Shown here: positions 1 to 64,000 of the stretch, in pieces | Numbering within the stretch: the stretch's first letter is position 1 | Layout of the letters: every line of letters begins with the position of its first letter | DNA from: a virus | Lineage: Duplodnaviria; Caudoviricetes | DNA: 64,000 nt | Strand: one strand, 5' to 3' | IMG/VR virus record: IMGVR_UViG_3300034073_003276 | Made by a program: the position numbers and the translations under genes | Notes under the pieces: generated by a model | The model's input: the letters and a program-made list of their open reading frames with translations, nothing else | The model's database searches: none | What the model was told of the DNA's origin: nothing

Positions 1-18
1 GATTGAATTTTTTGAGTG

Positions 19-222
19 TTAGTCATTTACATCCTCCCTTGCTTTACGAGCAGCATCATAAAGTTCCCGAAGTCGTTGAGACCTATCCTTCCGTTTATTG
101 ACTTGTTCTGGACTATTATACCATACACTATCAGTTCCGTGAAGAGGGCAATTGGGGTTGAGGTTTTTAGTGTTGGAGGTTTTGGTTCCCATTTGAAGAT
201 AGGAACAAGTACATTCAGACAT
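19..222 (-). CDS. hypothetical early protein (67 aa)
   Basis: ORF track 19..288; more likely start is the ATG at 222 (MSECTC...), which overlaps the upstream stop. Confidence 0.6.
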   Translation of the reverse strand: MSECTCSYLQMGTKTSNTKNLNPNCPLHGTDSVWYNSPEQVNKRKDRSQRLRELYDAARKAREDVND

Positions 223-529
223 AATTTCCCTTTCGCACCTCATTAAACCAAAGTCCTTCAAGCAGACGATGAGTTTCACCATCAGCAATCTGTTTCAGGA
301 AAATTGCACCATTATCATCCTCTTTTCTCATATACCAAAAAATAGCAGTTGAATATTCCAGACGATAATAAATCTTATCATTATAAGAAACAACCTCAAA
401 CTTCCCAGAGTTTTCAAGATACATTCTTGGTTGAGATTTATGCGTCTCAATCTCTTTCAGGAGTTCAAGTTTCTTTTGTAAGACAGCAATTTCTTTTTCA
501 GTTTTTTCAATATCTGTGTTAAAAGTCAT
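215..529 (-). CDS. hypothetical early protein, first gene behind a promoter cassette
   Basis: 104 aa ORF directly downstream of TTGAAA-17-TATAAT. Confidence 0.7.
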   Translation of the reverse strand: MTFNTDIEKTEKEIAVLQKKLELLKEIETHKSQPRMYLENSGKFEVVSYNDKIYYRLEYSTAIFWYMRKEDDNGAIFLKQIADGETHRLLEGLWFNEVRKGNYV

Positions 530-551
530 TTGAGTTTTTATCTATGAAGTC

Positions 552-610
552 ATTATACAACAAAAAGCACTCTGTTTCAAGTGCCCTTGTGCCTGTTTGC
601 GAAGTGTCCT
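552..610 (-). promoter_or_regulatory. early promoter/stem-loop cassette, copy 1
   Basis: minus strand AGGACACTT..AAACAGGCACAAGGGCAC-TTGAAA(580-575)-17 nt-TATAAT(557-552). Confidence 0.8.
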
Positions 611-646
611 TATACCACTCTCACTCGTTTAGAAGTGTCTATTCCT

Positions 647-1141
647 CTATTTTTTTGGTTCTTTCAATCTCTTCAAGTCAGCATAATCACCATATCTTTT
701 CTTATCTTTTTCTCTTCTTTCTTTTCCACCCTGCGTTTGAGACATTACAGCATAACTACCTTTTCCTTTTTCAGCATTTCTGCCTCTCTGTGCTCCCGAA
801 TGAACCCCAGCCATTCTTCTTATTCTACCAGCACTATGCTCACCACCAAGACGACCTTTTGCTACTGATTTGAATTTCTGTCTTTTTTCGTCAGGAACTT
901 TCTTATCTTTTTCCGTGTCGTGTGCTGTTTTTAGTTTTCCATATCTCTCATAATCTCTTTCACTTGGACCACCTTTATAGAATGATGGTTTATCAGGATT
1001 TTCAACACCTAATCTTTTTCTAACTGCCCTATTTTTTTCTCTTGGAGTTAGTCCAGATTGAAGTGGTCTCTTTGGATTGTCCCACTCTACTTTACCCTCA
1101 ACCAACTCACATTCCAATATAAACTCTCTAAAAGTTTTCAT
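647..1141 (-). CDS. basic hypothetical protein with MKTFREF N-terminus, typical of cyanophage late proteins
   Basis: 164 aa ORF; TATAAATA late promoter about 20 nt upstream (1162-1169). Confidence 0.7.
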   Translation of the reverse strand: MKTFREFILECELVEGKVEWDNPKRPLQSGLTPREKNRAVRKRLGVENPDKPSFYKGGPSERDYERYGKLKTAHDTEKDKKVPDEKRQKFKSVAKGRLGGEHSAGRIRRMAGVHSGAQRGRNAEKGKGSYAVMSQTQGGKERREKDKKRYGDYADLKRLKEPKK

Positions 1142-1188
1142 TTCTACTGATACTTTTTAGGTATTTATATCTCGTTTTATATCAGTCA

Positions 1189-1743
1189 TCAGAAGTTCTC
1201 CACAATATCTTTGATTGCTGTATTATAACCTTGAATAACATCAGAGTGATACTTATTCTCCAAAGGTTCTGGAATAGTATCTTTAATCAAATCCATAACT
1301 TCATCAGTCAGTTCATCACAATCAAGAGTATCATTCAGTTTGGTTTTTAGCAAGTCCCAAAGTTTATTATAAAAACTTTTTGGTTCCACTACTTTTTGAT
1401 ACTTTATTCCGTGATAGTAAATACAATCACCAGATTTGAGAATAAGTGAAGGGTCAATTTCAATTTTAGGTTCCATTTGTTTCAGGTAAGGAGTAGCATC
1501 CATCACACCATCTTTGATTGCTTGTCTAAAAGCATTACGCAGACCTTCATCTACTTGCTCTGGTGTTTGTGGTTTTGGTTGAAAGTCAGTCATTTTTTTC
1601 TTAGGATCTAAAACATCACGGGCACGGTCAGCAATCTGTCTCAAACTAATGCGAGGGTCATTATAAGATGTGGGAGTCCAATTATCACACCAACTATCAA
1701 GTTCAAGAATAACTCGTTCTAATGCTTTTTGGGTTTTAGTCAT
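1189..1743 (-). CDS. hypothetical protein
   Basis: ORF track 1189..1776; start trimmed to ATG 1743 (MTKTQK), just after the upstream stop. Confidence 0.65.
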   Translation of the reverse strand: MTKTQKALERVILELDSWCDNWTPTSYNDPRISLRQIADRARDVLDPKKKMTDFQPKPQTPEQVDEGLRNAFRQAIKDGVMDATPYLKQMEPKIEIDPSLILKSGDCIYYHGIKYQKVVEPKSFYNKLWDLLKTKLNDTLDCDELTDEVMDLIKDTIPEPLENKYHSDVIQGYNTAIKDIVENF

Positions 1744-1745
1744 AC

Positions 1746-2036
1746 TTACCAATCCAACTCCACATAAATGCTCCACCCCAAATTATTAGGCAGATTATCT
1801 TTCAAGTATTCTAACATATAATCCTGGAAATCATAAGCAGTTGGTGAGCATTCTTCAATCAACACACCATACTCCAAATCCTCTTCGTGAATACTATACT
1901 TCACCCATACATCCACCACTCGTAGGTCAGCATAATTTACACCACCAAATCGTTCTGTGGAGTTCTTGAGTTCTTCAAGTGCCTTTGTAGCAACCTCTTG
2001 AATGAGTGTGAGGTTCTTATTGAGTGTTTCGTTCAT
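1746..2036 (-). CDS. hypothetical protein
   Basis: 96 aa ORF, ATGA-coupled with its neighbour. Confidence 0.65.
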   Translation of the reverse strand: MNETLNKNLTLIQEVATKALEELKNSTERFGGVNYADLRVVDVWVKYSIHEEDLEYGVLIEECSPTAYDFQDYMLEYLKDNLPNNLGWSIYVELDW

Positions 2037-2371
2037 AATCCCAAATGGTCCCTATAACCTCCATACCAACTTATACTTACATCTTTATAAGGTTCTGCTT
2101 TCACTCCACCATAAGTATCAAAATGAGGTTTTGGGTCATTAGGTTGAGCAGTATGAACAATCTTTGTGGAATTAGGAGAAACGCAAGGAATAGTATTAGG
2201 TGTAGTATAAGGAGGAGTATACATTTGATAAGGTGTCTTATTCAAATACTCTTCAAGGATGTCGTAGTCCCAAGGGTCTCCACCACATTCTTTTCCGTAA
2301 GAAACCGATTCTTCTCTTGATGGGAAGGATGCTACAAATTTATTATGATGATAAAGTGAATAAACTTTCAT
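2033..2371 (-). CDS. hypothetical protein, Pro-rich
   Basis: 112 aa coupled ORF. Confidence 0.65.
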   Translation of the reverse strand: MKVYSLYHHNKFVASFPSREESVSYGKECGGDPWDYDILEEYLNKTPYQMYTPPYTTPNTIPCVSPNSTKIVHTAQPNDPKPHFDTYGGVKAEPYKDVSISWYGGYRDHLGL

Positions 2372-2586
2372 TTACAATCCTCATTAAGGTCAAAGTTCAG
2401 GTATTCTACCACAGGTTTTCTACAATACTCACAAAGTCGTTTCCGTGCTTCTTCTAGAGTATCGTATCCACCATCAAAATAAACCTCATAGGCAAAGATA
2501 TTAGACCACGAAAAGAACCATCTCTCTTGTGGATAATACTTTGTAGTATCACCATAAGTTTGTTTTTTGATACGATACTTTTTCAT
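2368..2586 (-). CDS. hypothetical protein
   Basis: 72 aa coupled ORF. Confidence 0.65.
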   Translation of the reverse strand: MKKYRIKKQTYGDTTKYYPQERWFFSWSNIFAYEVYFDGGYDTLEEARKRLCEYCRKPVVEYLNFDLNEDCK

Positions 2587-2750
2587 CGGATGCCACTATC
2601 AAAGAGCTTTTTGAGTTCGTGATAAACAAGCACCAAATCTCGGTCAGTAGATAGATGACCACAATCCTTTGCTCCTCTCAAAAATTCATAGAGTTCTTTT
2701 GCTTGTTGCTCTGTGAGTGTGAGTTTGTAGTTCTTTTGAATTTCAATCAT
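2583..2750 (-). CDS. hypothetical protein
   Basis: start trimmed to MIEIQK (2750). Confidence 0.6.
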   Translation of the reverse strand: MIEIQKNYKLTLTEQQAKELYEFLRGAKDCGHLSTDRDLVLVYHELKKLFDSGIR

Positions 2751-2919
2751 TTTCAATCTCCTCCACATTTACATAAGGAGCAGTTTTCCATTCACTCCAC
2801 ACATACTCATATGGAGGTGGGCATAATGCTCCATTTGCATCAACTCTAAGCATATGATGACGATACTGAATATCTGGTTTCATTCCCAGTTCATTCTCAA
2901 CGATACGAAGTTCAATCAT
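2743..2919 (-). CDS. hypothetical protein (58 aa, MIELRIVENE...), not in the ORF track
   Basis: read manually; fills the gap with overlapping start/stop codons. Confidence 0.6.
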   Translation of the reverse strand: MIELRIVENELGMKPDIQYRHHMLRVDANGALCPPPYEYVWSEWKTAPYVNVEEIEND

Positions 2920-3077
2920 TTTTCAAGTTCCTTTTGAATACGATACTCACACCATTCTGTATGATTTTTAAGTTCTCCGTTGATTTGTGGGACACTTATC
3001 TTACAATAAGAACAACAGTAATAAGGATTACCACCACCAATAGGTTCTTTTGGATAGTCGTTATAATATTGGTTCAT
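2916..3077 (-). CDS. hypothetical Cys/His protein (53 aa, YCCSYC...H..WC), not in the ORF track
   Basis: read manually; ATGA overlaps on both sides. Confidence 0.6.
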   Translation of the reverse strand: MNQYYNDYPKEPIGGGNPYYCCSYCKISVPQINGELKNHTEWCEYRIQKELEK

Positions 3078-3274
3078 TTCTGGTTCTCTTGAAGTTTCAG
3101 GTAATCATACTGTATTTTACATTCCTTTGGTTGTTCCATACAATACACAATACCCTCATTCTTTCCTACACTCATACCATTATGCCCACCGATATTGAAA
3201 CCAAGAAAGAATATCACAGTAGCAATCGTTGGAATACCCAGTATAAAAGGAATAATAATACCTGGTTCAATCAT
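3074..3274 (-). CDS. small membrane protein
   Basis: start trimmed to MIEPGII; N-terminal hydrophobic helix. Confidence 0.6.
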   Translation of the reverse strand: MIEPGIIIPFILGIPTIATVIFFLGFNIGGHNGMSVGKNEGIVYCMEQPKECKIQYDYLKLQENQK

Positions 3275-3492
3275 TTCACAAAATCTCCAATCACAGGAAC
3301 AGTTCCACAAATTTCATTCACTCTTACCATCGTTTGGTCTTTGAGTGCTTGACGACACTCCAAGTTTTTATTGTATGTTTGTTGGAATAATACTCGTTGT
3401 TGTTGAGCATCATAAGTGATGATACTACCAGCAACGATTAGAGAAATAGGAATAATCAAAATCGCAAACCAATCAAATTCATCAAATTTCAT
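3271..3492 (-). CDS. small membrane protein
   Basis: 73 aa with N-terminal TM segment. Confidence 0.6.
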   Translation of the reverse strand: MKFDEFDWFAILIIPISLIVAGSIITYDAQQQRVLFQQTYNKNLECRQALKDQTMVRVNEICGTVPVIGDFVK

Positions 3493-3686
3493 AGTGCCTC
3501 CAAATCTTTAGCAATTTCATAAAAGTCATCAGCAGTAACCCAAACAAGTCCATTATCATCATACACGAAACTATCTGCCATAGCACGAATAGCAGCAGCA
3601 ACTCCGTCTTTTGGAAAGTTGTAAGTATCTTCTGCTTCGTATGCTCTCATAATTTTTTGTGCTCGTTCTTGTTTATAGTTAGTCAT
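3489..3686 (-). CDS. hypothetical protein
   Basis: 65 aa coupled ORF. Confidence 0.65.
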   Translation of the reverse strand: MTNYKQERAQKIMRAYEAEDTYNFPKDGVAAAIRAMADSFVYDDNGLVWVTADDFYEIAKDLEAL

Positions 3687-3946
3687 TTCAAATCCATCTC
3701 GTCAATAAGAATTACAGTTTCAAAAGGTGGTTCTTTACACAACCCACAATAATCACCAAACTTCTCCATCAAATCCCACATTTGAAACTCCACATACCCA
3801 TTTTCATCTTCCTTCGGTGGAGTATAAGGAAACTTATCCAATTTACCATGAGAGTTCCAAAAATCTTCCCATTGTTTCTTATGAAGTTCTTTACCAAACT
3901 CTGTGAGTTTGACTTTGATTGGGTAGTTGATATTGAAGGATTTCAT
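3683..3946 (-). CDS. hypothetical protein
   Basis: 87 aa coupled ORF. Confidence 0.65.
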   Translation of the reverse strand: MKSFNINYPIKVKLTEFGKELHKKQWEDFWNSHGKLDKFPYTPPKEDENGYVEFQMWDLMEKFGDYCGLCKEPPFETVILIDEMDLK

Positions 3947-4161
3947 TTTGCCCTCATAGCAGCAATCACAGCATCTCTTGCGGTTCGTCCTTTTGCTCTA
4001 CTCATAGGATATCCACTATTCATAAAAACCCAATCACTTTCACCATTCATTTGAAGAGAATGAGATTTGAATTGATTGAGTAGAAATTCAAGGATTTCTG
4101 CGTCTGTTGGTTCAGTCGCATTCATTTCTCGTGATAGTTGTTTTTCTCGTTCATTCATCAT
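3943..4161 (-). CDS. hypothetical protein
   Basis: 72 aa coupled ORF. Confidence 0.6.
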   Translation of the reverse strand: MMNEREKQLSREMNATEPTDAEILEFLLNQFKSHSLQMNGESDWVFMNSGYPMSRAKGRTARDAVIAAMRAK

Positions 4162-4460
4162 TCCACTCCAAAAAATTCATAAGTCATATCAATATAACCT
4201 TCATTTATAGAATTCCAAAAGTTTTGAACTTCTTGAACTCCACCTACTCTATAAGACCACTGAGATTTATCACAATATAAACTATAAATTCCCAATTTAT
4301 TGATTGGAACTTTATTTTCTAAATCATCTTCTGTGAGAGTAGTCATACGAAAACACCAACTACTAAAAGCAACGAAAAATCTTTTCCAGTAAAACGATTG
4401 GGAGAGAAGATTATCTAAAAATTCTTCAAGAATTGAATGGAGGTGAGAATACGGTTTCAT
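4158..4460 (-). CDS. hypothetical protein
   Basis: 100 aa coupled ORF. Confidence 0.6.
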   Translation of the reverse strand: MKPYSHLHSILEEFLDNLLSQSFYWKRFFVAFSSWCFRMTTLTEDDLENKVPINKLGIYSLYCDKSQWSYRVGGVQEVQNFWNSINEGYIDMTYEFFGVE

Positions 4461-4673
4461 TTAAAGTGCCTCCACATTATAAGAAAGTTCATAAAGTTTT
4501 TGAGCATCAACTACCATATCTTCTACACCTTCATCTTTACAACACTGATAGTATTGATATTGATTAGCAATCTCACGGATAGCAGTAGCAAGTGCTTGTT
4601 TCATATCATCTGTTGCTGGTTGTGTAAGTTCTGCTTTGAATGCTTCCCAAACTTTGTATGCGGTGTCAGTCAT
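4461..4673 (-). CDS. hypothetical protein
   Basis: 70 aa coupled ORF. Confidence 0.65.
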   Translation of the reverse strand: MTDTAYKVWEAFKAELTQPATDDMKQALATAIREIANQYQYYQCCKDEGVEDMVVDAQKLYELSYNVEAL

Positions 4674-4864
4674 AATAACTCCAATTCATTAGCAAGTTTT
4701 TCTTGTGCTATTTGATAAGCACAGGCAGAGGTTTCCATCCATTTTTTAGCATACTCTTCACTTGCGAGTTGTTGTTCTTTCCAATCGGGATTTGCCTGAC
4801 GATATGCTTTCATAGAATTAGCATATGCTTTATGCCGATAAGTCAATCCATCTTCAAGAGACAT
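4670..4864 (-). CDS. hypothetical protein
   Basis: 64 aa coupled ORF. Confidence 0.6.
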   Translation of the reverse strand: MSLEDGLTYRHKAYANSMKAYRQANPDWKEQQLASEEYAKKWMETSACAYQIAQEKLANELELL

Positions 4865-5088
4865 TAGAGCAACTCCAATTCATCAATAATAGCATCAATA
4901 TCTTTCAAACAATCATCATAACCAAGAACATACATAACATTCAGTTCATCATTCAAATTGACGGGATTTTGCCCTGATAGTTGCTTACGAAGATGTTGAA
5001 GAGTTTCTTGGAGCAACCAAGCAGGATTGTGTGCTTGACTTTCCCAGAAAACTTTTAGGAGTTCTTCTGCTTTTTGTTGGTTAGTCAT
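4864..5088 (-). CDS. hypothetical protein
   Basis: 74 aa coupled ORF. Confidence 0.65.
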   Translation of the reverse strand: MTNQQKAEELLKVFWESQAHNPAWLLQETLQHLRKQLSGQNPVNLNDELNVMYVLGYDDCLKDIDAIIDELELL

Positions 5089-5208
5089 AATACTGCTGCG
5101 ATTACTGCTGGTAGAGTGTTTGTGGTTTTGTCTTTTGGTTCTTGTGATTTTTTCTCTTTGTATTCTTCAAGTGCTTTGAAGAATAGTTCTTCTTCTCTTT
5201 GAAGGTCG

Positions 5209-5355
5209 TCAGGCATTTTCTTTTACCTCTGGCTCTGGTGTTCCCCAACGATTGAGTGCCTCACGGATAGTATTTCTAACTTCGGGATAAAGATTGTAAT
5301 AACCTCCAATCTCATCCCAGAGTTCATCAAGTTGTTCGTCAGTTGGGTTAGACAT
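5209..5355 (-). CDS. hypothetical protein (48 aa, MSNPTDEQLDELW...)
   Basis: read manually; fills the gap in the operon. Confidence 0.55.
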   Translation of the reverse strand: MSNPTDEQLDELWDEIGGYYNLYPEVRNTIREALNRWGTPEPEVKENA

Positions 5356-5356
5356 T

Positions 5357-5569
5357 TCAGTTGTCCTCCGTCAAACGAATGTAAAGTTCAAGTTCTCCTC
5401 TCATATCATAAAAATACGATTTTCCCCTATCAAGAATAAAAGTATCATAATCTTCTTGTGTGGGTTCTTCTTCCATTTCCATATCCTTCCAAACTTCCAA
5501 GAAATCTTCAACAGACATATGGTATTCAAGAGGAATGTATGCGACTTTGGGAATGATGGGATTAGTCAT
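5357..5569 (-). CDS. acidic hypothetical protein, first gene behind a promoter cassette
   Basis: 70 aa; leader CATAAGCAACCAAACCGATG nearly identical to the leader at 7180-7199. Confidence 0.7.
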   Translation of the reverse strand: MTNPIIPKVAYIPLEYHMSVEDFLEVWKDMEMEEEPTQEDYDTFILDRGKSYFYDMRGELELYIRLTEDN

Positions 5570-5591
5570 CGGTTTGGTTGCTTATGAGAGT

Positions 5592-5649
5592 ATTATAAGG
5601 CATCCACAGGGTCTGTGGTGAGGTCAGTGAACAGTTTGGGAAGTGTCCT
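5592..5649 (-). promoter_or_regulatory. early promoter/stem-loop cassette, copy 2
   Basis: GGACACTTCCCAAACTGTTCAC upstream motif, CCACAG/CTGTGG inverted repeat, TATAAT at 5597-5592; -35 non-canonical. Confidence 0.7.
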
Positions 5650-5822
5650 TATTCGTCGTGAAACCAATTATAAGCAATCATCCATAAAACTCCCCAAACA
5701 GTTCCAAACATAAACCACAAAACATACTGTGGAAAGAACAAAGCAACTAACAAAACACCAAACCAAAGTGAAGGAACATAGATTGTTTTTAAAGATTTGA
5801 TGTATTTAAGTAGTTTAGTCAT
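5649..5822 (-). CDS. small membrane protein (57 aa, MTKLLKYIKS...)
   Basis: read manually; two hydrophobic segments. Confidence 0.55.
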   Translation of the reverse strand: MTKLLKYIKSLKTIYVPSLWFGVLLVALFFPQYVLWFMFGTVWGVLWMIAYNWFHDE

Positions 5823-6030
5823 AGTTATAATCAGTAGGATAAGAGGAGTTCAGGGATACACTTTCTTGGTGACTTTCCCAACCATTTTCATTACCAATTT
5901 CATAGATTGCTCGGGCAAACTCAATAAAATTTTCAGGAGTTCCAAAATATTCAGAACAACTACCATCGTCTCTCAATCCACCCTCTTGAAAGTGAAATCT
6001 CACAAGTTCAAGGATTTGTTCGTTAGTCAT
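5815..6030 (-). CDS. hypothetical protein
   Basis: 71 aa ORF. Confidence 0.65.
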   Translation of the reverse strand: MTNEQILELVRFHFQEGGLRDDGSCSEYFGTPENFIEFARAIYEIGNENGWESHQESVSLNSSYPTDYNYD

Positions 6031-6033
6031 TTC

Positions 6034-6234
6034 TCACTCCACATAATGGTAAATTGGTTGTTTATATTTCCTCAACATCTTAATTGCTGCTCTTGCTTGC
6101 ATAAGTTCTAGAAATCGTTTAGGTGAGTAAAGAACATATTCTTCTTGAGCAACACTATATTTTTGAATGCTGTAATAGGTGCTCATCTCATCAAAATCAA
6201 AGCACTCTACAATTCGGTAATCATAAACTTTCAT
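6034..6234 (-). CDS. hypothetical protein
   Basis: 66 aa ORF. Confidence 0.65.
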   Translation of the reverse strand: MKVYDYRIVECFDFDEMSTYYSIQKYSVAQEEYVLYSPKRFLELMQARAAIKMLRKYKQPIYHYVE

Positions 6235-6431
6235 AATACACCTCTAATAACTTTACGCATCGTTGCTTCAAAGATAATGTCTTTTTCCAGTTCTTGTGGT
6301 GTTGCTACTTGGAGATAGGTTTGATACTGATACTCGTTGAGGTCTTTGGATGGAATGTATCCTTTATAGGAGATAATTTGTTGAATTGCTTTTTTGGTTG
6401 GTTCTTCCCAGTCCTCTTTGAAGTTAAACAT
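6231..6431 (-). CDS. hypothetical protein
   Basis: 66 aa ORF. Confidence 0.6.
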   Translation of the reverse strand: MFNFKEDWEEPTKKAIQQIISYKGYIPSKDLNEYQYQTYLQVATPQELEKDIIFEATMRKVIRGVL

Positions 6432-6727
6432 TAGTCATTCCATCCATCAAAGTATTCTGTAAAAAAGTTTAAACTCAAACCAACCTTACCAACTTGAAAA
6501 TCTACTCCAAATAAAGAATTAGTAAAAAATGAGAATAGGATGTGTAATCCACCATCACTAAAAACTAAACGACTGGGATTTTCATAATGAACCCAGAGTA
6601 ATGTTTTATTGTTGATGATACCAAGCTGCCAAGTGTAGTCAGTATCACCATCATCCCAAACTTTTTTATCGTATTGAAAGAGTTTAGTCAAGATAATCAC
6701 CGGTAGTATAAAGAAGTAAGGCACCAA
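6431..6727 (-). CDS. hypothetical protein (start uncertain)
   Basis: ORF track; true start probably near 6691-6700. Confidence 0.55.
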   Translation of the reverse strand: MVPYFFILPVIILTKLFQYDKKVWDDGDTDYTWQLGIINNKTLLWVHYENPSRLVFSDGGLHILFSFFTNSLFGVDFQVGKVGLSLNFFTEYFDGWND

Positions 6728-6836
6728 ATGCCACTAGAATAGAAATCAAATAGTCATCACCAACAATTGAGTTTATCCCAGTAACAAAAAAGAAAAGTAA
6801 AGGAACTTGAAGTAAGTATTTGATTATGAGTTTCAT
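6684..6836 (-). CDS. small two-TM membrane protein
   Basis: start trimmed to MKLIIKY. Confidence 0.55.
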   Translation of the reverse strand: MKLIIKYLLQVPLLFFFVTGINSIVGDDYLISILVAFGALLLYTTGDYLD

Positions 6837-6918
6837 TTTAGAATACCAAAAGCAATTGCTACTCCCCAACAAAGAACAATTGTTTGGTAGGCATTCAGTA
6901 AAACAATAGTGTTGAGTT

Positions 6919-7182
6919 TCATTCTACAATCAGGCAATATCTGGTTTGAAAAATAAACATTTCCTTTTGCCAGGTTTTCTTTACACCGTTCTCTTCCCAA
7001 GAATACACAACATCCCATTCATAAGGATTTACACTTCCATAATAATTGAAACCCTCAACGGTCACAAAACCTTTGGAACCATCTGCCCGTGCCCAACGAG
7101 AACCAACTTGGATTTCGTGTGGTTCAAAGAAATGACGGACAACTGCTTTGTGCCCATCTATGATTTCAGTTTCGTAGTTCAT
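6919..7182 (-). CDS. hypothetical protein, first gene behind a promoter cassette
   Basis: 87 aa ORF. Confidence 0.7.
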   Translation of the reverse strand: MNYETEIIDGHKAVVRHFFEPHEIQVGSRWARADGSKGFVTVEGFNYYGSVNPYEWDVVYSWEENGVKKTWQKEMFIFQTRYCLIVE

Positions 7183-7204
7183 CGGTTTAGTTGCTTATGA
7201 AGTC

Positions 7205-7263
7205 ATTATACGACAAAGGACACCTGATTTCAAGTGCCCTTGTTCCAGTTTAGAAAGTGTCCT
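7205..7263 (-). promoter_or_regulatory. early promoter/stem-loop cassette, copy 3
   Basis: GGACACTTTCTAAACTGGAACAAGGGCAC-TTGAAA(7233-7228)-17 nt-TATAAT(7210-7205). Confidence 0.85.
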
Positions 7264-8006
7264 TATGATATGCGTCTTCTATTATTTTTAGATGTATCTA
7301 TTCCTTTTCCTTTTTGATAAGAAACTACTCCAGCAGAAGTTGATACATAACCAGTCATACAACATTCCCATCTTTGTGAATTGGTAATTTTTACATTTTC
7401 TCTTCTTTCTTCGGTTGCCAGTCCATAAAGACCTACACGAAGTTCTTTTGCTCTTTGTGTTGCTTTTTTACCATCTTCACTCATTTGTTCTTTAGTTCTT
7501 CCGTGAACTCCAACACCAAGTTTATATGCGGTTAGTCCTCCATTTTTTGCATCTTCACTCATTTGTTCTTTAGTTCTTCCATGAATGCCCAATCCAAGTT
7601 CGTATGCTTTTTTTCCTCCACTTTTCCCATCTTTGGTCATTTGTTCTTTAGTCCTTGCGTGTCCTCCTATTCCAAGTTCATATGCTTTTCTTCCACCCTT
7701 TGAGCACAAATCAATAAAAACTTTACCACCAACATTTTCATTAAGACACCACTTATCGGTGTTATAAAATGGTTTTATTAATCTCTTTTCAACTTCCTGT
7801 GCTTCTATCCAACCTTCATCTGTGAAGTCAAAAAATTGAAGTATTTGCTTTTTAGGAGTATAAAATTTCCACATCCACTTATGGGTTACAGGAGTTCCCA
7901 TATAGTATTCATTAAACTTTTTTTCTTTATGAGCACCATAATAGTAATAAGAAACTTCTTCAAAGGTAATCTTATACAAGTATATTCTTGGACTTTGTGA
8001 AGTCAT
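7263..8006 (-). CDS. free-standing GIY-YIG-family homing endonuclease with C-terminal repeats
   Basis: N-terminal IYLYKIT...YYYYG motif (GIY-YIG-like); three (H)GRTKEQM(S/T)(E/K)DGK repeats. Confidence 0.65.
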   Translation of the reverse strand: MTSQSPRIYLYKITFEEVSYYYYGAHKEKKFNEYYMGTPVTHKWMWKFYTPKKQILQFFDFTDEGWIEAQEVEKRLIKPFYNTDKWCLNENVGGKVFIDLCSKGGRKAYELGIGGHARTKEQMTKDGKSGGKKAYELGLGIHGRTKEQMSEDAKNGGLTAYKLGVGVHGRTKEQMSEDGKKATQRAKELRVGLYGLATEERRENVKITNSQRWECCMTGYVSTSAGVVSYQKGKGIDTSKNNRRRIS

Positions 8007-8011
8007 AGTTC

Positions 8012-8110
8012 TGCCTTGTTGTGTGTCGTATTACTATTTATACAAGAAAAGGTGTCCGAAGACACCTAATCTCTGCTTCTGGTTACGACACACACAAGCA
8101 TTATTATTTA
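8012..8110 (-). promoter_or_regulatory. homing-endonuclease control module: TAAATA, antisense arm, UUCG terminator hairpin, TATAAATA, complementary arm over the RBS
   Basis: TAAATA 8110-8105; arm 8098-8084; hairpin AGGTGTC-TTCG-GACACCT 8067-8050; TATAAATA 8042-8035; complementary arm 8030-8015. Confidence 0.75.
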
Positions 8111-8389
8111 TGGTAGTTCTAACCTACAATTACCATTTACATCAAACACCACTTTGACTTCACATTCGTGAGTTGTGTGTGCTCTCCACATAGCATCTTT
8201 GAACTCTTCTGTTTCTTTCTCTGGATACTTGGCAACAAAATGACCATTCTCATCCATTTCATTACAATTCACATCACCAAGATAATGGAGATTGAGGAAA
8301 CGATTGAGTTGTTGCTTTTGTTCGTGGTTCAGTCGAATTCTTACAAATGTGATGAATTCGTTTGATACTGGGTATTCTTCGTTAGTCAT
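8108..8389 (-). CDS. hypothetical protein
   Basis: start trimmed to MTNEEY. Confidence 0.6.
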   Translation of the reverse strand: MTNEEYPVSNEFITFVRIRLNHEQKQQLNRFLNLHYLGDVNCNEMDENGHFVAKYPEKETEEFKDAMWRAHTTHECEVKVVFDVNGNCRLELP

Positions 8390-8394
8390 AATAA

Positions 8395-8601
8395 TCAAGC
8401 AAAACATAAAACATTTAGACCATTCTGGATATGTGATTGTCTCATATTCAAGAAATCCGTTAGATTATCAAACTCTTGGTAGATAGTGAATGGAACTTTT
8501 TTAGGAACATATCCTTTCCCAGCAAAAAGACAATATCTTTCTGGAATATCACCCTTATTCAGTTTTTGAATAAATTGTTCTCTTGTGTATGTTTTAGTCA
8601 T
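8395..8601 (-). CDS. hypothetical protein
   Basis: 68 aa ORF. Confidence 0.6.
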   Translation of the reverse strand: MTKTYTREQFIQKLNKGDIPERYCLFAGKGYVPKKVPFTIYQEFDNLTDFLNMRQSHIQNGLNVLCFA

Positions 8602-8773
8602 AATAAGTGTTTGTGTTGCCGTAGTTTAGATAGTGCCAGAATAAGTTTCTCATTCTGGTTTCATTAGGATACCCGTCAAGATGGTTCCACATATGATTTC
8701 TCCAAGAATACACACAATACTCAAAGAGATGAATAGAAGTCCAGATAGTCCATTTCTTCCAGGTGTCAGTCAT
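8594..8773 (-). CDS. Trp/Tyr-rich hypothetical protein (59 aa, MTDTWKKW...)
   Basis: read manually; coupled to both neighbours. Confidence 0.55.
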   Translation of the reverse strand: MTDTWKKWTIWTSIHLFEYCVYSWRNHMWNHLDGYPNETRMRNLFWHYLNYGNTNTYYD

Positions 8774-8943
8774 TCTTCATCCTCCACAGGGAACATAGCA
8801 TCATACTCTTCATCAGTCAGTGTGAGATACTGGACATCAGCATCTTGGTGTTCTTCGGCATACATCAGTTGGTAATGAGCAAAGGAACTTTCAGAAGTGC
8901 TGGCGTATTCTACAAGACCATCAACAAGGCAAAGGTAGTTCAT
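8770..8943 (-). CDS. acidic 57 aa protein, paralogue A (MNYLCLVDG...)
   Basis: read manually; strongly similar to 10440..10616. Confidence 0.7.
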   Translation of the reverse strand: MNYLCLVDGLVEYASTSESSFAHYQLMYAEEHQDADVQYLTLTDEEYDAMFPVEDEE

Positions 8944-9248
8944 TTTGCCTCCAGTTTACCAATAAGAGTTTTAAGTTCAGCAATCGTTTGGCGATTCCAC
9001 ATTTTAGGATCTCTTTTTACAGCAATTGTGTACTCATCTTCTGGGTCATCATACCATAGTTTGTTCTGCCATTCCTCATCAAGAATAGGATCCAAACACT
9101 CAAGATCACCAAGAAGTTCAAAGATCTCATCGGCAATAAGTTCTTTATCAATCTTATTCATTACTGATTGCTTGACTTGAAGATGATTTCTAAGAAGAAC
9201 ATCATAAAGATGACGGAGTTCTTCTCTTGTAAATTGGAGTTCAATCAT
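8940..9248 (-). CDS. hypothetical protein, first gene behind a promoter cassette
   Basis: start trimmed to MIELQF (9248), downstream of TATAAT. Confidence 0.65.
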   Translation of the reverse strand: MIELQFTREELRHLYDVLLRNHLQVKQSVMNKIDKELIADEIFELLGDLECLDPILDEEWQNKLWYDDPEDEYTIAVKRDPKMWNRQTIAELKTLIGKLEAK

Positions 9249-9269
9249 TGGTTTGTTGTGTATGAAGTC

Positions 9270-9326
9270 ATTATAGACCAAAAAGGGCACCTGTGGAGAT
9301 GCCCTGTGCCAGTTTAGAGATTGTCC
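9270..9326 (-). promoter_or_regulatory. early promoter/stem-loop cassette, copy 4
   Basis: GGACAATCTCTAAACTGGCAC-AGGGCA/TGCCCT hairpin followed by a T run, TATAAT 9275-9270. Confidence 0.75.
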
Positions 9327-9583
9327 TCTTCTTGTTTCTCAATATCAAAAATAGCATTTAGAAACTCCAGACTATACTTACCAACAACCCAAGCATCTTT
9401 ATCCTCAAAGAATCGGTCTCCAATGGTTCTCATATTGTAAGATTCTTTGTCTTTATCAAAAAAAGCAATCACATAACAGGTTGGGTCTTTGAAGAAACTA
9501 TCTTCTGTTGGTGTATTCCACTTGACGAGTTCATACTTGTTGTTACATTTGCTCCATCTAAATTCTATGTTACGAAACCTCAT
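9314..9583 (-). CDS. hypothetical protein
   Basis: 89 aa ORF. Confidence 0.7.
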   Translation of the reverse strand: MRFRNIEFRWSKCNNKYELVKWNTPTEDSFFKDPTCYVIAFFDKDKESYNMRTIGDRFFEDKDAWVVGKYSLEFLNAIFDIEKQEEDNL

Positions 9584-9789
9584 TTGCCCTCCAATTCATC
9601 AAGTTTTTCATTCACAAAACCAGTCATATCAAGTGTGCGAGGGTCTATACCTTCATCAGCACAATCAAGGTGAAACTCCATAACAGCACCAAGAATCAAA
9701 CAAGCACGACGCTTATCATGCACCGTGATAGTGGTATGTGGCATCGCAACATAGTTTACAATGTGCTCGTAGAGTTCATCGTAGGTCAT
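9580..9789 (-). CDS. hypothetical protein
   Basis: 69 aa ORF. Confidence 0.65.
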   Translation of the reverse strand: MTYDELYEHIVNYVAMPHTTITVHDKRRACLILGAVMEFHLDCADEGIDPRTLDMTGFVNEKLDELEGK

Positions 9790-10058
9790 TCAAATTCTCC
9801 TGGTTTAGGTTCTGGAACTGGTGGAAGAGGTGGAAGAATTACAGGTTTCTGAACTACTACAGTTTCAGGTTTTGGTTGTTCCTTTACTTGTTTTAGTTCT
9901 TCTTCAAGTTGATTAATTTTTTCTTCAAAAGCAGAAACATCTTGTGTTTGCTCTACAGGTTGAGATTGATTTTCATTTGCCAGTTTCCAACCAGCAGCAC
10001 CAGCAGCAAAGATACTTGCGAGAGCAGCACAAACAGAAACAGTCTTAGAAAAACTCAT
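9786..10058 (-). CDS. membrane-anchored coiled-coil, Pro-rich protein
   Basis: N-terminal hydrophobic helix, coiled coil, PPLPPVP tail. Confidence 0.65.
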   Translation of the reverse strand: MSFSKTVSVCAALASIFAAGAAGWKLANENQSQPVEQTQDVSAFEEKINQLEEELKQVKEQPKPETVVVQKPVILPPLPPVPEPKPGEFE

Positions 10059-10231
10059 TCATCCTCCTCAAAATTAAAGTATTCGTAGATGGAAGACATC
10101 ACAGCGTCTTCCACTGCTTCAATGATAGCACCTTCAGTGGGATTGTCAATATACTTGAATGCTCGGGAATAACCACGACGCACACCCTCTTCGATTGCTT
10201 GTTCTAGAATAACACGGAATTTTGGTTTCAT
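10055..10231 (-). CDS. hypothetical protein (58 aa, MKPKFRVILEQAIEEG...)
   Basis: read manually; coupled ORF. Confidence 0.6.
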   Translation of the reverse strand: MKPKFRVILEQAIEEGVRRGYSRAFKYIDNPTEGAIIEAVEDAVMSSIYEYFNFEEDE

Positions 10232-10443
10232 TCAATCACCTCCCAATGTGCATCAGATTTGTCACCGAAACGATTTGTGCCCTGACGAGTGCTGACCCAG
10301 AAGAAGTATTTGCGGTTCTCACTGGCAAGAAACAATTCACCACCAGTATCCTGCTCTACAATGCAGACAGGGTTATTGTCCATTGTATTCGCTAGACGAT
10401 TCTTTGCCTTGCTGGATTTAGGTTTTACTACGACTTTTCTCAT
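10228..10443 (-). CDS. conserved cyanophage-type hypothetical protein
   Basis: 71 aa, V.PKSSKAKNRLAN motif. Confidence 0.65.
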   Translation of the reverse strand: MRKVVVKPKSSKAKNRLANTMDNNPVCIVEQDTGGELFLASENRKYFFWVSTRQGTNRFGDKSDAHWEVIE

Positions 10444-10616
10444 TCTTCTTCATCCAAAGGAGCAAAAAATTGGTCATATTCTTCATCAGTGAGAGTAAGA
10501 TACTGGACTTCAGCATCTTGGTGCTCTTCGGCATACATTACCTGATAATGCTGAAATTGATTCCAGTCATTAGCAGCATACTCTATGGTGCCGTCCAGAA
10601 GACAAAGATAGTGCAT
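10440..10616 (-). CDS. acidic 58 aa protein, paralogue B (MHYLCLLDG...)
   Basis: read manually; first gene behind cassette copy 5. Confidence 0.7.
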   Translation of the reverse strand: MHYLCLLDGTIEYAANDWNQFQHYQVMYAEEHQDAEVQYLTLTDEEYDQFFAPLDEEE

Positions 10617-10637
10617 TGGTCTTTTGCTTATGGAAGT

Positions 10638-10695
10638 ATTATACAGCAGAAAAGGGCACCTGTGAAGTGCCCCTGTGCCAGTTTAGAGATTGTCC
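10638..10695 (-). promoter_or_regulatory. early promoter/stem-loop cassette, copy 5
   Basis: GGACAATCTCTAAACTGGCAC, GGGCAC/GTGCCC hairpin plus T run, TTCACA-17-TATAAT(10643-10638). Confidence 0.8.
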
Positions 10696-11480
10696 GTATC
10701 GATTTCAAAGTTAGGGTCAAAATCTGGATTCATTTCCAGTGGATAATATCCTCTGGGATTACACACTACTCTACAATCACCAATCTTATAGTCAAAGGAA
10801 GTATGGGTATGTCCGTGCGACCAGACCCGAATCTCAGGATGGTCTAGAATGAGACCGTCAAGATCGCTGACGTAGGCACCGTTTGCGATTCCACTACTTT
10901 TGAATTTTTCGTGAACCGACTGGTAAGAGGGTGCGTGGTGCGTCAGAATCCAGATTTTCTGATTTTTGAAAAGTTCTAACTGATCCAGTAGGAATTGCTT
11001 GGAGTTGTTATGAAAAGCATAAGTATCGTCAGGGTTCATCTTGCGATACTTCGAAGTGATACGAATGGTCTTATAATCATTCAGACACTGAGATGCTTCC
11101 ATCATTTCCAGAGCATTTCCATTACGGAAATCAGTCCAGAAAGTTGAACCAATAAAAACCCAGTCTTGAATCTTGACAACACTATCTTCCATAACATGAA
11201 AGTGGTTACCAAGATGCTCTTTCAGGACATTCCAACTACCTTCATAGTTGTATCCATATGCTTCATGATTGCCTGCGATGTAAAGAATGGTATTAAAATT
11301 ATCATAACAACGCTTTACAAATCTTTCGTAGTTCTTACGAAAGTTTCCATCTTTCTTGAAGTGGCGAGCACATAGAATGTCACCACCAAGAATCAAAACT
11401 TCACCTTCACCAAGATTAGGAAGTTCGTGCTCATACTCACAGCACTCAAGGTGCAAATCAGATACAATTTTGACTTTCAT
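10683..11480 (-). CDS. calcineurin-like metallophosphoesterase
   Basis: SDLH, GGDI, GNHE, HHAP and GHTH motifs. Confidence 0.9.
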   Translation of the reverse strand: MKVKIVSDLHLECCEYEHELPNLGEGEVLILGGDILCARHFKKDGNFRKNYERFVKRCYDNFNTILYIAGNHEAYGYNYEGSWNVLKEHLGNHFHVMEDSVVKIQDWVFIGSTFWTDFRNGNALEMMEASQCLNDYKTIRITSKYRKMNPDDTYAFHNNSKQFLLDQLELFKNQKIWILTHHAPSYQSVHEKFKSSGIANGAYVSDLDGLILDHPEIRVWSHGHTHTSFDYKIGDCRVVCNPRGYYPLEMNPDFDPNFEIDTDNL

Positions 11481-11514
11481 AATATTATGATGTCTGTAAA
11501 ATTATTATAAAGCA

Positions 11515-11922
11515 TCAAGTCTCAGATGCTTCGTCCAATGTGCCAGTTTCATAATCGTCACCCAACTCCACATCTTTTACAAGGTCTTTTATTCTATCAA
11601 AGAAATCCTCATCAAGTGGAACTACTTTTTCTTTTCCAGTTTCAATATCATCCACCATCTGCATCAGGTATTCAAGAAACTCTTTCGGATAAACATCATC
11701 TTCATTCAGTGATGCCCAGAACCATTCGATACATTCTGTTTCAGGATCGTCTTCTTTAAGTAGAGCATAACCAGCATAATCTGATGTCATTAGATTTGCC
11801 CAGATGCGGAATGTCATTCGCATACTTTGCCATCCAGTCATCCAACAATGTCCAATCCAATACTCCCACCAGTTCATCTTGGTTTTATTAGGATGTGTGC
11901 CTCTAACTGGTGTGCTAAACAT
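11515..11922 (-). CDS. conserved hypothetical protein
   Basis: 135 aa ORF, TAATG-coupled. Confidence 0.65.
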   Translation of the reverse strand: MFSTPVRGTHPNKTKMNWWEYWIGHCWMTGWQSMRMTFRIWANLMTSDYAGYALLKEDDPETECIEWFWASLNEDDVYPKEFLEYLMQMVDDIETGKEKVVPLDEDFFDRIKDLVKDVELGDDYETGTLDEASET

Positions 11923-12221
11923 TATTCTCTAACTCCAATGTCACCATCAACATCATCCAGTGATGTATCAAATTCAATATCTTTCAGATAATCCCAACTC
12001 CAGGTTCTTCCTAAAATTGTCACATCAATTCCAAACTTATATGCCCAGAACAGAATATCAAGAATATCACCAGTTCCCGACTTAATTTGAAGATAAGGCC
12101 AAGATGGACAATCATTCCAACTTATGGAAATTTGAAGTAATGAGATTCTTTTGATGTTAATGATTTGAACATACCAATCATGACCAAAATCGTATCGATG
12201 ACAGAATTTTATGAGGTTCAT
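11922..12221 (-). CDS. hypothetical protein
   Basis: 99 aa ORF. Confidence 0.65.
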   Translation of the reverse strand: MNLIKFCHRYDFGHDWYVQIINIKRISLLQISISWNDCPSWPYLQIKSGTGDILDILFWAYKFGIDVTILGRTWSWDYLKDIEFDTSLDDVDGDIGVRE

Positions 12222-12233
12222 TAATTTTATTCC

Positions 12234-12710
12234 TTAAGTATAAATGTAATCTTTCCAATCTTTGACATTTGAAGTCGAAATTGCCAAATGAATTTTATTG
12301 TATGGAGTTTTTGGAATGAACTTTAGAATCATACCTGCTTCTGTTGGAGTGCGATTACCTTTTTTAGAATTACAATGATTACAAGCAGTTACCAAATTAT
12401 CCCAAGTATTTTGACCACCTCTGGAAGTTGGGTGAATGTGATCAATTGTAAGACTTTCCTTAGCACCACAATAAGCACAAGTATAGTTGTCACGCTTCAT
12501 TACCAGATTTCTTGTCGGTCGATTTTGAGTTAATTTATGATAAGGAAGTTTCACATAATCAATCAAACGTATTACTTTTTCGGTAATCATATGTGCTTTT
12601 TCCTTAAGTAGAAGCACAATAGCACGACGTGAGTTGCAAATGTTAATTGGATTGTAATCGCTGTTTAATACAAGAACAGAAGTATTGACTTTGATTTTCC
12701 TGTAGTCCAT
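12234..12710 (-). CDS. HNH endonuclease (McrA-like, bacterial type)
   Basis: VLVLN..Y.P N-terminus; RDNYTCAYCG...TIDHIHP...GG...W.NLVTAC..CN..K. Confidence 0.85.
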   Translation of the reverse strand: MDYRKIKVNTSVLVLNSDYNPINICNSRRAIVLLLKEKAHMITEKVIRLIDYVKLPYHKLTQNRPTRNLVMKRDNYTCAYCGAKESLTIDHIHPTSRGGQNTWDNLVTACNHCNSKKGNRTPTEAGMILKFIPKTPYNKIHLAISTSNVKDWKDYIYT

Positions 12711-12898
12711 TATATTTGCTTGAGAATGGATTGAGTTTTACTTAATACTTTTGTATGGTAGTTTTCCCATTCTTGAAGAATATCTGTAATATCATCCAAC
12801 ACAACCTCTGGAGAAGCATCATCTTCAAAATACTTGCGAATTGCTTCTGCTAAGTATCTTTTCCTGCTCCACTCTGCTGAATAAGGTTTGTAGTCCAT
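12710..12898 (-). CDS. conserved cyanophage-type hypothetical protein
   Basis: 62 aa, MDYKPYS.EW. Confidence 0.65.
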   Translation of the reverse strand: MDYKPYSAEWSRKRYLAEAIRKYFEDDASPEVVLDDITDILQEWENYHTKVLSKTQSILKQI

Positions 12899-12945
12899 AA
12901 TAATGGGTGTATATGGGTGTATTATAGGGTAATTAGAGTCTTATG

Positions 12946-13269
12946 TCAATCTCTCTGTCTCCAATCGGTTTCATCATCGTCTCTCCTAAACCAATCGTGT
13001 AGATCTTCTGGAGAATTGAATCCGCGAATACCAAATCTTTCATGACCCAGACCACCAAGATCCATCTGATTCATAAAGTCATCTAAACTACCCTCAACCA
13101 TATCTGGATTCTCTGCCTTTCTTCTTGCTTGACGAAGGATAGTAGCAGCAGAACGATTTGCTTTTGCAAGTTTCTCTGCCCAAATCATATCTTCCAGACT
13201 AACTTCTTCGTGTTTCGCAATCTTCTCACAAATTTCTTCAAGTCTAAGTCTGTATTGTGTAGAAAGCAT
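12946..13269 (-). CDS. conserved cyanophage-type hypothetical protein
   Basis: 107 aa, MLSTQYRLRLE.IC..I. Confidence 0.7.
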   Translation of the reverse strand: MLSTQYRLRLEEICEKIAKHEEVSLEDMIWAEKLAKANRSAATILRQARRKAENPDMVEGSLDDFMNQMDLGGLGHERFGIRGFNSPEDLHDWFRRDDDETDWRQRD

Positions 13270-13289
13270 AAGTTTTTTCCAGATATGTA

Positions 13290-13529
13290 CTATTTATTTT
13301 TGGATTCTATCTCTTTTTGCAGTTCTTCCGCAAGTTTATATGCTCTTCTCCACATAATATACTTCACAATCGGATTTGCAGGATTGTGAAGTATCCACCA
13401 TTTTGTCTTTTCGTATTGAACTCTTGCCAGTTGAGTTAGCATATAAAATGCCCTCGCTACTGATTGGTCTGTGACAATCAAGTATCCAATACAAAAGAAT
13501 ATGACAAAGTAGATGTAAATGGTATTCAT
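13290..13529 (-). CDS. membrane-associated hypothetical protein
   Basis: 79 aa with N-terminal TM. Confidence 0.6.
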   Translation of the reverse strand: MNTIYIYFVIFFCIGYLIVTDQSVARAFYMLTQLARVQYEKTKWWILHNPANPIVKYIMWRRAYKLAEELQKEIESKNK

Positions 13530-13687
13530 TTGCGAATTGTTTTCAGATATTCTAACACATTTTCTCTGACTGCCATCAACTCATTGTAACATTTCTGATT
13601 ATGAGCACACTGTCGCAACTCATGGTCTGGTTTATGGACGGACTCGATAAACAAGTCAAGACCACGATTCCATTGATCATTTGTCAT
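13526..13687 (-). CDS. hypothetical protein (53 aa, MTNDQWNRGLDLFIESV...)
   Basis: read manually; coupled ORF. Confidence 0.6.
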   Translation of the reverse strand: MTNDQWNRGLDLFIESVHKPDHELRQCAHNQKCYNELMAVRENVLEYLKTIRK

Positions 13688-13847
13688 CTTTTTTAACTGT
13701 TACAGGACAAAAGGGAATGGTCTTACGCACTTCCTGGATGATTTCTGATTTTTGAATCGGAGTCAATCCAACAACTTTTGTAAGACGATGAATGATACCT
13801 AAAGCATCAGCACAAGATATGGTCATTGTAAGTAATAGAGTAACCAT
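13677..13847 (-). CDS. small exported or membrane protein (56 aa)
   Basis: read manually; MVTLLLTMTISC. Confidence 0.55.
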   Translation of the reverse strand: MVTLLLTMTISCADALGIIHRLTKVVGLTPIQKSEIIQEVRKTIPFCPVTVKKDDK

Positions 13848-13874
13848 TACCGTCTCCCATATTTCGAATATTTA

Positions 13875-14078
13875 TCAGGAGAAACCTTTACTCTTAACCT
13901 TCTTTTTATCTTTGACGATTATAACATCTAAAAAATCAGGAACCTGTGAGTTTTGATACCAATACACCTGCGTGTCCTCCCAATTGTCGAAAAATACCTT
14001 TTTGTTATTTTTCAGCACAACTTCATAGTCGTGCTTATCATAGGGTGCTTCAGATGTGACTTTGAATGTTGTCGTCAT
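13875..14078 (-). CDS. hypothetical protein
   Basis: 67 aa ORF ending KGFS. Confidence 0.6.
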   Translation of the reverse strand: MTTTFKVTSEAPYDKHDYEVVLKNNKKVFFDNWEDTQVYWYQNSQVPDFLDVIIVKDKKKVKSKGFS

Positions 14079-14317
14079 AAAAATTCCTTAAGAGTCGCTA
14101 CCGATGCACCTTTTACGGACTTTTGAATGTAGGTTTTTGCGGACTTATAATTGTTGGCAGTATGAACTTGTTGTCCATTATGAAGGATAATAAACTTTTT
14201 ACCATAAGGCACTGCTGCCCACATTCCATCCTTACTCACATAACCATTCGGATCTCCTGGTTTAGGATTAAGAATACTAGGATGGTCGATGAAAGGTTTC
14301 TGAAACTTTTCAGTCAT
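14075..14317 (-). CDS. conserved cyanophage-type hypothetical protein
   Basis: 80 aa ORF. Confidence 0.65.
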   Translation of the reverse strand: MTEKFQKPFIDHPSILNPKPGDPNGYVSKDGMWAAVPYGKKFIILHNGQQVHTANNYKSAKTYIQKSVKGASVATLKEFL

Positions 14318-14457
14318 CCGAAAATAGCAGTGACACTGATGACTTTAGCAGTTGGATTGCGTGCTATAGCAGTGCGCTTGGCATCATCATAATCCCGTGC
14401 TTCGACAATTTCGTCAAAGACCTTACCACAAACATACAATTGAACTTTACAACGCAT
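14314..14457 (-). CDS. hypothetical protein (47 aa, MRCKVQLYVCGKVF...ARNP.AKV)
   Basis: read manually; first gene behind cassette copy 6. Confidence 0.65.
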   Translation of the reverse strand: MRCKVQLYVCGKVFDEIVEARDYDDAKRTAIARNPTAKVISVTAIFG

Positions 14458-14485
14458 TTGGAGAAACTCCTGTTTGTTTGAGTGT

Positions 14486-14542
14486 ATTATAAGGCAAAAG
14501 AGGGAAAAAGGAAACTGGTGTGGTCCAGTTTCCCAACTGCTC
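14486..14542 (-). promoter_or_regulatory. early promoter/stem-loop cassette, copy 6
   Basis: perfect inverted repeat GGAAACTGG-n6-CCAGTTTCC (14510-14533); TATAAT 14491-14486. Confidence 0.65.
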
Positions 14543-15776
14543 AGCGGCGCACCACAGACACTGCCACATCACCCTGCTTGAAGATAATGTCCACCACATT
14601 CTGGACTGCCTTCGCAGTGCCCTCAGAAGCACGGTCAAACACGGGGCACACTACCAGACCATAGGACTTGGTGTAGGACCCCAGAGCGCCTGCCTGAAGC
14701 GCCCCAGAGCGGATTCCAGCAGCGTCATCGGGGTGTAGACGCAGCGTACGCCCAACCGTCTGACCGATACCCACAGTATCCATAGAGCGCATAAACACCA
14801 CTGCCTCCAGTGCCGAAATGTTGATGCCTTCTGCCAGAATAGAGTGGTGAAGAACAACAAACTTCTTGTCAGCATCCTTGCCCCAAGCATTCAGAGTGTC
14901 AAAGAATACCTCACGGTTGACCTTCTGCCCATCAATAAAAGCACCGTGCTTGGCAGTAATATGAAGCACAGAGTAACCTTCCTCTGCCAGTTGATTAGCA
15001 AAGTCAGTTTCAGACAGCAGATTGATAATGTGCTTGGTTGCTTTCGCACAAATCAGAATCTTGTTGACAGGATTCTCCGAAATCACATTCATCAGATACT
15101 CACAGTCCCGTTGGGCAATATCCTCACCCTTGACAGACAGACGCATCTGGGAAGCAATCACCTTAGGAGGAATGATATAACCATTCTCCACCAACTCAGG
15201 AGCAGGAACTTTAGCAATGATACTACCGTAGACAGCAGTATCATTCATACCAGGTTTAGAAATCGTTGCCGAATACTTCGGAGTGGCAGTGAAGAAGTAA
15301 CAACGATTTGCTTCCTGAGAGAAATACTCTACCGCAGGGAAGAAATCACGACGCACAGAGTTGTGTGCCTCGTCAAAGTAGATAGTATTGACAGTAATAT
15401 CTGCCTTCTGAAGTTGCTGAAGGGAGTTATAAGTAGTGAAAATCAGTTTGTGACCTTGAGTTGCTTCTACCCAAGTGTGAATCACATTCGGACGAGTGCT
15501 GCTGAAGTGATGCGTCTCACCACTGTGAACATGAAGCACACGGGCATTGGTGATAAACTCAAGATACTCAGAAGACAACTGCTCAGCAAGCAGAATGCGA
15601 GGAGCAACAACTACAATCGTCTGAGGAATATCTTTCAGAAACTCTTGAATGGCATCAAAGATTCCTACATTGGTCTTGCCACCACCAGTAGGAAACACAC
15701 AGATACCTTTGTCATTCTGACGCAGTGCTTCAAGAGCAGTCTGCTGGTGAGGACGGAGTTGAATCACAGGTCTCAT
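14541..15776 (-). CDS. SF2 DEAD/DEAH-box helicase (type III restriction Res-like)
   Basis: PTGGGKT Walker A, DEAH, TATP, EGI.I and Q..GR.LR motifs. Confidence 0.88.
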   Translation of the reverse strand: MRPVIQLRPHQQTALEALRQNDKGICVFPTGGGKTNVGIFDAIQEFLKDIPQTIVVVAPRILLAEQLSSEYLEFITNARVLHVHSGETHHFSSTRPNVIHTWVEATQGHKLIFTTYNSLQQLQKADITVNTIYFDEAHNSVRRDFFPAVEYFSQEANRCYFFTATPKYSATISKPGMNDTAVYGSIIAKVPAPELVENGYIIPPKVIASQMRLSVKGEDIAQRDCEYLMNVISENPVNKILICAKATKHIINLLSETDFANQLAEEGYSVLHITAKHGAFIDGQKVNREVFFDTLNAWGKDADKKFVVLHHSILAEGINISALEAVVFMRSMDTVGIGQTVGRTLRLHPDDAAGIRSGALQAGALGSYTKSYGLVVCPVFDRASEGTAKAVQNVVDIIFKQGDVAVSVVRR

Positions 15777-15789
15777 TGCGTATAGGACT

Positions 15790-15845
15790 ATTATAGCAGA
15801 AAACCGCCTCTGGTGCGACCCAGTGGACGGTTTCTAAAGTGTCTT
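15790..15845 (-). promoter_or_regulatory. early promoter/stem-loop cassette, copy 7
   Basis: AGACACTTTAGAAACCGTCCAC upstream motif, AAACCG/CGGTTT inverted repeat, TATAAT 15795-15790. Confidence 0.7.
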
Positions 15846-15908
15846 AAAGATATCTGAGAGCTCTTATATTAGGATCTTCAACCAGGACAAAGGTAGTCTA
15901 CAGGGTTT

Positions 15909-16364
15909 TTATGAGTTTGTCAATGGTTTCCATTCATTACCATCCCATTCCCATTCTTTATAATTCCAAGTATATCTGTCTCCAATATTTAAATTATTCT
16001 CTTCTGGGTTTGGAAACATTGGTTCTGGTGGCATATTCTTAGGAATATCTTTATCTAAATTTTTGACGATGTTTTCATATTCTTCAGAAATCCAATCCTG
16101 ATCAGATTCCTTCCATTTACCAAGAGGGCAAGAATCTAATGCAAACTTTACCTTTCCACCTAGATTGCAACCACATTCTTTACATCTGTGTTGCAAATCA
16201 TCGTATTTTGGACACTTTTTACAAATTTCCAATCTTTCTCTTTGCACATCTTCAGATACAAAAAGTGAAACTCCTCCGTTTGCGACTGCCCTTTTTAGAA
16301 TCTCAAAAGTAAATTTTGCCAGATTTTTTCCTTGCTCTGGTAGAGATGGATATTCATTTTCCAT
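15909..16364 (-). CDS. Cys-rich (CxxC) small protein downstream of the fibre genes
   Basis: RLEICKKC...CKECGC...K......CPLGKW. Confidence 0.7.
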   Translation of the reverse strand: MENEYPSLPEQGKNLAKFTFEILKRAVANGGVSLFVSEDVQRERLEICKKCPKYDDLQHRCKECGCNLGGKVKFALDSCPLGKWKESDQDWISEEYENIVKNLDKDIPKNMPPEPMFPNPEENNLNIGDRYTWNYKEWEWDGNEWKPLTNS

Positions 16365-16391
16365 AAGATTTATTATAAACTCATATAATAT

Positions 16392-17609
16392 CTATTTAAG
16401 TCCCAAATATGCAGAAGAAACACTGTTAGGATCTATAATATATCCACTACCAGCAACCGCTCTTCCAGCAGTTCCTTTAGAACTGCCGTAAGTAGGACCA
16501 CCACCTGAACCAATATTTGGAGCAACGGAAGCATTACCGTCAGTTCCTTTAACACCATTTTCACCATCAGTACCATCTTGACCCCAATTTCCACCATCCC
16601 CACTCTTACCACTATTTCCTCCAGTTCCTGCGTTAGTTCCACCAGCAAAACCACTTACACGTATACCGAAACTTTTATTTTGCCCGTAACCTTGCCCTAA
16701 ACCACCTGCTTGTGCAGATCCTCCATTACCACCACTAGTAAAATAAGTATTCGAGCCTGTAGCACTAAATCTACAGTTACTTACTCTAGCTTTACCTTGT
16801 GCTTCAATGCTCCAACAAGTAGGACGACTATCTCCACAAGTTGTAGGATACTGATTGAGGGTTTTATAACAATTACTATCCCACCAATAATTGGGACCAA
16901 TTCTTTTACAGGCTTGATCGCATTGTTGATAATATGCACCACTCAATCCAGTTTGTTCACCTGTATCAGCACTATATCCATAGTAAGTATAGTATTCAAT
17001 ATAATATCCACCTCCACCTCGTCCACCACTACCGCTATTACCACCTCCACCACCTCCACCATATACTTTTGATGAGGACCCAATAGTCTTTACAATAACT
17101 GTTCCAGTATTATTTGTATTAATACTGAGGGCATTTCCACCATTTCCACCTCCAGATGCTCCTCCTGTACCTAGTATAGAACCACTAATATTCAGAATTA
17201 CATTATAAACGGCAGAAGCAATTAAACTGGCAGCAGCATTTCCATTAGATGATGCCGAAGTACCTGCAAGATTAACCCTTTTTACAATATTTTTCCCTAA
17301 ATTACTATTCCATAAACTAGAAGAGGCAATGTCTAGGTTAAGATCAGTATCTCCAGACCCTTGATTTAAATCGTAATATTTGATAGAATTTCTAAATTGG
17401 GATAATTTAAGGTTTTGTGATGTTGCTATATTTGCATTTTCAGTGGCATCAGGGACAATGGGATTGGTATTAGTTAAATCAGTAACTCTTAAAAGTTCCG
17501 AAGCACTTACTGCACTAGAAGAAGTCTCTTTAAAATTAGATCTTAATTGACTAAATGAAATTGATCCACTAGAAAAATATGGACCTACTTTACTTACTGT
17601 GAGAGACAT
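16392..17609 (-). CDS. glycine-rich tail fibre tip / adhesin-like protein
   Basis: GGGGGGNSGSGGRGGGG and other Gly-rich motifs flanking a Cys/Tyr-rich insert; follows a fibre gene. Confidence 0.6.
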   Translation of the reverse strand: MSLTVSKVGPYFSSGSISFSQLRSNFKETSSSAVSASELLRVTDLTNTNPIVPDATENANIATSQNLKLSQFRNSIKYYDLNQGSGDTDLNLDIASSSLWNSNLGKNIVKRVNLAGTSASSNGNAAASLIASAVYNVILNISGSILGTGGASGGGNGGNALSINTNNTGTVIVKTIGSSSKVYGGGGGGGNSGSGGRGGGGYYIEYYTYYGYSADTGEQTGLSGAYYQQCDQACKRIGPNYWWDSNCYKTLNQYPTTCGDSRPTCWSIEAQGKARVSNCRFSATGSNTYFTSGGNGGSAQAGGLGQGYGQNKSFGIRVSGFAGGTNAGTGGNSGKSGDGGNWGQDGTDGENGVKGTDGNASVAPNIGSGGGPTYGSSKGTAGRAVAGSGYIIDPNSVSSAYLGLK

Positions 17610-17610
17610 A

Positions 17611-19863
17611 TTAGAATAAGTTTAATGTGGTAGACCCAACTCCGAGAACTGTAAAAACTATTCTATCTGGAGATGATAAAACTTCAATTTGTACAGATGG
17701 ATTTGATGAATCGGAACTATTAAATGACGCACTCACAGTTGTAGCGGTTATCACTCCAGAATTTATTGCAATCAAATCATCAACATAAATTTTATTCGTC
17801 GCTATTGAATTTTTAACTGTTAATCCAATTATATCATCACCATAACTTTCAGGTACCGTAGTTCCAACACCAACTATAGTACCTAAACCAACAAAAGTTG
17901 CACCATTAAAGTCTACATTGTTATTAACATTTAGTGAAACTAATGTAGTGATTCCAGACGTGGTGTATAAATTAGATCCAGAAATTACATCTGGATAATC
18001 AATGTTTCCACTGATATTACCATCGACTGTTAAATTAGAATTAATATAAACATTTCCCGTAACTGTTACGCCACCACCGACAGATAATTTTTGCGATGGT
18101 GTAATATCATTAATTCCAAGATTTCCATCATAAGTCAGAGTCATTGTCTCTGAGTTTGTCTGTCCATAAACCCACTTAAAGTTACCAGTGCTTCCTGCAC
18201 CAGTTCCTCCATGAATAATAGTCTTAATATCACCAACATCATTATTGATAATATCTAATACGCCATCAGAATTCCCGAATCTCAATACAGAACTACTGTT
18301 ACCAACGCCTACAGATTGACCAATACTAATTCTTGCCTGCCCACTATCAGAAACAACCTCTACAAGAGAACCAGATGCTTTTCTTACTTGAATATCTGAT
18401 GTTGGATTTGTGGTTCCTACGCCAATATTACCAGAAATATAAGTATTTCCAATTACATCAAGTTTATTATTTGGTAATGTGCTACCAATTCCGACTTTGC
18501 GATCATTATTACCACCTTGAATTATTACATTGGAAAAACCAGAAAGGATATTGAGTGGTTTAGACCAAGAAATTATATAATTCCCATTTAATACAGGTTC
18601 ATAAGAAAATATAAAACCACTAAAAAACCCATTTCCTTCTGTTGAATTAGATATTTGAAAAGAAGAATTATAAAGACACAAACTATGCCCACTTGTATCA
18701 GTGGTTCCTATTCCAACACTGCCGTCTGCATTAACAACAAAAGGAGTTGCATCGGGATTAGTGGAATCTTCAACAACCAAAGCATTACCAGAACCAGTTT
18801 GAGTGATTCTTAATGCATCGGAAGTGCTGTTGACCGATATTGTTGATACTCCAGAGACATTCAGAGTTCCATTGACATCAAGTTTTGCTGTTGGAATTGT
18901 GGATCCAATACCAGTATTACCAGAAATATAAGTATTCCCAATTACATCAAGTTTTGCTGTTGGATTTGCGGTTCCAATACCAATATCAATATTGGATGAA
19001 GTTGCTAAAAGTGAACTAGTAATTGCTACTACCCTTCTTTCACTTGGAGCAATAAAGAAAGATCTTCCAGAAATTGATTGTGAATCATCAAGATCAACTG
19101 AAGAGGAATTAAAAGGAAAATAGTGTAAGAGTCCTTTTACAGAATTTTCTGCCTCAAAAAATTTTCCTTGAAATGCTATTGTTGGTTGGGTATATCCATC
19201 AATTGTAATTCCTTGTCTTAAAGAACTATCAGGACCACTTACTACTAAACTAGTGTAAAACAAAGAATATCTTGAACCACCAGGATTTGTGGTTCCTATT
19301 CCAATTCTTCCGTCCCTATTTACAACAAAAGGACTCGAATCTGGGTTAGTAGAATCTTCAACAATTATAGCATTACCAGTTCCAGTTTGAGTGATTCTTA
19401 ATGCATCAGAAGTGCTGTTGACCGATATTGTTGATACACCAGAGACATTTAGAGTTCCATTGACATCAAGTGCCGCTCTTGGAATTGTGGTTCCTATTCC
19501 AACATTAGATGTTGTTGAAATAAACCCTGAGTCTACATACCATCCATCTACTGCAATAGCGTAAATTCCAGTTAATCCAGAAGCACTTCCTGAGAATGAT
19601 GTTGCTGTAACTATACCAGAAACATTAATATCTGATGCAGTAAGAAATCCTACTGTAGAAATACCAGTAGTTACAGAATTTACTGTATATAAATTATTTG
19701 CTGTAACTAATCCTGTAACTCTTGTATCACCATAGACATTCAAAATATAATCTCTAGGAATAGTCGTACCAATTCCAACCAAACCATTTGAGTTTACAAT
19801 GAAATTATCATTATCAACTTGTACACCATTCCTAAAGTTAAAAGACTTATTAAAATTTGCCAT
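17611..19863 (-). CDS. tail fibre protein
   Basis: multiple (V/I)GIGTT.P repeats, internal duplication, beta-rich composition. Confidence 0.75.
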   Translation of the reverse strand: MANFNKSFNFRNGVQVDNDNFIVNSNGLVGIGTTIPRDYILNVYGDTRVTGLVTANNLYTVNSVTTGISTVGFLTASDINVSGIVTATSFSGSASGLTGIYAIAVDGWYVDSGFISTTSNVGIGTTIPRAALDVNGTLNVSGVSTISVNSTSDALRITQTGTGNAIIVEDSTNPDSSPFVVNRDGRIGIGTTNPGGSRYSLFYTSLVVSGPDSSLRQGITIDGYTQPTIAFQGKFFEAENSVKGLLHYFPFNSSSVDLDDSQSISGRSFFIAPSERRVVAITSSLLATSSNIDIGIGTANPTAKLDVIGNTYISGNTGIGSTIPTAKLDVNGTLNVSGVSTISVNSTSDALRITQTGSGNALVVEDSTNPDATPFVVNADGSVGIGTTDTSGHSLCLYNSSFQISNSTEGNGFFSGFIFSYEPVLNGNYIISWSKPLNILSGFSNVIIQGGNNDRKVGIGSTLPNNKLDVIGNTYISGNIGVGTTNPTSDIQVRKASGSLVEVVSDSGQARISIGQSVGVGNSSSVLRFGNSDGVLDIINNDVGDIKTIIHGGTGAGSTGNFKWVYGQTNSETMTLTYDGNLGINDITPSQKLSVGGGVTVTGNVYINSNLTVDGNISGNIDYPDVISGSNLYTTSGITTLVSLNVNNNVDFNGATFVGLGTIVGVGTTVPESYGDDIIGLTVKNSIATNKIYVDDLIAINSGVITATTVSASFNSSDSSNPSVQIEVLSSPDRIVFTVLGVGSTTLNLF
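18794..19470. repeat. near-identical direct repeat of about 90 bp within the fibre gene (~18794-18881 and ~19382-19470)
   Basis: both encode LDVNGTLNVSGVSTISVNSTSDALRITQTG. Confidence 0.85.
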
Positions 19864-19880
19864 CTTTTATGGTTTTAAAG

Positions 19881-22800
19881 TTATTTATCTTGCAGTTTTT
19901 GCTCAAGTGATTCGACTTTACTTGAGATTTCTTTAATTGCCTCTACAAGCAATGGAACAACTTTGTGGTAATCAACTGCAAGGTATCCATTATCTCTTGT
20001 TGTGACTGCTTCTGGAAGAACTTTCTCAATCTCTTGTGCAATCAAACCAACATCATGTCCTGACTTGTTGGAATTATCATTCCAATCAAATGTATTACCA
20101 CTGATTGAGAGAACCTTGGCAAGAGGATCATCAATAGGAGTAATGTTGTCCTTCAGTCTTTCGTCAGAAGACCAGAATGCGGTGATGTCATCGGTTACAC
20201 TCAGAATACCAGTGATGGTGGTATTTGTCTGAATCGCAACTAGATTTCCTGCGACTGCTGATAGTTTGAGATCACCAGTTAATGTATCAATGGTATTATC
20301 ATCTGTTACTGCTACTTGTATATTGCCAAAACTACCAGCAGAAGAAACAAGAGTTGATGCGGATGCAATAATAATATCTCCATTAACATTGATGTCTCCA
20401 CCAACATTGAGAGTCTTTGCTATTCCAACACCACCGTCAACAACTAATGCTCCAGTGGAAGTACTAGTTGATTCTGTGACTGCTCCAATACTCAATGTAT
20501 TACCATCAAATGTTAAGTTACTATCATCTTCAAGAGCACCACCACTTCCCACAACAACGACCCGATTGTCTGTCAATGGAGTTATTATGTCTGCATCAAA
20601 AGTTGCATTTCCAGTGACATTTAGTAACCCACCAACATTCAAGTTCTCTCCAACACCAACACCACCTTTGACAGTTAAAGCACCTTTTGTTGCAGAATCT
20701 GAAGTTGTTGTGTTTGTAACTCTTACTTGACCACTAAAGGTTGAGGTATCTTTACTTCTGATTTGTTTGTTGAAAGTAACTGGACCGTCAAACTGAGAAA
20801 GAACTGTGCCAGAATCTCCACCTTCAACAAGTAGTCTTTCCTTAACAGTGACTTCATCGTAAACAACACTTGACTTAGAAGGATCTTCACCTGTAACAGT
20901 TGGTCTTGGAATATCATAAGATGTAACTTCACCAGAAGAAGATGAAGTCTTGGTATTTCCAGTGAAGAAGTCTCCACTATTGCTCATACCAGTATAAACA
21001 ACAATACCACCTGATCTTTCTTGAGATTGGACTAAGAAATCTTCTCTTTCTGTGAGAGACTTAACTTGAACTTGAGGAAGACCAGTTGAATAGTTACCTG
21101 GACCATAACCAAGATACTCAAATGTATGACCAGAAGCGCGAAGAATAGATGGTCTGCGGAATTCAACTGCGATTGGATTAATCTTACGAATCAGAGATCC
21201 AGCATCGTGTGCTTCCTTTCTTGTTCCGAGAGCACCACGAATAACATCAAACTGAGTATTATTGTTTGATGTTGTAATTCTCATAATCTCATTATCAACC
21301 TGAATGTAAGATCCTAATGAGAATCTTGCAGCAGTGCCAATACCAGAGTTGATAGAAGAAATGACTAATGTAGTTGCCCCAGCATCATCTGTAATTGCAG
21401 TCGAGAGACTAGTAATTTCACTATCATAGAATGGGACTTGGCGAATTCCAAAGTTTTCTTCTCTAATGTCTGAAATTGCTTCATTTGCTGAGAAACCGTG
21501 CTTCAGAATATATCCATTTGTAGCACTCAGAGACTGATTAGTAACAGCAGTGAATGTAGTAACACCTACTCTTTCAGCAACAACATAGTCTCCAAGATTA
21601 TTATTAGAAGAGTTGATGACTCTAAACTTATTACCCTTTAACAATCCGTGAGGAGTTGCAGTTGTAAAGGTTGTAATTCCAGTTGCAGAAACATATGGAC
21701 TAGAATCAATTTTAGATGATGATCCTACAACAAAGGCATATTGCCCTGCGATTGGTGTCGGGTCTCCAGCAGTTTTAGCAACTGAAATTTGTGTTTCTGA
21801 ATCGACTGCACTAATTCTATAATATCCATCAGATGTAGTGCCAATACCAGTAACTTGAACTACATCACCAATGCTTGTAGAGATTCCTGCTGTTGCAAGT
21901 GTATATCTTGCATTGCCATCTCCCGCACCAATTCTTGTATTGTCAAAGTAAAGTGCTTCACTATCAGTATAATAAGAACCACCTGAAATAATATCAACAG
22001 ATGTAACCACACCTCCAGTTACAACAACTTTTGCAGTCGCACCTTTCCAAGTGCCTGTACCGGGATCAGCGGCAGTATTCAGAAGTTTTACATCATAGTA
22101 GGTGCCATTATTATATGAAGCGCCACCAGTAATTGCACCAGTAGCAATGCTACCAAGACCATGCCTTCTATCAAAACTTAAAGATGCACTTGATGTTGTT
22201 GAAGAAACTGTTTGAATTGTTTGCCCAATTCTTAAAGTAGTTGATAATTTATCAATAGTTTCTCTTGTAATACTCTTCTTAAGATCACTTGTATTTGTAT
22301 CTCCAATAGGAGCACGGAGAGCAAATGTCTTCGCTGAAGGTGGGTTTGCATCAGCATTATCTCTATCTAATTGAGGATAAAGATCTACTGGACTTTGTGA
22401 ATATTCAAGATTTGTAAACTCTTCTGTAATCGCATTACTTGCATTTAAAACATACAAGTGGTAAATTCCATCTTGTGCTCCTTCAACATAAGGAGAAATA
22501 ACTTCATTACGATAAACATAAAGATTTGATTTCCAATCGTTTCTTTCAAAACGAGGAAGATCTCTTACTTGGTCTGCTGTCGTTCTTGAATTAATATCGT
22601 TAGTGCTTGATGCTCCTGGTGTATGAACTCTTCCATTTACATCGGTTGTTGAATATGTGAATGACATATCATTCACAATTGATGCTACAGCAAACTTACC
22701 ATTATATCCTCTATCATACAGACCACTTGGATTACTGCTGTCAGTCACATTACGAATAACTACCAAGTCTCCCGTATTCAATCCGTGAGGAAGTGAAGTT

Positions 22801-25355
22801 AATACGGTAACTGTTGTGGATGCTAATGTGCAAGTTGTAATGAATCTAGGATTTTTATCATATTCAAAGTCAGTGCTAGCAATACTTGTACGAGTAAAGT
22901 CTCCTGCTCTTGCACCTGTTGTGCTAGACTCTTGAAGAATAAAACCATCTTCAGGATCTTTTGCACCAGTTAATTCTTTTGGAATAACGACTCTTAACTT
23001 ATAAACTTTTTCGTCTAAACTTCTATCATCAATAATTCTCTTTACATAAGTTAAGTCTGTAGTTTCACTGAGACCAGCAACACCAAGAGTATCGATTTCA
23101 TTATAGATATCATTTCCAGAATTGACTGTAATATACCAGTTACCAGCAGCAGTATCAAATTGAATTGGAGATCCAATGTCTCCTGCAGATTTATCAGAGA
23201 CTCTACTATAAACCTTGAGTTGCTCTCCACCATAAATTGTTAGTGCTTCATTGTTTAGAGCGTTCGTAAATGAAGTTGCTAACTTAATTTGATTTGCAGA
23301 TAATCCAGAAGTAACTGCATATCCAACTATATGTGGAGTTACATTTTCTGGTAGGTCTCCAGTTTCACTATTGATGATGATCTTTTCACCATCTTTAAGA
23401 GTATGATTACTTGTGAAAGTAAGAATAGATGAAGAAACACTAGATACATCATAAACTTTATATGCACTCGTTACACCATCCTGCATGTAAATGTTTGCAG
23501 AATATTCAGTGTTATCGATCGAAAGATATAATTTATCGTTATGACGAGCACCAATTCTATGTCCCTGAGTCACACTTACAGGAAGACTATCTGATGCATT
23601 TAATCCGTAAAGGTATAATTTATTTCCAGTTGGATTAAAAGTTACATTAGTCGTTAATCCAACATCAATCGACAACCATTCAATATCTTCTTCGGTTGTA
23701 GAATCAATATTTCTTGGAGCAATGATAGATGTGATAAAGGCATTATCGTCTTTGTTAAATGCCTCTGCTTTAAATCCATCAGAGTTAAGAGATATCTGAC
23801 CAAAGTTTGAGTTGGAGTTTGTAATTGAAGCATCACCACCAGACTCAATATCAAAGTGCTTATTAAATCCGATTGCGAATACAGATACTACCTGAATAAA
23901 GGAATCATTAGAAACTTTAATGTGACTTGATTCCCAATCTTTTCTGTAAATTGCGTCAGGATCTAAGTGATAAACTTTTGTTGTATCTGTTTGTGAAGAT
24001 CCTGTAGGAAGATCTGCACCGTAAACAGTCGTATAATTTACACCATTATAAGATCTTGAGGTTGGGTCATATTTTACGAATGCTCTATCATCTTTCTGTA
24101 GGGACACAGCGGTAAACTGTGCAACAACCATTGAGCGGAAACCTGATGACTTTCTACCATCAGCGTGCATTCCATTCATACCCCATACTGATCTTAATGA
24201 GCAGTTGAAGATGTAAGGAGACGCTCCAGATACGGTGTCAGTCTCTACAGTTACCGTTGCTCCAGTCGCTGTTGGAGTTGGATCCAAAGTAATTGGGAAA
24301 GACTCAAGTAAGTATGTAAATTGTGTTGCACTTAAGACATTTTGAACTTTTGTAGAAATATTATAAGTTGGAGAAGCAACACCTCTAATTTTAATTGGTG
24401 TGCCAGCATTTAAGTTATGATCTTCAGTAGTTGTGACTGTAACTAATGTGCTTGCTGTAGTGCCGTTTCCAGAAATAACTGTCTGTATATCAATCGGATC
24501 TGAAGCAAATGCTCCAACAATCTGCCACTCTGGATCCATTTTTGCAAAGTCTTCATCACTTGCAGGAAACTTTGCATCTGCAGGAATTGGACGATATGAG
24601 TTAAATGCATTCGAAAGTTTGCTATAATACATATCAAGGTCTGTGAGACCGTAAGTGCCAACTTCGTTGACACCATCAGCATATTCAAAACAAGTTAGTT
24701 TATGGTGAGAGAATCTTGGAATTGATTGATAACCACTTGTAAAAAATGATGGGTGAGTATAAACAAGACCAGACTCATCAGCATCAAAGAATGAAAACTG
24801 CCAGAAATAACACGCTCCAGTAACTCTGAATATTGCAGATTTTCCTACTAATGGGTCAGTAGGATTAGGAACATACTTTGGTCTGACTTTTGTTTTTCTT
24901 AAGTCAAGACCGACAATGGAGGTGCCTCTAGGTACAACAACACCACCATTGACACTATTGAACTTATAAAGAATATTATCATCTTGTGTAAGATCAAAGT
25001 TAGAATCTAATTCTAATGATAATGTTGAAAGTGCAGGAGTTCCTACACCACCAGTTGGAGGAACAGCATATGCAGTGTCGCTATTATCGTAAATAGAAAA
25101 TCCAGGTCTGTTGTCGATTAAATGCTCACCAGGAAAAACAAGAATCGTTGTCTTTTCTACTAAATCATTATCTTTCCCATTCACAAAAGAGAATCTTGCT
25201 GCTTCTAAAAGTGCTCTCTGAATCGTTTTAAAAGGTTGTGCAAGGGAATTGCCAGTATTAGTAATCGAATCTGTAGCGTCTAAATCGTTTGGATTTACAT
25301 ACAGCGTGCGCCCATCAGTATTTTTGATGAAGTTGCTTAACTTATTCAGAGGCAT
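19881..25355 (-). CDS. large virion structural / tail fibre protein with C-terminal intramolecular chaperone (peptidase S74)
   Basis: N-terminus LYVNPND.DATD...G....PFKTIQRAL; C-terminus SDERLKDNI...G..FDW...GLIAQEIE. Confidence 0.8.
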   Translation of the reverse strand: MPLNKLSNFIKNTDGRTLYVNPNDLDATDSITNTGNSLAQPFKTIQRALLEAARFSFVNGKDNDLVEKTTILVFPGEHLIDNRPGFSIYDNSDTAYAVPPTGGVGTPALSTLSLELDSNFDLTQDDNILYKFNSVNGGVVVPRGTSIVGLDLRKTKVRPKYVPNPTDPLVGKSAIFRVTGACYFWQFSFFDADESGLVYTHPSFFTSGYQSIPRFSHHKLTCFEYADGVNEVGTYGLTDLDMYYSKLSNAFNSYRPIPADAKFPASDEDFAKMDPEWQIVGAFASDPIDIQTVISGNGTTASTLVTVTTTEDHNLNAGTPIKIRGVASPTYNISTKVQNVLSATQFTYLLESFPITLDPTPTATGATVTVETDTVSGASPYIFNCSLRSVWGMNGMHADGRKSSGFRSMVVAQFTAVSLQKDDRAFVKYDPTSRSYNGVNYTTVYGADLPTGSSQTDTTKVYHLDPDAIYRKDWESSHIKVSNDSFIQVVSVFAIGFNKHFDIESGGDASITNSNSNFGQISLNSDGFKAEAFNKDDNAFITSIIAPRNIDSTTEEDIEWLSIDVGLTTNVTFNPTGNKLYLYGLNASDSLPVSVTQGHRIGARHNDKLYLSIDNTEYSANIYMQDGVTSAYKVYDVSSVSSSILTFTSNHTLKDGEKIIINSETGDLPENVTPHIVGYAVTSGLSANQIKLATSFTNALNNEALTIYGGEQLKVYSRVSDKSAGDIGSPIQFDTAAGNWYITVNSGNDIYNEIDTLGVAGLSETTDLTYVKRIIDDRSLDEKVYKLRVVIPKELTGAKDPEDGFILQESSTTGARAGDFTRTSIASTDFEYDKNPRFITTCTLASTTVTVLTSLPHGLNTGDLVVIRNVTDSSNPSGLYDRGYNGKFAVASIVNDMSFTYSTTDVNGRVHTPGASSTNDINSRTTADQVRDLPRFERNDWKSNLYVYRNEVISPYVEGAQDGIYHLYVLNASNAITEEFTNLEYSQSPVDLYPQLDRDNADANPPSAKTFALRAPIGDTNTSDLKKSITRETIDKLSTTLRIGQTIQTVSSTTSSASLSFDRRHGLGSIATGAITGGASYNNGTYYDVKLLNTAADPGTGTWKGATAKVVVTGGVVTSVDIISGGSYYTDSEALYFDNTRIGAGDGNARYTLATAGISTSIGDVVQVTGIGTTSDGYYRISAVDSETQISVAKTAGDPTPIAGQYAFVVGSSSKIDSSPYVSATGITTFTTATPHGLLKGNKFRVINSSNNNLGDYVVAERVGVTTFTAVTNQSLSATNGYILKHGFSANEAISDIREENFGIRQVPFYDSEITSLSTAITDDAGATTLVISSINSGIGTAARFSLGSYIQVDNEIMRITTSNNNTQFDVIRGALGTRKEAHDAGSLIRKINPIAVEFRRPSILRASGHTFEYLGYGPGNYSTGLPQVQVKSLTEREDFLVQSQERSGGIVVYTGMSNSGDFFTGNTKTSSSSGEVTSYDIPRPTVTGEDPSKSSVVYDEVTVKERLLVEGGDSGTVLSQFDGPVTFNKQIRSKDTSTFSGQVRVTNTTTSDSATKGALTVKGGVGVGENLNVGGLLNVTGNATFDADIITPLTDNRVVVVGSGGALEDDSNLTFDGNTLSIGAVTESTSTSTGALVVDGGVGIAKTLNVGGDINVNGDIIIASASTLVSSAGSFGNIQVAVTDDNTIDTLTGDLKLSAVAGNLVAIQTNTTITGILSVTDDITAFWSSDERLKDNITPIDDPLAKVLSISGNTFDWNDNSNKSGHDVGLIAQEIEKVLPEAVTTRDNGYLAVDYHKVVPLLVEAIKEISSKVESLEQKLQDK

Positions 25356-25390
25356 CGTATTATGACTTCTAAGATATTGCTATCTTTTAT

Positions 25391-25693
25391 TTATGAAGTC
25401 AAATCCTCTCCACATTCAAACTCAAAGTCGTCTGGAAGGTCTTCTGGATTTTCCAATTCAACTGGAAAAAAACAAGGATGAACTTCTTCATCTATCAAAT
25501 AAAATGAGTTTTTATATAAATCTTCTGGTTCAAATGTGCGATTTTTGTCCGCTTCCCTACAAAGATCTTGATCGTATAAATGACCATCTGGAAGTTCGTC
25601 GAATGTAAATGGAATATGATTAATAAAATACATTTTTACAATCATACTTCCATCTAGATACCAACAATATGCTTGGTCGATACGATAAGACAT
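25391..25693 (-). CDS. conserved cyanophage-type hypothetical protein
   Basis: 100 aa acidic ORF; TAAATA upstream. Confidence 0.7.
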   Translation of the reverse strand: MSYRIDQAYCWYLDGSMIVKMYFINHIPFTFDELPDGHLYDQDLCREADKNRTFEPEDLYKNSFYLIDEEVHPCFFPVELENPEDLPDDFEFECGEDLTS

Positions 25694-25727
25694 AGGACTT
25701 ACTCCCGTATCTTATATTTATTTTTAA

Positions 25728-25801
25728 TACCCGCAGTCGGATTCGAACCGACACTGGAGGAGTTTTAAGCTCCCTATCTCTGCCTGTTGGATTATGCGGG
25801 C
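25728..25801 (-). tRNA. trnL: tRNA-Leu(TAA)
   Basis: acceptor GCCCGCA/TGCGGGT, anticodon arm GGGAG-CT TAA AA-CTCCT, T-arm GTCGG TTCGAAT CCGAC; short variable loop; no encoded CCA. Confidence 0.85.
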
Positions 25802-25805
25802 AAGG

Positions 25806-25879
25806 TGCAGGTTGTGGGGATCGAACCCACCTTAGGCGAATTATGAGTTCGCTGCTTTCAACCAGAGAGCTAAACCTGC
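25806..25879 (-). tRNA. tRNA with CAT anticodon (elongator Met or Ile2)
   Basis: acceptor GCAGGTT/AACCTGC, GCGAA-CT CAT AA-TTCGC, GTGGG TTCGATC CCCAC; G1-C72 pair argues against fMet. Confidence 0.85.
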
Positions 25880-26301
25880 TCGTTTAGGAATTCTTCCCAA
25901 CTATCACCATAGTGTAACATATGATGGCAGTTATGGCAAAGAAGGTCGCATTTATCAACTTCTTCCTTAACAGAATTCCATTTTCTATTAGCAAAAGTTC
26001 TCCCATCAAGATTAAACGATTTTTCTGATGGGTCTCTATGATGAAAACATAGAGTTGCTGGTCTACTTTCGCCACAAGTTTGACACTTACTACCTTTGTA
26101 TTGAAGTGCTTTCCATTTATTGGAATAACCTCTTGCTTTTTGTTCGGTATAAGTGTTCCTATCTTTAATTACAGGATCGTTTTCATATCTCCATTTTGCT
26201 CTACAAGATTCACTACACCATTTTTTTAGTCGCCCTTTCGTCATTCTCTCATTTAGAATGTCGCATCCGCAACTCTGACAGGTAGTGATAGTAGTATACA
26301 T
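25870..26301 (-). CDS. HNH homing endonuclease with N-terminal Zn finger
   Basis: CQSCG...CSESCR; CQTCG...LCFHH.DP..K...CDLLCHNCH; TATAAATA 26337-26330 inside a small hairpin. Confidence 0.8.
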   Translation of the reverse strand: MYTTITTCQSCGCDILNERMTKGRLKKWCSESCRAKWRYENDPVIKDRNTYTEQKARGYSNKWKALQYKGSKCQTCGESRPATLCFHHRDPSEKSFNLDGRTFANRKWNSVKEEVDKCDLLCHNCHHMLHYGDSWEEFLNEQV

Positions 26302-26353
26302 TATGGTGTTATGAAGTTATACATATACCTATTTATAAAATGATATATGTAAG

Positions 26354-26441
26354 TAGAAGTGGGTGGATTCGAACCACCTCAAAGCCGCTAATCTGGCGGA
26401 AAGAGTTTATAAGACTCCTCTGACTACCAAGTCTCACTTCC
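26354..26441 (-). tRNA. atypical tRNA-Ile(TAT) with long variable arm
   Basis: acceptor GGAAGTG/CACTTCT, GGAGT-CT TAT AA-ACTCT, variable stem CCGC/GCGG, T-arm GGTGG TTCGAAT CCACC; reduced D-arm. Confidence 0.65.
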
Positions 26442-26452
26442 CAGATGATGAA

Positions 26453-26626
26453 TTATGATGCCTCGTTATTACACTCAGTGTGTATTCGTATGAGGTCATC
26501 ATCCGCAGGCAACATAACTGCTGCCTTTCCATTCTCATCCACAATTCCTATATGCTCTCCCATTTCTACTCTCTCCATCAATTCATCAAATCTTTCCTGA
26601 AACTCTTCTACTGTGAAAATTTCCAT
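26453..26626 (-). CDS. Phd/YefM antitoxin-like small protein (57 aa), not in the ORF track
   Basis: MEIFTVEEFQERFDELMERVEMGEHIGIVDENGKAAVMLPAD matches the Phd N-terminal pattern; GAGG RBS. Confidence 0.6.
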   Translation of the reverse strand: MEIFTVEEFQERFDELMERVEMGEHIGIVDENGKAAVMLPADDDLIRIHTECNNEAS

Positions 26627-26648
26627 TCTTTCCTTTGAGGATACTTAT

Positions 26649-26677
26649 ATTATAGCATCACTGCCCATAAACCGCAA
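26649..26677 (-). promoter_or_regulatory. sigma70-type promoter
   Basis: TTGCGG-17 nt-TATAAT. Confidence 0.65.
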
Positions 26678-26858
26678 GGTCTGCATATTCGATTTGGTCG
26701 GGGTCAAGATTCGCAGTCACAACTTCCAACACATTCATAAACTCTTGAACAGTCTCACATTCTACCATACGCTCACTTCCTTGGTCGCTGGTAAGAAGAA
26801 AAGTGCGGGTGCAGACATCAATCACAATACCTTTAACAGTCTCTTGTGTGGTGCTCAT
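26658..26858 (-). CDS. conserved cyanophage-type hypothetical protein
   Basis: 66 aa ORF behind a consensus promoter. Confidence 0.7.
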   Translation of the reverse strand: MSTTQETVKGIVIDVCTRTFLLTSDQGSERMVECETVQEFMNVLEVVTANLDPDQIEYADLAVYGQ

Positions 26859-26884
26859 TGGGGTGTTTCGTTGATTACCCCCAT

Positions 26885-26913
26885 ATTATAGGGGGTCTGG
26901 GTCCTGGTGTCAA
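26885..26913 (-). promoter_or_regulatory. perfect-consensus sigma70 promoter
   Basis: TTGACA-17 nt-TATAAT. Confidence 0.85.
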
Positions 26914-26920
26914 GGGGGTT

Positions 26921-27604
26921 TTAAGAATAATTTCTGATTGTAGTAATTGCTGTAGATATTCTTGTATTTTCTTGAGTTAAAATTCTAATAGTATAATTTC
27001 CAGCATATCTTTCAATTTCATAGTCAACTCTTTCTGTTCTTACATTATTGGATGAAGTAACTAAATCTGTTAGTTGATTTCTAAGTGTTGTAAGTTGACT
27101 TTGTTTTGCGGTAATAGAGGATGCAAAAGATACACAGTTTCCTGAAACACAAGGTATTCTGTAACAAGTTCCTATATCATCATAAAGAGTTCCAATTCCT
27201 GATTGTGAAGAATCATTTTGTGTATAAACTAAAAAAGTTCCAAATCCAACATTGCCAGAGCTAAGAAAAGCGACATTTACATCATATGGGGAGTCCCCGT
27301 CGTATGACTGCGTAGAAATATTATAACTATAATTTCTTACAGTATCTGGGTATATTGTGGATACTCCAACTCCAGTGGTGCCGCAACCGACAGCGTAAGC
27401 ATTTGTAGATAATCCAACAATCTCTGACTGAATAGTAACAATACTTGCTGCGATGGAAACAATTTGACTATCTACGGTGTTACATATTGGAGAAAACAAA
27501 TCAATATTTGTTTGTATTCCAGGTCTTCTCTCTGCAAGTACCTCTATAGAATCATTATTTCCTGATATTTTTCCTGATAATAAATTAGTAAGTTGCTCGC
27601 TCAT
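26921..27604 (-). CDS. putative structural / fibre-associated protein
   Basis: 227 aa, Ser/Thr-rich, in the late operon. Confidence 0.6.
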   Translation of the reverse strand: MSEQLTNLLSGKISGNNDSIEVLAERRPGIQTNIDLFSPICNTVDSQIVSIAASIVTIQSEIVGLSTNAYAVGCGTTGVGVSTIYPDTVRNYSYNISTQSYDGDSPYDVNVAFLSSGNVGFGTFLVYTQNDSSQSGIGTLYDDIGTCYRIPCVSGNCVSFASSITAKQSQLTTLRNQLTDLVTSSNNVRTERVDYEIERYAGNYTIRILTQENTRISTAITTIRNYS

Positions 27605-28308
27605 TTACTTTCTCCATTTTTTAAGTTTTCAATCTCTTTTCTAAGACTATCAATTTGTGTTTGTTGCTCTTTAATTGCTTCTACTAATACTGCAGTTAAG
27701 TGTTGATATGATACTCCTAGATTTCCATTTTCTTGTTGAGATACAACTTCTGGAATAACTTTATCTACTTCTTGTGCAATCAATCCTATCTGATGTTTTC
27801 TAAGATATCCGTAGTCTTTAGAATCTTTAAAATCATACTCAACACCATTTAATTTAGATACTTTTTCTAAAGCGTTTTTAATTGGTGAAATATTTTCTTT
27901 TAATTTTATGTCCGATGATGGGAGAGTGTCTGCTCTATTAATTCTAGATGCAACATCACCACAGTTAGCAAGAATTATTCTACCATTTACAATCACATTG
28001 CGATTTGCAATAACTGTATTGTTAAAAACAGATATTCCAGATATTGTTAAATTTCTAAATCCAAAGATACTTCCAGATACAAAAAGATTTGGAAGTTGTG
28101 CTTTTCTGTTTAATGGATTTAAAACTAAGTACGTATTACCACAAATAACTTTCTCACCAAGAGTTAGTGAATTGCTTTGGGAGATTAAATCTCCAGTAAT
28201 TCTCACATTTTGATTAAAGGTGCTATTATCGTGATAAAACTTTTCCTCTCCCCTTTGAGGTAATAAAGGAAATCCAATTAAACTGAATAGTGTATTAACT
28301 GCTGACAT
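27601..28308 (-). CDS. short fibre protein with peptidase S74 chaperone domain
   Basis: SDIKLKENI...LNGVEY.FK...GLIAQEV. Confidence 0.8.
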   Translation of the reverse strand: MSAVNTLFSLIGFPLLPQRGEEKFYHDNSTFNQNVRITGDLISQSNSLTLGEKVICGNTYLVLNPLNRKAQLPNLFVSGSIFGFRNLTISGISVFNNTVIANRNVIVNGRIILANCGDVASRINRADTLPSSDIKLKENISPIKNALEKVSKLNGVEYDFKDSKDYGYLRKHQIGLIAQEVDKVIPEVVSQQENGNLGVSYQHLTAVLVEAIKEQQTQIDSLRKEIENLKNGESK

Positions 28309-28865
28309 TATCCTACTCCCACAATAGATTTAATAGCACCAATTACATTTAGACCGCCAACAAATACATCAGTAATATATTCATTACCAACAGGAGAAAG
28401 TGCAAACGCTCTCTTACCAAATGTGTCAAGAATTGCGTTTCCAGTAAGTGCAACCTGGTCTATTTTGTTTGCTTTCTGAATAATTCTTCCAGATCCAGAA
28501 ACCATGTTAATATTTCTACCTGCTTTGAGATCTAAATCTTCGACTGCTTCAATCATCACGGTTTTTCCTTTAATCTTCACAGTTCCATTACTCATTGCAG
28601 TGATACAAATATCCCCACCCATTCCAGTGAGACAGATATCAACACTTCCTTCAGATCCTGTGTTTCCTGCAACGATTTCAATTCCTTTGTCATTTAAAAT
28701 TTTATAGGCACCAGTTTCAGTAAAGGTTTGCAAATGAACATCATTATCATTTGTATAGGCATACATATGATAAACAGATGTGCCATCTCCTCCCATTAAG
28801 GGATCATTGGTAGTAATTCTAAACTTAGGTCCTATACTAATATAATCTCTTGCTTCGTAATTCAT
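28308..28865 (-). CDS. baseplate spike-associated protein (resembles a gp5 C-terminal beta-helix)
   Basis: beta-rich repeats; immediately downstream of gp5. Confidence 0.5.
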   Translation of the reverse strand: MNYEARDYISIGPKFRITTNDPLMGGDGTSVYHMYAYTNDNDVHLQTFTETGAYKILNDKGIEIVAGNTGSEGSVDICLTGMGGDICITAMSNGTVKIKGKTVMIEAVEDLDLKAGRNINMVSGSGRIIQKANKIDQVALTGNAILDTFGKRAFALSPVGNEYITDVFVGGLNVIGAIKSIVGVG

Positions 28866-28866
28866 C

Positions 28867-30912
28867 TTATGTTGGGCAGTCTACTGATGTCTTAATACCT
28901 ACAAAATCTCCGACTAATCTTTGTGTTTCTGATGGTTGAGAAATGGACCCAAGAATCGGTTTTAATACAGCACCAAATCCAGTTTCAGAATTGATTGTAA
29001 TTACAGGAATGTCTGTAACTTCTAAAATATTTAGAGGAGTTGCTGAAAGTATTCTACCATTGTCAATGGTTAAACTATAAGTGTTTCCAAAATTATCAAT
29101 TGCAGTATCACCACTAGAGTAATTTAAACCTGCCGTCGGAACTTCAACATCAACAACACCATATGGGTCTTGATTCTGAACTACTGGATATCCTTCTCCA
29201 GAGGATGTCATATAAATTGCAGTCACTTCACCAGCATCATTTAAAACTGCTCTACCTTTTGCACCATATCCCAATCCACAACTATCAGAGAATTCAACAA
29301 ATGGTGAGAAACGATATCCAGATCCAGGATTTGTAACTACAGCACCAATAATATTTGCAGTCTGTGTTACATTATTAATTGTATTATTGATTGGAGATGG
29401 AACTCCAAGAATTGGAAATGCAGTTGCTCCAGATCCTCCTCCACCAAAAATATTAATCGTTGGAGATCCGCAAGTTGTTGGGAAAGTTGGAATACATTCT
29501 CCTAGACCATTAAGAGCATCTTGTAAAATATCATTTGAGAAAACATCTGCGATTCCTGCAACACCTTCAACTGCAGAAGTTACATCTCCTACAACACCTC
29601 CAATCGTATTTGCAATTTCGAAAATATTATTGAAAGATTCGAGTGGATCTAAACTGCTCTTTGGACCAACACCAATTATCCATTCCTTAGTTCCATCACA
29701 CTTTGTATTATTTTGATTGCAGTCAAATAGTCCTCCCAACCCAAGAATTGCATCTACAGTGCTGGTGACAAAATCAACAACACTGAATACGCCACCTAGA
29801 AGTGCAGATACACCATCTAAGGCAGCAGATAATCCGTCAGCAACAGCATCAACAATTGTATTGACTAAAGAACCAATAAATTGCTCTGCTACACAAGTTA
29901 CAAATCTATCCACATTTTCAAGAAGAGACTCTAATAATTGTACAATTATAGTAGTGAGACCTTCAACAATTGCATTTGTAACACAAGAAAGTGCTTCTTC
30001 TAAGATTTTAATTGGAATTACAAAAACTTCATTAGATTTATAACCAGCGGTGTGTGCTACAGCAGGATTTCCAGTTGCGGCAAAAACAGATCCATAAACA
30101 CTGATATATAATGCCTTCAATGCTTTTGGAATAATTCCAGGATTTTCTTCATCCCCAACTAAGAAATTATAAATTGAATCCATTATTCTACCGACTATCC
30201 AATTCACGGCAGATTTAATGACTTCAGCAGTATTCTGAATTGCTTGTTTATACTCTGCAATTTTTCCTTGTGTTTCTTGTATATCTTTAAGTAAGTTATT
30301 AACTTCAGATTTTATGGTCTTAATTGTTGTATCTTCACAAGTATCGGCAAATACAACTTCTCTTCCAATACCAGTATAAGCAGATATTTCTCTAAGTCTT
30401 GCTGCTACTTCTGGAGGAACTGCTCTTGGAGTCTTTTGAGATTCTCTTGTAGATTCATTTGTTTGATCTGCATAATTTCTTCCACTTGGTCCAGGATTTT
30501 TAATATTAGTTGTAAATCCTGTAAAAGGTTGAAATGGATTAGTATATCCAGAAGTAGACCACTCACTTGTGTGTCCAAGTGCTCCCATAATAACTGGGAT
30601 TTGTGCATTATCACCATCTAAGAAAAATCCAATGACCATATCACCTGGTCTTATTTTTGGATTTACAGCATATTTTGCAGCACCACTTCCTGTAGTGGTT
30701 GGAAACATCACTTGTGCCCAAGGAAGATCATCATTTGATAGTTCTGCTACATCTAAAGGATGATAACCAAGTATTCTAACCTTATATCTATATCCCCATC
30801 CACCACCATTTGCTTGCTCTTCCCACGCTTCTATAGGTGCAATTTGCCCTAACCACCAACGGAAACCATCTCTACCTATAAAATGACTTTTAAGAAGTGA
30901 TTCGTCTATCAT
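28867..30912 (-). CDS. gp5: baseplate hub / central spike protein gp5-like
   Basis: FIGRDGFRWWLGQI, RYKVRILGYH, LPWA.V..P, V.GFFLDGDNAQ.P.I.G OB-fold motifs. Confidence 0.85.
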   Translation of the reverse strand: MIDESLLKSHFIGRDGFRWWLGQIAPIEAWEEQANGGGWGYRYKVRILGYHPLDVAELSNDDLPWAQVMFPTTTGSGAAKYAVNPKIRPGDMVIGFFLDGDNAQIPVIMGALGHTSEWSTSGYTNPFQPFTGFTTNIKNPGPSGRNYADQTNESTRESQKTPRAVPPEVAARLREISAYTGIGREVVFADTCEDTTIKTIKSEVNNLLKDIQETQGKIAEYKQAIQNTAEVIKSAVNWIVGRIMDSIYNFLVGDEENPGIIPKALKALYISVYGSVFAATGNPAVAHTAGYKSNEVFVIPIKILEEALSCVTNAIVEGLTTIIVQLLESLLENVDRFVTCVAEQFIGSLVNTIVDAVADGLSAALDGVSALLGGVFSVVDFVTSTVDAILGLGGLFDCNQNNTKCDGTKEWIIGVGPKSSLDPLESFNNIFEIANTIGGVVGDVTSAVEGVAGIADVFSNDILQDALNGLGECIPTFPTTCGSPTINIFGGGGSGATAFPILGVPSPINNTINNVTQTANIIGAVVTNPGSGYRFSPFVEFSDSCGLGYGAKGRAVLNDAGEVTAIYMTSSGEGYPVVQNQDPYGVVDVEVPTAGLNYSSGDTAIDNFGNTYSLTIDNGRILSATPLNILEVTDIPVITINSETGFGAVLKPILGSISQPSETQRLVGDFVGIKTSVDCPT

Positions 30913-30915
30913 TTA

Positions 30916-32265
30916 TTATGCCTTTTTGTTGATTCCGAAAGTATCTCTAATTAATTTCATAGATGTATATGAATTATTTGCATCAAAGTGATGACACAAT
31001 TCCTTAATCATATATAGACCACTAGTTTCAGTGTCATATTCTTTTTCATCAGCTTGTGTGATTTTAGGGAATTGACATTCTACAACATCACCTGCTCTCA
31101 AGTTAGTATTCGAAGGAACTACAACATTTAATGTCTGAGTGAATAGACTATTGTATCTCATTAAAGATTGTGATTGATACTCTGTAGGATCTGCATTCAC
31201 ATCGGTTGAGATATCAGAGTTTAAGGTGCCGACATCAAGAATTCCAGTAATAATTCTTGTTGGTGTGTCACCTAGAGTTTTTTCACTTCCTTCAGATAAT
31301 GGCGGAAGTTTAATTTTACTGCCAAGATTACTTGTCTTATCGGAATAATTTTGAAACTTGAAAACATCTTGTCCAGGACCTGTTATTGATCCGTTTAAAG
31401 GATTGAAAAATATTCTTTGACTGGCATATGTTCCTAGTTTTAACTTTTCAAGTAAGTTTTGATTCTTTTCAACATAATAGTTAAGGATATTGAAATTGTT
31501 GTTTACCTTATTATTATTTTCATCATATGCCTGATTGACTTGATTATATGTAAATACGACTCTATTATCATTTGTGTCGGTTCTAGGCTCCTGATTAATT
31601 AAGTCATCAATTGACCTAAACTGAAATCCATCCTGAGTTTGATAGAATAAAAATCCAGCAGTTGCACTTCCAGAAGATTCAGGAACTGCTTTTGATGCCA
31701 ACCAAACTAAAACCGTAAAAGGTTTTCTCATATTTCCAATAAATCCATACTTATTTGAAGACTTATTAATAGTTCCTATTCTATTTGTCTTAAGGTAATT
31801 TTTTAAGATGTCTTCTACAGAATCACTAATAGAATTATCAACCTTAAACTTTTTACCCACTCTCACAGTTTCATTGGTAATCGCTTCTCTTGAAACTAGA
31901 TGAAGAGTAAAACTTTCTTGATTTGTCTCCGAGATTACATCACTGATACTTGAAACATAAAAATAATCTTCTACTCTTTTAGAAAAATCCAATCCAGGAT
32001 TAGTTTCTGAGTTTCCTGCAATCTTCATTAAAACTCTTTCACCACCTCTTAAAGGAAGACCATTGTAAATTGATTGCCTTCCTGTGCCACCTTCTGCAAC
32101 AATTGTGTTTCCTGTGTTGATAACCTTAACTTTCGCTGTGATTGTTGGTGAAAAAATATCCTCATAATAGTCAATCGCAATCGCACCTGTTGAGATGTCA
32201 ATCGTCCTACTACGATCGCTTGACTCTAAAACTAACTGCTCGTAAATGGACTTTTGAATTGACAT
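30916..32265 (-). CDS. baseplate hub protein (gp27-like by position)
   Basis: YYEDIFSPTITA, FLFYQTQDGF.F.SID and LRAGDVV.C.FP motifs; sits upstream of gp5. Confidence 0.6.
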   Translation of the reverse strand: MSIQKSIYEQLVLESSDRSRTIDISTGAIAIDYYEDIFSPTITAKVKVINTGNTIVAEGGTGRQSIYNGLPLRGGERVLMKIAGNSETNPGLDFSKRVEDYFYVSSISDVISETNQESFTLHLVSREAITNETVRVGKKFKVDNSISDSVEDILKNYLKTNRIGTINKSSNKYGFIGNMRKPFTVLVWLASKAVPESSGSATAGFLFYQTQDGFQFRSIDDLINQEPRTDTNDNRVVFTYNQVNQAYDENNNKVNNNFNILNYYVEKNQNLLEKLKLGTYASQRIFFNPLNGSITGPGQDVFKFQNYSDKTSNLGSKIKLPPLSEGSEKTLGDTPTRIITGILDVGTLNSDISTDVNADPTEYQSQSLMRYNSLFTQTLNVVVPSNTNLRAGDVVECQFPKITQADEKEYDTETSGLYMIKELCHHFDANNSYTSMKLIRDTFGINKKA

Positions 32266-34187
32266 TATAGGTAAGCTAGATCCAGGAGAAGTTTATTCTT
32301 GATAAAGTTATTTAACAAGTCAAAATCACTGATTGGAGAAGGTGCTGCTCCCCCACCACTTGCAGCAGGAGTAATAATATTTTGCTGTTGTCTTGGTTGG
32401 TCTACAATTATAATGTCTTGCCCTCTTCTTTCTGGAGTAAGCGCAGAAGGAACTGTTTGTGACTGTTGAGGCGCTGCTGCGATTTGTGCTGGTGTTGCTG
32501 ATACAACTCCAGGTCCAGGTTGAGTATTAAATGGGGCAAACTTACTATATCTACTGAGAGCATCAAATCTTCCTGTTACTTGCCCCCCATTCCATCCAGT
32601 TCCAGCCTCCCAATGTAAATGAGGTCCGGATGTTCTACCAGTCATACCAACTTTTCCTATCACCTCACCCTTTTTAACTGGACCTCCCCTTTTATATCCC
32701 GATTGCATATGACCATACAAGTGATAAATTCCACGATCATCTTTCATTACTAGAAAGTTTCCCCAACCTTTTTCAAAATCAGAATCGACAATAACACCGT
32801 CAGAAATTGCTCTTAATGGTGTTCCCATTTTAACTTGCAAATCAACTCCTTTATGTCCCCTTCCAGCACCAAGTCTATCACCAATTGTTGGATTCACATT
32901 TCCAACAGGAACTTGTTGTATTTGCGATTCTTGTTTTGATGGTTGAAGTTGAGCAGGACCTCCCCTTCTTTGTTTATCAAGAACACTTGCTGCTGCTTCT
33001 GGTGAAATACTAGCTTTATTTCTGCCAATACCAGCATACCTAGATTGCCCACGAACTCTGCCTGCTTCTGGATATTCTAGACCAACTGAAGCAAATTCTC
33101 TTGCCAATTGTTGAACAGCTGTTCTTCTATCATTTGATTTCCCATTAATGTATGCACCAATTTCCGGTCTTTTAACATCAATTAAGTAATCAAAGAGTCT
33201 GTTTTGAGTTGCAGAGTTAAATTTAGCATTTAATGGAATTTTGGTATATTTGACAGCACCAGATAAAGTGGAAGGAATAAATTGATATTTACCAACTGCA
33301 ACAACTCTACCTTGTCTTTGAGCTTGCATAATTTCACCAACTGTCATATCAGTTAGGTTTTTACCAAAAATAGATTTCGCACCACCTGGAGTATCGCCAG
33401 CATTGCCCCTATTAACTGAATTAATTCCACCTTCACCTTTTACAACTAAGGATGCTAACTCTGGGTATTTTGTTCCCCCAGAAGAAGGAGCACTACCACT
33501 ATAAGGAGGTGGTTCTTGATAGGCACCTTGATCGGTTTGTTGTGTTCCTGTTTCAGGAATTTCTTCACCACTATACTTACCTTCTGTAAGTGGTGTTGTT
33601 AATAAACTAAACGCTTCTTCAATTTGTCCAGTTAGACTTCCCATAGTGCTATTCAATTCACTCATCGAATTTTTCACACGATTTGATGTATCAAAGAAAT
33701 CAAACTGCAATAAGTTTTGCCCTAAAGAACTTAAAAGACTTCCAACCCCAGTAAACAGTTTAATTGTATTATTGAAAAATCCGGATACAATCTCACCCGC
33801 TTTCTGAATTCTTGCAATAAACTCTTTACCCATTGCAATCCAGGTTGGAAGATTATTCATCAACCAACCAGCAGCAAGATAACCAAGAAATCCTAAAATT
33901 CTGTTAAAAAATCCTTTAGCGCCAGTTTTTTCTACTAACTGTTGAGCGCCTGTTGGAATAGCAGCAACTCTAGGCGCTTCAAGTTCATCCTCAAGCATCA
34001 TTCTCTTTTCACTTTCTTCTCTTCTTTTTCTGAAGAGATTTGTTTGGGCAAATGCTTCTCTCTTAACCTTAGTTCTCTTTAGAATGACTTGCCCTATGTT
34101 TTTTATGCCCTCTCTACCTTGAGCAACTCCCTTCTTAGATTCATTTGCTGTAAAAATTACTCTTCTAACTGGTGCTGATACTGCCAT
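32265..34187 (-). CDS. virion protein with lysozyme-like and M23 peptidase domains
   Basis: AVGKYQFIP.TL lysozyme-like motif; HKGVDL and GPHLHWE M23 motifs. Confidence 0.8.
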   Translation of the reverse strand: MAVSAPVRRVIFTANESKKGVAQGREGIKNIGQVILKRTKVKREAFAQTNLFRKRREESEKRMMLEDELEAPRVAAIPTGAQQLVEKTGAKGFFNRILGFLGYLAAGWLMNNLPTWIAMGKEFIARIQKAGEIVSGFFNNTIKLFTGVGSLLSSLGQNLLQFDFFDTSNRVKNSMSELNSTMGSLTGQIEEAFSLLTTPLTEGKYSGEEIPETGTQQTDQGAYQEPPPYSGSAPSSGGTKYPELASLVVKGEGGINSVNRGNAGDTPGGAKSIFGKNLTDMTVGEIMQAQRQGRVVAVGKYQFIPSTLSGAVKYTKIPLNAKFNSATQNRLFDYLIDVKRPEIGAYINGKSNDRRTAVQQLAREFASVGLEYPEAGRVRGQSRYAGIGRNKASISPEAAASVLDKQRRGGPAQLQPSKQESQIQQVPVGNVNPTIGDRLGAGRGHKGVDLQVKMGTPLRAISDGVIVDSDFEKGWGNFLVMKDDRGIYHLYGHMQSGYKRGGPVKKGEVIGKVGMTGRTSGPHLHWEAGTGWNGGQVTGRFDALSRYSKFAPFNTQPGPGVVSATPAQIAAAPQQSQTVPSALTPERRGQDIIIVDQPRQQQNIITPAASGGGAAPSPISDFDLLNNFIKNKLLLDLAYL

Positions 34188-34188
34188 A

Positions 34189-35838
34189 TTACATCACCAC
34201 ATTGTAGTTAAGTTGTGAGTAGAGCACATAGAAATTATCAGTGTTTGAAGATGGTATAAATGGCACATCAGTTAAAGGTTCTTGTTGAGAAACCATTGTC
34301 TGGGTTCTATCTTTTCCACCACCTGCCATAATAATATTTGGTTTTGCTTCAGGTAAAGTGCCAACAGGTGTATTTGGTTTTGGCGGTGCTTGAATATCTG
34401 CAGCAGGTGCTTTTTCTTGAAGTAAACCTTCAAGATTTACTGTGCCATATGGAGGTGCTGTTTCTTGTGTTGGTGATTGTGCTGGACCTTGTAGCATATT
34501 TGCAGTATCTACCCCAAATGTCATTTCAGACATTGATGGTATTGCAGGTGTTTGTGGTTGTGATGGTGCTGCTACTTGTGCTGCTGGTGGTGCTGGAGTT
34601 GCTGCTGGTTGTGCGGATGGCTGTGCTGCTGTTGGTGTTGGTTGGTCTTCTTTTTTGCCAAAGAATGTGCCCTTTCCAAATCCAAATTCTCTTGCTACAT
34701 CCAATCCAGCAAATCCTAATCCAATACCAGGAATTGCAGATCCATAAGATAATAAACCACCAACAATGTCTCCTTGCGAAATTCTATAAGTTCCAACACC
34801 AATTGCCAATGGAGTAAGAATTTTAGAAGCAATACTACCAGTACCCTTTAAAAAACTCCGAGCGCCCTTTCCTATATTATTAACGCCTCCCAAAAATCTT
34901 GACATTGGACTACCTGCACCCAATACCTTTCCACCACTGGTAGTAATAGGTACTCTTCCACCGGGTCTTGTAATTGTTTTTGCTGCGTTAGCACCAAACC
35001 CAAGTAGTCTTCCAATTGCAGCACCTGCTAATCTAAACGGTGCCAGAGCGATTCTAGCAACAAAACTTGCCAACTTAAGAGTCAATCCAGTAATGGTTCT
35101 CATTAAGAGACCGAATCCTAGATTTACAGCAGCAAAAGCACCTATTGCAAATAATACATTCTTAATGACATTGTTTTTAATCTCTTCAAGTTTCTTAGTA
35201 TCACCTTCAGCAAGTGCTTTTAGGGTTTCAATCCCCTGATTTGTCAACCATCCAAAGAATAATGTCGTCAAGGCACCCATTATTCGGTCAAAAAGACTTG
35301 TAACCGTTTGCTGAAGTTTAGCAATCGGTCTCATTAATGCTGCTTGAATATTTTTCTCTAATTCACTTTCCTTCCCAAGACGAACTTTACGCTCTGCTAA
35401 TCTTCTTTCTGCTTCTTGTTCTTGTTTAAGTTGATTCTGCTCTAAAGCACTTTCTGCTTGAAGTTGTTTTGCAGTGTTTTGAATTCCTTGATTTAATTCA
35501 GTTACTTGTACGCGAATAACATCAAGACTCTGCTGAAGACCTCCAATTGATTGTGCGTTTGTTTGTATTTGTAATGTCTGTGCCCTATCTACTAAACTTG
35601 TTTGTGGTCTTACTACAATCGCAGATCCTGCAGCAACTGCTCCTCCGCCACCTGCTCCACCGCCAGCGGTACCACCCCCACCACCTGCTACTGTACGACC
35701 ACCAAAAACTGATCTTGGTAATGTAGTGATTCTACCAAGAGAAAATTTTTGTAGGGTAATTCTTTCCGAGCTGGTATAGTAACCACCACTTGGCTTTTCG
35801 CCTGTTTGTGCTCTTAAACCAGCTTCTGCCCTATCCAT
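34189..35838 (-). CDS. tape-measure-like / baseplate hub-associated protein
   Basis: 549 aa, coiled coil plus Ala/Gly-rich amphipathic segments; position downstream of gp51. Confidence 0.55.
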   Translation of the reverse strand: MDRAEAGLRAQTGEKPSGGYYTSSERITLQKFSLGRITTLPRSVFGGRTVAGGGGGTAGGGAGGGGAVAAGSAIVVRPQTSLVDRAQTLQIQTNAQSIGGLQQSLDVIRVQVTELNQGIQNTAKQLQAESALEQNQLKQEQEAERRLAERKVRLGKESELEKNIQAALMRPIAKLQQTVTSLFDRIMGALTTLFFGWLTNQGIETLKALAEGDTKKLEEIKNNVIKNVLFAIGAFAAVNLGFGLLMRTITGLTLKLASFVARIALAPFRLAGAAIGRLLGFGANAAKTITRPGGRVPITTSGGKVLGAGSPMSRFLGGVNNIGKGARSFLKGTGSIASKILTPLAIGVGTYRISQGDIVGGLLSYGSAIPGIGLGFAGLDVAREFGFGKGTFFGKKEDQPTPTAAQPSAQPAATPAPPAAQVAAPSQPQTPAIPSMSEMTFGVDTANMLQGPAQSPTQETAPPYGTVNLEGLLQEKAPAADIQAPPKPNTPVGTLPEAKPNIIMAGGGKDRTQTMVSQQEPLTDVPFIPSSNTDNFYVLYSQLNYNVVM

Positions 35839-35872
35839 TCGATTGATTCTTCAGGGTTTCTTCTTCAATATA
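35831..35872 (-). pseudogene. remnant of the original gp51 3' end (YIEEETLKNQSNG*)
   Basis: parallels the current gp51 end YIEEENLKNNQNS*; its stop overlaps the ATG of the next gene. Confidence 0.65.
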
Positions 35873-35886
35873 AGTTATTTATTTGA

Positions 35887-35985
35887 TAAATATGAATACC
35901 TGATCTGGTGGTTCTTTTCAGGTTGGGATAAAGCACCTTTGGGTGCTTTTCCTGTATAAATAGCAATAACCACCAGATTAGAGTA
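35887..35985 (+). promoter_or_regulatory. homing-endonuclease control module (second instance)
   Basis: TAAATA 35887-35892; arm 35901-35913; hairpin 35930-35949; TATAAATA 35955-35962; complementary arm 35968-35980. Confidence 0.75.
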
Positions 35986-35988
35986 ACA

Positions 35989-36618
35989 ATGAAAAATCTT
36001 AAAAGATTTTACACTTACGCATATTTGCGTGAAAACAAAACACCATATTATATTGGTAAAGGAAGTAATAATAGACTGCACAAAAGAAAAAAGAGTGATG
36101 TAAAGCCTCCAAAAGATAAATCTAGAATAATAATATTAAAACAAAATCTCACAGAAAAAGAAGCATTTAATCACGAAGAATATATGATTTATGTCTTTGG
36201 TAGAAAAGATTTAGGCACAGGTATTCTTCTTAATAAAACAAGCGGGGGCGAAGGATCAAGTGGTGCCATTCGTTCTTTAGAATTTAAATTAAATTTGAGT
36301 GAAATAAACAAAAATAAAATTCTCTCAAAGGAGCATAAAGAAAAAATAGGCAATGCACAGAAAGGAGAAAAAAATCATAATTATGGAAAATCTGCATCCA
36401 AAGAAACCAGAGAAAAAATGAGTAATGCACAATTAGGCGAAAAACATCCTAGGGCAAACTGGTGGAAACTTACTTTCTCAAATGGAAACACGATAGAAAT
36501 ATGTGGATTGCCTAGTTGGGCAAAGGAAAATAATTATAGTTGTGGAAATATTCATATGGTTTATCTAGGAAATAGAAAAAAACATAAAGACATTATAAAA
36601 GTTGAAAAAATAAGATAA
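35989..36618 (+). CDS. GIY-YIG homing endonuclease with NUMOD3-like repeats, inverted relative to its operon
   Basis: FYTYAYLRE..TPYYIGKG...R; LLNKTSGGEG; HKEKIGNAQKGEKN. Confidence 0.85.
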   Translation: MKNLKRFYTYAYLRENKTPYYIGKGSNNRLHKRKKSDVKPPKDKSRIIILKQNLTEKEAFNHEEYMIYVFGRKDLGTGILLNKTSGGEGSSGAIRSLEFKLNLSEINKNKILSKEHKEKIGNAQKGEKNHNYGKSASKETREKMSNAQLGEKHPRANWWKLTFSNGNTIEICGLPSWAKENNYSCGNIHMVYLGNRKKHKDIIKVEKIR

Positions 36619-36619
36619 T

Positions 36620-36793
36620 TTAAGAATTTTGATTATTTTTTAAGTTTTCCTCTTCAATATATTGTTGGAGAAGAGTAATGTAAACTTCCCTTTCCCAAGG
36701 TATAAGATTTTCTAGTTCAGTTAAAGACCATCGATGATGTTGTACAAGGGCAAAATTTGTCTTGTAATATGATGCAAGATCCTCATGCATCAT
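36620..36793 (-). CDS. gp51: baseplate hub assembly catalyst gp51 (57 aa), not in the ORF track
   Basis: MMHEDLASYYKTNFALVQHHRWSLTELENLIPWEREVY; follows gp26. Confidence 0.8.
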   Translation of the reverse strand: MMHEDLASYYKTNFALVQHHRWSLTELENLIPWEREVYITLLQQYIEEENLKNNQNS

Positions 36794-36795
36794 CG

Positions 36796-37515
36796 CTAGG
36801 CGAAAAAACTTGTTAGACCCTCCAAGACAACTTCACTTTCAACTCCAGTATTTGGATTCTTCACTTTAATTGTATGAGAAAGTTTTGGCATTGTTTCAAA
36901 AAACTTTTCAATGTCTTTGAATTGTTGAGAAGTGAGTTGCTCAAGAAATTCTTTCAATTCTTTTTTAGTCGAATCTGATGCTGCCCAAGATTCTTCTTCA
37001 CTATAAATCTGCTCAATACAAGAAATAATCATATCAAAAGTGTCATCAACAGAAATCTCTTCTCCAACTACAAAGTTACTCTTCACAAACTCTTGCATTG
37101 ATGGATATCTCATTCTCAGAGTTAGATTATCATCAAGTTTAATATCTCTCGAATGCTCCTTATCAAATTCAACTTGAATATCGTCTAAGTTGATACTCAT
37201 AGGAACTTGTGTAGTGCCATCATCAGGGCAGGTAATTAAAATATCAACCGACTCTCCAACAGATTTTCCTCGAATATTCAGAAACAAATATTCAATATCA
37301 AAGGTTGCAAGTTTCTCAACCTTGATTCCACGACTGATAATACAATTTCCAATTACATTCTTAACAGCTTCGGCAATTTGCTTTGGATCTTCACTTTCCA
37401 TCGCAATAATTAGAATTTTCTCCTCCTTCACAAGAAATGGACGATACTTAATGCTCTTTTTCAGTGAAGGAATTTCCAACTCATATGTTGGTGTAGATAT
37501 TTTTGGTAAAGGCAT
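36796..37515 (-). CDS. gp26: baseplate hub subunit gp26
   Basis: MPLPKI.TPTYEL..PS...IKYRPFLVKEEKIL; DIEYLFLNIRGKSVGE. Confidence 0.9.
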   Translation of the reverse strand: MPLPKISTPTYELEIPSLKKSIKYRPFLVKEEKILIIAMESEDPKQIAEAVKNVIGNCIISRGIKVEKLATFDIEYLFLNIRGKSVGESVDILITCPDDGTTQVPMSINLDDIQVEFDKEHSRDIKLDDNLTLRMRYPSMQEFVKSNFVVGEEISVDDTFDMIISCIEQIYSEEESWAASDSTKKELKEFLEQLTSQQFKDIEKFFETMPKLSHTIKVKNPNTGVESEVVLEGLTSFFA

Positions 37516-37545
37516 AATGACCTATAGAATTTCAGTTAAAATTAT

Positions 37546-38391
37546 TTAGAAGAGAGTTTCGGGGTTTGCTTGCGTAGATAATGGATTTGCTGATAAAGAT
37601 TCTGATGCAGTCTGAATTGTTTGATTAGTTTGCGTGCCAAAGGTGAAAGTTTCCTGAGATGCTCTGTAAACATCTTCTGCAGACTGTGGAGCGGATGGTG
37701 TATTTTGTGGTTGTAGAGGATTAAGATTATTGTTGTTTCCATTAAAGATATTGAATGAATTTGCCTTTCCAACAATGTATCTGTCATACTGGAAAGAAGC
37801 AGACACTTTCATAACATCGGATGCCATGTAAGAAACTGGAATAGAACTTATATTCAGAGGAAATAGTCCTCTGAAGTTGTATTCAATCTCTCTTCTATAA
37901 TCTCTATCAAACTTAACAATGGATACAGCATCTGCTTTGTAATATTTGGGATATTGCATCCTTACAAAATACCCATCTACATTTTGGTTGATTGGAGGAT
38001 TTTCTCCAGTAAGAGGTGTATTAGGATTACGATAAAAAGATCCACTTGCAATGAATTCCATCCAACACTCTAAGAAATTAAGCATTTGATAATCACTATC
38101 AACATAAAAATCTAGAGTGATTTCTGAATAAATTCTAGAGTTTGCAAACTTCTCCTGAACACCCATAAAGTTTCCATCAACCGTGAAAGAACCTAATGTA
38201 GTTGTTGGAAGAACAGCAGAATAGCAGAGAAGACCTGCACTTTCAGCAATAAATCTAGAGTTAATACCTTTATTACGGAGATATGACATTAACTGTGGTG
38301 GCAGAGTACCAAACTTCACCTCATAGTGAGAAGTTTGTGCCAGATTGGTCATCAATGGCTTAATATCAGATATTCTGCGGGGTGTTGCCAC
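37546..38391 (-). CDS. tail tube initiator gp54 / gp19-like protein
   Basis: LLC.SA.LP...F...R.YS.I.L.FYVD; P.NI..I..SY; divergent from gp4. Confidence 0.6.
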   Translation of the reverse strand: MATPRRISDIKPLMTNLAQTSHYEVKFGTLPPQLMSYLRNKGINSRFIAESAGLLCYSAVLPTTTLGSFTVDGNFMGVQEKFANSRIYSEITLDFYVDSDYQMLNFLECWMEFIASGSFYRNPNTPLTGENPPINQNVDGYFVRMQYPKYYKADAVSIVKFDRDYRREIEYNFRGLFPLNISSIPVSYMASDVMKVSASFQYDRYIVGKANSFNIFNGNNNNLNPLQPQNTPSAPQSAEDVYRASQETFTFGTQTNQTIQTASESLSANPLSTQANPETLF

Positions 38392-38393
38392 TC

Positions 38394-38432
38394 TAAATAC
38401 CTTATACGACTGTTTATATTATTAAGTATTTA
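38394..38432. promoter_or_regulatory. divergent pair of late promoters
   Basis: CTAAATAC on the + strand near 38393 and on the - strand near 38432. Confidence 0.6.
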
Positions 38433-38433
38433 G

Positions 38434-38871
38434 ATGTCATATAAAGGTAAATATAAACCATCATATCCAGAAAAATATAATGGTGACCCAACTAATATCA
38501 TCTATAGATCATTGTGGGAAAGAAAGTTTTGTGTATATTGCGACACCAACGAAAAAATAATTGAATGGTCATCTGAGGAAAAATGTATCCCTTATCGATC
38601 ACCTTTAGATGGGAGAATTCACAGATACTTTCCAGACTTTCTTATCAAGGTTAAAGAGTCTGATGGAAGCATCAAAAAATATATGATTGAGATTAAACCA
38701 TCGAAGCAAACTGTCCCTCCTACTAAACCAAAGAGGCAAACACAAAAATATATTGCTGAGGTCTATGAGTATGCTAAAAATCAATCAAAGTGGGAAGCAG
38801 CAAGAGAATGGTGTGCTGATAGAGGTTATGAGTTTAAAGTAATCACCGAGCACGAGTTAGGGATTAAGTAA
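38434..38871 (+). CDS. gp4: head completion protein gp4
   Basis: YKGKYKP..P.KY.GD..NIIYRSLWE; RYFPDF; EIKP. Confidence 0.92.
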   Translation: MSYKGKYKPSYPEKYNGDPTNIIYRSLWERKFCVYCDTNEKIIEWSSEEKCIPYRSPLDGRIHRYFPDFLIKVKESDGSIKKYMIEIKPSKQTVPPTKPKRQTQKYIAEVYEYAKNQSKWEAAREWCADRGYEFKVITEHELGIK

Positions 38872-39245
38872 TGCCAAGAAAAACTCTTCAACAAAGACAA
38901 AGAAGTCGCCTTGCTGGTCTTGTAAAAAAGTTTATTGGTACTGAAGATGCTGATGATACAATGATTGAAATTATGAATGTATTGACTGAATCTCCATTAC
39001 CTCCAGTAGCAGGAAAGTATTATGTTTTTGTTTACAATGCAAAAACTCCAAACATAAATTATGACCAAAATCCTTTTGTCTATGTGAAAAAAGTTTATAA
39101 CTGGGGATTTACTGGATTAAATTATCATTGGGGGAAAGATAGACAGTATACTTGGGATGAAATCGCGGGTAAGTTATATGAAATTTATCCATCCGAAATT
39201 GAAGACTTAAAAAGATTATCTTTCGGCAATGTCAGGACTAAATAG
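38871..39245 (+). CDS. DNA end protector gp2-like protein
   Basis: GKYYVF.YNAKT...YDQNP...GF.GLNYHW; adjacent to gp4. Confidence 0.55.
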   Translation: MPRKTLQQRQRSRLAGLVKKFIGTEDADDTMIEIMNVLTESPLPPVAGKYYVFVYNAKTPNINYDQNPFVYVKKVYNWGFTGLNYHWGKDRQYTWDEIAGKLYEIYPSEIEDLKRLSFGNVRTK

Positions 39246-39260
39246 TTCAAAAAAAAATAA

Positions 39261-40172
39261 ATGGCACCCACATTCAGGTATCCACAAAAAAGATTAGAAA
39301 ATAATACCGACTATGTGAAAATTGATGCTTATGAATATCGCCCTCCAGGTGTTGGGCAATTAAGTTCTACCAATTTTGTAGTACCAACTTCAGATACATA
39401 TTATCAATCTATAGGTCAAAAAGATATACGAGGTAGTGTTATTCTTCCAATTCCACAATCTTTACCAGTCAATTCACAATCTGCAGGATGGGGTTCTGGT
39501 GGTATGAGTGGTATAATAGCTGCTGGGGTAGGCGTTGCACAGGAAACAATAAAAGCGGGAAATTCATTTCAAGGTTTTGGTCAAGGAGTATCTGCTTTTA
39601 TTAAAAAAGTAACATCTTCGGCACAGACTGGATTGGGACAAAAAGCAATTCAAGATTTTTTTGCAACGAAAGCAGTTGAGCAGTTACTTGGAACCGATCC
39701 AAACTTATTTGGAGAACTTCTATCAAGAGATACTGGAGCAGTGATTAATGAAAATATTGAGTTACTTTTTAGAGGAGTAAGCTTGAGAGAGCCTTTTTCT
39801 TTAGCATTTGATTTATCACCAAGAGATGCTGATGAGGGAAGAGTAATTAAAGATTTGGCATATTTCTTAAAAAAGGAAATGTCACCAAGAAAAGGAACTA
39901 CATCAGGTGCTGCAGGAGGATTATTCTTAACTGCCCCAAGTGTTTTTAAAATTCAATATATGAGTGGTGGAAAACCCCACCCATATCTAAATAAGTACAA
40001 AATATGTGCCCTTCAAAATTTGGGATTAAACTTTACAGGTTCTAATACCTATGCAACTTATTCTGACGGCACACCCGTTCATATGCAGTTGACCTTACAA
40101 TTCCAAGAATTGACTCCAATTTACGCGGAAGATTACAACAGCACAGAAGGAGCAACAGGAGTCGGATACTAA
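39261..40172 (+). CDS. gp48: baseplate tail-tube cap gp48
   Basis: N.NIELLF.GV.LR.F.L.F...PR...E; FL.AP.VF.I.Y; C.L....NFT...Y.TY.DG.P....L.FQEL. Confidence 0.88.
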   Translation: MAPTFRYPQKRLENNTDYVKIDAYEYRPPGVGQLSSTNFVVPTSDTYYQSIGQKDIRGSVILPIPQSLPVNSQSAGWGSGGMSGIIAAGVGVAQETIKAGNSFQGFGQGVSAFIKKVTSSAQTGLGQKAIQDFFATKAVEQLLGTDPNLFGELLSRDTGAVINENIELLFRGVSLREPFSLAFDLSPRDADEGRVIKDLAYFLKKEMSPRKGTTSGAAGGLFLTAPSVFKIQYMSGGKPHPYLNKYKICALQNLGLNFTGSNTYATYSDGTPVHMQLTLQFQELTPIYAEDYNSTEGATGVGY

Positions 40173-40864
40173 TGACTTACTTCAGAGAACTACCCAACTT
40201 AGAATATCAGTCATTCCTATCAGATTCTAATTCATCTGATCAGTATTTGATTGTCAAGAATCTTTTCCGTAGAGTCAAACTGCGTGATGACTTACAAAAT
40301 GTTTTTACTGTCTTTGACAAATATCAAATTCCAGATGGGTCTAGACCAGAATTAGTTGCTCAAGAACTTTATGGTAGCACTCAATATGATTGGGTAGTCA
40401 TCGTATCTGCAGGAATCACAAGACTCAGAGACCAATGGCCACTTTCCGATAAGCAAGTTTATGATTATGCAGAGTCAATTTATGGAAATAATTTGAATGC
40501 GATTCATCATTACGAAACTACAGAAGTCAGAGACTCAGAAGATAGATTAATTCTTCCTGCTGGTCAAGTTGTAGATGCAGACTTTAAGGTTTCTTACTAT
40601 GATGATGGCACTCTTTATACAAATGATGCAACAAGATTAGGAGATGATGTGATTCGTATTCCAGATCCTATAGTAGGAGTGAGTAATTATGAGTATGAAG
40701 TGAGAAAGAATAATGATAAGAGAGGTATCTATGTATTAAAACCAAGATACCTACAGCAAGTTATTAATGACACAAGAAAAGCGATGATTTATGATAGGTC
40801 ATCGCAGTATGTAAATGATACTCTAATTAAAACTGAGAATACTAAATCAACTATTCCATTTTAA
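40172..40864 (+). CDS. gp53: baseplate wedge protein gp53
   Basis: YF..LP...Y; G.RPE.VA..LYG...YDWVV; IHHYET. Confidence 0.9.
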   Translation: MTYFRELPNLEYQSFLSDSNSSDQYLIVKNLFRRVKLRDDLQNVFTVFDKYQIPDGSRPELVAQELYGSTQYDWVVIVSAGITRLRDQWPLSDKQVYDYAESIYGNNLNAIHHYETTEVRDSEDRLILPAGQVVDADFKVSYYDDGTLYTNDATRLGDDVIRIPDPIVGVSNYEYEVRKNNDKRGIYVLKPRYLQQVINDTRKAMIYDRSSQYVNDTLIKTENTKSTIPF

Positions 40865-41440
40865 TTCTAGATTCTTATCAAAAACTATCACATAACGGTG
40901 CTTGCGGGAGCGTTCTTTCCATTCTCCCTCAGCACCTTTTACTTTTCCACGAGAGTGCTTAGTTCCGTCTGAATAGTAGAAATCTTTTTTTGGATCTGTG
41001 AGACCCATATACTTAAAGTTACAAGCGCGATAGATTGTGCCAGAATGAAAATCACTATCAGCGTAAGAGATAATTGCCTTAACTTCAGTATCTTTTCGTA
41101 ACTGTCTAATCGCTTTTGAAACAAACCAAGAAGTGATATTATACTCGCTCTGTTGAGTTTGTGGATGAATGCAGAGTCGTGAAAGTTCGAATAATCCTTG
41201 TTGTTCATTTCTCTCTAATCCAAAGGCACCTTTTGCGATTTCAGGAACAGGAAGTCCAGTGAAAATACAGACCCCAACAGGACCTCCAATATTTAACACA
41301 TCTGTAAAAGATTTTTTATATAAAGAATAATTATATCCACTTTTGAAATCTTTTGATATGTCTTTTAGATAATGGTAATTATACAATAATTCTTTTATTT
41401 CTGATTTGGGAACCCTTTGAATATAATAATCACTTTTCAT
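40847..41440 (-). CDS. Mom-like DNA modification protein (GNAT fold)
   Basis: ELSRLC, ISYAD...H.GTIY.A.NF.Y.G motifs of the Mu Mom family; start trimmed to MKSDYY. Confidence 0.7.
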   Translation of the reverse strand: MKSDYYIQRVPKSEIKELLYNYHYLKDISKDFKSGYNYSLYKKSFTDVLNIGGPVGVCIFTGLPVPEIAKGAFGLERNEQQGLFELSRLCIHPQTQQSEYNITSWFVSKAIRQLRKDTEVKAIISYADSDFHSGTIYRACNFKYMGLTDPKKDFYYSDGTKHSRGKVKGAEGEWKERSRKHRYVIVFDKNLELKWNS

Positions 41441-42101
41441 AAAAAACACTATACTTGTAAATATAATATTTTGATCTACCAGTCATTTTTACAGCATCTT
41501 TTATGCAATCATATACTACGCCATTATAGCATAGTTTTCTCGCTCTTGGATTTTTACCTCCCATTATATCTGAATTTTGAATACCCTTATTCCAAGGTTT
41601 TCTTCCCTTACAAGAATCACTTATTTTTTTCCTAACTTCTGGTCTTTTAGTTGGATTTTTATCTCCAACTAATTTTCCTCTTGCTCTTAAACCTTTTTCT
41701 ATATCTGACTGTCTTCTTTTTTCAGTAATAGTCTTTGGAGTTCCTCTATTTGCTTCTGCAATTTTTCTTTTATGAGATTCTGATAAAGGTTTTCCAAGTC
41801 TTGCTTTTCTTCTATTTTCAATATCCTTTTCAGTCATTATTTTTCCAGAACATCCATCCCCACCATTAGTTTTATTATGAAGAATTCCAGTTCCTAGATC
41901 TTTTCTGCCAAACACAGCAATCATATAGATTTCGTGATTAAATGCTTGTTCCTCTGTAAGATTTCTTTTTAAAAATAAAATTCTTTCCTTTGATGGTGGA
42001 TAAAAACTTCCGTGTTTTAAAAATGCTCTTCTACCCTTTCCCTTACCAATATAATAGGGTGTCCCATCTTCACGCAAATATGCGTAAGTATAATAGTCCA
42101 T
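41430..42101 (-). CDS. GIY-YIG homing endonuclease with NUMOD3-like repeats
   Basis: YYTYAYLREDGTPYYIGKG; HNKTNGGDG; LSESHKRKI. Confidence 0.85.
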   Translation of the reverse strand: MDYYTYAYLREDGTPYYIGKGKGRRAFLKHGSFYPPSKERILFLKRNLTEEQAFNHEIYMIAVFGRKDLGTGILHNKTNGGDGCSGKIMTEKDIENRRKARLGKPLSESHKRKIAEANRGTPKTITEKRRQSDIEKGLRARGKLVGDKNPTKRPEVRKKISDSCKGRKPWNKGIQNSDIMGGKNPRARKLCYNGVVYDCIKDAVKMTGRSKYYIYKYSVFYEK

Positions 42102-42102
42102 C

Positions 42103-42200
42103 TGCTTCTAAATTAAGGTCGCAATAGTATTTATAATAAAATAGGGTGGATTTCTCCACCCTTCTCTAAAAGTGCGACCTTGTTAGAGCATTAGTATTTA
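42103..42200 (-). promoter_or_regulatory. homing-endonuclease control module (third instance)
   Basis: TAAATA 42200-42195; arm 42181-42173; GAAA hairpin 42162-42143; TATAAATA 42135-42128; complementary arm 42123-42115. Confidence 0.75.
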
Positions 42201-42204
42201 GACA

Positions 42205-43137
42205 TCAATCATCAGATGCTAATTTTGCGAAATACGAAAGCGCATCATCGTCCTCATCTTCTTCTGCCGCAGGAGCAGCAGCGCGGCGAGTTGGTTTCAG
42301 ATTGCTGATTTCCTCACGAAGGTCATCAGTCAACTCACGGGAAGACCCACGAGTATATTCTTCCTCTTCACCTTCTTCGACATCAAGACGCACATTTGCT
42401 TTCGATCCAAGCACAGAATGAAGACGTGCTTTCAGTTCTTCATAAGTCTTGAATTGATCGGGAGAAACAAATTCAGCAAGAGAATACTGCTTCTTCCAGA
42501 TTGCTTCCAGAGCATCATCATCATCCAGCAAAGCACTCTGAGGAGCAAACTCACTGGAATCATAGTTACGATAACCAGCAACATTCTTTGCCTTCAGTTT
42601 GAAGTTGGCGCCTTGCCAGAAGTCAAACGGATCGATTGCTTCTTCATCTTCAAACTCAGGTTGCATTGCAGCAGTCAGTTTGTCAAAGATCTTCTTACCA
42701 TACTTGAAGAGGAAGACTTTACCTTCATTTTCAGGATTGGCAGGATCTTTTACCACATAGATGTTGGAAACATAAGTCAGTTTGCGCTTCTGCTTACGTG
42801 CAACCTCTTTACCAGCATCAGTGCCGTTATTCCAGAGACCAGAGTTGTGCTCACATACAGGGCACTTTTGATTCATAGTCGTCAGGCAGGTGTCAATCAA
42901 CCAACCACCAGGACCTTGGAATGCGTGACTATAAACCTTCACAAAAGGAATGTCTTCACCATCAGGGGCAGGCAGAAAACGGATTACGGCATATCCATTA
43001 CCGCTTTTATCTACGTCCATTTTCCACAGACGATCATCGGAAGGACTTCCAATAGTATTCATTTTTTCTACTTCTTTCACCAGTTTTGCGGTGAGAGAAC
43101 CAAGTTTAGATTGTTTTTTAAGGTCGGAAAAACCCAT
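42205..43137 (-). CDS. gp32: single-stranded DNA-binding protein gp32
   Basis: D.RLWK..VDKSGNGYAVIRFLP; HAFQGPGGW; CPVC; acidic tail LSYFAKLA. Confidence 0.95.
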   Translation of the reverse strand: MGFSDLKKQSKLGSLTAKLVKEVEKMNTIGSPSDDRLWKMDVDKSGNGYAVIRFLPAPDGEDIPFVKVYSHAFQGPGGWLIDTCLTTMNQKCPVCEHNSGLWNNGTDAGKEVARKQKRKLTYVSNIYVVKDPANPENEGKVFLFKYGKKIFDKLTAAMQPEFEDEEAIDPFDFWQGANFKLKAKNVAGYRNYDSSEFAPQSALLDDDDALEAIWKKQYSLAEFVSPDQFKTYEELKARLHSVLGSKANVRLDVEEGEEEEYTRGSSRELTDDLREEISNLKPTRRAAAPAAEEDEDDDALSYFAKLASDD

Positions 43138-43183
43138 TTGGATACCTCGGATAAATTGGATTCGGGGGATTACTCGGATAGTA

Positions 43184-43212
43184 TAACAGGGATTCCCTCA
43201 ACCGTCAATGTA
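43184..43212 (-). promoter_or_regulatory. sigma70-type promoter for gp32
   Basis: TTGACG-17 nt-TATACT. Confidence 0.7.
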
Positions 43213-43530
43213 TTGTTTGAGGGATTGGATAGTCTTGGTCATACTATTGAATAAGATTTGCATATCAGTCTCTGGTGGGAAACCCATCAGTGCGACTGAT
43301 TTGCGTAGGTTATCTTTCATCTCAACCGCTTTAGGGTCGTCTGAAAGGGACAACCTAGTATACATCACTCTTTGCTTTTCTAGCAAGGATTCAAGTTTTT
43401 CAATATGCTCCAGTTTGGTTTCACGGTCCATCATACCAAAAGTCAAAAGACTTCCGTAGATACTTTCTTGTAACTGATTGATTTCTTTCAGTTCATCTTG
43501 AATAATATCGGAGTCAAAAAAGTTACTCAT
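43198..43530 (-). CDS. DUF1825-like cyanobacterial/cyanophage protein
   Basis: FF.SDIIQ.E; EKQR.MYTRLSLSDDP. Confidence 0.7.
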   Translation of the reverse strand: MSNFFDSDIIQDELKEINQLQESIYGSLLTFGMMDRETKLEHIEKLESLLEKQRVMYTRLSLSDDPKAVEMKDNLRKSVALMGFPPETDMQILFNSMTKTIQSLKQYIDG

Positions 43531-44119
43531 TTATAATGTCCCGTAAAATTTTCTTAAACTGGAATATGTCAGTATTTATGAATGGAGTGTATTTTTTTAT
43601 TTTCAAACTTACGGTTTCCCACACAGGGTCGTCAAGTTTTTTATCAAAAGTTTTTGAGAAACCAAATATTTTTTCGTATATTGTTAAGGTTTCTAGCGAC
43701 AATTGCCCGCTTAGAAACTTTTTGAGGATGATTGGGTGTCCTTTGGAACAATTGAAAACATCCTCTAATTTGTTCTCCGAGAGCAATTCGTTGCTTTGCT
43801 CTTTGAATAAGTAAGTCAAACTCTGTTGTCTCCGCATCCATTCTGCGTATGTTCTTTCGCCAGAATTTATAATTTCTCCAATCCATAAGTTTTGTGGGTT
43901 GTCTGCAGATACAAAGTTTGATACAAGAAAATTTACGACTTCTTTGTCATCATACTTACGCGAAGTTTTTTCAAACCAGTATTTGTCCTTTCTTTTATTG
44001 AAAGAAGTTACACTGGCACGGGTCTTCGCACCGTATTTAAAGAAGTCGTATTTTGGATTTGTGAAATGATTTTTAAGTGACAAATAATGTTGATAAGTTT
44101 CAAAAGGAGTCACAATCAT
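43523..44119 (-). CDS. gp59: helicase loader gp59
   Basis: YLSLKNHFT...YD.FKY; F.KRKDKY.FEK. Confidence 0.85.
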   Translation of the reverse strand: MIVTPFETYQHYLSLKNHFTNPKYDFFKYGAKTRASVTSFNKRKDKYWFEKTSRKYDDKEVVNFLVSNFVSADNPQNLWIGEIINSGERTYAEWMRRQQSLTYLFKEQSNELLSENKLEDVFNCSKGHPIILKKFLSGQLSLETLTIYEKIFGFSKTFDKKLDDPVWETVSLKIKKYTPFINTDIFQFKKILRDIINE

Positions 44120-44376
44120 AGAGGCAGTTTTGCTCGGGAAGTTTTCTTCATAAAGTTAAGACGAATGGCATCCCATTTCAGTCTTTCTTTAAGTGGTTTT
44201 GAAATAAGTTTCGTTACTGAGTCTACTTCAAGATTATTGATTTCGCAATAATGACAAATAGCATCAATGTAATTCATATTCTCCACTGCCACAATGTTCT
44301 CTATTTCTAGAGCAAACTTAGAGGGCGTAAGAAACTTATTTTCTATGACTTGTTCTAATTCTTTATTGGGTTCCAT
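44116..44376 (-). CDS. gp33: late transcription co-activator gp33
   Basis: F..EIE.IV....NYIDAI.HYCE.N.LE...KLISKPLKE; start trimmed to 44376. Confidence 0.85.
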   Translation of the reverse strand: MEPNKELEQVIENKFLTPSKFALEIENIVAVENMNYIDAICHYCEINNLEVDSVTKLISKPLKERLKWDAIRLNFMKKTSRAKLPL

Positions 44377-45046
44377 ATGATTCCAATTTATCTCTAACAA
44401 ACTCTCTAATGTATTCGGTGAGTAGTTTGATGTATTTTGTTTTGTCTCTTTCTTCATAGACGACGCATTCTCCATTTTCGCAAGCCATAATAATTACAAG
44501 TTTTTTAACTGGAATACCAGTCAGTTCGTAAAGCATACAACCATATGCCATACATTGAACAAAATAGTGTTCGATCCACTCTCGTGGTTTTGGTTTTTTA
44601 GAAGTCTTAAAGTCTATGATTGACAATTCTCCATCAAACTCTGCTATACAGTCAACAGTGCCAGCAATGCCTAGTTGTTTACTGTAGAGTGACCCTTCAA
44701 GAGCATGAATATTATTTATACGATTGAGAGTTGACTTAGAAATCTTGAATAAGAAATCAGACAGAGGTTGAACTTCTGGAAGAGTCTCATTTTTTAAATG
44801 ATACTCAACAAGTGTGTGCATATCAGTGCCACGACTTGTTGCTTGTCGAGTAATCTTATCTGCTTCTTCTTCACCAACTTTTTTTCGCCAGTTAATAAAT
44901 ATCTGGCGATTTTTATGACTGGTGACAGAAGTGATAGAAACAAGTTTGATTAATTCATGATTATCAGGAACTTTATAGTATCTTACCCCATCAATTGTTT
45001 CTCTTTCGAGTTGGGGTAAATTCAAATCAATGTGATTAAATATCAA
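44363..45046 (-). CDS. PD-(D/E)XK exonuclease
   Basis: SITSV, RGT.MH, AGTVDCIAE, IIDFKTS. Confidence 0.85.
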   Translation of the reverse strand: MIFNHIDLNLPQLERETIDGVRYYKVPDNHELIKLVSITSVTSHKNRQIFINWRKKVGEEEADKITRQATSRGTDMHTLVEYHLKNETLPEVQPLSDFLFKISKSTLNRINNIHALEGSLYSKQLGIAGTVDCIAEFDGELSIIDFKTSKKPKPREWIEHYFVQCMAYGCMLYELTGIPVKKLVIIMACENGECVVYEERDKTKYIKLLTEYIREFVRDKLESYGTQ

Positions 45047-45795
45047 AAACCTGCCTCCATTTTTGCGGTGATGTATTCCTTGACAAGTCCAGAGCGAACA
45101 ATATCTTCTATACCAAATTCAATTATATCAAAGGAAGGCATTTTACGCAAGACTGACATAAAATCTACAATACCATTTCTTTCATTTGTCTTTTGTAAAT
45201 CAGACTGAGTGGCATCACCACAAAACATAATCTTAGTATTTTCACCAACGCGGGTGATAATAGAATCTAATTCATGGAAGTTTAGATTCTGAAACTCATC
45301 GACAATAATAATAGCGTTATCAAGAGTTGTACCACGAAGGAATGAAGTAGACCAAAACTTGATTGTTTCTTGTGACTTTAGATTTCCATAAAGCATTTCA
45401 AAATCAGCATCAGAAGGCATCTGGAACATATACTTTACCATATTCTTATAAGGAATTTGGTAAATGTCTGCCTTATCATCGTGACTTCCAGGCAAGAATC
45501 CAATTTCACGAGTAGCAACTAGTGAGCGGACAATATAAACTCTTTCGTATGGACTTCTTTCATTCAATACATCTTGAATAGCATTATAAAGTGTGATAAA
45601 CGTTTTACCAGTTCCAGCGCATCCATAGGCAACCAAGTGCTTTTGCTCTTTATAAGATTCAAATAACTTTCTTTGGTTGTCTGTAAGAGGTTCAATATCT
45701 ACAAGATATTCAGAACTCAGTGGTTTTTTGCGCTTCATTTGACGAGTAGTAAGACCAACCCCGATTGGTTGCTCTGCTCTTTTTCTTCTTGCCAT
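45043..45795 (-). CDS. phoH: PhoH-family ATPase
   Basis: G.AGTGKT, GFLPG, FLRGTTL, IVDE.QN, GD..QSDL. Confidence 0.95.
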   Translation of the reverse strand: MARRKRAEQPIGVGLTTRQMKRKKPLSSEYLVDIEPLTDNQRKLFESYKEQKHLVAYGCAGTGKTFITLYNAIQDVLNERSPYERVYIVRSLVATREIGFLPGSHDDKADIYQIPYKNMVKYMFQMPSDADFEMLYGNLKSQETIKFWSTSFLRGTTLDNAIIIVDEFQNLNFHELDSIITRVGENTKIMFCGDATQSDLQKTNERNGIVDFMSVLRKMPSFDIIEFGIEDIVRSGLVKEYITAKMEAGF

Positions 45796-45801
45796 AGTTG
45801 G

Positions 45802-46050
45802 TTATAGTTTTTTTACAGTTGATCCAGGTGCTTTACTTGCTTTTTCTAAGACATCATTCCATCCAGGATTTTTACTTACAAGTTTATTCCTCCACTCACC
45901 AACTTCTCCTGGTTGAGGGCAAGTTGATGGGTCGGACCAATCACGAATCCAATCAGGATTATCAGTTTTCCACTGGTCCCAGTCGTGGATACTCATTTCC
46001 ACTTCTTTCTGTTCACCAGTTTTGGTATTGACTATCGGATATACAGGCAT
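45802..46050 (-). CDS. conserved T4-like/cyanophage small protein (FmdB-like N-terminus)
   Basis: MPVYP..N.KTGE..E; GWNDVL.K..K.PGS. Confidence 0.7.
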   Translation of the reverse strand: MPVYPIVNTKTGEQKEVEMSIHDWDQWKTDNPDWIRDWSDPSTCPQPGEVGEWRNKLVSKNPGWNDVLEKASKAPGSTVKKL

Positions 46051-46085
46051 AAAGTTACGAATTCAAGATAATTTATTTAGAGTCA

Positions 46086-46796
46086 TTATACCACATACTT
46101 CCAAACATATCCTTTATGTTTTTTCCTTTTATTTTGACAAACTAAAGTTATTTTGGAAGTTGAGGCGTTATTTTTTTCTGCGGCAATGGTCATACTATCA
46201 TAAACTTCAATTAAATTTCCATTAGTATCATATTTTCCTATTTTTTTAATTTTATGAGAGGTTCTTTTATATGAAGATATTTTTGATAGTGGTTGATTTT
46301 CAAAAGTTTTCCATTGAAACCCACCACAAGTTTGATATTCTCCTCTTATCACGGCACCAATGCCTTTACAATCTTTACCAAAAACATCATAAGAAGCATC
46401 TCTACAACTTTCATAAACATTGACTAGATTTCCATCCAAATCATAACAAGCAACTTTTTTAGAATTGCTTTGTTTAATTGCTTGTTTCCATCTATCCCCG
46501 TGCTTTTTATTGAGAAATCCACCACCGTCGCCTCCATTAGTCATATTATAATATGGTTTCAAAAGAGAGACATAATACATTTCTCTTTCATTTACTTTAT
46601 TTTCAAAACACTCTTCTATAATTTCAAATACAAAATTTTCAACACCATACTTTCTCATAGCATAATATAATTTTGTATTTCTTACTTTTGAATGAGATTT
46701 ATGCTGTCTCCATCTTACTTTTGGTCTTTTGGATTTACCAATATAAATCTGCTCATTAAGAATATTTGTTATTTTGTAAATGTAGTGTGAAACCAT
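46086..46796 (-). CDS. GIY-YIG homing endonuclease with NUMOD1-like domains
   Basis: YIYKITN...YIGKS; YNMTNGGDG; two YD..GNL..VY.S repeats; TATAAATA at 46828-46821. Confidence 0.85.
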   Translation of the reverse strand: MVSHYIYKITNILNEQIYIGKSKRPKVRWRQHKSHSKVRNTKLYYAMRKYGVENFVFEIIEECFENKVNEREMYYVSLLKPYYNMTNGGDGGGFLNKKHGDRWKQAIKQSNSKKVACYDLDGNLVNVYESCRDASYDVFGKDCKGIGAVIRGEYQTCGGFQWKTFENQPLSKISSYKRTSHKIKKIGKYDTNGNLIEVYDSMTIAAEKNNASTSKITLVCQNKRKKHKGYVWKYVV

Positions 46797-46832
46797 AATA
46801 CGATAGTTTTACTCTACCAATATTTATATAAA

Positions 46833-47585
46833 TTAGGGACTCAAACGAGCACGATGTAGTCTCTTTTCTTCATAATACTTCCAAACATTTGGAGACCACT
46901 TTTGAAGTTCTGGAGCAATTGCGTCACAAAGTGCTTGAATCTCAATTTGAGCATCAAGTTTAGAACGAAGGTCCATAAAGTGAAGAACAGAACGAAGGTT
47001 AAATGAAACTACAAAGTTTTGCCGAATTGCCTGAGGAAGATAATCACGAATATGCTCTTCACACATACCTTGCTCATAATACTCAGCATACTCCTCACAC
47101 TCACTCAGAATGCGCTCTAACTTGCGTTGTCGGTTCTCTTCGGTCCATTCATACTTCTTACCCTTACGATTGGTGTAGAATCCCTCAGGACGCACATAGA
47201 AGACATCTTCGACATCAAGTTCACGCTTAGCAACCTTTACAACTCTCTTTCCAGTATATCGTTGCGACTGAACATCCCAAGAAGTGCCAATTCGATGAGT
47301 TCTTGCCTGAACGATTACATTATGAACAAAACCAGATACCGAAAAAGTAATTCCGGGATGCTCTAATGGACCCCAGTGACCTCTTTCATTTGCGAGTAGT
47401 TGCTCTACAATCCACTCACCACATTCCTGAGGACTGGGGACCTTAACTTCGTGAATTGGTACTTCGGAATAATCACCTTTTCCTGCCTGCCAAATAACTT
47501 GTTCCGGAATCGGATAACATTGAAGTCTAACAACTTCAAGTCTTTTATCAAGTTCAAGAAGGTCTTTTGCTTTAATAGGTTTCAT
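46833..47585 (-). CDS. thyX: flavin-dependent thymidylate synthase
   Basis: HWGPLEH, QARTHR.G.S.DVQSQRY, N.RS..HF.DLR. Confidence 0.92.
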   Translation of the reverse strand: MKPIKAKDLLELDKRLEVVRLQCYPIPEQVIWQAGKGDYSEVPIHEVKVPSPQECGEWIVEQLLANERGHWGPLEHPGITFSVSGFVHNVIVQARTHRIGTSWDVQSQRYTGKRVVKVAKRELDVEDVFYVRPEGFYTNRKGKKYEWTEENRQRKLERILSECEEYAEYYEQGMCEEHIRDYLPQAIRQNFVVSFNLRSVLHFMDLRSKLDAQIEIQALCDAIAPELQKWSPNVWKYYEEKRLHRARLSP

Positions 47586-47755
47586 TTCTTTCCAAATCCT
47601 TTTGATGTTTGTGCTTCTAACTCTTTAATTTGCTCTTTTACTGTACGAAGTTGTGCTTTCATTTCTTGAATTTTGTCATCAGTATAAAGATGATCTTGTT
47701 TGATTAATCTTTCAAGAAGTTTTACAAGTTGCTTTGCTCTTGATGTTTCAGTCAT
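47582..47755 (-). CDS. conserved cyanophage-type protein (57 aa, ends SKGFGKK)
   Basis: read manually; coupled to thyX. Confidence 0.65.
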   Translation of the reverse strand: MTETSRAKQLVKLLERLIKQDHLYTDDKIQEMKAQLRTVKEQIKELEAQTSKGFGKK

Positions 47756-47921
47756 CTAAGTCAGAATCCTCAAATATTTCGTCGTAATCTAAGATTGGTC
47801 TTTTTCTCACATCTGGTTCTGTATATGAGTAAGCAGAAACATCAGAATACACTTCTGCTTTTAGAGAATCAACCAACAGTTCAAGATTACGGACGATGAG
47901 TTTTAGTTTGTCTTTGTCCAT
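47748..47921 (-). CDS. conserved cyanophage-type protein (57 aa, MDKDKLKLIVRNLELLVDSLKAEVYSD)
   Basis: read manually. Confidence 0.65.
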   Translation of the reverse strand: MDKDKLKLIVRNLELLVDSLKAEVYSDVSAYSYTEPDVRKRPILDYDEIFEDSDLDD

Positions 47922-47950
47922 AAGATACCATTCTCTCTCAGAATTTTAGC

Positions 47951-47982
47951 ATAAAAAAAGGAGGGAATCAATCCCTCCTTTG
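47951..47982 (-). terminator. intrinsic terminator
   Basis: AAAGGAGGGA-TTGAT-TCCCTCCTTT followed by a T run on the minus strand. Confidence 0.8.
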
Positions 47983-47991
47983 AATTTTTTT

Positions 47992-48075
47992 TTACTTAGA
48001 CAACCACTGAATATACAATGAAAGTAAAGTAATAAATGCGACAGACGCAACTGAAATTTGTGCGATGATTAGCAT
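47992..48075 (-). CDS. 27 aa single-TM micropeptide
   Basis: MLIIAQISVASVAFITLLSLYIQWLSK; ATG overlaps the upstream TGA. Confidence 0.55.
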   Translation of the reverse strand: MLIIAQISVASVAFITLLSLYIQWLSK

Positions 48076-48170
48076 CACTTTGCTCCTGCGTTTGCTAGCA
48101 GTGCTTGGTGACGACGTTGCTCTTTTTGCTTTTGCTCTTTAATGAGTTGAAGCACATTGAGTTTTTTCAT
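48075..48170 (-). CDS. 31 aa basic micropeptide
   Basis: MKKLNVLQLIKEQKQKEQRRHQALLANAGAK; AAGGAGG RBS inside the upstream ORF. Confidence 0.6.
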   Translation of the reverse strand: MKKLNVLQLIKEQKQKEQRRHQALLANAGAK

Positions 48171-48307
48171 CACTTATGACCCTCCTTTACAAACTTAACA
48201 CCACGATAGGTTTCGTTGTATTGTTGGGGTTGTTGCATCATTTGCTGTTGATACTCAAGACGCTTTTGAGTATCATACTCTACGCCTCTGTATACGACTT
48301 TAGACAT
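48170..48307 (-). CDS. DUF4278-like 45 aa protein
   Basis: two YRGV motifs (VYRGVEY, TYRGVKF); strong RBS TAAGGAG. Confidence 0.75.
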   Translation of the reverse strand: MSKVVYRGVEYDTQKRLEYQQQMMQQPQQYNETYRGVKFVKEGHK

Positions 48308-48339
48308 TAGGTTTTCTCCTTAGTTTTTAAGTTAAAGAG

Positions 48340-48437
48340 CGTTCCTTCAGTCGGCGTTTGCGTCCGCTATTTGAGAATAGCGAATGAACGTTCCGTTCCG
48401 CGTCGGCTTACTTCCGTCTGGTTTTCCAGATGAACGT
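48340..48437 (-). ncRNA. tandem glutamine-riboswitch-like aptamers (glnA / Downstream-peptide family)
   Basis: unit 1 CGTTCA-TCTGG/CCAGA-CGGAAGTAAG-CCGAC-GCGGAACG; unit 2 CGTTCA-stem-CGCAAACG-CCGAC-TGAAGGAACG. Confidence 0.75.
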
Positions 48438-48443
48438 AAGGTC

Positions 48444-48472
48444 ATTATAGACCCTTTCATCGTATATATCAA
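48444..48472 (-). promoter_or_regulatory. sigma70-type promoter
   Basis: TTGATA-17 nt-TATAAT; predicted +1 at ~48437 coincides with the aptamer 5' end. Confidence 0.8.
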
Positions 48473-48480
48473 TCTTATTT

Positions 48481-48496
48481 TGTAACTTTTGTTACA
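48481..48496. promoter_or_regulatory. NtcA binding site
   Basis: TGTAACTTTTGTTACA is a perfect TGTA-N8-TACA palindrome 8 nt upstream of the -35 element. Confidence 0.7.
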
Positions 48497-48556
48497 ATTT
48501 TTAAAAATCTTAATAGTCAAAAAAATTGCCGGGATTTTTTCCCAGCATTTTTGAAA

Positions 48557-48925
48557 TCACTTTCGCTTTTTCTTTTGAGGTTTTTGATACCCCCATAACT
48601 TAGGATTAACTCTACCATACCCAAAGTCAATACTCTTTAGATTTTCACGAAACTTATCCCAATACATATCAAATAATTTAATTCTTCCACCACGAGTCAA
48701 GTCAAAACAAATCTTATCGTCAATCATATACTTGATAATATAAGCATCATTTGGAGCATCCTTAGTGCATACTTCAGCATAAGATCCATCCTGAATTAAA
48801 ATTTCACAACCATAACGTGCTTTACAGGTTTCTTTTTCTGCTGGTGTCCAAGAGTCCATATGCTTTTCTGTACTTTGTGCTCTTTCAATTACATCACGAA
48901 GTCTGCTCACGAACGTCCTCCCCAA
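48557..48925 (-). CDS. conserved cyanophage-type hypothetical protein (start uncertain)
   Basis: 122 aa; D..RG.R..LFDMYWD..GR..PKLW. Confidence 0.65.
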   Translation of the reverse strand: MGRTFVSRLRDVIERAQSTEKHMDSWTPAEKETCKARYGCEILIQDGSYAEVCTKDAPNDAYIIKYMIDDKICFDLTRGGRIKLFDMYWDKFRENLKSIDFGYGRVNPKLWGYQKPQKKKRK

Positions 48926-49512
48926 TGAATATCAGGATATGCTTCTGAAACAATTTGTTTTGTAATCTTATACTTAGTTTGAAGTTTTTTATCCTTTATG
49001 AGACAAACAATTTCTGCTTCAAGTGGATGAAGACCCTGAAGAAGATTGATAAACATAGTTTCTCTACGAATAGAACTTAGTCCATCATTTCCACCCTTAA
49101 TAAAGTTATAAAATTTTTGATACTCTTTGCGAATAGAAGAACGTCCCTGATCTTGAGATCCTAAAGAATTAGATCCAATTTCACCCATTTTCTCAACAGC
49201 GTCGGATATTTTTTCACTCAATGTTCCTTTAAATGAATCCATTTCATTTACCGCAGCGTACGGAACATCGCCAGGAGGAAGAATTGAAATTACACTTTCA
49301 TCAAAATTCCAAATAAAAATTGCTTTTAAAGAAGGATGCTCATACTTTCTGAGCACTTCAATTTTTTTAGAATTGGTTCTTTGCTTTGCAATCAAATTTA
49401 AAATTTCAAAGACAAAAGGATTTGCAGGAAGATCTTGGATTGGAGCAGCTGCTACTTTTGGTTTTGAAACTGATTTTTTAGTGGTCGTTTTTGATTTTGT
49501 TGTCGTTGTCAT
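48907..49512 (-). CDS. conserved T4-like/cyanophage hypothetical protein
   Basis: 201 aa; RRETMFINLL.GLHP.EAE. Confidence 0.7.
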   Translation of the reverse strand: MTTTTKSKTTTKKSVSKPKVAAAPIQDLPANPFVFEILNLIAKQRTNSKKIEVLRKYEHPSLKAIFIWNFDESVISILPPGDVPYAAVNEMDSFKGTLSEKISDAVEKMGEIGSNSLGSQDQGRSSIRKEYQKFYNFIKGGNDGLSSIRRETMFINLLQGLHPLEAEIVCLIKDKKLQTKYKITKQIVSEAYPDIHWGGRS

Positions 49513-49559
49513 AATTCTACAAAATGTTGAATACTGTTAGTGATATTTATTGTCTATTA

Positions 49560-49805
49560 CTATTCTTCTTCTATATCTTCCATTTCAAAGTCATCATCAA
49601 AATATCCTTGCTCAAATCTTACAGATACAATTTCTTCATCAATTAGGTCACCATCTTTATTATAAAATTCTGGATGATATGCGATTTGCTTTGGTCCTTC
49701 TTGATGAGTCATCATGTATTCTCTTGCAACCCAACCTATAGCAAGTCCCACTATAAGAAACAATATGGTTAGAAAGGAACCTAAAACTAAACTAACTGCT
49801 AACAT
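49560..49805 (-). CDS. small membrane protein
   Basis: N-terminal TM; HPE.Y..DG.L.DEE. Confidence 0.65.
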   Translation of the reverse strand: MLAVSLVLGSFLTILFLIVGLAIGWVAREYMMTHQEGPKQIAYHPEFYNKDGDLIDEEIVSVRFEQGYFDDDFEMEDIEEE

Positions 49806-50007
49806 TTCTTTTTCTCCGGGAAACTACTTTTTTCTTCCTTGACTTTAAGGAAAATTCAAAATAGATAGTTACTTCCCGATTCAGAAAGCAAACTATCTTC
49901 TCAAAAATGAGATGGAATGGTTGAGTCTGCTTTCGTTTACCTCCATTAAGAATAAAATCAACGCCACGATTTCTGTGGTCTGAGTTATTTATGTTAGTAT
50001 CAGACAA
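49792..50007 (-). CDS. hypothetical protein
   Basis: 71 aa, TTG start. Confidence 0.5.
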   Translation of the reverse strand: MSDTNINNSDHRNRGVDFILNGGKRKQTQPFHLIFEKIVCFLNREVTIYFEFSLKSRKKKVVSRRKRNVSS

Positions 50008-50236
50008 TTTGTTTTTCTTTCAAATATTTGACAGTATCACTACAACCACCAAGTTTTTTATCATCACAGATGACTTGAGGGAATGTGGACCCTTCACCAA
50101 ACTCAGAATAAAATTCATCTTTGGTGAAGTGTTCATCCAGATTATACACGACAAAGTTGCTTCCTGTCAACTCTAATACTTGTTTAACCTTATAACAATA
50201 AGGACAATTTTCTTTTGAATATACAGTAAAGTTCAT
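50000..50236 (-). CDS. nrdC: glutaredoxin
   Basis: CPYC, TFPQV, GG. Confidence 0.92.
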   Translation of the reverse strand: MNFTVYSKENCPYCYKVKQVLELTGSNFVVYNLDEHFTKDEFYSEFGEGSTFPQVICDDKKLGGCSDTVKYLKEKQIV

Positions 50237-50250
50237 AAGTTAAAAATTAA

Positions 50251-51030
50251 TTAAAATTTGTTTTCTTTATATATCTTCCATAAATTTAGCACATCATTAT
50301 AAGATTCGATATGAAATCCTTTTTGTCCACCAGAGACAAAGGTAGATTCTATGGAAATATTTTCAACAAACAGTGGAAAAGTGTAAGTTTTTCCAATCCC
50401 AGTAAAAACTATATTTTCTACTAAATTTGGTTGTTTGTGATACAATGGATCTGCAGAATAATTTTCATCATGATACCATACATTTGGAGTTTCATTGACA
50501 AGGTTTAAAATAAATTTATCTTCTTTAACATAAGAGTCTACCAATTTTTTAGCATATTCTCTTTTCATAATGTATGCGGTTGCTCCCCAAAAATCCCACA
50601 TCCTTTCTTTTAATTTCAATTCAGTTATATAAAAATGATCGGCAATAAGAAGCAATTGAACACATTCCCAATCTTCAGGCAATTTTTCTATAAATTCATC
50701 CCAATTAAAATTCCAATACTGAACTGTTTCTAGACTTAAATCATCTTCACAAAAAAATCCATAAGAGTCATCACATTCTTCAATCCATTTTTTTATAAGT
50801 TTAAGATGTGAAACGCCACATTCAATACCTCTCATAGAATAAACATCATCACTATAGAGATGTAAATATTCACCTTCTATATTTTCAGAATACTCTGGAT
50901 ATTTTTTCGATATTAAAAAATTTACATCATCAATTCCATAGTTTTCAAATTGTCCTACAAGAATATTTCTTCTAGTAATATCATTCTCCAAACTAACACA
51001 ATATACTTTTGGAAAATTTTTTAGTTTCAT
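50251..51030 (-). CDS. glycosyltransferase family 25-like protein
   Basis: YCVSL...RR, GVSHL..IK.W, FCEDD, GA.AYI. Confidence 0.75.
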   Translation of the reverse strand: MKLKNFPKVYCVSLENDITRRNILVGQFENYGIDDVNFLISKKYPEYSENIEGEYLHLYSDDVYSMRGIECGVSHLKLIKKWIEECDDSYGFFCEDDLSLETVQYWNFNWDEFIEKLPEDWECVQLLLIADHFYITELKLKERMWDFWGATAYIMKREYAKKLVDSYVKEDKFILNLVNETPNVWYHDENYSADPLYHKQPNLVENIVFTGIGKTYTFPLFVENISIESTFVSGGQKGFHIESYNDVLNLWKIYKENKF

Positions 51031-51035
51031 AGTGT

Positions 51036-52286
51036 TTAAGTATCAAAAAAGAACATCTGCCAAAGTCTGCCACTATTTTTATTACAACCAAAATATTCTG
51101 AAGCAGAATGAATGCAACTTCCATCAAATATTATGAGACGATTAAAAACATTTCCCATAACATCTACAGGTTCGAATGGAGTTTTGTCTAAATGTGTTGT
51201 GGTTTCATTTATAACTCCAGAAAAAGCATCGTCATAAGAGACTTCATAATAATCTCTACCTCTTGTTTTTTTATGTGCAAACAATGTTGTTCCACATTCA
51301 AAAGGAGCATCAGGTGTTAAGTATAGCACAGCACCCCATTTTTGACTATCCCAATGATAAACTAAGGGTTCTCCTGCCCAAGCAATTTGAAATTTACCAT
51401 TTTCACTATGTTCTTCCCATGCCGTAATTTTTCTTCCCATAATTTCTTCAAATTTTTCTTTTAATCCTGGAAACAAAAATTGTTGATATGTTCTCCTACC
51501 AATAAACCCCCTCCCTATTCCACCCTCAAAATAATCCTGTTGAAGAGCAAAATCACGAACAAAATAAGGATCATTATAAAAATTATCTACAGTCCATACT
51601 CTTAACTTTTGATTTAGACTTATAGAAAAATTTTCAACTCTAACTCTTTTAAAAAGAATAGAGGCATCAACATTTTTTACCATTTCGAATCCATAAGATT
51701 CGATTAATTTTATTGATTTTTTAGTATCTTCTGACCAATCTACATCATCAATAAAACAATAACCATTTAAAACTACCTTACTAGCATATTTGTTTATGTC
51801 TTTAAGAACTTGCACTGTGTGTTGACCATCAATATGGATAACACTTAAATTTTCTATTGCTGGAGCATCATCACTAGTAGATCTTATCAACTTTGTATAC
51901 TCATAAACACTTAGATCTTCTATCGCATTGCAACAGACATTTAACATATTTTCCAAATCAACCGTTCCCCAAAATTGTTGGTGACTTGGATGATCATATC
52001 CAGTTAAAGCATCTTGAGTATTCCATGGATCAATTCCATAGACAGTTCCCCTAGATAAAAATTTCAGTGTGAGAGAGAATGGAATTAAACTCTTTCCGCC
52101 AAAAACTCCAACTTCAAGACAATTTAACTCTTCCTGTTCTTCAGATAATTCAAGAATACATTTAATAATTTCTTGTGCCTTTTCTAAAGAACACCATCCC
52201 CAGAGATTATATTTTTGGTCATATTCCTGATAAATTTTTTCGACTTGTTTTAAAATTTCTTCAGAATAATTTTTATCTTCTCCCAT
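51036..52286 (-). CDS. class I SAM methyltransferase fused to a 2OG-Fe(II)-oxygenase-like domain
   Basis: LEVGVFGGKS, IHIDGQH; C-terminal VDNFYNDP..VR, H.D, NVFNRL.IFDG..HSA. Confidence 0.75.
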   Translation of the reverse strand: MGEDKNYSEEILKQVEKIYQEYDQKYNLWGWCSLEKAQEIIKCILELSEEQEELNCLEVGVFGGKSLIPFSLTLKFLSRGTVYGIDPWNTQDALTGYDHPSHQQFWGTVDLENMLNVCCNAIEDLSVYEYTKLIRSTSDDAPAIENLSVIHIDGQHTVQVLKDINKYASKVVLNGYCFIDDVDWSEDTKKSIKLIESYGFEMVKNVDASILFKRVRVENFSISLNQKLRVWTVDNFYNDPYFVRDFALQQDYFEGGIGRGFIGRRTYQQFLFPGLKEKFEEIMGRKITAWEEHSENGKFQIAWAGEPLVYHWDSQKWGAVLYLTPDAPFECGTTLFAHKKTRGRDYYEVSYDDAFSGVINETTTHLDKTPFEPVDVMGNVFNRLIIFDGSCIHSASEYFGCNKNSGRLWQMFFFDT

Positions 52287-52289
52287 AAA

Positions 52290-53612
52290 TTAAAATCCTA
52301 AATTTTTTTCTCTAATAAAATTCAAATCATAAGTAGTATACTTATTATCATAATTTTCCATATTAAATGGTTTTGAATATTTAAATTCTTTTCCCCATTT
52401 ATTAGTTAAATATACAGATTCATTAAGTATTCTAGAATTGTCTAATTTTTCTTTCAACTTCATATCCAATCTCCAAGTTTGAGATCCTGTAGTTGCATAA
52501 TCTTCTTCACCATGCAAATAATTTTCATCTAAAGATTTATACTTTATATTTTCATTCATAATTCGAATATGATAATCAACATCTTCTGCATATGCTGGAT
52601 ATAAATTTTCGTCAAATAATCCACATTTTTGAACTACCCAATCCTTAATTAAAAATAAATCATACATACCTCCACCCCAATCGGATTTTTTAGCATGTAT
52701 CATTCCATATTCAGGATTTAAAGATTCTTGATAGAATTTTTTTAATAATCCAGGACTAAATTCAACATCGTTACTTACAAGCATCCAGTATGGTTCCATC
52801 ATATAAGATTTAATAATTAAATTCCATCCACCTCCACATCCAAAATTAGAAGGCATATGACTAACATGAAAATTTTTTATGAATGGGTGTCCAGAGTTGC
52901 ATATCTCATTTAATTCTTCAGTAATCTCACCTTTTCCATTATTGTTTACAATAAAAAAGTTTTTAACAGGGTAATCGACACTATCAATTAATCTTTTTAA
53001 CCAGTGCACGCCATTTACGATCGGAACGCCAATTACAGGAATTATTCCCCTTTCAATTTTTAAATTATCCATATTAGCATCAACTGCGTCTTTATGACTT
53101 TGATCCATTACATCCCAGTAATTATGATATAAGTCTAAAAACAATTGCCTAGATTGCTCTCCTTTACCCCACCAATAAGAAGATACTGCCTTTTCAAATA
53201 TCAACCCATATTTTCCAGGATACTCCAAATGATCATTTAATGGAGAAAGATCGAAATCACATATTTCTAAAGACAAAGATGATAACATATAAGCAGTGTC
53301 AAATTGTCTTCTTCTCTCTTCAAATCTTGAAAAAAGAAAGTATGCTTCAGGTCTTTTTGGAAGAACTGAAATCGCATGTTTATATAATCCTCTAACAGCA
53401 TCTTCTCTTTTTCCTTGCCTATCAAAACATTCTGCCGCATGTAATAGGCATTCGTATGATAAATTTAAGTCTTCGCTTCTATCAGCGGCACGAATAAAAA
53501 ATGAAACTGCAGATGCTGTTTGATTTATTTTTTTATATTCTAATGCAAGATTAAAATTATTTTTAGGATCTTCAACATTTTGAATATATTCTTGTAATCT
53601 TTCAAGAAGCAT
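52290..53612 (-). CDS. TPR plus glycosyltransferase family 2 fusion
   Basis: TPR-like N-terminus; IGVPIVN, NFGCGGGWN, SNDV, GLFDEN.YPAY.ED.DY. Confidence 0.75.
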   Translation of the reverse strand: MLLERLQEYIQNVEDPKNNFNLALEYKKINQTASAVSFFIRAADRSEDLNLSYECLLHAAECFDRQGKREDAVRGLYKHAISVLPKRPEAYFLFSRFEERRRQFDTAYMLSSLSLEICDFDLSPLNDHLEYPGKYGLIFEKAVSSYWWGKGEQSRQLFLDLYHNYWDVMDQSHKDAVDANMDNLKIERGIIPVIGVPIVNGVHWLKRLIDSVDYPVKNFFIVNNNGKGEITEELNEICNSGHPFIKNFHVSHMPSNFGCGGGWNLIIKSYMMEPYWMLVSNDVEFSPGLLKKFYQESLNPEYGMIHAKKSDWGGGMYDLFLIKDWVVQKCGLFDENLYPAYAEDVDYHIRIMNENIKYKSLDENYLHGEEDYATTGSQTWRLDMKLKEKLDNSRILNESVYLTNKWGKEFKYSKPFNMENYDNKYTTYDLNFIREKNLGF

Positions 53613-54579
53613 GGATATAATCCTCTAAAAATTTTTCAGTAACTTTTAACAAATAAGCACAGTTATCCTGAAATCCAAAAGTAATTAAATAACTGTCACG
53701 ATATTTAGACATTCCACAAACAAATTCTATTTTTGCTCCCATAAAATCAAATTCTTCAGTTATCTTTTTTATATTCCATTCCTTATCCCAAATTACAAAT
53801 CTATGTCGATAAGTCCCATTCTTTCTTCCTGCCTCACTATCATAAAAATAGACTTCGTGAGTAATCGTAATGTATCCATCCTTATATGGAATAACCTGAG
53901 AACCACCTCTTAAATCTCTAGGTAATTCAATACGCTGATTACTACTAAAAACTACATCACATTCATTTGTGTAAGGATTGTATTTAACAATTTCTGTAGG
54001 ATTTACCCACTTTACAAAATGATAAGGAATATTAGAGATAGGCATCCAATTTTTTTCACAATATGAATCTAGGTTATTGGGCATTGGAATTCTAAATCTT
54101 TGTGTTTCCACAACTTTATTATCAATGGTTTGCAATTCACTCAATTCCATTCTACCAACGCCGTTGGTAGTTGTATCTCTACGAACTCCGCACAAATAAA
54201 ATTTATTGTCCCATTTTACTATACGACCGTCTTCTAATCCTACAAATTCCCATAAAGGTTTTTGATCTAATTTTCCAGTGTCTACTTGAGAAAATCCAAT
54301 TGCATTGAAATTAGAATCTAACTCACAAAAATAATTGGTTGTGGTTAATGTTAAATCATCTTCTGGATTCAAATACAGTAAAGGACCCCATTGATGCTCA
54401 TAGTTGCTCAATTCAGAATGATATAATGTATACTGACAGTGCCTTATATTCACATATATTTTATTCCCATCCACAAAAACTGAGGGATTAAAAAGACCTG
54501 TACCATTCGTTAATTCTGAAGGAATTATAAGAGGATGGATTGAACCTCTATTTTCTGAGGCAAGTTTTACAAAGTTCAT
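53602..54579 (-). CDS. five-bladed beta-propeller glycosidase/phosphorylase-like protein (GH130/GH32 clan)
   Basis: FNPSV, GLEDGR, EKNW.P, RGGSQ, IEFVCG. Confidence 0.65.
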   Translation of the reverse strand: MNFVKLASENRGSIHPLIIPSELTNGTGLFNPSVFVDGNKIYVNIRHCQYTLYHSELSNYEHQWGPLLYLNPEDDLTLTTTNYFCELDSNFNAIGFSQVDTGKLDQKPLWEFVGLEDGRIVKWDNKFYLCGVRRDTTTNGVGRMELSELQTIDNKVVETQRFRIPMPNNLDSYCEKNWMPISNIPYHFVKWVNPTEIVKYNPYTNECDVVFSSNQRIELPRDLRGGSQVIPYKDGYITITHEVYFYDSEAGRKNGTYRHRFVIWDKEWNIKKITEEFDFMGAKIEFVCGMSKYRDSYLITFGFQDNCAYLLKVTEKFLEDYIHAS

Positions 54580-54616
54580 AAAAACATAATAAGTTATTGA
54601 ATATATTTATTTACCA

Positions 54617-54973
54617 CTAGTATAACTTAATTTCTTTAAATACGGAATTGCACATCTCATTAATTTCTCTTTTAATTCTTGCTCTCTCATCATTAGTAAT
54701 GTAAACACTACGAGCAAGTTTAATAAACTCTTCGTCAAATTTTTGTTCCTTCTCTAACTTTCTCAACCTATCTTCAATCTTCCAAAGTTTTTCATTCACT
54801 TTTTTAAGTTTAATTTCATACTCTAAAGTATATTGAGTTAGAGTACTCTTAATTGAATTTAATTGTTCCAACTCTTTTATAACATATTCATTATCGGTGA
54901 ACATAGATTTAATTTCTAAAATTGAAATCTTATCTAATAATTCACCGACTGATACTGGAATTTCAATCTTCAT
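54617..54973 (-). CDS. DUF6165-like protein
   Basis: PVS.GEL.DKISILEIK; LW.IED..R; ARSVY..ND.RA.IK..IN. Confidence 0.7.
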   Translation of the reverse strand: MKIEIPVSVGELLDKISILEIKSMFTDNEYVIKELEQLNSIKSTLTQYTLEYEIKLKKVNEKLWKIEDRLRKLEKEQKFDEEFIKLARSVYITNDERARIKREINEMCNSVFKEIKLY

Positions 54974-56525
54974 TTTTAATGCTTAAATATAAGTTTTGAA
55001 TTGCTTCTATCCTTTCAGGAAGTGTTAATGTTTCAGAATTAAATCCAGAAGCAAATACAATAATGTTTGGATTTTGAGTCAATCTACCAATATTAAGTAG
55101 ATGAGTGAATGCTTTACCCATAGCATCCCCACCAATATTCATTGCTTCACTTAATGCGTGAAAAGCATAATTAGATGCTCTTTGAATATCTTTGGTATTA
55201 ATAAGAGCGATACTAGTCATAATGAACACATCAATTCTTGATGGGTCAAAATATGCTTTTGAAAGATTTAGATATTCTTGACCAAGTTCAATAGTCTTCT
55301 CAATATTCTTAACTTCAAAATAATGCTTGAAGATAAACCAAAGATAATAAACACTTGTAGGATTCTTTTCAAATTCTCTTTCGCAAATTGAAAGATAGAA
55401 AAGTTGCTTATCCACACTTGGTTGGATATTCTTAGTAATCTTAACTGTTATATTAACGGCAACTTCATTCAAATATTCTTCTGTTGGAACAAATGTTGGA
55501 GTTTCATGAACAGCATTCACCCAAATGTAGTTTTTGGTTCTATGAAAACGAATGTGAGATGCTTGACCTAATGTTGGTTCTTCGTCTCCAACCTTATCAT
55601 ATCGTTCATGATTAAATACTGTGAATTCTTCGGCAATTACACCAAGACCTTCTGGAAAGAACTCATCCAGATCTTCATTGAAATCAAGAGAAAATGCCCA
55701 ATCAGTCTTTACATAAGATAGTGCTTGATTTCTCGCTTTGGCAAAATCAAACTCTTCTCTGGTCTGTGGATGCTCATAGACTTCAATACCAGCATCTTTG
55801 AGTAGTTGAACTGTATTATCTGTGCTTCCCGTATCAACTACAACAGTATTTGTAAACTTCTTTGAAATTTCAATGAATTTCTCAACATTCTTTTCTTCGT
55901 TTTTAGCAATAGCATAAAGTGTGATGTCCATTTTTTCTCCTTGTTTTTGATGTAACCAAACTTTGTTTAATGTAAAATCTCCACGATCTAAAAGAACTAC
56001 AGATTTTCCTGTAAAATATTCTTTAACTGCTTGAATAACTCCACCCCAACTTATTACATAGTCATCACCAGTAATAAAACCTCCTGGTTTTACTTTTGGA
56101 TACCAAGCAATAATATCTGCTAAAACATTTTCATAATCGTGTGAGGCATCAATATGAACAAAATCAAGACTATTATCTTCAAATTGTTTTGCTGCTTCTA
56201 CACTAGTAGTTTTGAGTGGTATTACTTGTTTTTGAATACCACACATTTGAATATGATAATTAAAGATATCAAATAGAGTTAGGTTTTCATTCTTCAATTT
56301 TTCTATTGTTTCTTTATGCTGAGGTTCTTCGCTTCCTTCCCAAGTATCTACGGCATAAAACTTGATATTTTTGGAAGATTTTTTAATTTGTTCTCCCATA
56401 TAACAAGTAGACCTTCCCATCCAAGAACCAACTTCCACAAAAGTTGAGTTATCTGGACAGTATTTAATTACTAAATCATAAAGGTTAGTATAAGAAAAAT
56501 AACCTTCAACATCTTTCCATTTCAT
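54963..56525 (-). CDS. methyltransferase-GT2-TPR fusion
   Basis: VEVGSW.GRS, HIDASHDYE, GDDY; then YAIAKNEE, DTGSTD, FA.ARN.AL, D.D.E; start trimmed to 56525. Confidence 0.8.
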   Translation of the reverse strand: MKWKDVEGYFSYTNLYDLVIKYCPDNSTFVEVGSWMGRSTCYMGEQIKKSSKNIKFYAVDTWEGSEEPQHKETIEKLKNENLTLFDIFNYHIQMCGIQKQVIPLKTTSVEAAKQFEDNSLDFVHIDASHDYENVLADIIAWYPKVKPGGFITGDDYVISWGGVIQAVKEYFTGKSVVLLDRGDFTLNKVWLHQKQGEKMDITLYAIAKNEEKNVEKFIEISKKFTNTVVVDTGSTDNTVQLLKDAGIEVYEHPQTREEFDFAKARNQALSYVKTDWAFSLDFNEDLDEFFPEGLGVIAEEFTVFNHERYDKVGDEEPTLGQASHIRFHRTKNYIWVNAVHETPTFVPTEEYLNEVAVNITVKITKNIQPSVDKQLFYLSICEREFEKNPTSVYYLWFIFKHYFEVKNIEKTIELGQEYLNLSKAYFDPSRIDVFIMTSIALINTKDIQRASNYAFHALSEAMNIGGDAMGKAFTHLLNIGRLTQNPNIIVFASGFNSETLTLPERIEAIQNLYLSIKNED

Positions 56526-56529
56526 ATTA

Positions 56530-57228
56530 TTAATATAGATAATTTTTCCAATCAATACAAGGTGATAATAAATCTTCTTGACAGTGTGTAGAATAACCAG
56601 GAATAGAAGAGATAAGAACTCTTCCTCTTTGAGATAATTCTAAAAATTTTTGGTGGTCCGCTGATGGTTCCACTCCTGTAGAATATTTAGTGTGAGTATA
56701 AAAGTCTTCTACGAGAGTTGAATACTTAACGGCAAAAGTATTTGTCGTTGATGGTGTTGCCATCCAGTGACAAGAATCTGTGAACAAAACTTTGGTACGA
56801 AACTCTTCATAATATTCACCATACTTATCTCTATGGTCGTACAAGGTCACATAAGAAACTGGTAGAGTAAATCCCTCCATTAGAACTTTATCCCATCCTG
56901 GTTGATGAACATAATCATCTTCTAGAAAGTAAATGATATCATCTGGAGAATGGTTTTGAGATTGGACATACTTTAATGTCTCAATAAAACTCTTTGCTTC
57001 TCCACCGCAATTAATAGTATGAACATTATTCTCCTGTGATAAGAAAGTATCTTCTATCTTTCCATAATATTCATCATAGACGAGTGTATAATTTGTGGTT
57101 TCTGGATTAAGAGTATTTTTAAAATTTTGGAATACCTTTTCTTTATCCCACCAAGAAGGTCTCTGTTTTCCTGGAGACTCTTGAATTTTTGAGTAATAGC
57201 AGTGTCTTAAATATACATTAATTTTCAT
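56530..57228 (-). CDS. GT-A fold glycosyltransferase-like protein
   Basis: IYFLEDDYVH; STTNTF. Confidence 0.65.
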   Translation of the reverse strand: MKINVYLRHCYYSKIQESPGKQRPSWWDKEKVFQNFKNTLNPETTNYTLVYDEYYGKIEDTFLSQENNVHTINCGGEAKSFIETLKYVQSQNHSPDDIIYFLEDDYVHQPGWDKVLMEGFTLPVSYVTLYDHRDKYGEYYEEFRTKVLFTDSCHWMATPSTTNTFAVKYSTLVEDFYTHTKYSTGVEPSADHQKFLELSQRGRVLISSIPGYSTHCQEDLLSPCIDWKNYLY

Positions 57229-57824
57229 TCTAAATTACCTGATATGGAAATTCTGTAGTCATCACTTGTCGTGAATGGATAAACACAATGAGATAAATGG
57301 GCAGGAAATAATACTATTCTACCACACCAATCTTGATTTACATATAAAGTTTCTGTAGTTAATTGTCCAAGAATGTTTGGATAAATGAACTGGAATGTTG
57401 ATGCTGCTTTTGCTTTTGTGTCTTTAACGTGAGAAGCGTTCAATTCTTCTTCTACTTTATAAGGAATTTTTAACCAGCAGACAAAACTAAAAGTACTACT
57501 GTGATGATGGATAGGATTAAATTCATTCTTCTTTTGAAAATTAACCCATAAATGAGTGAGATTAAATTCTTCTTCTTTTTGATAAAATTTCCAATAATTT
57601 GTATAAGACTTACACATACCATTCAAGTATGGTTGAAGAATTGGAATGGATTTTTTCAGTTCATATTGTCTTTCAATATTTCCAGCAAGTCCATTATTAT
57701 ACTTTGAGTGTGATTGAAAGTCTGTTGAAATTCCATTCACCTCTTCCATCACTTGGTTATGTACGTCTTCTGGAAGTTGTCCAGTTATTACTCCAGGATT
57801 TGGTAGTGATATATGATTAAACAT
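57225..57824 (-). CDS. 2OG-Fe(II) oxygenase
   Basis: WVNFQ...FNP.H.H, SFV.WL, FPA.L.H.V.PF, RISISGN. Confidence 0.85.
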   Translation of the reverse strand: MFNHISLPNPGVITGQLPEDVHNQVMEEVNGISTDFQSHSKYNNGLAGNIERQYELKKSIPILQPYLNGMCKSYTNYWKFYQKEEEFNLTHLWVNFQKKNEFNPIHHHSSTFSFVCWLKIPYKVEEELNASHVKDTKAKAASTFQFIYPNILGQLTTETLYVNQDWCGRIVLFPAHLSHCVYPFTTSDDYRISISGNLE

Positions 57825-58623
57825 TTTTCAATTTCTCCAAATCATATTCATTCCACCAAGACTTCCAATCAATGAAGAAGTCCTTATCCCATTCTGTCTG
57901 CATATGAAGTGCTAATGATGGAATAGGTGTAAAGCAATAGTATCCTCTTTGATAATAAATCTTACAAATACTATCCATTTCCATCGTTTCACTCACTTCA
58001 CTTGTTGCCATTTTGTAAAACAAGTCCCAGTGTAGTTTAATAATACTACTATGAGTCATTAGAGTCACTGCTGGATGAATATTGGTTCTCCAGTATCGAT
58101 CTTTTCCAACAACAAGATTACAAAGAACAGCAGTATTTTCTGGTAAATGATATTCTGCCGGTTTATTAAATGGAAAGATGCTAGCAGGTTTTCCTAAGTT
58201 GCAACTAAACTGATTGATTGCATGTAGCATTAATTCGATTGTGTTTTGTTGATGTAAAAAATCATCTTGAACAAAGTAAACCCAATCCTTTCCATAGTCT
58301 CTTCCATGCTCATAACAACGAAGTATAGAAGGCATTATACCGTAGGTTTCAAGATGAGTCAAATTAACTCGAAACTTTGCAGTATCAATCAGTCTTTGAA
58401 GAATATCTAAAAACTCTTGGTCTGAATGGTCATCAAAGATTTGTAGTTCTATTTCATAATCTGGATATTGTTCTTGAGCGTAGTTAAGACTATCGATCAC
58501 AGAGAAAATACACCTTGATGATACTTCAATCTTTGGAGCATTACAATATCTTTTATGATTTTCATCGGTTTCTCTATTCCCCTTTGAATGAGACTGAATA
58601 ACCACTAACAAATGAGTTTTCAT
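57817..58623 (-). CDS. GT-A fold glycosyltransferase-like protein
   Basis: DDHS, VYFVQDDFLH, P.PSLALH. Confidence 0.6.
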   Translation of the reverse strand: MKTHLLVVIQSHSKGNRETDENHKRYCNAPKIEVSSRCIFSVIDSLNYAQEQYPDYEIELQIFDDHSDQEFLDILQRLIDTAKFRVNLTHLETYGIMPSILRCYEHGRDYGKDWVYFVQDDFLHQQNTIELMLHAINQFSCNLGKPASIFPFNKPAEYHLPENTAVLCNLVVGKDRYWRTNIHPAVTLMTHSSIIKLHWDLFYKMATSEVSETMEMDSICKIYYQRGYYCFTPIPSLALHMQTEWDKDFFIDWKSWWNEYDLEKLKNV

Positions 58624-59402
58624 AAATCAAATTTGGAATAAAGTTTTACATTTTCTTCTCCTATTATATCAATAGGATTTTGTGAGATTTTGGATAAATT
58701 TGGACGAATATCGTGAAGACCTTTCAACCCCCAAGCATCATCCTTTTGTTCTCCACAAGTATTATCAATGTTATCAAAGGTATTTGTGTAAGAAGGAATC
58801 TCCAGAAACTCATAGATTTTATTCAACTCTGCTTCTGGATTTTCTACAAGACTATTATATTCTACCAAATGAACCCAATCTGGGTACGTTGTAAGTCCAT
58901 AAACCATAGACTCATAAGATGGAGAAACATAATATCTCCAAATATATTCGGCACGATTATTATTTGTGATTGCAAGTTTATCTTTTCTTAAGTGATTATC
59001 GATAAAATTATCTTCGTGCTTTGATTTTTCTATGAGCGAAATATAAGATGTAAGAACTTCTGGAATAGAACGATAAGTTGCTACAATCTTTGGTTTATTG
59101 GAAAGAAACCTTTGAACTATATCAAGATTCTTTCCCCAAAATCTATGCTTATCTAATATTGTAGACTTTGGTATATGATTATAAAAGTTAGCAAGCACTG
59201 CCTTATAAACATTATAAGATATTTCTTTACGGTCAAAAGTAAATTGCTCATTTACTTTATTGAATATTTTTTCTATATCAGTAACAAAATCACTTAATGG
59301 AGATGTTGGAGAAACATAAATGTCTGGATGTTGATTAAGAAGTGACCCTAATAGTGTGGAACCACTTCTTGGAAGTCCTCCAAGAAAATACAAAGTCTTC
59401 AT
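58620..59402 (-). CDS. sulfotransferase
   Basis: FLGGLPRSGSTLL..LLNQHP PAPS loop; VEY..LV..P. Confidence 0.85.
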   Translation of the reverse strand: MKTLYFLGGLPRSGSTLLGSLLNQHPDIYVSPTSPLSDFVTDIEKIFNKVNEQFTFDRKEISYNVYKAVLANFYNHIPKSTILDKHRFWGKNLDIVQRFLSNKPKIVATYRSIPEVLTSYISLIEKSKHEDNFIDNHLRKDKLAITNNNRAEYIWRYYVSPSYESMVYGLTTYPDWVHLVEYNSLVENPEAELNKIYEFLEIPSYTNTFDNIDNTCGEQKDDAWGLKGLHDIRPNLSKISQNPIDIIGEENVKLYSKFDL

Positions 59403-59427
59403 AGTATTTTTCAGTTGTTATGTGTAT

Positions 59428-60624
59428 TTAGATTACTGAATCGATGTAGGTTAGTGCTGCAATATGAAGATCTCCACCACTCACTTGTTTCCAATTGGAT
59501 CCTCCAGCGAATGTAGTGATTGGAGTACTTATATATGCAAAAGTTGCTACTCCATTTCCAAGTTTTCCCTGCGTTCCACTACCCCAAGTCCATAAGGTTC
59601 CATCGGTTTTGATTGCTGCTGTATTATCACTTGCACCACTCACTTGTTTCCAATTGGTTCCTCCAGAGAATGTAGTGACTGGAGTACTTATGTCTCCTGT
59701 TGTTGTTGCATTTCCAAGTTTTCCACCACTTCCAGCACCCCAAGTCCATAAGGTTCCATCAGTCTTGATTGCTGTTGTATGAAAACGTCCACATGCCGAT
59801 TGTTTCCAGTTGGTTCCTCCAGAGAATGTAGTGACTGGAGTACTTATGGATCCTACTGTTGCTCCATTTCCAAGTCTTCCATTACTTCCAGCACCCCAAG
59901 TCCATAAGGTTCCATCAGTTTTGACTGCTGCTACATGATAACCTCCACAACTCACTTGTTTCCAGTTGGTTCCTCCAGCGAATGTAGTGACAGGAGTAGA
60001 AGGAAAAGCAGATATCTGTCCGTTTCCAAGTTGTCCAAGGTTTCCAATACCCCAAGTCCATAAGGTTCCATCGGTCTTGATTGCTGCTGTGAAATACTGC
60101 CCATTACTCACTTGTTTCCAATTCGATCCTCCAGCGAATGTGGTGACTGGAGTACTTATGTTTCCTACTGTTATTCCATTTCCAAGTATTCCAAGTAGAC
60201 CATAACCCCAAGTCCATAAGGTTCCATCAGTTTTGATTGCTGCTGTATGATACCACCCACTGTGTACTTGTTTCCAATTGGTTCCTCCAGAGAATGTAGT
60301 GACTGGAGTACTTATGTCTCCTGTTGTTACTGCGTTTCCAAGTTTTCCATTACCTCCAGCACCCCAAATCCATAAGGTTCCATCGGTCTTGATTGCTGCT
60401 GTATTAACTCGACCAGCATGTACTTGTTTCCAATTGGTTCCTCCAGAGAATGTAGTGACTGGAGTACTTATGGATGCTGATGATGTTATTGCATTTCCAA
60501 GTCTTCCAGCATCTTCAAAACCCCAATCCCATAAATTACCTTCACGAAATAAATCAGCAGGCACAAAGATATCATCAAAACTATAATCAAGTCCATTTTC
60601 TCTAAAGTTATAAAAGGTAGGCAT
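59428..60624 (-). CDS. RCC1-repeat beta-propeller protein
   Basis: about 7 repeats of WKQV..G..HTAAIKTDGTLWTWG.G..G.LGN. Confidence 0.9.
   Translation of the reverse strand: MPTFYNFRENGLDYSFDDIFVPADLFREGNLWDWGFEDAGRLGNAITSSASISTPVTTFSGGTNWKQVHAGRVNTAAIKTDGTLWIWGAGGNGKLGNAVTTGDISTPVTTFSGGTNWKQVHSGWYHTAAIKTDGTLWTWGYGLLGILGNGITVGNISTPVTTFAGGSNWKQVSNGQYFTAAIKTDGTLWTWGIGNLGQLGNGQISAFPSTPVTTFAGGTNWKQVSCGGYHVAAVKTDGTLWTWGAGSNGRLGNGATVGSISTPVTTFSGGTNWKQSACGRFHTTAIKTDGTLWTWGAGSGGKLGNATTTGDISTPVTTFSGGTNWKQVSGASDNTAAIKTDGTLWTWGSGTQGKLGNGVATFAYISTPITTFAGGSNWKQVSGGDLHIAALTYIDSVI
59460..60545. repeat. tandem ~165 bp coding repeats (RCC1)
   Basis: recurring ccataaggttccatc and tttccaattggttcctccagagaatgtagtgactggagtact blocks. 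Confidence 0.85.
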
Positions 60625-60648
60625 TGGAAATCTCTAAGACTTAGTAAA

Positions 60649-61002
60649 TTACTCTGATATCAAAACTAGAGTATTCATTTTCTCCCCCCATTCTATAAAC
60701 CACTTTCTCATATCATCAGTTATTCTTTTATTATTTATCCCAAACACTTTAAGGTATTGACCATTTTCATTTCGTTCCACAGATACTAATACATTACACT
60801 TATCAGGTCTCATTTCTTCTGGTAGCAAATGTTGACTCCAGGCACACTGATAATTCCTACAAGATTCTGGTCGTCCTTTATGAACTCCACATCCATTACA
60901 TTCCAAGAACTTACAAGACTGTCCCTGACCAAACTTCCAAGCAAAAGCATCACCAATCAACCAAGTACAACAAGCAGTACATTCTCCACATTCACGAAAC
61001 AT
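60649..61002 (-). CDS. CxxCxxCC (YkgJ-like) cysteine-cluster protein
   Basis: CGECTACC...C.FL....C.VH..RP..C..YQC.W. Confidence 0.75.
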   Translation of the reverse strand: MFRECGECTACCTWLIGDAFAWKFGQGQSCKFLECNGCGVHKGRPESCRNYQCAWSQHLLPEEMRPDKCNVLVSVERNENGQYLKVFGINNKRITDDMRKWFIEWGEKMNTLVLISE

Positions 61003-61645
61003 AATCTTTCTCCTGATAAAAATATGTATAAGGTTCGTGGTCTTCTGGTTGATACAAAGATTTCATCTTACCATTTCCAGTACCAATCCAGAATTCTCTG
61101 TCCAATCTAAAGTTACTCTTCAAGAACTCATCATCCAAAGTATTTACATAAGAAGCATTTGCCCACCAAAAGTTTCCTACAAAATGTTGAGTTCCTACCT
61201 TTTCCCAAGTTTGTGTACCATCACTCCAAGTTGTTGGTCCTAAAATCTTAAGATTACTTCCAACAACATCATAATCATTCAAATATTCTACACATTCTTT
61301 CCATCTATCAATCACAAAGTATTCCATCATTAGTCTCCAACTCTCTCCATTTAGGCAGTGTTGAGATATACCTTTTGTGTGAAAGTAAATAACTTTGTAG
61401 TCTGGATTTTCTTTACAGAAATCTCTTAAAGAGATTAGAGTTTCTGTTTCTTCTTTATGGTTTTGATTATAAACGATCTTTGTATTCTCTGGAACATTAA
61501 AAAGTTCTTGGTCTCCATTTACACCAAAGTGAATATAATCTGCTTCTTTGATTAATTCAGAAGCATATAATCTATGAACTTGTTGTAGATATACAAAAGC
61601 ACCCAACCCCATTTGAGTTATGTGATAAAAAATTGCTAGTTTCAT
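60992..61645 (-). CDS. putative glycosyltransferase-like protein, paralogue 1
   Basis: YFHTKG, WR..MEYF, GNFWWAN..Y. Confidence 0.6.
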   Translation of the reverse strand: MKLAIFYHITQMGLGAFVYLQQVHRLYASELIKEADYIHFGVNGDQELFNVPENTKIVYNQNHKEETETLISLRDFCKENPDYKVIYFHTKGISQHCLNGESWRLMMEYFVIDRWKECVEYLNDYDVVGSNLKILGPTTWSDGTQTWEKVGTQHFVGNFWWANASYVNTLDDEFLKSNFRLDREFWIGTGNGKMKSLYQPEDHEPYTYFYQEKDYVS

Positions 61646-62310
61646 TTTATATAAAGTTTTTCGTCGTATATGTCTATATAAAAATCTCCAATTTCTCCAT
61701 TCATCTTAGAATAATTTAAACATTTTGGATTAGCATTTGTTGTTTGTCCTATCCACAATTCTTTTGTTAATCTTGGAAGATTTGGATTTAAATATTCATC
61801 ATTTAAAGTATTCACATAAGAAGCATTTGCCCACCAAAAGTTTCCAGCAAAATAATGAGAGTCAAATCTTTGCTTGAGAATATACTCATCTAAAAATACT
61901 TTTTTAGCACCATAACAATCAGTACCACAAGAATCATATTCACTTAGATATTCTACACACTCTTTCCACTTATCAATCGTATAGTATTCCATATACAATC
62001 TCCAAGCACTTGTTTGTAAATCATTTTTACTAGCACCTTTTGTGTGAAAATAAAAAACTTTGTAGTCTGGATTTTCTTTACAAAAATCTCTTAAAGATAT
62101 TAAGGTGTCCGATTCATCTCCTAAATTTTTATTTCTTTTTACGATTGCCTTGTCTGGAACATTAAAAAGTTCTTGGTCTCCATTCACTCCAAAGTGAATA
62201 TGAGATGCTTCTTTGATTAATCCTGAAGCATAAAGTCTATGAATTTGCTGTTGGTATATGAAAGCACCTAGACCCATTTGTGCTATATGATAAAAAATTG
62301 CTAGTTTCAT
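61642..62310 (-). CDS. putative glycosyltransferase-like protein, paralogue 2
   Basis: tandem paralogue of 60992..61645. Confidence 0.6.
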   Translation of the reverse strand: MKLAIFYHIAQMGLGAFIYQQQIHRLYASGLIKEASHIHFGVNGDQELFNVPDKAIVKRNKNLGDESDTLISLRDFCKENPDYKVFYFHTKGASKNDLQTSAWRLYMEYYTIDKWKECVEYLSEYDSCGTDCYGAKKVFLDEYILKQRFDSHYFAGNFWWANASYVNTLNDEYLNPNLPRLTKELWIGQTTNANPKCLNYSKMNGEIGDFYIDIYDEKLYIK

Positions 62311-63086
62311 ATATTATAACTATCTCCTTCCATTCCTTTGATTGTTGTAAGTCCTAGATTTGGAATACTAATCACATTCCTTTTATTTAAGAACCGATAA
62401 AGAGAATGTTCAACATCAGTACCTGCCGTATATTGAATCATTTTTTCCATATAAACAAATGCTTTCTCAAGTGTCTCAACAATCTCATTAAAAAGCATAC
62501 GGTCAAAAGACCATAATCCAGTTACCATCATACCCTTTGCACCATAAAGATAAGCATAGACATTCTCAAGTTCTTTACCATCAAAATTCTCTGCTTCTTG
62601 TGGAAGATAGTCATACTTTTTGATTATATATCGTTCCTCAAGAAACTTTGATTCATAATCTTTAATATCAAAATACTCATTCAACAAATATCTTCCAGTC
62701 AATTTGAATACTCTTTGACTATCACTGAATAGATTATGTTTTTTAATTACATAAAGAGCATTCAATAATCCTCTGGTTTCTAATAATGACTTAACATAAG
62801 TAATCAGTTCTGGTCTTGATTCTAGATTTTCGTAGATTTGTTTGATTACTGGTTCATTATAAAATTCCAAAAACAAATCTGCTTTTTCTTTGATTACATC
62901 TTTTTGCCTTTCGTCAATTGGTTTAGAAGAACACTCAAATAAAACGACATAAGAGTTTGGTACTTTTTCTCTTATACATTCAATCGTTTTTAATGTTTGC
63001 TCAAATCTTTGCTCCTCATCATAAGCACTAAACTTTTCTTCTTGAAAGTGTTTAAGTGCTGAACCAACCAAAAATAAAAATTTCAT
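62307..63086 (-). CDS. glycan-related hypothetical protein
   Basis: RFEQT..TI..IR, FKLTGRY.L, DVEH motifs seen in GT-like ORFs. Confidence 0.55.
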   Translation of the reverse strand: MKFLFLVGSALKHFQEEKFSAYDEEQRFEQTLKTIECIREKVPNSYVVLFECSSKPIDERQKDVIKEKADLFLEFYNEPVIKQIYENLESRPELITYVKSLLETRGLLNALYVIKKHNLFSDSQRVFKLTGRYLLNEYFDIKDYESKFLEERYIIKKYDYLPQEAENFDGKELENVYAYLYGAKGMMVTGLWSFDRMLFNEIVETLEKAFVYMEKMIQYTAGTDVEHSLYRFLNKRNVISIPNLGLTTIKGMEGDSYNI

Positions 63087-63541
63087 AAGTAATCTGTATT
63101 AAAACTAATAATAATTCTTTCTTCTGTTTCTTCTTCAGTATAGTGAACCAAATCACTTGAGAAAATGATTAATAATCCTGGATAAGGACTGATTGAAGTA
63201 TCTGGAAATATTAAAGGAGTCTTTCCAGAAATATAAAATGCTCCACTTACAATACTTTCTTCGTGCTTATGTGCCTTAAGTTTATTTCCTGGTTTTGAAA
63301 TATTAAACCAACTATTGATAAATTTGAGTGGTGAAATCTCATACTTATTACAATATATTCTAACATATTGTTTAAGAATATTTCTCAATCCAGTCAGTTC
63401 TGGATACAATAGAGTAGGCATTCCGTAATTATAAGTGGAAACACCATTGGTTACAAGACCGTGAGAACTAGTTTCTATTTGAAAAAGTTTGCTCTTAATA
63501 GTATTTAGATTGAGAAAAGAAAGGTTATACTCCTCTATCAT
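63083..63541 (-). CDS. 2OG-Fe(II) oxygenase
   Basis: SWFN......H.H, SGAFY, F.S.L.H, RI.ISFN. Confidence 0.8.
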   Translation of the reverse strand: MIEEYNLSFLNLNTIKSKLFQIETSSHGLVTNGVSTYNYGMPTLLYPELTGLRNILKQYVRIYCNKYEISPLKFINSWFNISKPGNKLKAHKHEESIVSGAFYISGKTPLIFPDTSISPYPGLLIIFSSDLVHYTEEETEERIIISFNTDYL

Positions 63542-63998
63542 TTAAAAATTCCTTCAGTTGCTTCAAAGGTTCGTCCCAGTTTCTTGGTTTCTTTTGCTTG
63601 AACAAATGGACATTATCCCCATACCACCAAGACTTTCCTGTTGAACTTGTCCAAACATAATACTCCATAATCGGTACAAAGACACATACTTCTTTACCTT
63701 GTGATGCTGCTATATGAGCAATAGAGGTACAAGAAGTAATCACCAAGTCCATTTGAGATACAAGTGAGAATGTATCTGTAAAATCCCTATTTGGAATATC
63801 AAAAGTATTTACCTCATAATACTCTGGTGGCAATTGATCAGGTAGTTGAAGTGAATATAATGACGAATTAGTTTTTGATATAACTTTGAATAAATCATCA
63901 GCATCAATAGAACGAAAATGTGCTTGTTCAAATCCAGAACCAGAGTTCCAGAATGTACCAATCTTATATTTTTGGTCTTCTTGTAGATATGAATATTG
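63525..63998 (-). CDS. GT9-like glycosyltransferase (5' end lies outside the window)
   Basis: frame stays open to the window edge (KIGTFW.SG...RSI, YSLQ, DF.DT...SQMDLVITSCTSIAH.A..WY). Confidence 0.7.
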   Translation of the reverse strand, partial: QYSYLQEDQKYKIGTFWNSGSGFEQAHFRSIDADDLFKVISKTNSSLYSLQLPDQLPPEYYEVNTFDIPNRDFTDTFSLVSQMDLVITSCTSIAHIAASQGKEVCVFVPIMEYYVWTSSTGKSWWYGDNVHLFKQKKPRNWDEPLKQLKEFLNDRGV

Positions 63999-64000
63999 CT

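Follow-up and report, generated by a model that had tools for sequence, protein, structure and literature searches.

In the T4-like cyanophage genome analysed here, a homing-endonuclease-like gene is preceded by two late-type promoter boxes, with complementary segments downstream of each box and a terminator-like hairpin in between. The question raised by this locus is whether the upstream box and the terminator belong to the expression control of the nuclease gene and, if so, whether they give rise to a short RNA directed against its leader. The latter had been proposed in an initial annotation made from the sequence alone, which also reported the same geometry with unrelated sequence at two further sites. 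The window, i.e. the whole stretch of DNA that was analysed (64,000 nucleotides), corresponds to minus-strand sequence of a viral contig of 89 kb from IMG/VR (IMGVR_UViG_3300034073_003276). The closest cultured relative of the phage is the freshwater Synechococcus phage S-SRM01 (family Kyanoviridae). Six cassettes of this kind were found on the whole contig, three inside and three outside the window.

Every part described for the first site could be located. On the minus strand, the upstream box P1 (CATAAATA, a late-type promoter box by motif and comparison) lies at 8105-8112, and the TAA within it (8110-8108) is the stop codon of an upstream 99-aa ORF. It is followed by arm A (8083-8099), assigned by its fold and its complementarity to arm A', and by an intrinsic-terminator-like hairpin with U tract (8044-8067), which was flagged by the terminator scan and comprises a stem-loop (8067-8050, 7 bp, UUCG loop) and a U tract reaching to about 8044. 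Further downstream are the T4-consensus late promoter P2 (TATAAATA, 8035-8042, assigned by motif match) and arm A' (8012-8030), complementary to arm A and representing the 5' leader of the putative P2 mRNA including AAGG. The 121-nt region folds with -37.5 kcal/mol (z = -5.2), with arm A pairing to arm A' around the terminator. The RNA predicted to arise from P1 would be ~55 nt long (8044-8099, minus strand, from ~6 nt past P1 to the U tract) and folds as a 5' hairpin bearing arm A (8099-8075) followed by the terminator hairpin. The gene behind the cassette (7263-8006, minus strand, ATG at 8006) encodes a 247-aa protein with a GIY-YIG-like N-terminus and repeated DNA-binding modules. It matches PHROG 314 (phrog_314, 'homing endonuclease'), while no match was obtained for it in Pfam or PDB sequence searches. 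Rfam gave nothing meaningful at 7950-8160 (E up to 5); across the window, only two tRNAs reach the gathering score, encoded by two adjoining genes at 25728-25879 (minus strand; 53 and 50 bits). Just past nuclease 1 (7205-7262, minus strand), a long stem (AAGGACAC ... GTGTCCTT) is followed by TTGAAA-17-TATAAT before the next gene. With 11 of 12 sigma-70 matches, the latter belongs to an early-type 'stem-loop plus promoter' unit; such units had been seen earlier at several places in the nuclease 1 region.

The two other cassettes in the window have the same order of parts (P1, arm A, terminator hairpin, P2, arm A', ATG of a homing-endonuclease gene). Cassette 2 (35885-35983, plus strand) contains P1 GATAAATA (35885-35892), arm A (35899-35913), the hairpin (35930-35949), P2 (35955-35962) and arm A' (35968-35982), and folds with -39.5 kcal/mol (z = -5.7). 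Cassette 3 (42103-42202, minus strand) contains P1 TCTAAATA (42202-42195), arm A (42189-42173), the terminator (42162-42143), P2 (42135-42128) and arm A' (42123-42103), and folds with -38.7 kcal/mol (z = -6.1). Both are located in front of GIY-YIG/NUMOD3 endonuclease genes, namely gene 2 (35989-36618, plus strand, 209 aa), which is inverted relative to both neighbouring genes, and gene 3 (41430-42101, minus strand, 223 aa), which is inserted after gp32. The tblastn matches of the downstream genes are annotated as Seg-like or intron-associated endonucleases. The geometry reported by the initial annotation was recovered at all three sites, with unrelated arms, and its view that homing-endonuclease genes are preceded here by a late promoter within a hairpin that masks the leader agrees with the phrog_314 (gene 1) and NUMOD3 (genes 2 and 3) assignments. 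The embedded terminator described there is conserved and was flagged by the scan for two of the three cassettes (1 and 3). The hairpin of cassette 2 failed the T-tail rule, the T run lying partly within the stem, and is therefore the weakest terminator of the three. The ORF overlapping the end of nuclease gene 3 (40847-41449, minus strand) is a member of the Mom family of proteins (E = 1e-21 to Pfam PF25680). In P-SSM2, S-SKS1 and S-SRM01, gp32 directly neighbours the baseplate gene gp53; here, nuclease gene 3 and this ORF are inserted between the two.

Homing endonucleases need to be expressed enough to spread, but too little to harm the phage, and the solution found in T4 is a mask of the ribosome-binding site combined with a nested late promoter. 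A hairpin hides the ribosome site in transcripts arriving from upstream, while the late promoter inside it gives an mRNA without the 5' arm; examples are I-TevI, I-TevII, I-TevIII, segB and mobE of Aeromonas phage Aeh1 (PMC2988022). The cyanophage cassette resembles the T4-type mask in the homing-endonuclease gene, the hairpin hiding the ribosome site and the TATAAATA late promoter inside this hairpin. It differs by an additional terminator in the loop, a P1 box 3-5 nt before the 5' arm and a covarying 5' hairpin, and in being a sequence-conserved unit common to unrelated nuclease families.

Pairing of the two arms was analysed by per-sequence folding and with an alignment (A3) of a subclade of 23 cassettes. 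These were used in place of a broad MAFFT alignment, on which RNAalifold recovered the outer stem alone because the arms are out of register. In the subclade alignment, 98% of the cells of the outer helix are paired (slid controls, 33-56%), and 7 of 15 pairs have changed on both sides. The complementarity of arm A to the leader including the ribosome site amounts to 17-19 bp at about -22.7 kcal/mol. For 45 distinct arm pairs, the cognate duplexes had a mean of -22.7 +/- 1.8 kcal/mol compared to -9.2 +/- 4.1 kcal/mol for non-cognate combinations; the cognate arm A' was the best partner for 37 of the 45 arms and within the top three for all of them. According to the mechanism proposed here, the intrinsic terminator would halt transcription arriving from upstream. 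In RNA reading through it, arm A would fold onto arm A' and hide the leader and the ribosome site as in the T4-type mask, whereas the late mRNA initiated at P2 would have the beginning of arm A' as its 5' end, lack arm A and be translatable. For this cis part, comprising the terminator, the mask and a P2 giving unmasked late mRNA, structure and covariation together with the T4 paradigm (PMC2988022) make a strong case, and it is very likely correct.

The distribution of the cassette was determined in relatives of nucleases 1 and 3 fetched from IMG/VR. A descriptor scan (two TAAATA boxes 50-100 nt apart, with complementary segments downstream of each) covering 677 kb of fetched DNA and the whole contig gave 83 distinct cassettes, or 91 under a slightly different key. 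A motif search of this kind in cyanophages had been suggested as a check in the initial annotation. The 91 cassettes stem from IMG/VR cyanophage contigs, the isolates S-SRM01 and B3, and the six copies in this genome. A nuclease-like ORF is located directly 3' of all cassettes but one, for which ORF detection failed, and at least five unrelated N-terminal nuclease families were found behind the cassette. Among 65 unique endonuclease leaders having a proximal TAAATA, 56 carry a second one 61-90 nt upstream. An exact search with one 33-nt sequence spanning terminator and P2, blind to upstream and downstream sequence, retrieved 28 loci (24 unique). The ORFs behind them fall into three unrelated families (the nuclease-1 family, HNH and classical GIY-YIG), and identical arms recur on different contigs and before unrelated nuclease genes. 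S-SRM01 encodes a homologous nuclease (55% identity) behind the same module with compensatory arm changes; the DNA similarity is lost about 7 nt ahead of P1, and the genes located further upstream are unrelated between the two phages. Judged by these sequence comparisons, the element is a ~105-nt portable expression-control cassette moving with free-standing homing-endonuclease genes of T4-like cyanophages. Flanking TAAATA repeats were considered as possible insertion sites and rejected, as the 3' end of cassette 1 has none.

TAAATA is common in an AT-rich genome, and related cassettes share ancestry, so the upstream box requires separate consideration. On both strands of the window, the hexamer was found 63 times (83 expected), corresponding to about 5e-4 per position. 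P1, by comparison, keeps a constant position 3-5 nt ahead of arm A in virtually all cassettes, which is far beyond chance. In the 24 unique loci fetched by terminator and P2 alone, all six positions of the P1 hexamer are 100% conserved (24/24), while positions -12 to -1 are conserved to at most 83%, mostly near 50%, and the arm positions vary. Position -1 of P1 is A or C in 90 of the 91 cassettes (consensus N[A/C]TAAATA). P2 is TATAAATA in 86 of the 91, placed 4-5 nt before arm A', and both boxes have the context TAAATA-N-T-A-R/W-T-G-C in common. The late-promoter consensus of cyanophages is NATAAATA (PMC2984593). In the phage studied here, the boxes 13-40 nt before large structural genes (TCTAAATA, AATAAATA, CATAAATA and GATAAATA) are P1 variants, and box variants of this structural-gene type occur 40 times on the gene strand of the contig versus 7 times on the other strand. 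TATAAATA occurs 11 times on the whole contig, 8 of them in nuclease cassettes; since the structural genes use other variants, the cassettes carry a 'more T4-like' promoter than the host phage. The upstream box, at first noted as promoter-like, gained in strength by its conservation and by the match of its consensus to the structural-gene late promoters of the phage. On this comparative evidence, neither P1 nor the embedded terminator is a chance occurrence; both belong to the conserved components of the module. No TAAATA is present at the 3' ends of the gp32 alleles without homing-endonuclease gene in S-SRM01, P-SSM2 and S-SKS1, where the gene ends in TGA. P1 therefore comes in with the cassette, and its interpretation as a captured resident late promoter was ruled out. 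A leader peptide starting from an RTG after P1 was rejected as well; the ORF is missing in 23 of the 91 cassettes and otherwise has 2-40 codons (only 2 in 13 cassettes).

The classic cis model already explains the arms, and the cassette might be nothing but a mask of the T4 I-TevI/segB/mobE type with an added terminator as insulator. Arm A would then act only in read-through transcripts, the 5' hairpin would merely shield arm A until arm A' is made, and the P1 box would not be a promoter of a small RNA, but would be kept as the 5' edge of the cassette, e.g. for supplying stop codons to the gene in front of it or as microhomology for insertion. Such a mask with nested late promoter is established for endonucleases of the T4 family (PMC2988022) and has been seen in cyanophage-like loci (PMC2677866), and the full-length fold does pair arm A with arm A'. 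In line with a cis-only role, no solo units of P1, hairpin and terminator without P2 and nuclease gene were found in the 677 kb. Furthermore, 65 of the 80 cassettes with enough upstream sequence are located behind a same-strand gene, and in 34 of these 65 the P1 box contains the stop codon of that gene (offset 0 or +4), so that part of the P1 conservation could serve another purpose such as stop-codon supply. However, none of the six P1 bases varies even in cassettes with an upstream stop codon located 3-78 nt before the box, which stop-codon supply cannot explain. Position -1 of P1 obeys the promoter consensus, and the spacing of P1 to the base of the 5' hairpin is fixed (3-5 nt). Complete cassettes also persist without a same-strand upstream gene: six of the 80, including instance 2, are located behind a divergent gene and have the complete module without a co-directional operon to supply arm A by read-through. 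Taken together, a cis-only mask with insulator is considered rather unlikely.

The features of the RNA predicted between P1 and the terminator would fit an active P1. Terminator hairpins in 69 cassettes have stems of 6-9 bp and loops of 4-7 nt. The putative P1-to-terminator RNAs (49-61 nt) all fold as a 5' hairpin plus the terminator hairpin; in the former, a short stretch immediately preceding the terminator is base-paired to the 5' part of arm A, leaving the rest of the arm in the loop. Of the 5' hairpin, 69 distinct versions were counted, all of which start at the predicted 5' end and whose helix occurs in more than 25 variants. In the subclade alignment, its helix is paired in 95% of the cells, and 3 of 6 pairs are compensatory. 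Since this helix competes with the pairing of the two arms, it can be of importance only where arm A' is missing from the RNA, as is the case after termination. The complementarity of the arms, as calculated with RNAduplex, begins about 5 nt past both boxes, at the expected start sites; T4-type late transcripts start at about this distance past the promoter box. Conservation, geometry and the 5' hairpin together suggest that P1 probably makes a terminated RNA. P1 would most likely fire late, because it has the same form as the structural-gene late promoters of the phage, and would give a two-hairpin RNA of 49-61 nt ending at the terminator. Two poly(A) metatranscriptome contig sets, covering 6% of sampled words and uninformative on transcript ends, gave no cover of either cassette in the region 35000-43500.

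With P1 active, the short RNA might still be a by-product of control at the DNA level. Polymerase that has started at P1 and stalls or terminates 5-10 nt before P2 would occlude the latter promoter and thereby tune late nuclease transcription by transcriptional interference. The geometry would fit, as in most cassettes no more than about 2-10 nt separate the end of the U tract from TATAAATA and the spacing between P1 and P2 is narrow (mostly 65-75 nt in the 91 cassettes). Neither the covarying 5' hairpin nor the start of the complementarity exactly at both predicted start sites is explained by occlusion, which is regarded as improbable.

The preferred reading is that the first 17-19 nt of the short P1 RNA would pair in trans with the 5' end and the ribosome site of the P2 mRNA, and that this pairing would damp nuclease synthesis or set its threshold. 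According to cofolding, binding of the short RNA in trans to the leader of the late mRNA would be favourable by -8.7 to -13.4 kcal/mol after opening of the 5' hairpin. The whole sequence of events, from terminator and mask via the P2 mRNA and the P1 RNA to trans pairing, is the best explanation at hand and is given a probability of roughly one half. That the short RNA regulates in trans is, in view of conservation, geometry and the 5' hairpin, close to evenly balanced, with a slight tilt against it. The most far-reaching version falls a little short of even odds and is tentative: P1 would drive a real ~55-nt late RNA, which pairs in trans with the nuclease mRNA made 70 bp downstream, within a portable 'sRNA plus matched leader' cassette whose arm pairs are orthogonal and evolve by compensatory change. 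Strong pairing was calculated for 5 of 60 non-cognate pairs within contigs, compared to 6% between contigs, in a test of low power. Co-resident cassettes were thus no more orthogonal than random pairs in this low-power comparison, i.e. a possible signature of trans action is absent.

The P1 RNA could also have a target other than its own leader, either host RNAs or, during co-infection, the leaders of related incoming cassettes, by which nuclease elements would compete with each other or confer immunity. The occurrence of identical arms on different contigs and before unrelated nuclease genes would suit this idea, as would the roughly 6% of non-cognate pairs that are still strong. The preference for the cognate partner in 37 of 45 cases argues against it, and the RNA module was never found without its own P2 and arm A'; a non-self target is therefore judged very improbable.

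Short structured RNAs pairing with the 5' end or ribosome site of an mRNA are known from IS10 (RNA-OUT/RNA-IN), IS200 and IstR-1/tisB. IS200 joins a terminator against outside transcription with a hairpin at the ribosome-binding site and a small RNA, and IstR-1/tisB is a type I toxin-antitoxin pair with a non-overlapping small RNA. If the short RNA is real, the cassette would share with IS10 and IS200 that a selfish element limits its own protein by a short RNA. In contrast to these elements and to type I toxin-antitoxin systems, the predicted antisense sequence is encoded in tandem upstream on the same strand, as an inverted repeat, and the regulated protein is a nuclease of 200-250 aa instead of a small membrane toxin. 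The designation 'type-I-TA-like' in the initial annotation holds as a functional likeness and by analogy only, given the 209-247-aa nuclease products in the window and the same-strand tandem RNA.

A cyanophage non-coding RNA tied to a homing-endonuclease gene has been described in S-PM2, where CfrI, a ~225-nt antisense RNA, links psbA and F-CphI (Millard et al. 2010, as cited in PMC2984593 and PMC12197685). CfrI differs from the RNA predicted here in being a true opposite-strand antisense RNA, and it is the only RNA listed for cyanophage endonucleases in a 2025 review of phage small RNAs. The F-CphI leader of S-PM2 (L096, 680-745) contains TATAAT, a UUCG terminator hairpin and TATAAATA, while complementary arms are absent. 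Late promoters with a terminator within tens of bases, giving a discrete regulatory small RNA, are represented by PR'-tR' and StxS of lambda and Stx phages, where they serve antitermination control and the RNA acts on mRNAs of the host (PMC7547250). The cyanophage cassette, on the other hand, has no antiterminator, and the target would be the leader of the adjacent gene itself.

The closest earlier description is that of Dassa et al. 2009 (PMC2677866), who reported hairpins for 15 out of 16 endonuclease leaders, with TATAAATA present in 10, together with two mutually complementary conserved motifs. The leaders belong to 'fractured gene' loci of marine and freshwater metagenomes and precede GIY-YIG as well as other nuclease types. 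This element is very probably the cyanophage cassette or its sister. In that paper, the hairpin is read as a cis translational element only, the word terminator has no occurrence and no upstream promoter is described. What the initial annotation had regarded as different from known systems stands for P1 and the terminator, but hairpins with TATAAATA and complementary motifs were already contained in that study. The review on T4-family endonucleases (PMC2988022) mentions no loop terminator, second promoter box, 5'-arm hairpin or multi-family cassette. In the searchable literature, the conserved P1, the terminator within the loop, the 5' hairpin and the use of one cassette for unrelated nucleases thus appear to be undescribed, as is the case for the reviews and Dassa et al., and Rfam has no matching family.

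As this cassette shows, cyanophages package the T4-type solution as a mobile unit with a terminator and a second promoter, which is reused for at least five nuclease families. For genome annotation, the cassette provides a clean signature of endonuclease cassettes and their 5' borders. The short RNA, if it exists, would constitute the first family of promoter-to-terminator small RNAs tied to homing endonucleases, and a new, widespread family of phage-encoded regulatory RNAs located in tandem with their target and sharing its strand. The matched RNA pairs, of which nature offers dozens, would then be available as a ready-made set of orthogonal riboregulators. Its existence could easily be tested, since the cultured phages S-SRM01 and B3 carry the cassette.

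A fourth homing-endonuclease gene in the window (46086-46796, minus strand, 236 aa; GIY-YIG, NUMOD1 and I-HmuI-like NUMOD domains) has only TATAAATA (46828-46821) in front, with no upstream box, arms or terminator; the full cassette is therefore not obligatory. In three different contexts (L011, L015 and L022), P1 is directly preceded, ~10 nt upstream, by ATGACTT, the seven bases with which the ORF of the nuclease-1 family begins. It looks as if a cassette had been inserted at the beginning of an older copy. A second type of cassette is represented by about 28 examples (L077, L084-L092, L129-L228), counted after filtering of the raw matches, which were mostly due to chance given the loose search pattern. 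Here, arm A is located apically in a conserved hairpin (GGGCAGCAAC ... GTTGTGTAAGTCCC), directly followed by (T)ATAAATA and an arm A' ending at the ATG. A -10-like TATAAT or GATAAT is often present just before the hairpin. Some of the examples of this second type precede small non-nuclease ORFs and a DUF1825-like gene.

What the first reader, a model, noticed from the sequence alone, without database searches (positions are those of the whole stretch)
35887..35985. Homing-endonuclease antisense/terminator module (instance 2, plus strand)
TAAATA (35887-92), TGATCTGGTGGTT, hairpin AAAGCACC-TTTG-GGTGCTTT, TATAAATA (35955-62), AACCACCAGATTA(GAGTA), ATG at 35989. The promoter-to-promoter gap is 62 nt, the same as instance 1, with no sequence similarity. 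Because this gene is inverted against its operon, there is no upstream same-strand operon to supply arm A by read-through. That supports the upstream TAAATA being a real promoter.
Basis: partly seen in the sequence, partly recalled or inferred. Interest (0 to 1): 0.75.

Follow-up and report, generated by a model that had tools for sequence, protein, structure and literature searches.

The report
Portable control leader of homing nucleases
A 105-base control module in front of a selfish DNA-cutting enzyme gene in a T4-like cyanophage hides the gene's ribosome site by RNA pairing, as phage T4 does, but also carries its own extra promoter and terminator; because this copy is inserted backwards, that extra promoter is the only visible source of the masking RNA, which has not yet been observed.

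Summary
At 35885-35991 (+) lie GATAAATA, a 17-19 nt arm, a hairpin with a U tail, a perfect TATAAATA, the complementary arm covering the Shine-Dalgarno GAG, and the ATG of a GIY-YIG-like/NUMOD3 homing endonuclease gene.

It is one copy of a conserved portable leader:
- Six copies lie in this 89-kb contig and seven in the cultured cyanophage S-SRM01. T4 has none beyond chance.
- 69 copies were collected. All 24 modelled base pairs covary, and there are about 33 different matched arm pairs.
- The leader sits in front of at least four nuclease types.

The masking helix with a nested late promoter is the known T4 device (I-TevI, segB, mobE). Three features are new: a conserved upstream late-type promoter 5 nt before arm A, a nested terminator, and a covarying 5' hairpin that puts arm A in a loop. 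Together these would give a 53-57 nt anti-leader RNA.

Alleles without the endonuclease gene show that the whole 35839-36619 segment is an inverted insert between two overlapping baseplate genes. So P_up belongs to the cassette, and no same-strand gene can supply arm A.

No RNA data could be obtained, and leaders are exchanged between cassettes, so the antisense RNA remains inferred. This scan has found the same module before on other DNA.

The parts
35876..35883 (-). Outward-facing late-type promoter box AATAAATA for the 549-aa baseplate-region gene (34189-35838, minus strand), back to back with P_up
   Evidence: It lies 37 nt before the ATG at 35838. It is absent from alleles without the endonuclease gene, where the two host genes overlap. 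An equivalent minus-strand NNTAAATA sits beside P_up in all inverted-site relatives (read by eye).
35885..35892 (+). P_up: upstream late-type promoter box GATAAATA (NATAAATA class); predicted +1 near 35898
   Evidence: Conserved at a fixed 5-nt distance from arm A. Activity was not measured.
35897..35913 (+). Arm A, the anti-leader segment whose 5' end is the anti-SD
   Evidence: Pairs with 35968-35985. Covariation shown.
35898..35923 (+). Predicted 5' hairpin H1 of the P_up RNA: 35898-35903 pairs with 35918-35923, leaving the core of arm A in the loop
35924..35954 (+). Terminator-like hairpin (core stem 35930-35937/35942-35949, loop UUUG, tail UUUUCCUG)
   Evidence: All 7 modelled stem pairs covary. 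The simple terminator scan did not call this copy.
35898..35954 (+). Predicted 53-57 nt anti-leader RNA, running from P_up +1 to the U tail
   Evidence: Inferred. Not observed.
35955..35962 (+). P_down: perfect T4-type late promoter box TATAAATA; predicted +1 near 35968
   Evidence: 55 of 56 distinct leaders have the perfect box.
35968..35985 (+). Arm B, the 5' end of the P_down mRNA, which includes the SD GAG(U) at 35981-35984
35989..36618 (+). Homing endonuclease gene (209 aa): GIY-YIG-like N-terminus with NUMOD3 repeats
   Evidence: Pfam NUMOD3 1.1e-15. PHROG 314 'homing endonuclease' 1.4e-12. Two paralogues in the same contig.
35990..36013 (+). Local hairpin that takes in the UG of the start codon in the late mRNA
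   Evidence: (I3). Not followed up in relatives.
35836..35872 (-). Native-like copy of the duplicated target: the stranded old gp51 3' end, which overlaps the ATG of the 549-aa gene
   Evidence: compared with the endonuclease-free alleles L032-L049.
36620..36661 (-). Recoded copy of the duplicated target, now the working 3' end of the gp51-like gene; it abuts the endonuclease gene's stop codon

Best explanation
This is one copy of a self-contained, portable leader that travels with homing-endonuclease genes of T4-like cyanophages and keeps the nuclease poorly translated.

The perfect late promoter P_down (35955-62) starts the only translatable mRNA, at about 35968. Its first 18 nt are arm B plus the SD.

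Any RNA that also carries arm A (35897-35913) does one of two things. It stops at the nested terminator (35924-35954), or it reads through and folds into a 17-19 bp long-range helix that buries the SD. That second outcome is the T4 I-TevI/segB/mobE principle.

In this copy the cassette is inserted backwards between two baseplate genes. The only visible source of arm-A RNA is therefore the cassette's own upstream late-type promoter P_up (GATAAATA, 35885-92).

P_up should give a 53-57 nt RNA made of a 5' hairpin that shows the core of arm A in its loop, followed by the terminator hairpin. I infer that this RNA also pairs in trans with the 5' end of P_down mRNAs and blocks ribosome binding. That would resemble IS10 RNA-OUT acting on RNA-IN.

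Shown here: the anatomy, the selection for arm pairing, the conservation of P_up and of the 5' hairpin, the cassette borders, and the thermodynamic feasibility. Inferred: that P_up fires, that the hairpin terminates transcription, and that the short RNA accumulates and acts in trans.
For: - Fold of the read-through RNA: -42.2 kcal/mol, z = -6.3.
- The same architecture occurs at 6 places in the 89-kb contig, and that contig has no TAAATA...N50-82...TATAAATA pair outside these modules. S-SRM01 has 7 copies and T4 has none beyond chance.
- 69 copies were aligned to a covariance model. 95.8% of cells are paired, against 67% when shuffled and 36-45% when slid, and 24 of 24 pairs show compensatory changes.
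- Alignment-free test: matched arm duplexes average -22.4 +/- 1.5 kcal/mol and mismatched ones -10.3 +/- 4.3, with 33 specificity groups among 52 leaders.
- P_up: TAAATA lies before arm A in 57 of 68 leaders chosen by arm pairing alone. Its forms are TATAAATA 18, GATAAATA 9, ACTAAATA 9, TCTAAATA 8, AATAAATA 6 and CATAAATA 4. These are the forms found 16-43 nt before this phage's own late genes, and they fit the published NATAAATA consensus (PMC2984593).
- In endonuclease-free alleles the two host genes overlap by 8 nt, so 35839-36619, including P_up, is insert. No sigma-70-like plus-strand promoter is found upstream.
- The predicted short RNA folds as a 5' hairpin plus terminator in nearly all of 53 leaders. 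The hairpin starts at the predicted +1 and covaries: matched -6.5 against -4.2 kcal/mol, permutation p < 0.0002.
- Net free-energy gain when the short RNA and the mRNA fold together in trans: -13.2 +/- 2.1 kcal/mol for matched pairs, -3.7 for mismatched pairs, and -15.8 for this copy.
- The inverted-site endonuclease genes form a clade (100/95 support) that carries 5 arm types, and 11 of 17 pairs show compensatory changes inside the clade.
Against: - No RNA evidence of any kind.
- P_up is more degenerate than P_down (32% against 98% perfect boxes), so the short RNA may not be in excess.
- This copy's terminator has only four U before CC, and the simple scan did not call it.
- The comparison of pairing on the sense and antisense strands favours the sense strand only weakly (-1.1 kcal/mol, p = 0.018).
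- Leaders are exchanged between unrelated cassettes. This leader is 78/110 identical to that of a sense-oriented HNH gene in S-SRM01 but only 69/111 identical to that of its 72%-identical orthologue. Arm pairing at the inverted site may therefore have been selected elsewhere.
- In some copies the pairing runs 1-3 nt upstream of the predicted P_down +1. Those pairs would exist only in cis.
- A second leader type puts arm A in the loop of the terminator hairpin and mostly lacks a recognisable P_up.
Confidence: 0.55

Rival explanations
1. Cis-only mask of the T4 kind. The arms and terminator exist only to silence transcripts that enter from upstream genes, and P_down gives the active late mRNA. 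P_up is inactive, weak or incidental. At this inverted site the 5' half of the leader is inherited baggage with no current function.
For: The mechanism is established for I-TevI/II/III and proposed for segB and Aeh1 mobE (PMC2988022, PMC2330249). 45 of 56 classified type-I leaders sit directly after a same-strand gene, where read-through is available. Leaders move between cassettes, so the inverted copies may simply have imported them. In some copies the pairing extends slightly upstream of the predicted P_down start.
Against: It does not explain three things. First, a late-type box is kept 5 nt before arm A in about 84% of leaders, including all nine inverted-site ones. Second, a 5' hairpin that competes with the mask is conserved and covaries. 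Third, the helix begins at the predicted +1 of that box. T4 itself has no such two-box arrangement.
Confidence: 0.25
2. Transcriptional interference. P_up fires, and its polymerase runs 55 nt and stops at a terminator whose tail ends 0-10 nt before the P_down box. This occludes P_down and damps endonuclease mRNA synthesis. The arms only silence the transcripts that leak through.
For: The geometry fits. In nearly all copies the hairpin tail lies within about 10 nt of TATAAATA, with 54-66 nt between the two boxes. P_up is conserved.
Against: It gives no role to the covarying 5' hairpin or to the loop presentation of arm A. Nothing measured here bears on promoter occupancy.
Confidence: 0.1
3. DNA-level element. 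The inverted repeat would be a protein operator, a mimic of the endonuclease's target site (as for I-TevI autorepression), a cruciform, or a recombination site for cassette shuffling.
For: I-TevI binds an operator that overlaps its late promoter (PMC2988022). The leaders are clearly exchanged between cassettes. The repeat is symmetric enough that the strand test is weak.
Against: The arms differ between cassettes at the same insertion site. The arms show no similarity to the flanking target genes beyond shuffled controls. One arm always covers the SD, and the arms start at the predicted transcript 5' ends. G-U pairs are tolerated.
Confidence: 0.05

Closest known systems
RBS-sequestering hairpins with a nested late promoter in T-even phages: I-TevI, I-TevII, I-TevIII (shown); segB and Aeh1 mobE (proposed); also T4 genes e, soc, 49 (review PMC2988022; PMC2330249)
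   Same: The SD of an endonuclease gene is buried by an upstream complementary segment. A TATAAATA late promoter lies between the two arms, so the late mRNA lacks the 5' arm and can be translated.
   Different: In T4 the 5' arm is supplied by early or middle read-through from the host gene. Here the leader carries its own late-type promoter directly before the 5' arm, an intrinsic terminator nested in the loop, and a conserved 5' hairpin. It is a portable unit shared by several nuclease families, and it also occurs inverted with no upstream same-strand gene. A pattern scan of the T4 genome found no such arrangement.
   Same: A mobile element limits translation of its own enzyme with a small stable hairpin RNA. 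The loop of that RNA pairs with the extreme 5' end and RBS of the mRNA.
   Different: RNA-OUT is a true antisense transcript from the opposite strand. Here the RNA would come from the same strand, upstream, and would be complementary through an inverted repeat. Trans action is not shown.
CfrI antisense RNA of cyanophage S-PM2 (Millard et al. 2010, as summarised in PMC2984593 and PMC12197685)
   Same: A non-coding RNA associated with a homing endonuclease gene in a T4-like cyanophage.
   Different: CfrI is about 225 nt long, is transcribed from the opposite strand across the endonuclease gene and psbA, and has no two-promoter/terminator leader.
PeSL composite terminator/early-promoter cassettes of T4-like phages (PMC2839356, PMC4122927)
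   Same: Short conserved intergenic units that combine a stem-loop or terminator with a promoter. They recur many times in a genome and appear to be shuffled by recombination.
   Different: PeSLs carry sigma-70-type early promoters, flank genes of the hyperplastic regions, and have no complementary arm over a downstream SD.

Membership tests
T4-type translational mask with nested late promoter (I-TevI class) | SD (and/or AUG) held in a stable helix with an upstream complementary segment | tested here: met
   35897-35913 pairs with 35968-35985, including GAGU (z = -6.3). Covariation in 69 copies.
T4-type translational mask with nested late promoter (I-TevI class) | The late promoter box lies between the arms, so the late transcript lacks the 5' arm | tested here: met
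   TATAAATA at 35955-62 and arm B from 35968. The perfect box is present in 55 of 56 leaders. Promoter activity itself is not testable here.
T4-type translational mask with nested late promoter (I-TevI class) | The 5' arm is delivered by early or middle read-through from an upstream same-strand gene | tested here: not met
   The upstream neighbour is on the minus strand, and the whole segment is an inverted insert between overlapping genes. No sigma-70-like plus-strand promoter lies upstream.
Dual-promoter endonuclease leader ('type I' module defined here) | NNTAAATA, 5-nt spacer, arm A, hairpin with U tail, TATAAATA, 5-nt spacer, arm B over the SD, ATG of a nuclease gene | tested here: met
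   Covariance model R1 gives 75.7 bits, E = 2e-10 at 35885-35991. The 62-nt gap lies within the family range of 54-76 nt.
Dual-promoter endonuclease leader ('type I' module defined here) | 5' hairpin that starts at the predicted +1 and carries the core of arm A in its loop | tested here: met
   ACCUGA (35898-35903) pairs with UCAGGU (35918-35923). Family-wide covariation.
Trans-acting antisense RNA of a mobile element (IS10 RNA-OUT type) | The small RNA has its own promoter and a defined 3' end | not testable with these tools
   The box and hairpin are present and conserved. No transcript data.
Trans-acting antisense RNA of a mobile element (IS10 RNA-OUT type) | Complementarity to the 5' end and RBS of the target mRNA that is favourable after unfolding costs | tested here: met
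   Net free-energy gain on folding together: -15.8 kcal/mol for this copy, -13.2 on average for matched pairs against -3.7 for mismatched pairs.
Trans-acting antisense RNA of a mobile element (IS10 RNA-OUT type) | Transcribed from the strand opposite to its target | tested here: not met
   Arm A lies upstream on the same strand, and the complementarity comes from an inverted repeat.
Intrinsic (Rho-independent) terminator | GC-rich stem, short loop, run of U directly after the stem | tested here: inconclusive
   8-bp stem with 4 G-C pairs, loop UUUG, tail UUUUCC. Not called by the consensus scan. Most sister copies have clearer tails such as UUUUCUUG.
PeSL terminator/early-promoter cassette | Sigma-70-type early promoter joined to the stem-loop | tested here: not met
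   Both boxes are of the late type, and no -35/-10 pair is found on the plus strand.

The most novel reading that the evidence does not exclude
Homing-endonuclease cassettes of T4-like cyanophages each carry their own matched small RNA. A 53-57 nt transcript, made from a late promoter on the same strand just upstream, presents an anti-leader loop and represses its own nuclease mRNA in trans. Dozens of mutually orthogonal RNA/leader pairs have evolved by compensatory change and been swapped between nuclease families. This would be a natural library of self-limiting riboregulators and a new 'tandem, same-strand' layout for antisense control.
Probability: 0.4. Interest if true: 0.8.

Novelty: new variant of a known kind. 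Interest (0 to 1): 0.6.

Why it matters
Homing endonucleases must be expressed enough to spread but not enough to harm their phage. The T4 work showed one solution, a mask that depends on the host operon's transcription programme.

This leader appears to make that control autonomous. It brings its own promoters, terminator and masking RNA, so the same unit works behind gp32, behind thyX-region genes, or backwards inside a baseplate operon, and it serves at least four unrelated nuclease types.

If the short RNA is real, it adds a class of phage small RNAs with an unusual same-strand layout and many orthogonal specificities, which could be useful as riboregulator parts. It would also explain how such cassettes can invade tightly packed, even overlapping, essential genes.

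The module occurs seven times in the cultured phage S-SRM01, so the question can be tested directly.

Tried and rejected
- RNAalifold on the plain MAFFT alignment predicted no pairs, because the arms carry indels and share no sequence. I replaced it with an alignment-free test of matched against mismatched arm duplexes and a covariance-model alignment.
- Operator or target-mimic idea: the arms share no more sequence with the flanking genes than shuffled arms do. An apparent 9-nt match between arm B and the 549-aa gene, seen by eye, is chance.
- Strand test (sense against antisense duplex energies): only -1.1 kcal/mol, p = 0.018. This is too weak to settle RNA-level against DNA-level function on its own.
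- Rfam: no family matches the module.
- Sigma-70-type promoter scan: nothing on the plus strand upstream of arm A. The terminator scan did not call the hairpin.
- T4 genome: one pattern match, equal to the control count and lacking arms.
- Leader-peptide idea: one relative has a small frame ending in AUGA at the endonuclease gene's start codon, but this copy has no such frame and no conserved AUG (read by eye).
- 'Inverted clade proves selection in place': weakened after I found leader exchange.
- Gibb & Edgell 2009 (PMC2655525) is not held in the library.
- Literature searches found no description of this two-promoter leader.

Full report
**What is there.**
The window comes from an 89-kb IMG/VR contig of a T4-like cyanomyovirus with 36% G+C. 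Its nearest cultured relative is the freshwater Synechococcus phage S-SRM01. At 35885-35991 on the plus strand the sequence reads, in order:
- GATAAATA
- 5 nt of spacer
- a 17-nt arm (35897-35913)
- a hairpin with core stem 35930-37/35942-49, loop UUUG and tail UUUUCC
- a perfect TATAAATA (35955-62)
- 5 nt of spacer
- the complementary arm (35968-35985), which takes in the Shine-Dalgarno GAG
- the ATG at 35989

The ORF that follows (209 aa) has a GIY-YIG-like N-terminus, NUMOD3 repeats (Pfam 1.1e-15) and a PHROG homing-endonuclease hit. An RNA running from the first box to the start codon folds with the two arms paired around the hairpin (-42.2 kcal/mol, z = -6.3).

**It is a family, not a one-off.**
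The contig holds six such modules: window 8006-8112 (-), 35885-35991 (+), 42097-42202 (-), and three beyond the window. Every TAAATA...N50-82...TATAAATA pair in the contig is one of them. They precede GIY-YIG-like, classic GIY-YIG and HNH nucleases.

Searching IMG/VR with three of the nucleases gave 123 endonuclease 5' regions. Of these, 102 have a TAAATA box 15-45 nt before the ATG. 81 of them (56 distinct) have a second box 54-76 nt further up. S-SRM01 has seven copies, all in front of nuclease-like ORFs. Phage B3 has one or two, and T4 has none beyond the control count. Rfam has no matching family.

**The pairing is selected.**
A covariance model built from 19 copies found 69 copies. On their alignment:
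- 95.8% of cells form pairs, against 67% after shuffling and 36-45% after sliding.
- All 17 long-range pairs and all 7 hairpin pairs show compensatory changes.

That alignment is fitted to the model, so I also ran an alignment-free test. Matched arm duplexes average -22.4 +/- 1.5 kcal/mol and mismatched ones -10.3 +/- 4.3, with about 33 distinct specificities among 52 leaders.

**The upstream box is part of the module.**
I picked leaders only by arm pairing and then looked upstream. 57 of 68 have TAAATA just before arm A, where about 2% would be expected from base composition. Most of the remainder belong to a second leader type.

The downstream box is perfect in 55 of 56 leaders. The upstream box is TATAAATA in 18, and otherwise NATAAATA or NCTAAATA. 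Those are the same forms that sit 16-43 nt before this phage's own late genes. NATAAATA is the published cyanomyovirus late-promoter consensus (PMC2984593). Both boxes are followed by a similar 5-nt spacer and then a purine that begins an arm.

**The predicted short RNA has its own conserved fold.**
Taken from the predicted +1 of the upstream box to the U tail, nearly all of 53 leaders fold as two hairpins. The first is a 4-7 bp 5' hairpin that begins at nucleotide 1-2 and carries the core of arm A in a 9-14 nt loop. The second is the terminator hairpin.

In this copy ACCUGA (35898-35903) pairs with UCAGGU (35918-35923). That 5' helix covaries: matched -6.5 against -4.2 kcal/mol for other types, permutation p < 0.0002.

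Folding the short RNA together with the P_down mRNA gives a net gain of -13.2 +/- 2.1 kcal/mol for matched pairs and -3.7 for mismatched pairs. For this copy it is -15.8. If both RNAs exist, they should pair specifically.

**What the inverted orientation adds.**
In S-SRM01 and 18 IMG/VR relatives that lack the endonuclease gene, the 57-aa gp51-like gene overlaps the start of the 549-aa gene by 8 nt. In the window the whole 35839-36619 segment is therefore an insert. It brought:
- a recoded duplicate of the gp51 3' end (36620-36661), leaving the native-like copy stranded at 35836-35872
- a new minus-strand late box, AATAAATA (35876-83), for the 549-aa gene
- the leader
- the endonuclease gene

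So GATAAATA is not a native promoter, and no same-strand gene or sigma-70-like promoter lies upstream. All inverted-site relatives keep both the outward box and P_up. Their nucleases form a clade with 100/95 support. That clade carries five different arm pairs, and 11 of 17 pairs show compensatory changes within it.

This leader is 78/110 identical to that of an unrelated, sense-oriented HNH gene in S-SRM01, with compensated arm differences. It is only 69/111 identical to the leader of its 72%-identical orthologue. The arms of L010 recur in front of the distant nuclease of L092.

**Mechanism.**
The core is the known T4 device. The ribosome site is masked by an upstream segment, and a late promoter between the arms gives an unmasked mRNA (PMC2988022, PMC2330249). 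Three things are new: the cassette's own late-type promoter in front of the masking arm, a terminator nested in the loop, and a 5' hairpin that presents the arm.

My best reading (0.55) has three steps:
1. P_up fires late.
2. Most of its transcripts end as a 53-57 nt RNA, and the rest are self-masked.
3. The short RNA also masks P_down mRNAs in trans, much as IS10 RNA-OUT does. That comparison is recalled from the literature, not tested here.

The rivals are:
- a cis-only mask in which P_up is irrelevant (0.25)
- promoter occlusion by P_up/terminator traffic (0.10)
- a DNA-level role (0.05), disfavoured because the arms differ at the same insertion site and do not resemble the flanks

**Limits.**
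No transcript data could be obtained. The terminator of this copy is modest. The strand-asymmetry test is weak. P_up is more degenerate than P_down.

**Earlier scan notes.**
The scan's earlier notes show that the same module was already found in this genome and in several others, with the same open question. I reached my reading before seeing them, and I re-tested the two sister copies in this window.

Noticed in passing
window 36620-36661 and 35836-35872 (minus strand): The endonuclease insert duplicated about 35-40 nt of its target. The copy at the real gp51 end is recoded at synonymous and some non-synonymous sites. The native-like copy, with the old stop overlapping the next ATG, is stranded 780 bp away. 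The recoding may protect the genome from its own nuclease.
   Followed up: partly
window 35876-35892; L004-L011 and L129 just upstream of their modules: Inverted cassettes carry an outward-facing late box (NNTAAATA on the host-gene strand) back to back with P_up, 1-6 nt apart. It restores a promoter for the host gene that the insert cut off from its operon.
   Followed up: partly
L065, L072-L083, L124, L125, L135, L136; S-SRM01 L177 (record 77561-77637): A second leader type. The anti-leader segment sits in the apical loop of a long terminator-like hairpin before TATAAATA, and the complementary arm abuts the ATG. Most copies lack a clear upstream late box; a few have one, or a TATAAT-like box.
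   Followed up: partly
whole contig; window 1162-1169, 8035-8042, 26330-26337, 35955-35962, 42128-42135, 44713-44720, 46821-46828: Perfect TATAAATA is rare (11 in 89 kb) and belongs mostly to endonuclease genes: six are P_down boxes, one is a P_up box and one fronts the thyX-adjacent endonuclease gene. The phage's own late genes mostly use NATAAATA or TCTAAATA.
   Followed up: partly
window 46086-46796 (-), leader 46797-46840: A GIY-YIG/NUMOD1 endonuclease gene directly after thyX has a TATAAATA box but no arms, no terminator and no significant fold (z = -0.3).
   Followed up: yes
window 38392-38399 (+) and 38427-38434 (-): Two TCTAAATA boxes face outward between the divergent tail-tube-like and TnsA-N/gp4-like genes. 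Each lies at the other gene's start, so the two predicted transcripts would overlap by about 15-20 nt at their 5' ends.
   Followed up: no
window 35990-36013 (+): An 11-bp hairpin takes in the UG of the endonuclease gene's start codon in the late mRNA, and the late mRNA as a whole folds better than shuffles (z = -4.0). This may be a second, leader-independent brake on translation.
   Followed up: no
window 25728-25879 (-): Two adjacent tRNA genes (Rfam tRNA, 50-53 bits).
   Followed up: no
window 40847-41449 (-) and 41430-42101 (-): A Mom-family gene overlaps the 3' end of the gp32-adjacent endonuclease gene by 20 nt, so it may depend on transcription through the endonuclease gene.
   Followed up: no
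S-SRM01 NC_070963 192466-193167 (L180): The deposited 'homing endonuclease' CDS starts inside the leader module. The start codon after the SD-bearing arm lies about 55 nt further downstream, so the annotation is probably too long at its 5' end.
   Followed up: partly

Follow-up and report, generated by a model that had tools for sequence, protein, structure and literature searches.

As selfish genes, homing endonucleases must do no harm to the phage that carries them. To our knowledge, the restraint of their expression has been worked out for a few T-even cases only. A hairpin masking the ribosome-binding site, combined with a late promoter, is known for I-TevI, I-TevII, I-TevIII and segB of T4 and for mobE of the Aeromonas phage Aeh1 (reviewed by Edgell, Gibb and Belfort, PMC2988022). 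Terminators and further layers also restrain these homing endonuclease genes (HEGs) (PMC2988022). For the 'fractured genes' of the aquatic/ocean metagenome, Dassa et al. (2009) described hairpins in 15 of 16 5' UTRs of free-standing endonucleases; TATAAATA was present in ten of these hairpins (PMC2677866). The same study reported two conserved, mutually complementary motifs and found that the endonuclease 3' end overlaps the downstream gene (PMC2677866). The PeSLs of T4-like phages are portable cassettes as well; they join a terminator to an early promoter and have been linked to modular exchange (PMC2839356, PMC4122927).

The leader described here precedes a free-standing HEG located after gp32 in a cyanophage. 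The stretch of DNA analysed, 64 kb in length and called the window below, is part of an 89-kb viral contig (G000). Its source phage is a T4-like cyanomyovirus, the gp32 region matching the Synechococcus myoviruses S-SRM01 and S-SKS1 at ~78-80%. The endonuclease was recognized by NUMOD3 in Pfam (E 6e-8) and by PHROG 314, 'homing endonuclease' (E 6e-14), and gave a faint GIY-YIG match against solved structures (E 0.5). The gp32 context, the cyanomyovirus relatives, NUMOD3 and PHROG 314 together place it in the HEG setting of T4-like phages.

Anatomy and predicted folding of the leader

gp32 is the upstream, co-directional neighbour of the module and its transcripts run into it; the spacer between gp32 and the endonuclease gene measures 103 nt on the minus strand. 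The features of the locus, from upstream to downstream, are as follows.

42205-43137, minus strand: gene of the ssDNA-binding protein gp32, a 310-aa open reading frame whose DNA matches annotated Synechococcus myovirus gp32/ssDNA-binding genes at 72-80%
42195-42202, minus strand: P1, upstream late-promoter-like box TCTAAATA with its core TAAATA at 42200-42195, 4 nt before the 5' arm
42173-42190, minus strand: 5' arm (anti-leader), 18 nt, TGCTCTAAC-AAGGTCGCA, with a cognate duplex of -22.0 kcal/mol
42163-42168, minus strand: A' segment TTAGAG, predicted to pair locally with CTCTAA of the 5' arm
42136-42162, minus strand: intrinsic-terminator-like hairpin AGGGTGGA-GAAA-TCCACCCT (42162-42143) with a tail rich in U (42142-42136), the whole lying within the loop of the outer stem
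42128-42135, minus strand: P2, box TATAAATA of the T4 late promoter type, placed 26 nt upstream of the ATG and 4 nt upstream of the 3' arm
42103-42123, minus strand: 3' arm, 21 nt, TGCGACCTT (42123-42115)-AAT-TTAGAAGCA (42111-42103), the leader of the HEG mRNA, which holds a purine-rich SD-like tract
41430-42101, minus strand: free-standing HEG, 223 aa, with a GIY-YIG-like N-terminus (YTYAYL...PYYIGKG) and a NUMOD3 DNA-binding motif

Read 5' to 3' on the minus strand, the order is P1, CTAA, 5' arm, CTTT-TAGAGA, hairpin, ATTTTAT, P2, CTAT, 3' arm, a single G and the ATG at 42101. Direct reading of the sequence found all motifs listed in the first-pass annotation (TAAATA at 42200-42195, arms, hairpin, late box and ATG) at the minus-strand positions given there. 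The one error concerns the gap between the arms, which had been put at 59 nt, 10 nt too many: a repeat search returned the inner arms as a perfect 9-bp pair with 49 nt between the arms, and also recovered the 8-bp hairpin. The pairing does extend nearly to the start codon, as had been noted, the 3' arm ending 1 nt short of the ATG. The outer part of the 5' arm, TGCTCTAAC (42190-42182), pairs with the purine-rich tract before the ATG, and the inner part, AAGGTCGCA (42181-42173), pairs with the first bases past P2. The SD-like tract itself is weak (AGAAG).

With 8 pairs, 5 of them G-C, a 4-nt GAAA loop and the tail ATTTTATTAT, the nested hairpin corresponds to the simple definition of an intrinsic terminator and is predicted to act as one; its U-run is interrupted (AUUUUAUUAU). 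P2 sits between the two arms at 42135-42128, and late transcripts begun at a start site that we infer from this box are predicted to lack the 5' arm. A sigma-70-like site was absent from 42100-42205, where the boxes are of the late type. No Rfam family matched the module: the whole window gave two tRNAs only, and the best score within 41900-42400 was at most 16 bits. The two tRNA genes are adjacent, at 25728-25879 on the minus strand (Rfam tRNA, 50 and 53 bits).

The first-pass annotation had counted three instances of this arrangement. The other two were indeed found before the ATGs at 8006 (minus strand) and 35989 (plus strand), with the parts in the same order. Their spacing also agrees as proposed, with 67, 70 and 70 nt from P1 to P2 and 26, 28 and 26 nt from P2 to the ATG in the three copies of the window.

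A 131-nt stretch folded into the nested structure at -38.7 kcal/mol, compared with -20.6 ± 3.3 kcal/mol for shuffled sequences (z = -5.4); none of 200 shuffles was as stable. The predicted stable helix includes the ribosome-binding tract and start region of the HEG, as expected of a T4-type mask. Freeing the positions -20 to +5 would cost 14.0 kcal/mol in gp32 read-through RNA and 16.6 kcal/mol in RNA begun after P1. In T4, late transcripts begin a few bases downstream of the TATAAATA box, and in RNA begun 4-7 nt after P2 the cost dropped to 4.8-6.6 kcal/mol.

A fold scan centred on start codons covered the 115 nt upstream of each open reading frame of at least 70 aa on the contig, 152 in all. 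It was used instead of a long-window RNAduplex scan around every ATAAATA box, which proved too noisy (controls reached -41 kcal/mol). Four leaders combined long-range pairing over -22 to +3 with a minimum free energy below -37 kcal/mol, and all four belong to HEGs carrying TATAAATA: the three instances of the window and an HNH-type gene outside it.

Covariation, strand specificity and association with nuclease genes

Homologues of the three window nucleases in IMG/VR yielded 80 non-redundant upstream regions. A TAAATA box stood 20-30 nt before the ATG in 73 of them; the remaining seven had no such box, and the module is therefore absent there. A strong stem bracketed the late box in 71 of the 80 leaders, and in 64 of these 71 it enclosed a nested G+C hairpin with a T-tail. 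P2 read TATAAATA in 66 of 69 modules.

The 68 full modules contained 45 distinct 3' arm sequences. Cognate arms paired at -22.9 ± 1.5 kcal/mol as against -9.2 ± 3.8 kcal/mol for non-cognate combinations, and the cognate arm beat every non-cognate one in 60 of the 68 modules. A MAFFT alignment of 27 diverse modules (A1) misregistered the arms; pair counts were instead taken from an alignment of one subfamily (A2), alongside the cognate and non-cognate energies computed per sequence. Within A2, 99% of the cells pair and 6 of the 15 pairs of the outer stem show changes on both sides. The covariation score of this subfamily was reached by none of 500 shuffles, whereas slid controls paired at only 37-56%. 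For the present copy, the relative L009 carries a compensatory change from G-C to A-U at the outer end of the stem. The 58 distinct arm pairs include 47 G·U pairs and not a single A·C mismatch, which puts the constraint on the coding-strand RNA and not on the DNA or the opposite strand. Selection on structure, which had been suggested from three copies, is thus borne out by arms that covary and by G·U pairs confined to the sense orientation.

A second leader architecture was seen ~110 nt before the endonuclease ATG in ten IMG/VR sequences (L015, L022, L023, L025 and L028-L033). Here the 5' arm lies within a larger conserved hairpin, GTGGGC...GTAAGnCCCAC, followed in several cases by a T-run, and then by the late box and a 3' arm reaching to the ATG. 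In some copies, the upstream position of TAAATA is taken by a TATAAT-like box. This architecture had no match in Rfam.

Blastn with the 104-nt module against the GenBank phage collection gave no matches. As blastn is ill-suited to so short and variable a module, we used a covariance model. The model (R1) was built from 12 modules of one subfamily (alignment A2), the three copies of the window being excluded from training. Searched against both strands of the 64-kb window, it returned only three matches, at the ATGs 8006 (E 2e-14), 35989 (E 2e-9) and 42101 (E 2e-5). On the 89-kb contig it returned six sense-strand matches, each directly before a HEG-type gene. The complete genome of S-SRM01 (240,842 bp) gave another six at E <= 5e-6, again all directly before HEG-type genes. 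All 12 matches, with E <= 2.5e-5 throughout, thus lie immediately upstream of a HEG. The enrichment that the first-pass annotation had put up for checking with such a model was found in all six cases on the contig and in all six in S-SRM01.

The three contig modules beyond the window are all full ones. They lie at 80009-80118 before a GIY-YIG/NUMOD3 gene (320 aa), at 84437-84546 before an HNH-type gene (266 aa) and at 87173-87280 before a GIY-like/NUMOD3 gene (245 aa). In S-SRM01, the six modules are located at record positions 17953, 48433, 51247, 55959, 62406 and 192421, and the genes following them encode two HNH-type proteins, three NUMOD3 proteins (one with six repeats) and a homologue of the 8006 protein. 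A seventh match in that genome was weak and partial (E 0.5) and consisted of a plain terminator and TATAAATA, the arms being absent. No match to R1 was obtained in S-SKS1.

The module predicts a HEG in 12 of 12 cases, but the converse does not always hold. The GIY-YIG gene read from 46796 to 46086 has only a TATAAATA box after the thyX stop codon, with no arms, terminator or R1 match. The co-occurrence with GIY-YIG genes expected by the first-pass annotation therefore stands in so far as the module precedes such genes; it does not stand as an exclusive link, since HNH-type genes are preceded as well and one GIY-YIG gene of the window has no module. This fourth HEG of the window (46086-46828, minus strand) is a classical one (Pfam GIY-YIG, NUMOD1 and I-HmuI NUMOD-like) located directly after thyX, a neighbourhood that recalls I-TevI in td of T4.

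Two annotations of S-SRM01 are also touched by these matches. The coding sequence at 62515-63273 of MW015081.1, which bears the annotation 'translation initiation factor 2', contains NUMOD3 in six copies and matches GIY-YIG faintly; these features and the module in front of it identify it as a homing endonuclease. The NUMOD3 coding sequence at 51291-51992 was probably called too far upstream, as the module puts its ATG near 51346.

Cassette boundary and proposed mechanism

In S-SRM01 and S-SKS1, gp32 directly adjoins the convergent baseplate genes. The site is empty in these phages, and the HEG together with the gene that follows it therefore constitutes an insertion in the present phage. Similarity to the relatives L009, L014 and L020 begins at 42200/42201, where the P1 core starts, and the cassette is 88% identical to L009 as compared with 72% for the adjacent gp32. 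Judged by these alignments, P1 is the left edge of a mobile cassette.

The gene following the HEG, at 40847-41449 on the minus strand, is a Mom-like DNA-modification gene (Pfam Mom, E 1e-21; PHROG 1384) that overlaps the final 20 nt of the HEG (41430-41449). The two genes share one insertion between gp32 and the convergent baseplate genes. The Mom-like gene is not found at the corresponding site in S-SRM01 and S-SKS1, and L009 has no DNA similarity to it.

Further observations concern the integrity of the cassette. In the IMG/VR relatives L006-L008 and L010-L012, the endonuclease match ends near residue 171-184 and the DNA similarity to the window breaks at 41584; their leader is nevertheless fully intact. 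The module can outlive the C-terminal part of its gene. A comparison with RNA libraries took in 4 of 16 matching runs (15 recorded as RNA, all with small shares) in the form of assembled contigs, in which no transcript starts or ends were seen. One of these contigs diverges exactly beyond 42200, a weak hint of the cassette boundary. In one contig of run X5, P2 and the leader (42101-42135 of the window) adjoin another terminator hairpin, one of the 8006 type; this single low-depth contig points to an exchange of parts between modules at the conserved box.

The anatomy of the leader, its stability, covariation and strand specificity, the fact that it accompanies nuclease genes exclusively, and the boundary of the cassette are best explained by a control in cis that permits late expression only, and we consider this explanation highly probable. 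We infer promoter activity, termination, transcript start sites and the effect on translation from the arrangement of the elements. RNA reading through from gp32, or begun at P1, would meet the intrinsic terminator, and the cassette would be insulated from gp32 transcription. RNA passing the terminator would contain both arms, and its 5' arm would pair with the leader up to position -2. This pairing would bury the ribosome-binding tract, so that the nuclease would not be translated from RNA extended at its 5' end. P2 lies in the loop of the stem, and RNA begun there would open with the first bases of the 3' arm; without the 5' arm it should be translatable. With the upstream RNA masked and the P2 RNA free, the nuclease would be made only late and only from its own promoter. 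The entire leader, from P1 to the ATG, moves with the nuclease gene between loci and phages. The weak SD-like tract, the interrupted U-run and the lack of the module at one GIY-YIG gene of the window and at 7 of 80 homologues sit less easily with this explanation. If the terminator is efficient, a mask in cis would rarely be needed, and the two devices look redundant. Furthermore, a model acting in cis only assigns no role to the nearly invariant P1 box.

This box may hint at an extension of the cis model. In 68 of 69 modules the 5' arm has a TAAATA core in front of it, mostly at a distance of 3-5 nt, against a background of 0.001 per position in the module loci, and this layout mirrors that of P2, four spacer bases and arm. 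Among the close relatives of the present copy P1 is invariant while the next four bases vary. On this contig, NATAAATA and CTAAATA boxes are 12-15x enriched in the 50 nt upstream of genes, which is not the case for other xxTAAATA variants, and CTAAATA-type boxes (TCTAAATA, ACTAAATA) stand before baseplate genes. The variant of P1 found here thus appears to be used by the phage as a late promoter, although TCTAAATA deviates from TATAAATA. RNA from P1 to the U-run would be ~55 nt long and is predicted to fold into two hairpins in 68 of 68 modules, a 5' hairpin exposing the inner arm in its loop and then the terminator; a duplex formed in trans would have -21.4 kcal/mol in this copy. It is possible, if on balance doubtful, that HEG cassettes of T4-like cyanophages encode such a terminator-capped RNA on the same strand from a late promoter of their own, active at P1. 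Its loop would be complementary to the 5' end of the cassette mRNA begun at P2, and by pairing in trans it would act as a brake on nuclease synthesis even late, each cassette having its own address. In a single genome holding six modules, arms of different modules fail to pair with one another (cognate -20.6 to -33.4, non-cognate -1.8 to -15.8 kcal/mol), as orthogonal addresses would require. Moreover, 11 of 60 modules have no co-directional upstream gene, about 5 of them lying in divergent gaps, and all of these keep intact, covarying arms; in the present copy, on the other hand, gp32 read-through already provides the 5' arm in cis. The covariation of the local 5' hairpin (5' arm with A') speaks against such an RNA, as it is weak: cognate pairs reach -6.4 kcal/mol compared with -4.2 kcal/mol for non-cognate ones, 19% of which are equally good, there is no variation within subfamily A2, and discrimination across families is only modest. 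A repressor and its target made from two simultaneously active late promoters would also be an odd design. We found no cyanophage transcriptome report of small RNAs beside endonuclease genes. The antisense element in the name chosen by the first-pass annotation would correspond to this putative RNA, for which a conserved promoter-like box and a predicted fold speak; the well-founded part of that reading is the T4-type mask in cis with its nested late promoter.

The same box could serve without any functional RNA if polymerases started at P1 and halted at the terminator occluded P2 and lowered its firing. The terminator tail ATTTTAT does abut the TATAAATA of P2, and this tight layout recurs across modules. 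Such an interference, however, would need no complementarity between 5' arm and leader, yet this complementarity covaries, and it would leave the predicted 5' hairpin unexplained; we consider it unlikely. Less probable still, to the point of being hardly tenable, are readings in which the pairing of the RNA has no function. In one of them, the arms would be an inverted repeat acting at the DNA level, as a cruciform or as a recognition site for recombination or for a nuclease. The mobility of the cassette would fit this, as would, weakly, the RNA-library contig in which P2 and leader are joined to another terminator; for composite terminator-promoter motifs of the PeSL type, a part in the shuffling of T4-like phages has been proposed (PMC4122927). 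However, neither DNA nor the opposite strand would tolerate the asymmetry between 47 G·U pairs and a complete lack of A·C mismatches, and the model scored the sense strand far above the antisense strand (123.6 versus 34 bits, at one site). Nor does such a repeat account for the 3' arm always terminating at the start codon. This last point also tells against the other reading, which sees here the terminator of gp32, an ordinary late promoter behind it and complementarity arising by chance. Chance is further opposed by the z-score of -5.4 and 45 covarying arm pairs, and the cassette-free relatives S-SRM01 and S-SKS1 have no terminator after gp32.

Comparison with known systems

With late expression under a mask in cis as the preferred explanation, restraint in these cyanophages is packed into one portable leader of ~100 bases, which combines a mask with a stop signal and a late promoter of its own. 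The leader moves with unrelated nuclease families, and its pairing has been kept through dozens of arm replacements. The modules may represent a natural, ready-made set of orthogonal translational locks. They are also a reliable marker for finding HEGs in phage annotation and for correcting their starts, the 'translation initiation factor 2' of S-SRM01 being an example.

In IS10, the stem-loop RNA-OUT limits transposase synthesis: its loop pairs with the 5' end of the RNA-IN mRNA, and the ribosome site is covered by this pairing. RNA-OUT and its target come from opposite strands, the two being transcribed across each other. The logic would be the same here if the predicted small RNA exists, but the complement belongs to an inverted repeat and lies upstream of its target on one and the same strand. 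Membership in the IS10-type antisense family was rejected on these grounds, and the module at most works like that family. If a small RNA is indeed produced from the outer box, lytic phages would have a new form of same-strand antisense control.

PeSLs share with the module a portable terminator and promoter. They have, however, early promoters of the sigma-70 type, no arms masking a start codon and no tie to nuclease genes. We rejected a membership of the module in this class, as its boxes are of the late type and 42100-42205 holds no sigma-70-like site.

The hairpins of Dassa et al. probably belong to the same module family as the one described here. The 3' overlap with the downstream gene is common to their loci and to the present HEG (41430-41449) (PMC2677866). 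Their paper mentions neither a terminator nor a second box upstream, and it is without tests of covariation, strand asymmetry or whole-genome specificity (PMC2677866). Their loci lie in split genes, whereas the present locus is intergenic, after gp32.

Closest in function are the masks of T4 and Aeh1. In both systems, the stem covers the ribosome site and start of a HEG in a T4-like phage, forms only on RNA begun upstream and has TATAAATA nested within it (PMC2988022). The module described here differs in its loop of ~49 nt, which holds a complete intrinsic-terminator-like hairpin, in a second late-type box at fixed spacing before the 5' arm, and in a 5' arm that is predicted to be able to form a hairpin of its own. 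It also serves several nuclease families with one design (GIY-YIG/NUMOD3, a GIY-like repeat protein and HNH) and marks the edge of the cassette. Given the T4 mask (PMC2988022) and the metagenomic hairpins (PMC2677866), the core mechanism is already known. What the cyanophage module adds to it, and what as far as we found is apparently undescribed, is a terminator nested in the loop, an outer box at fixed spacing, the boundary of the cassette and the breadth of the covariation.
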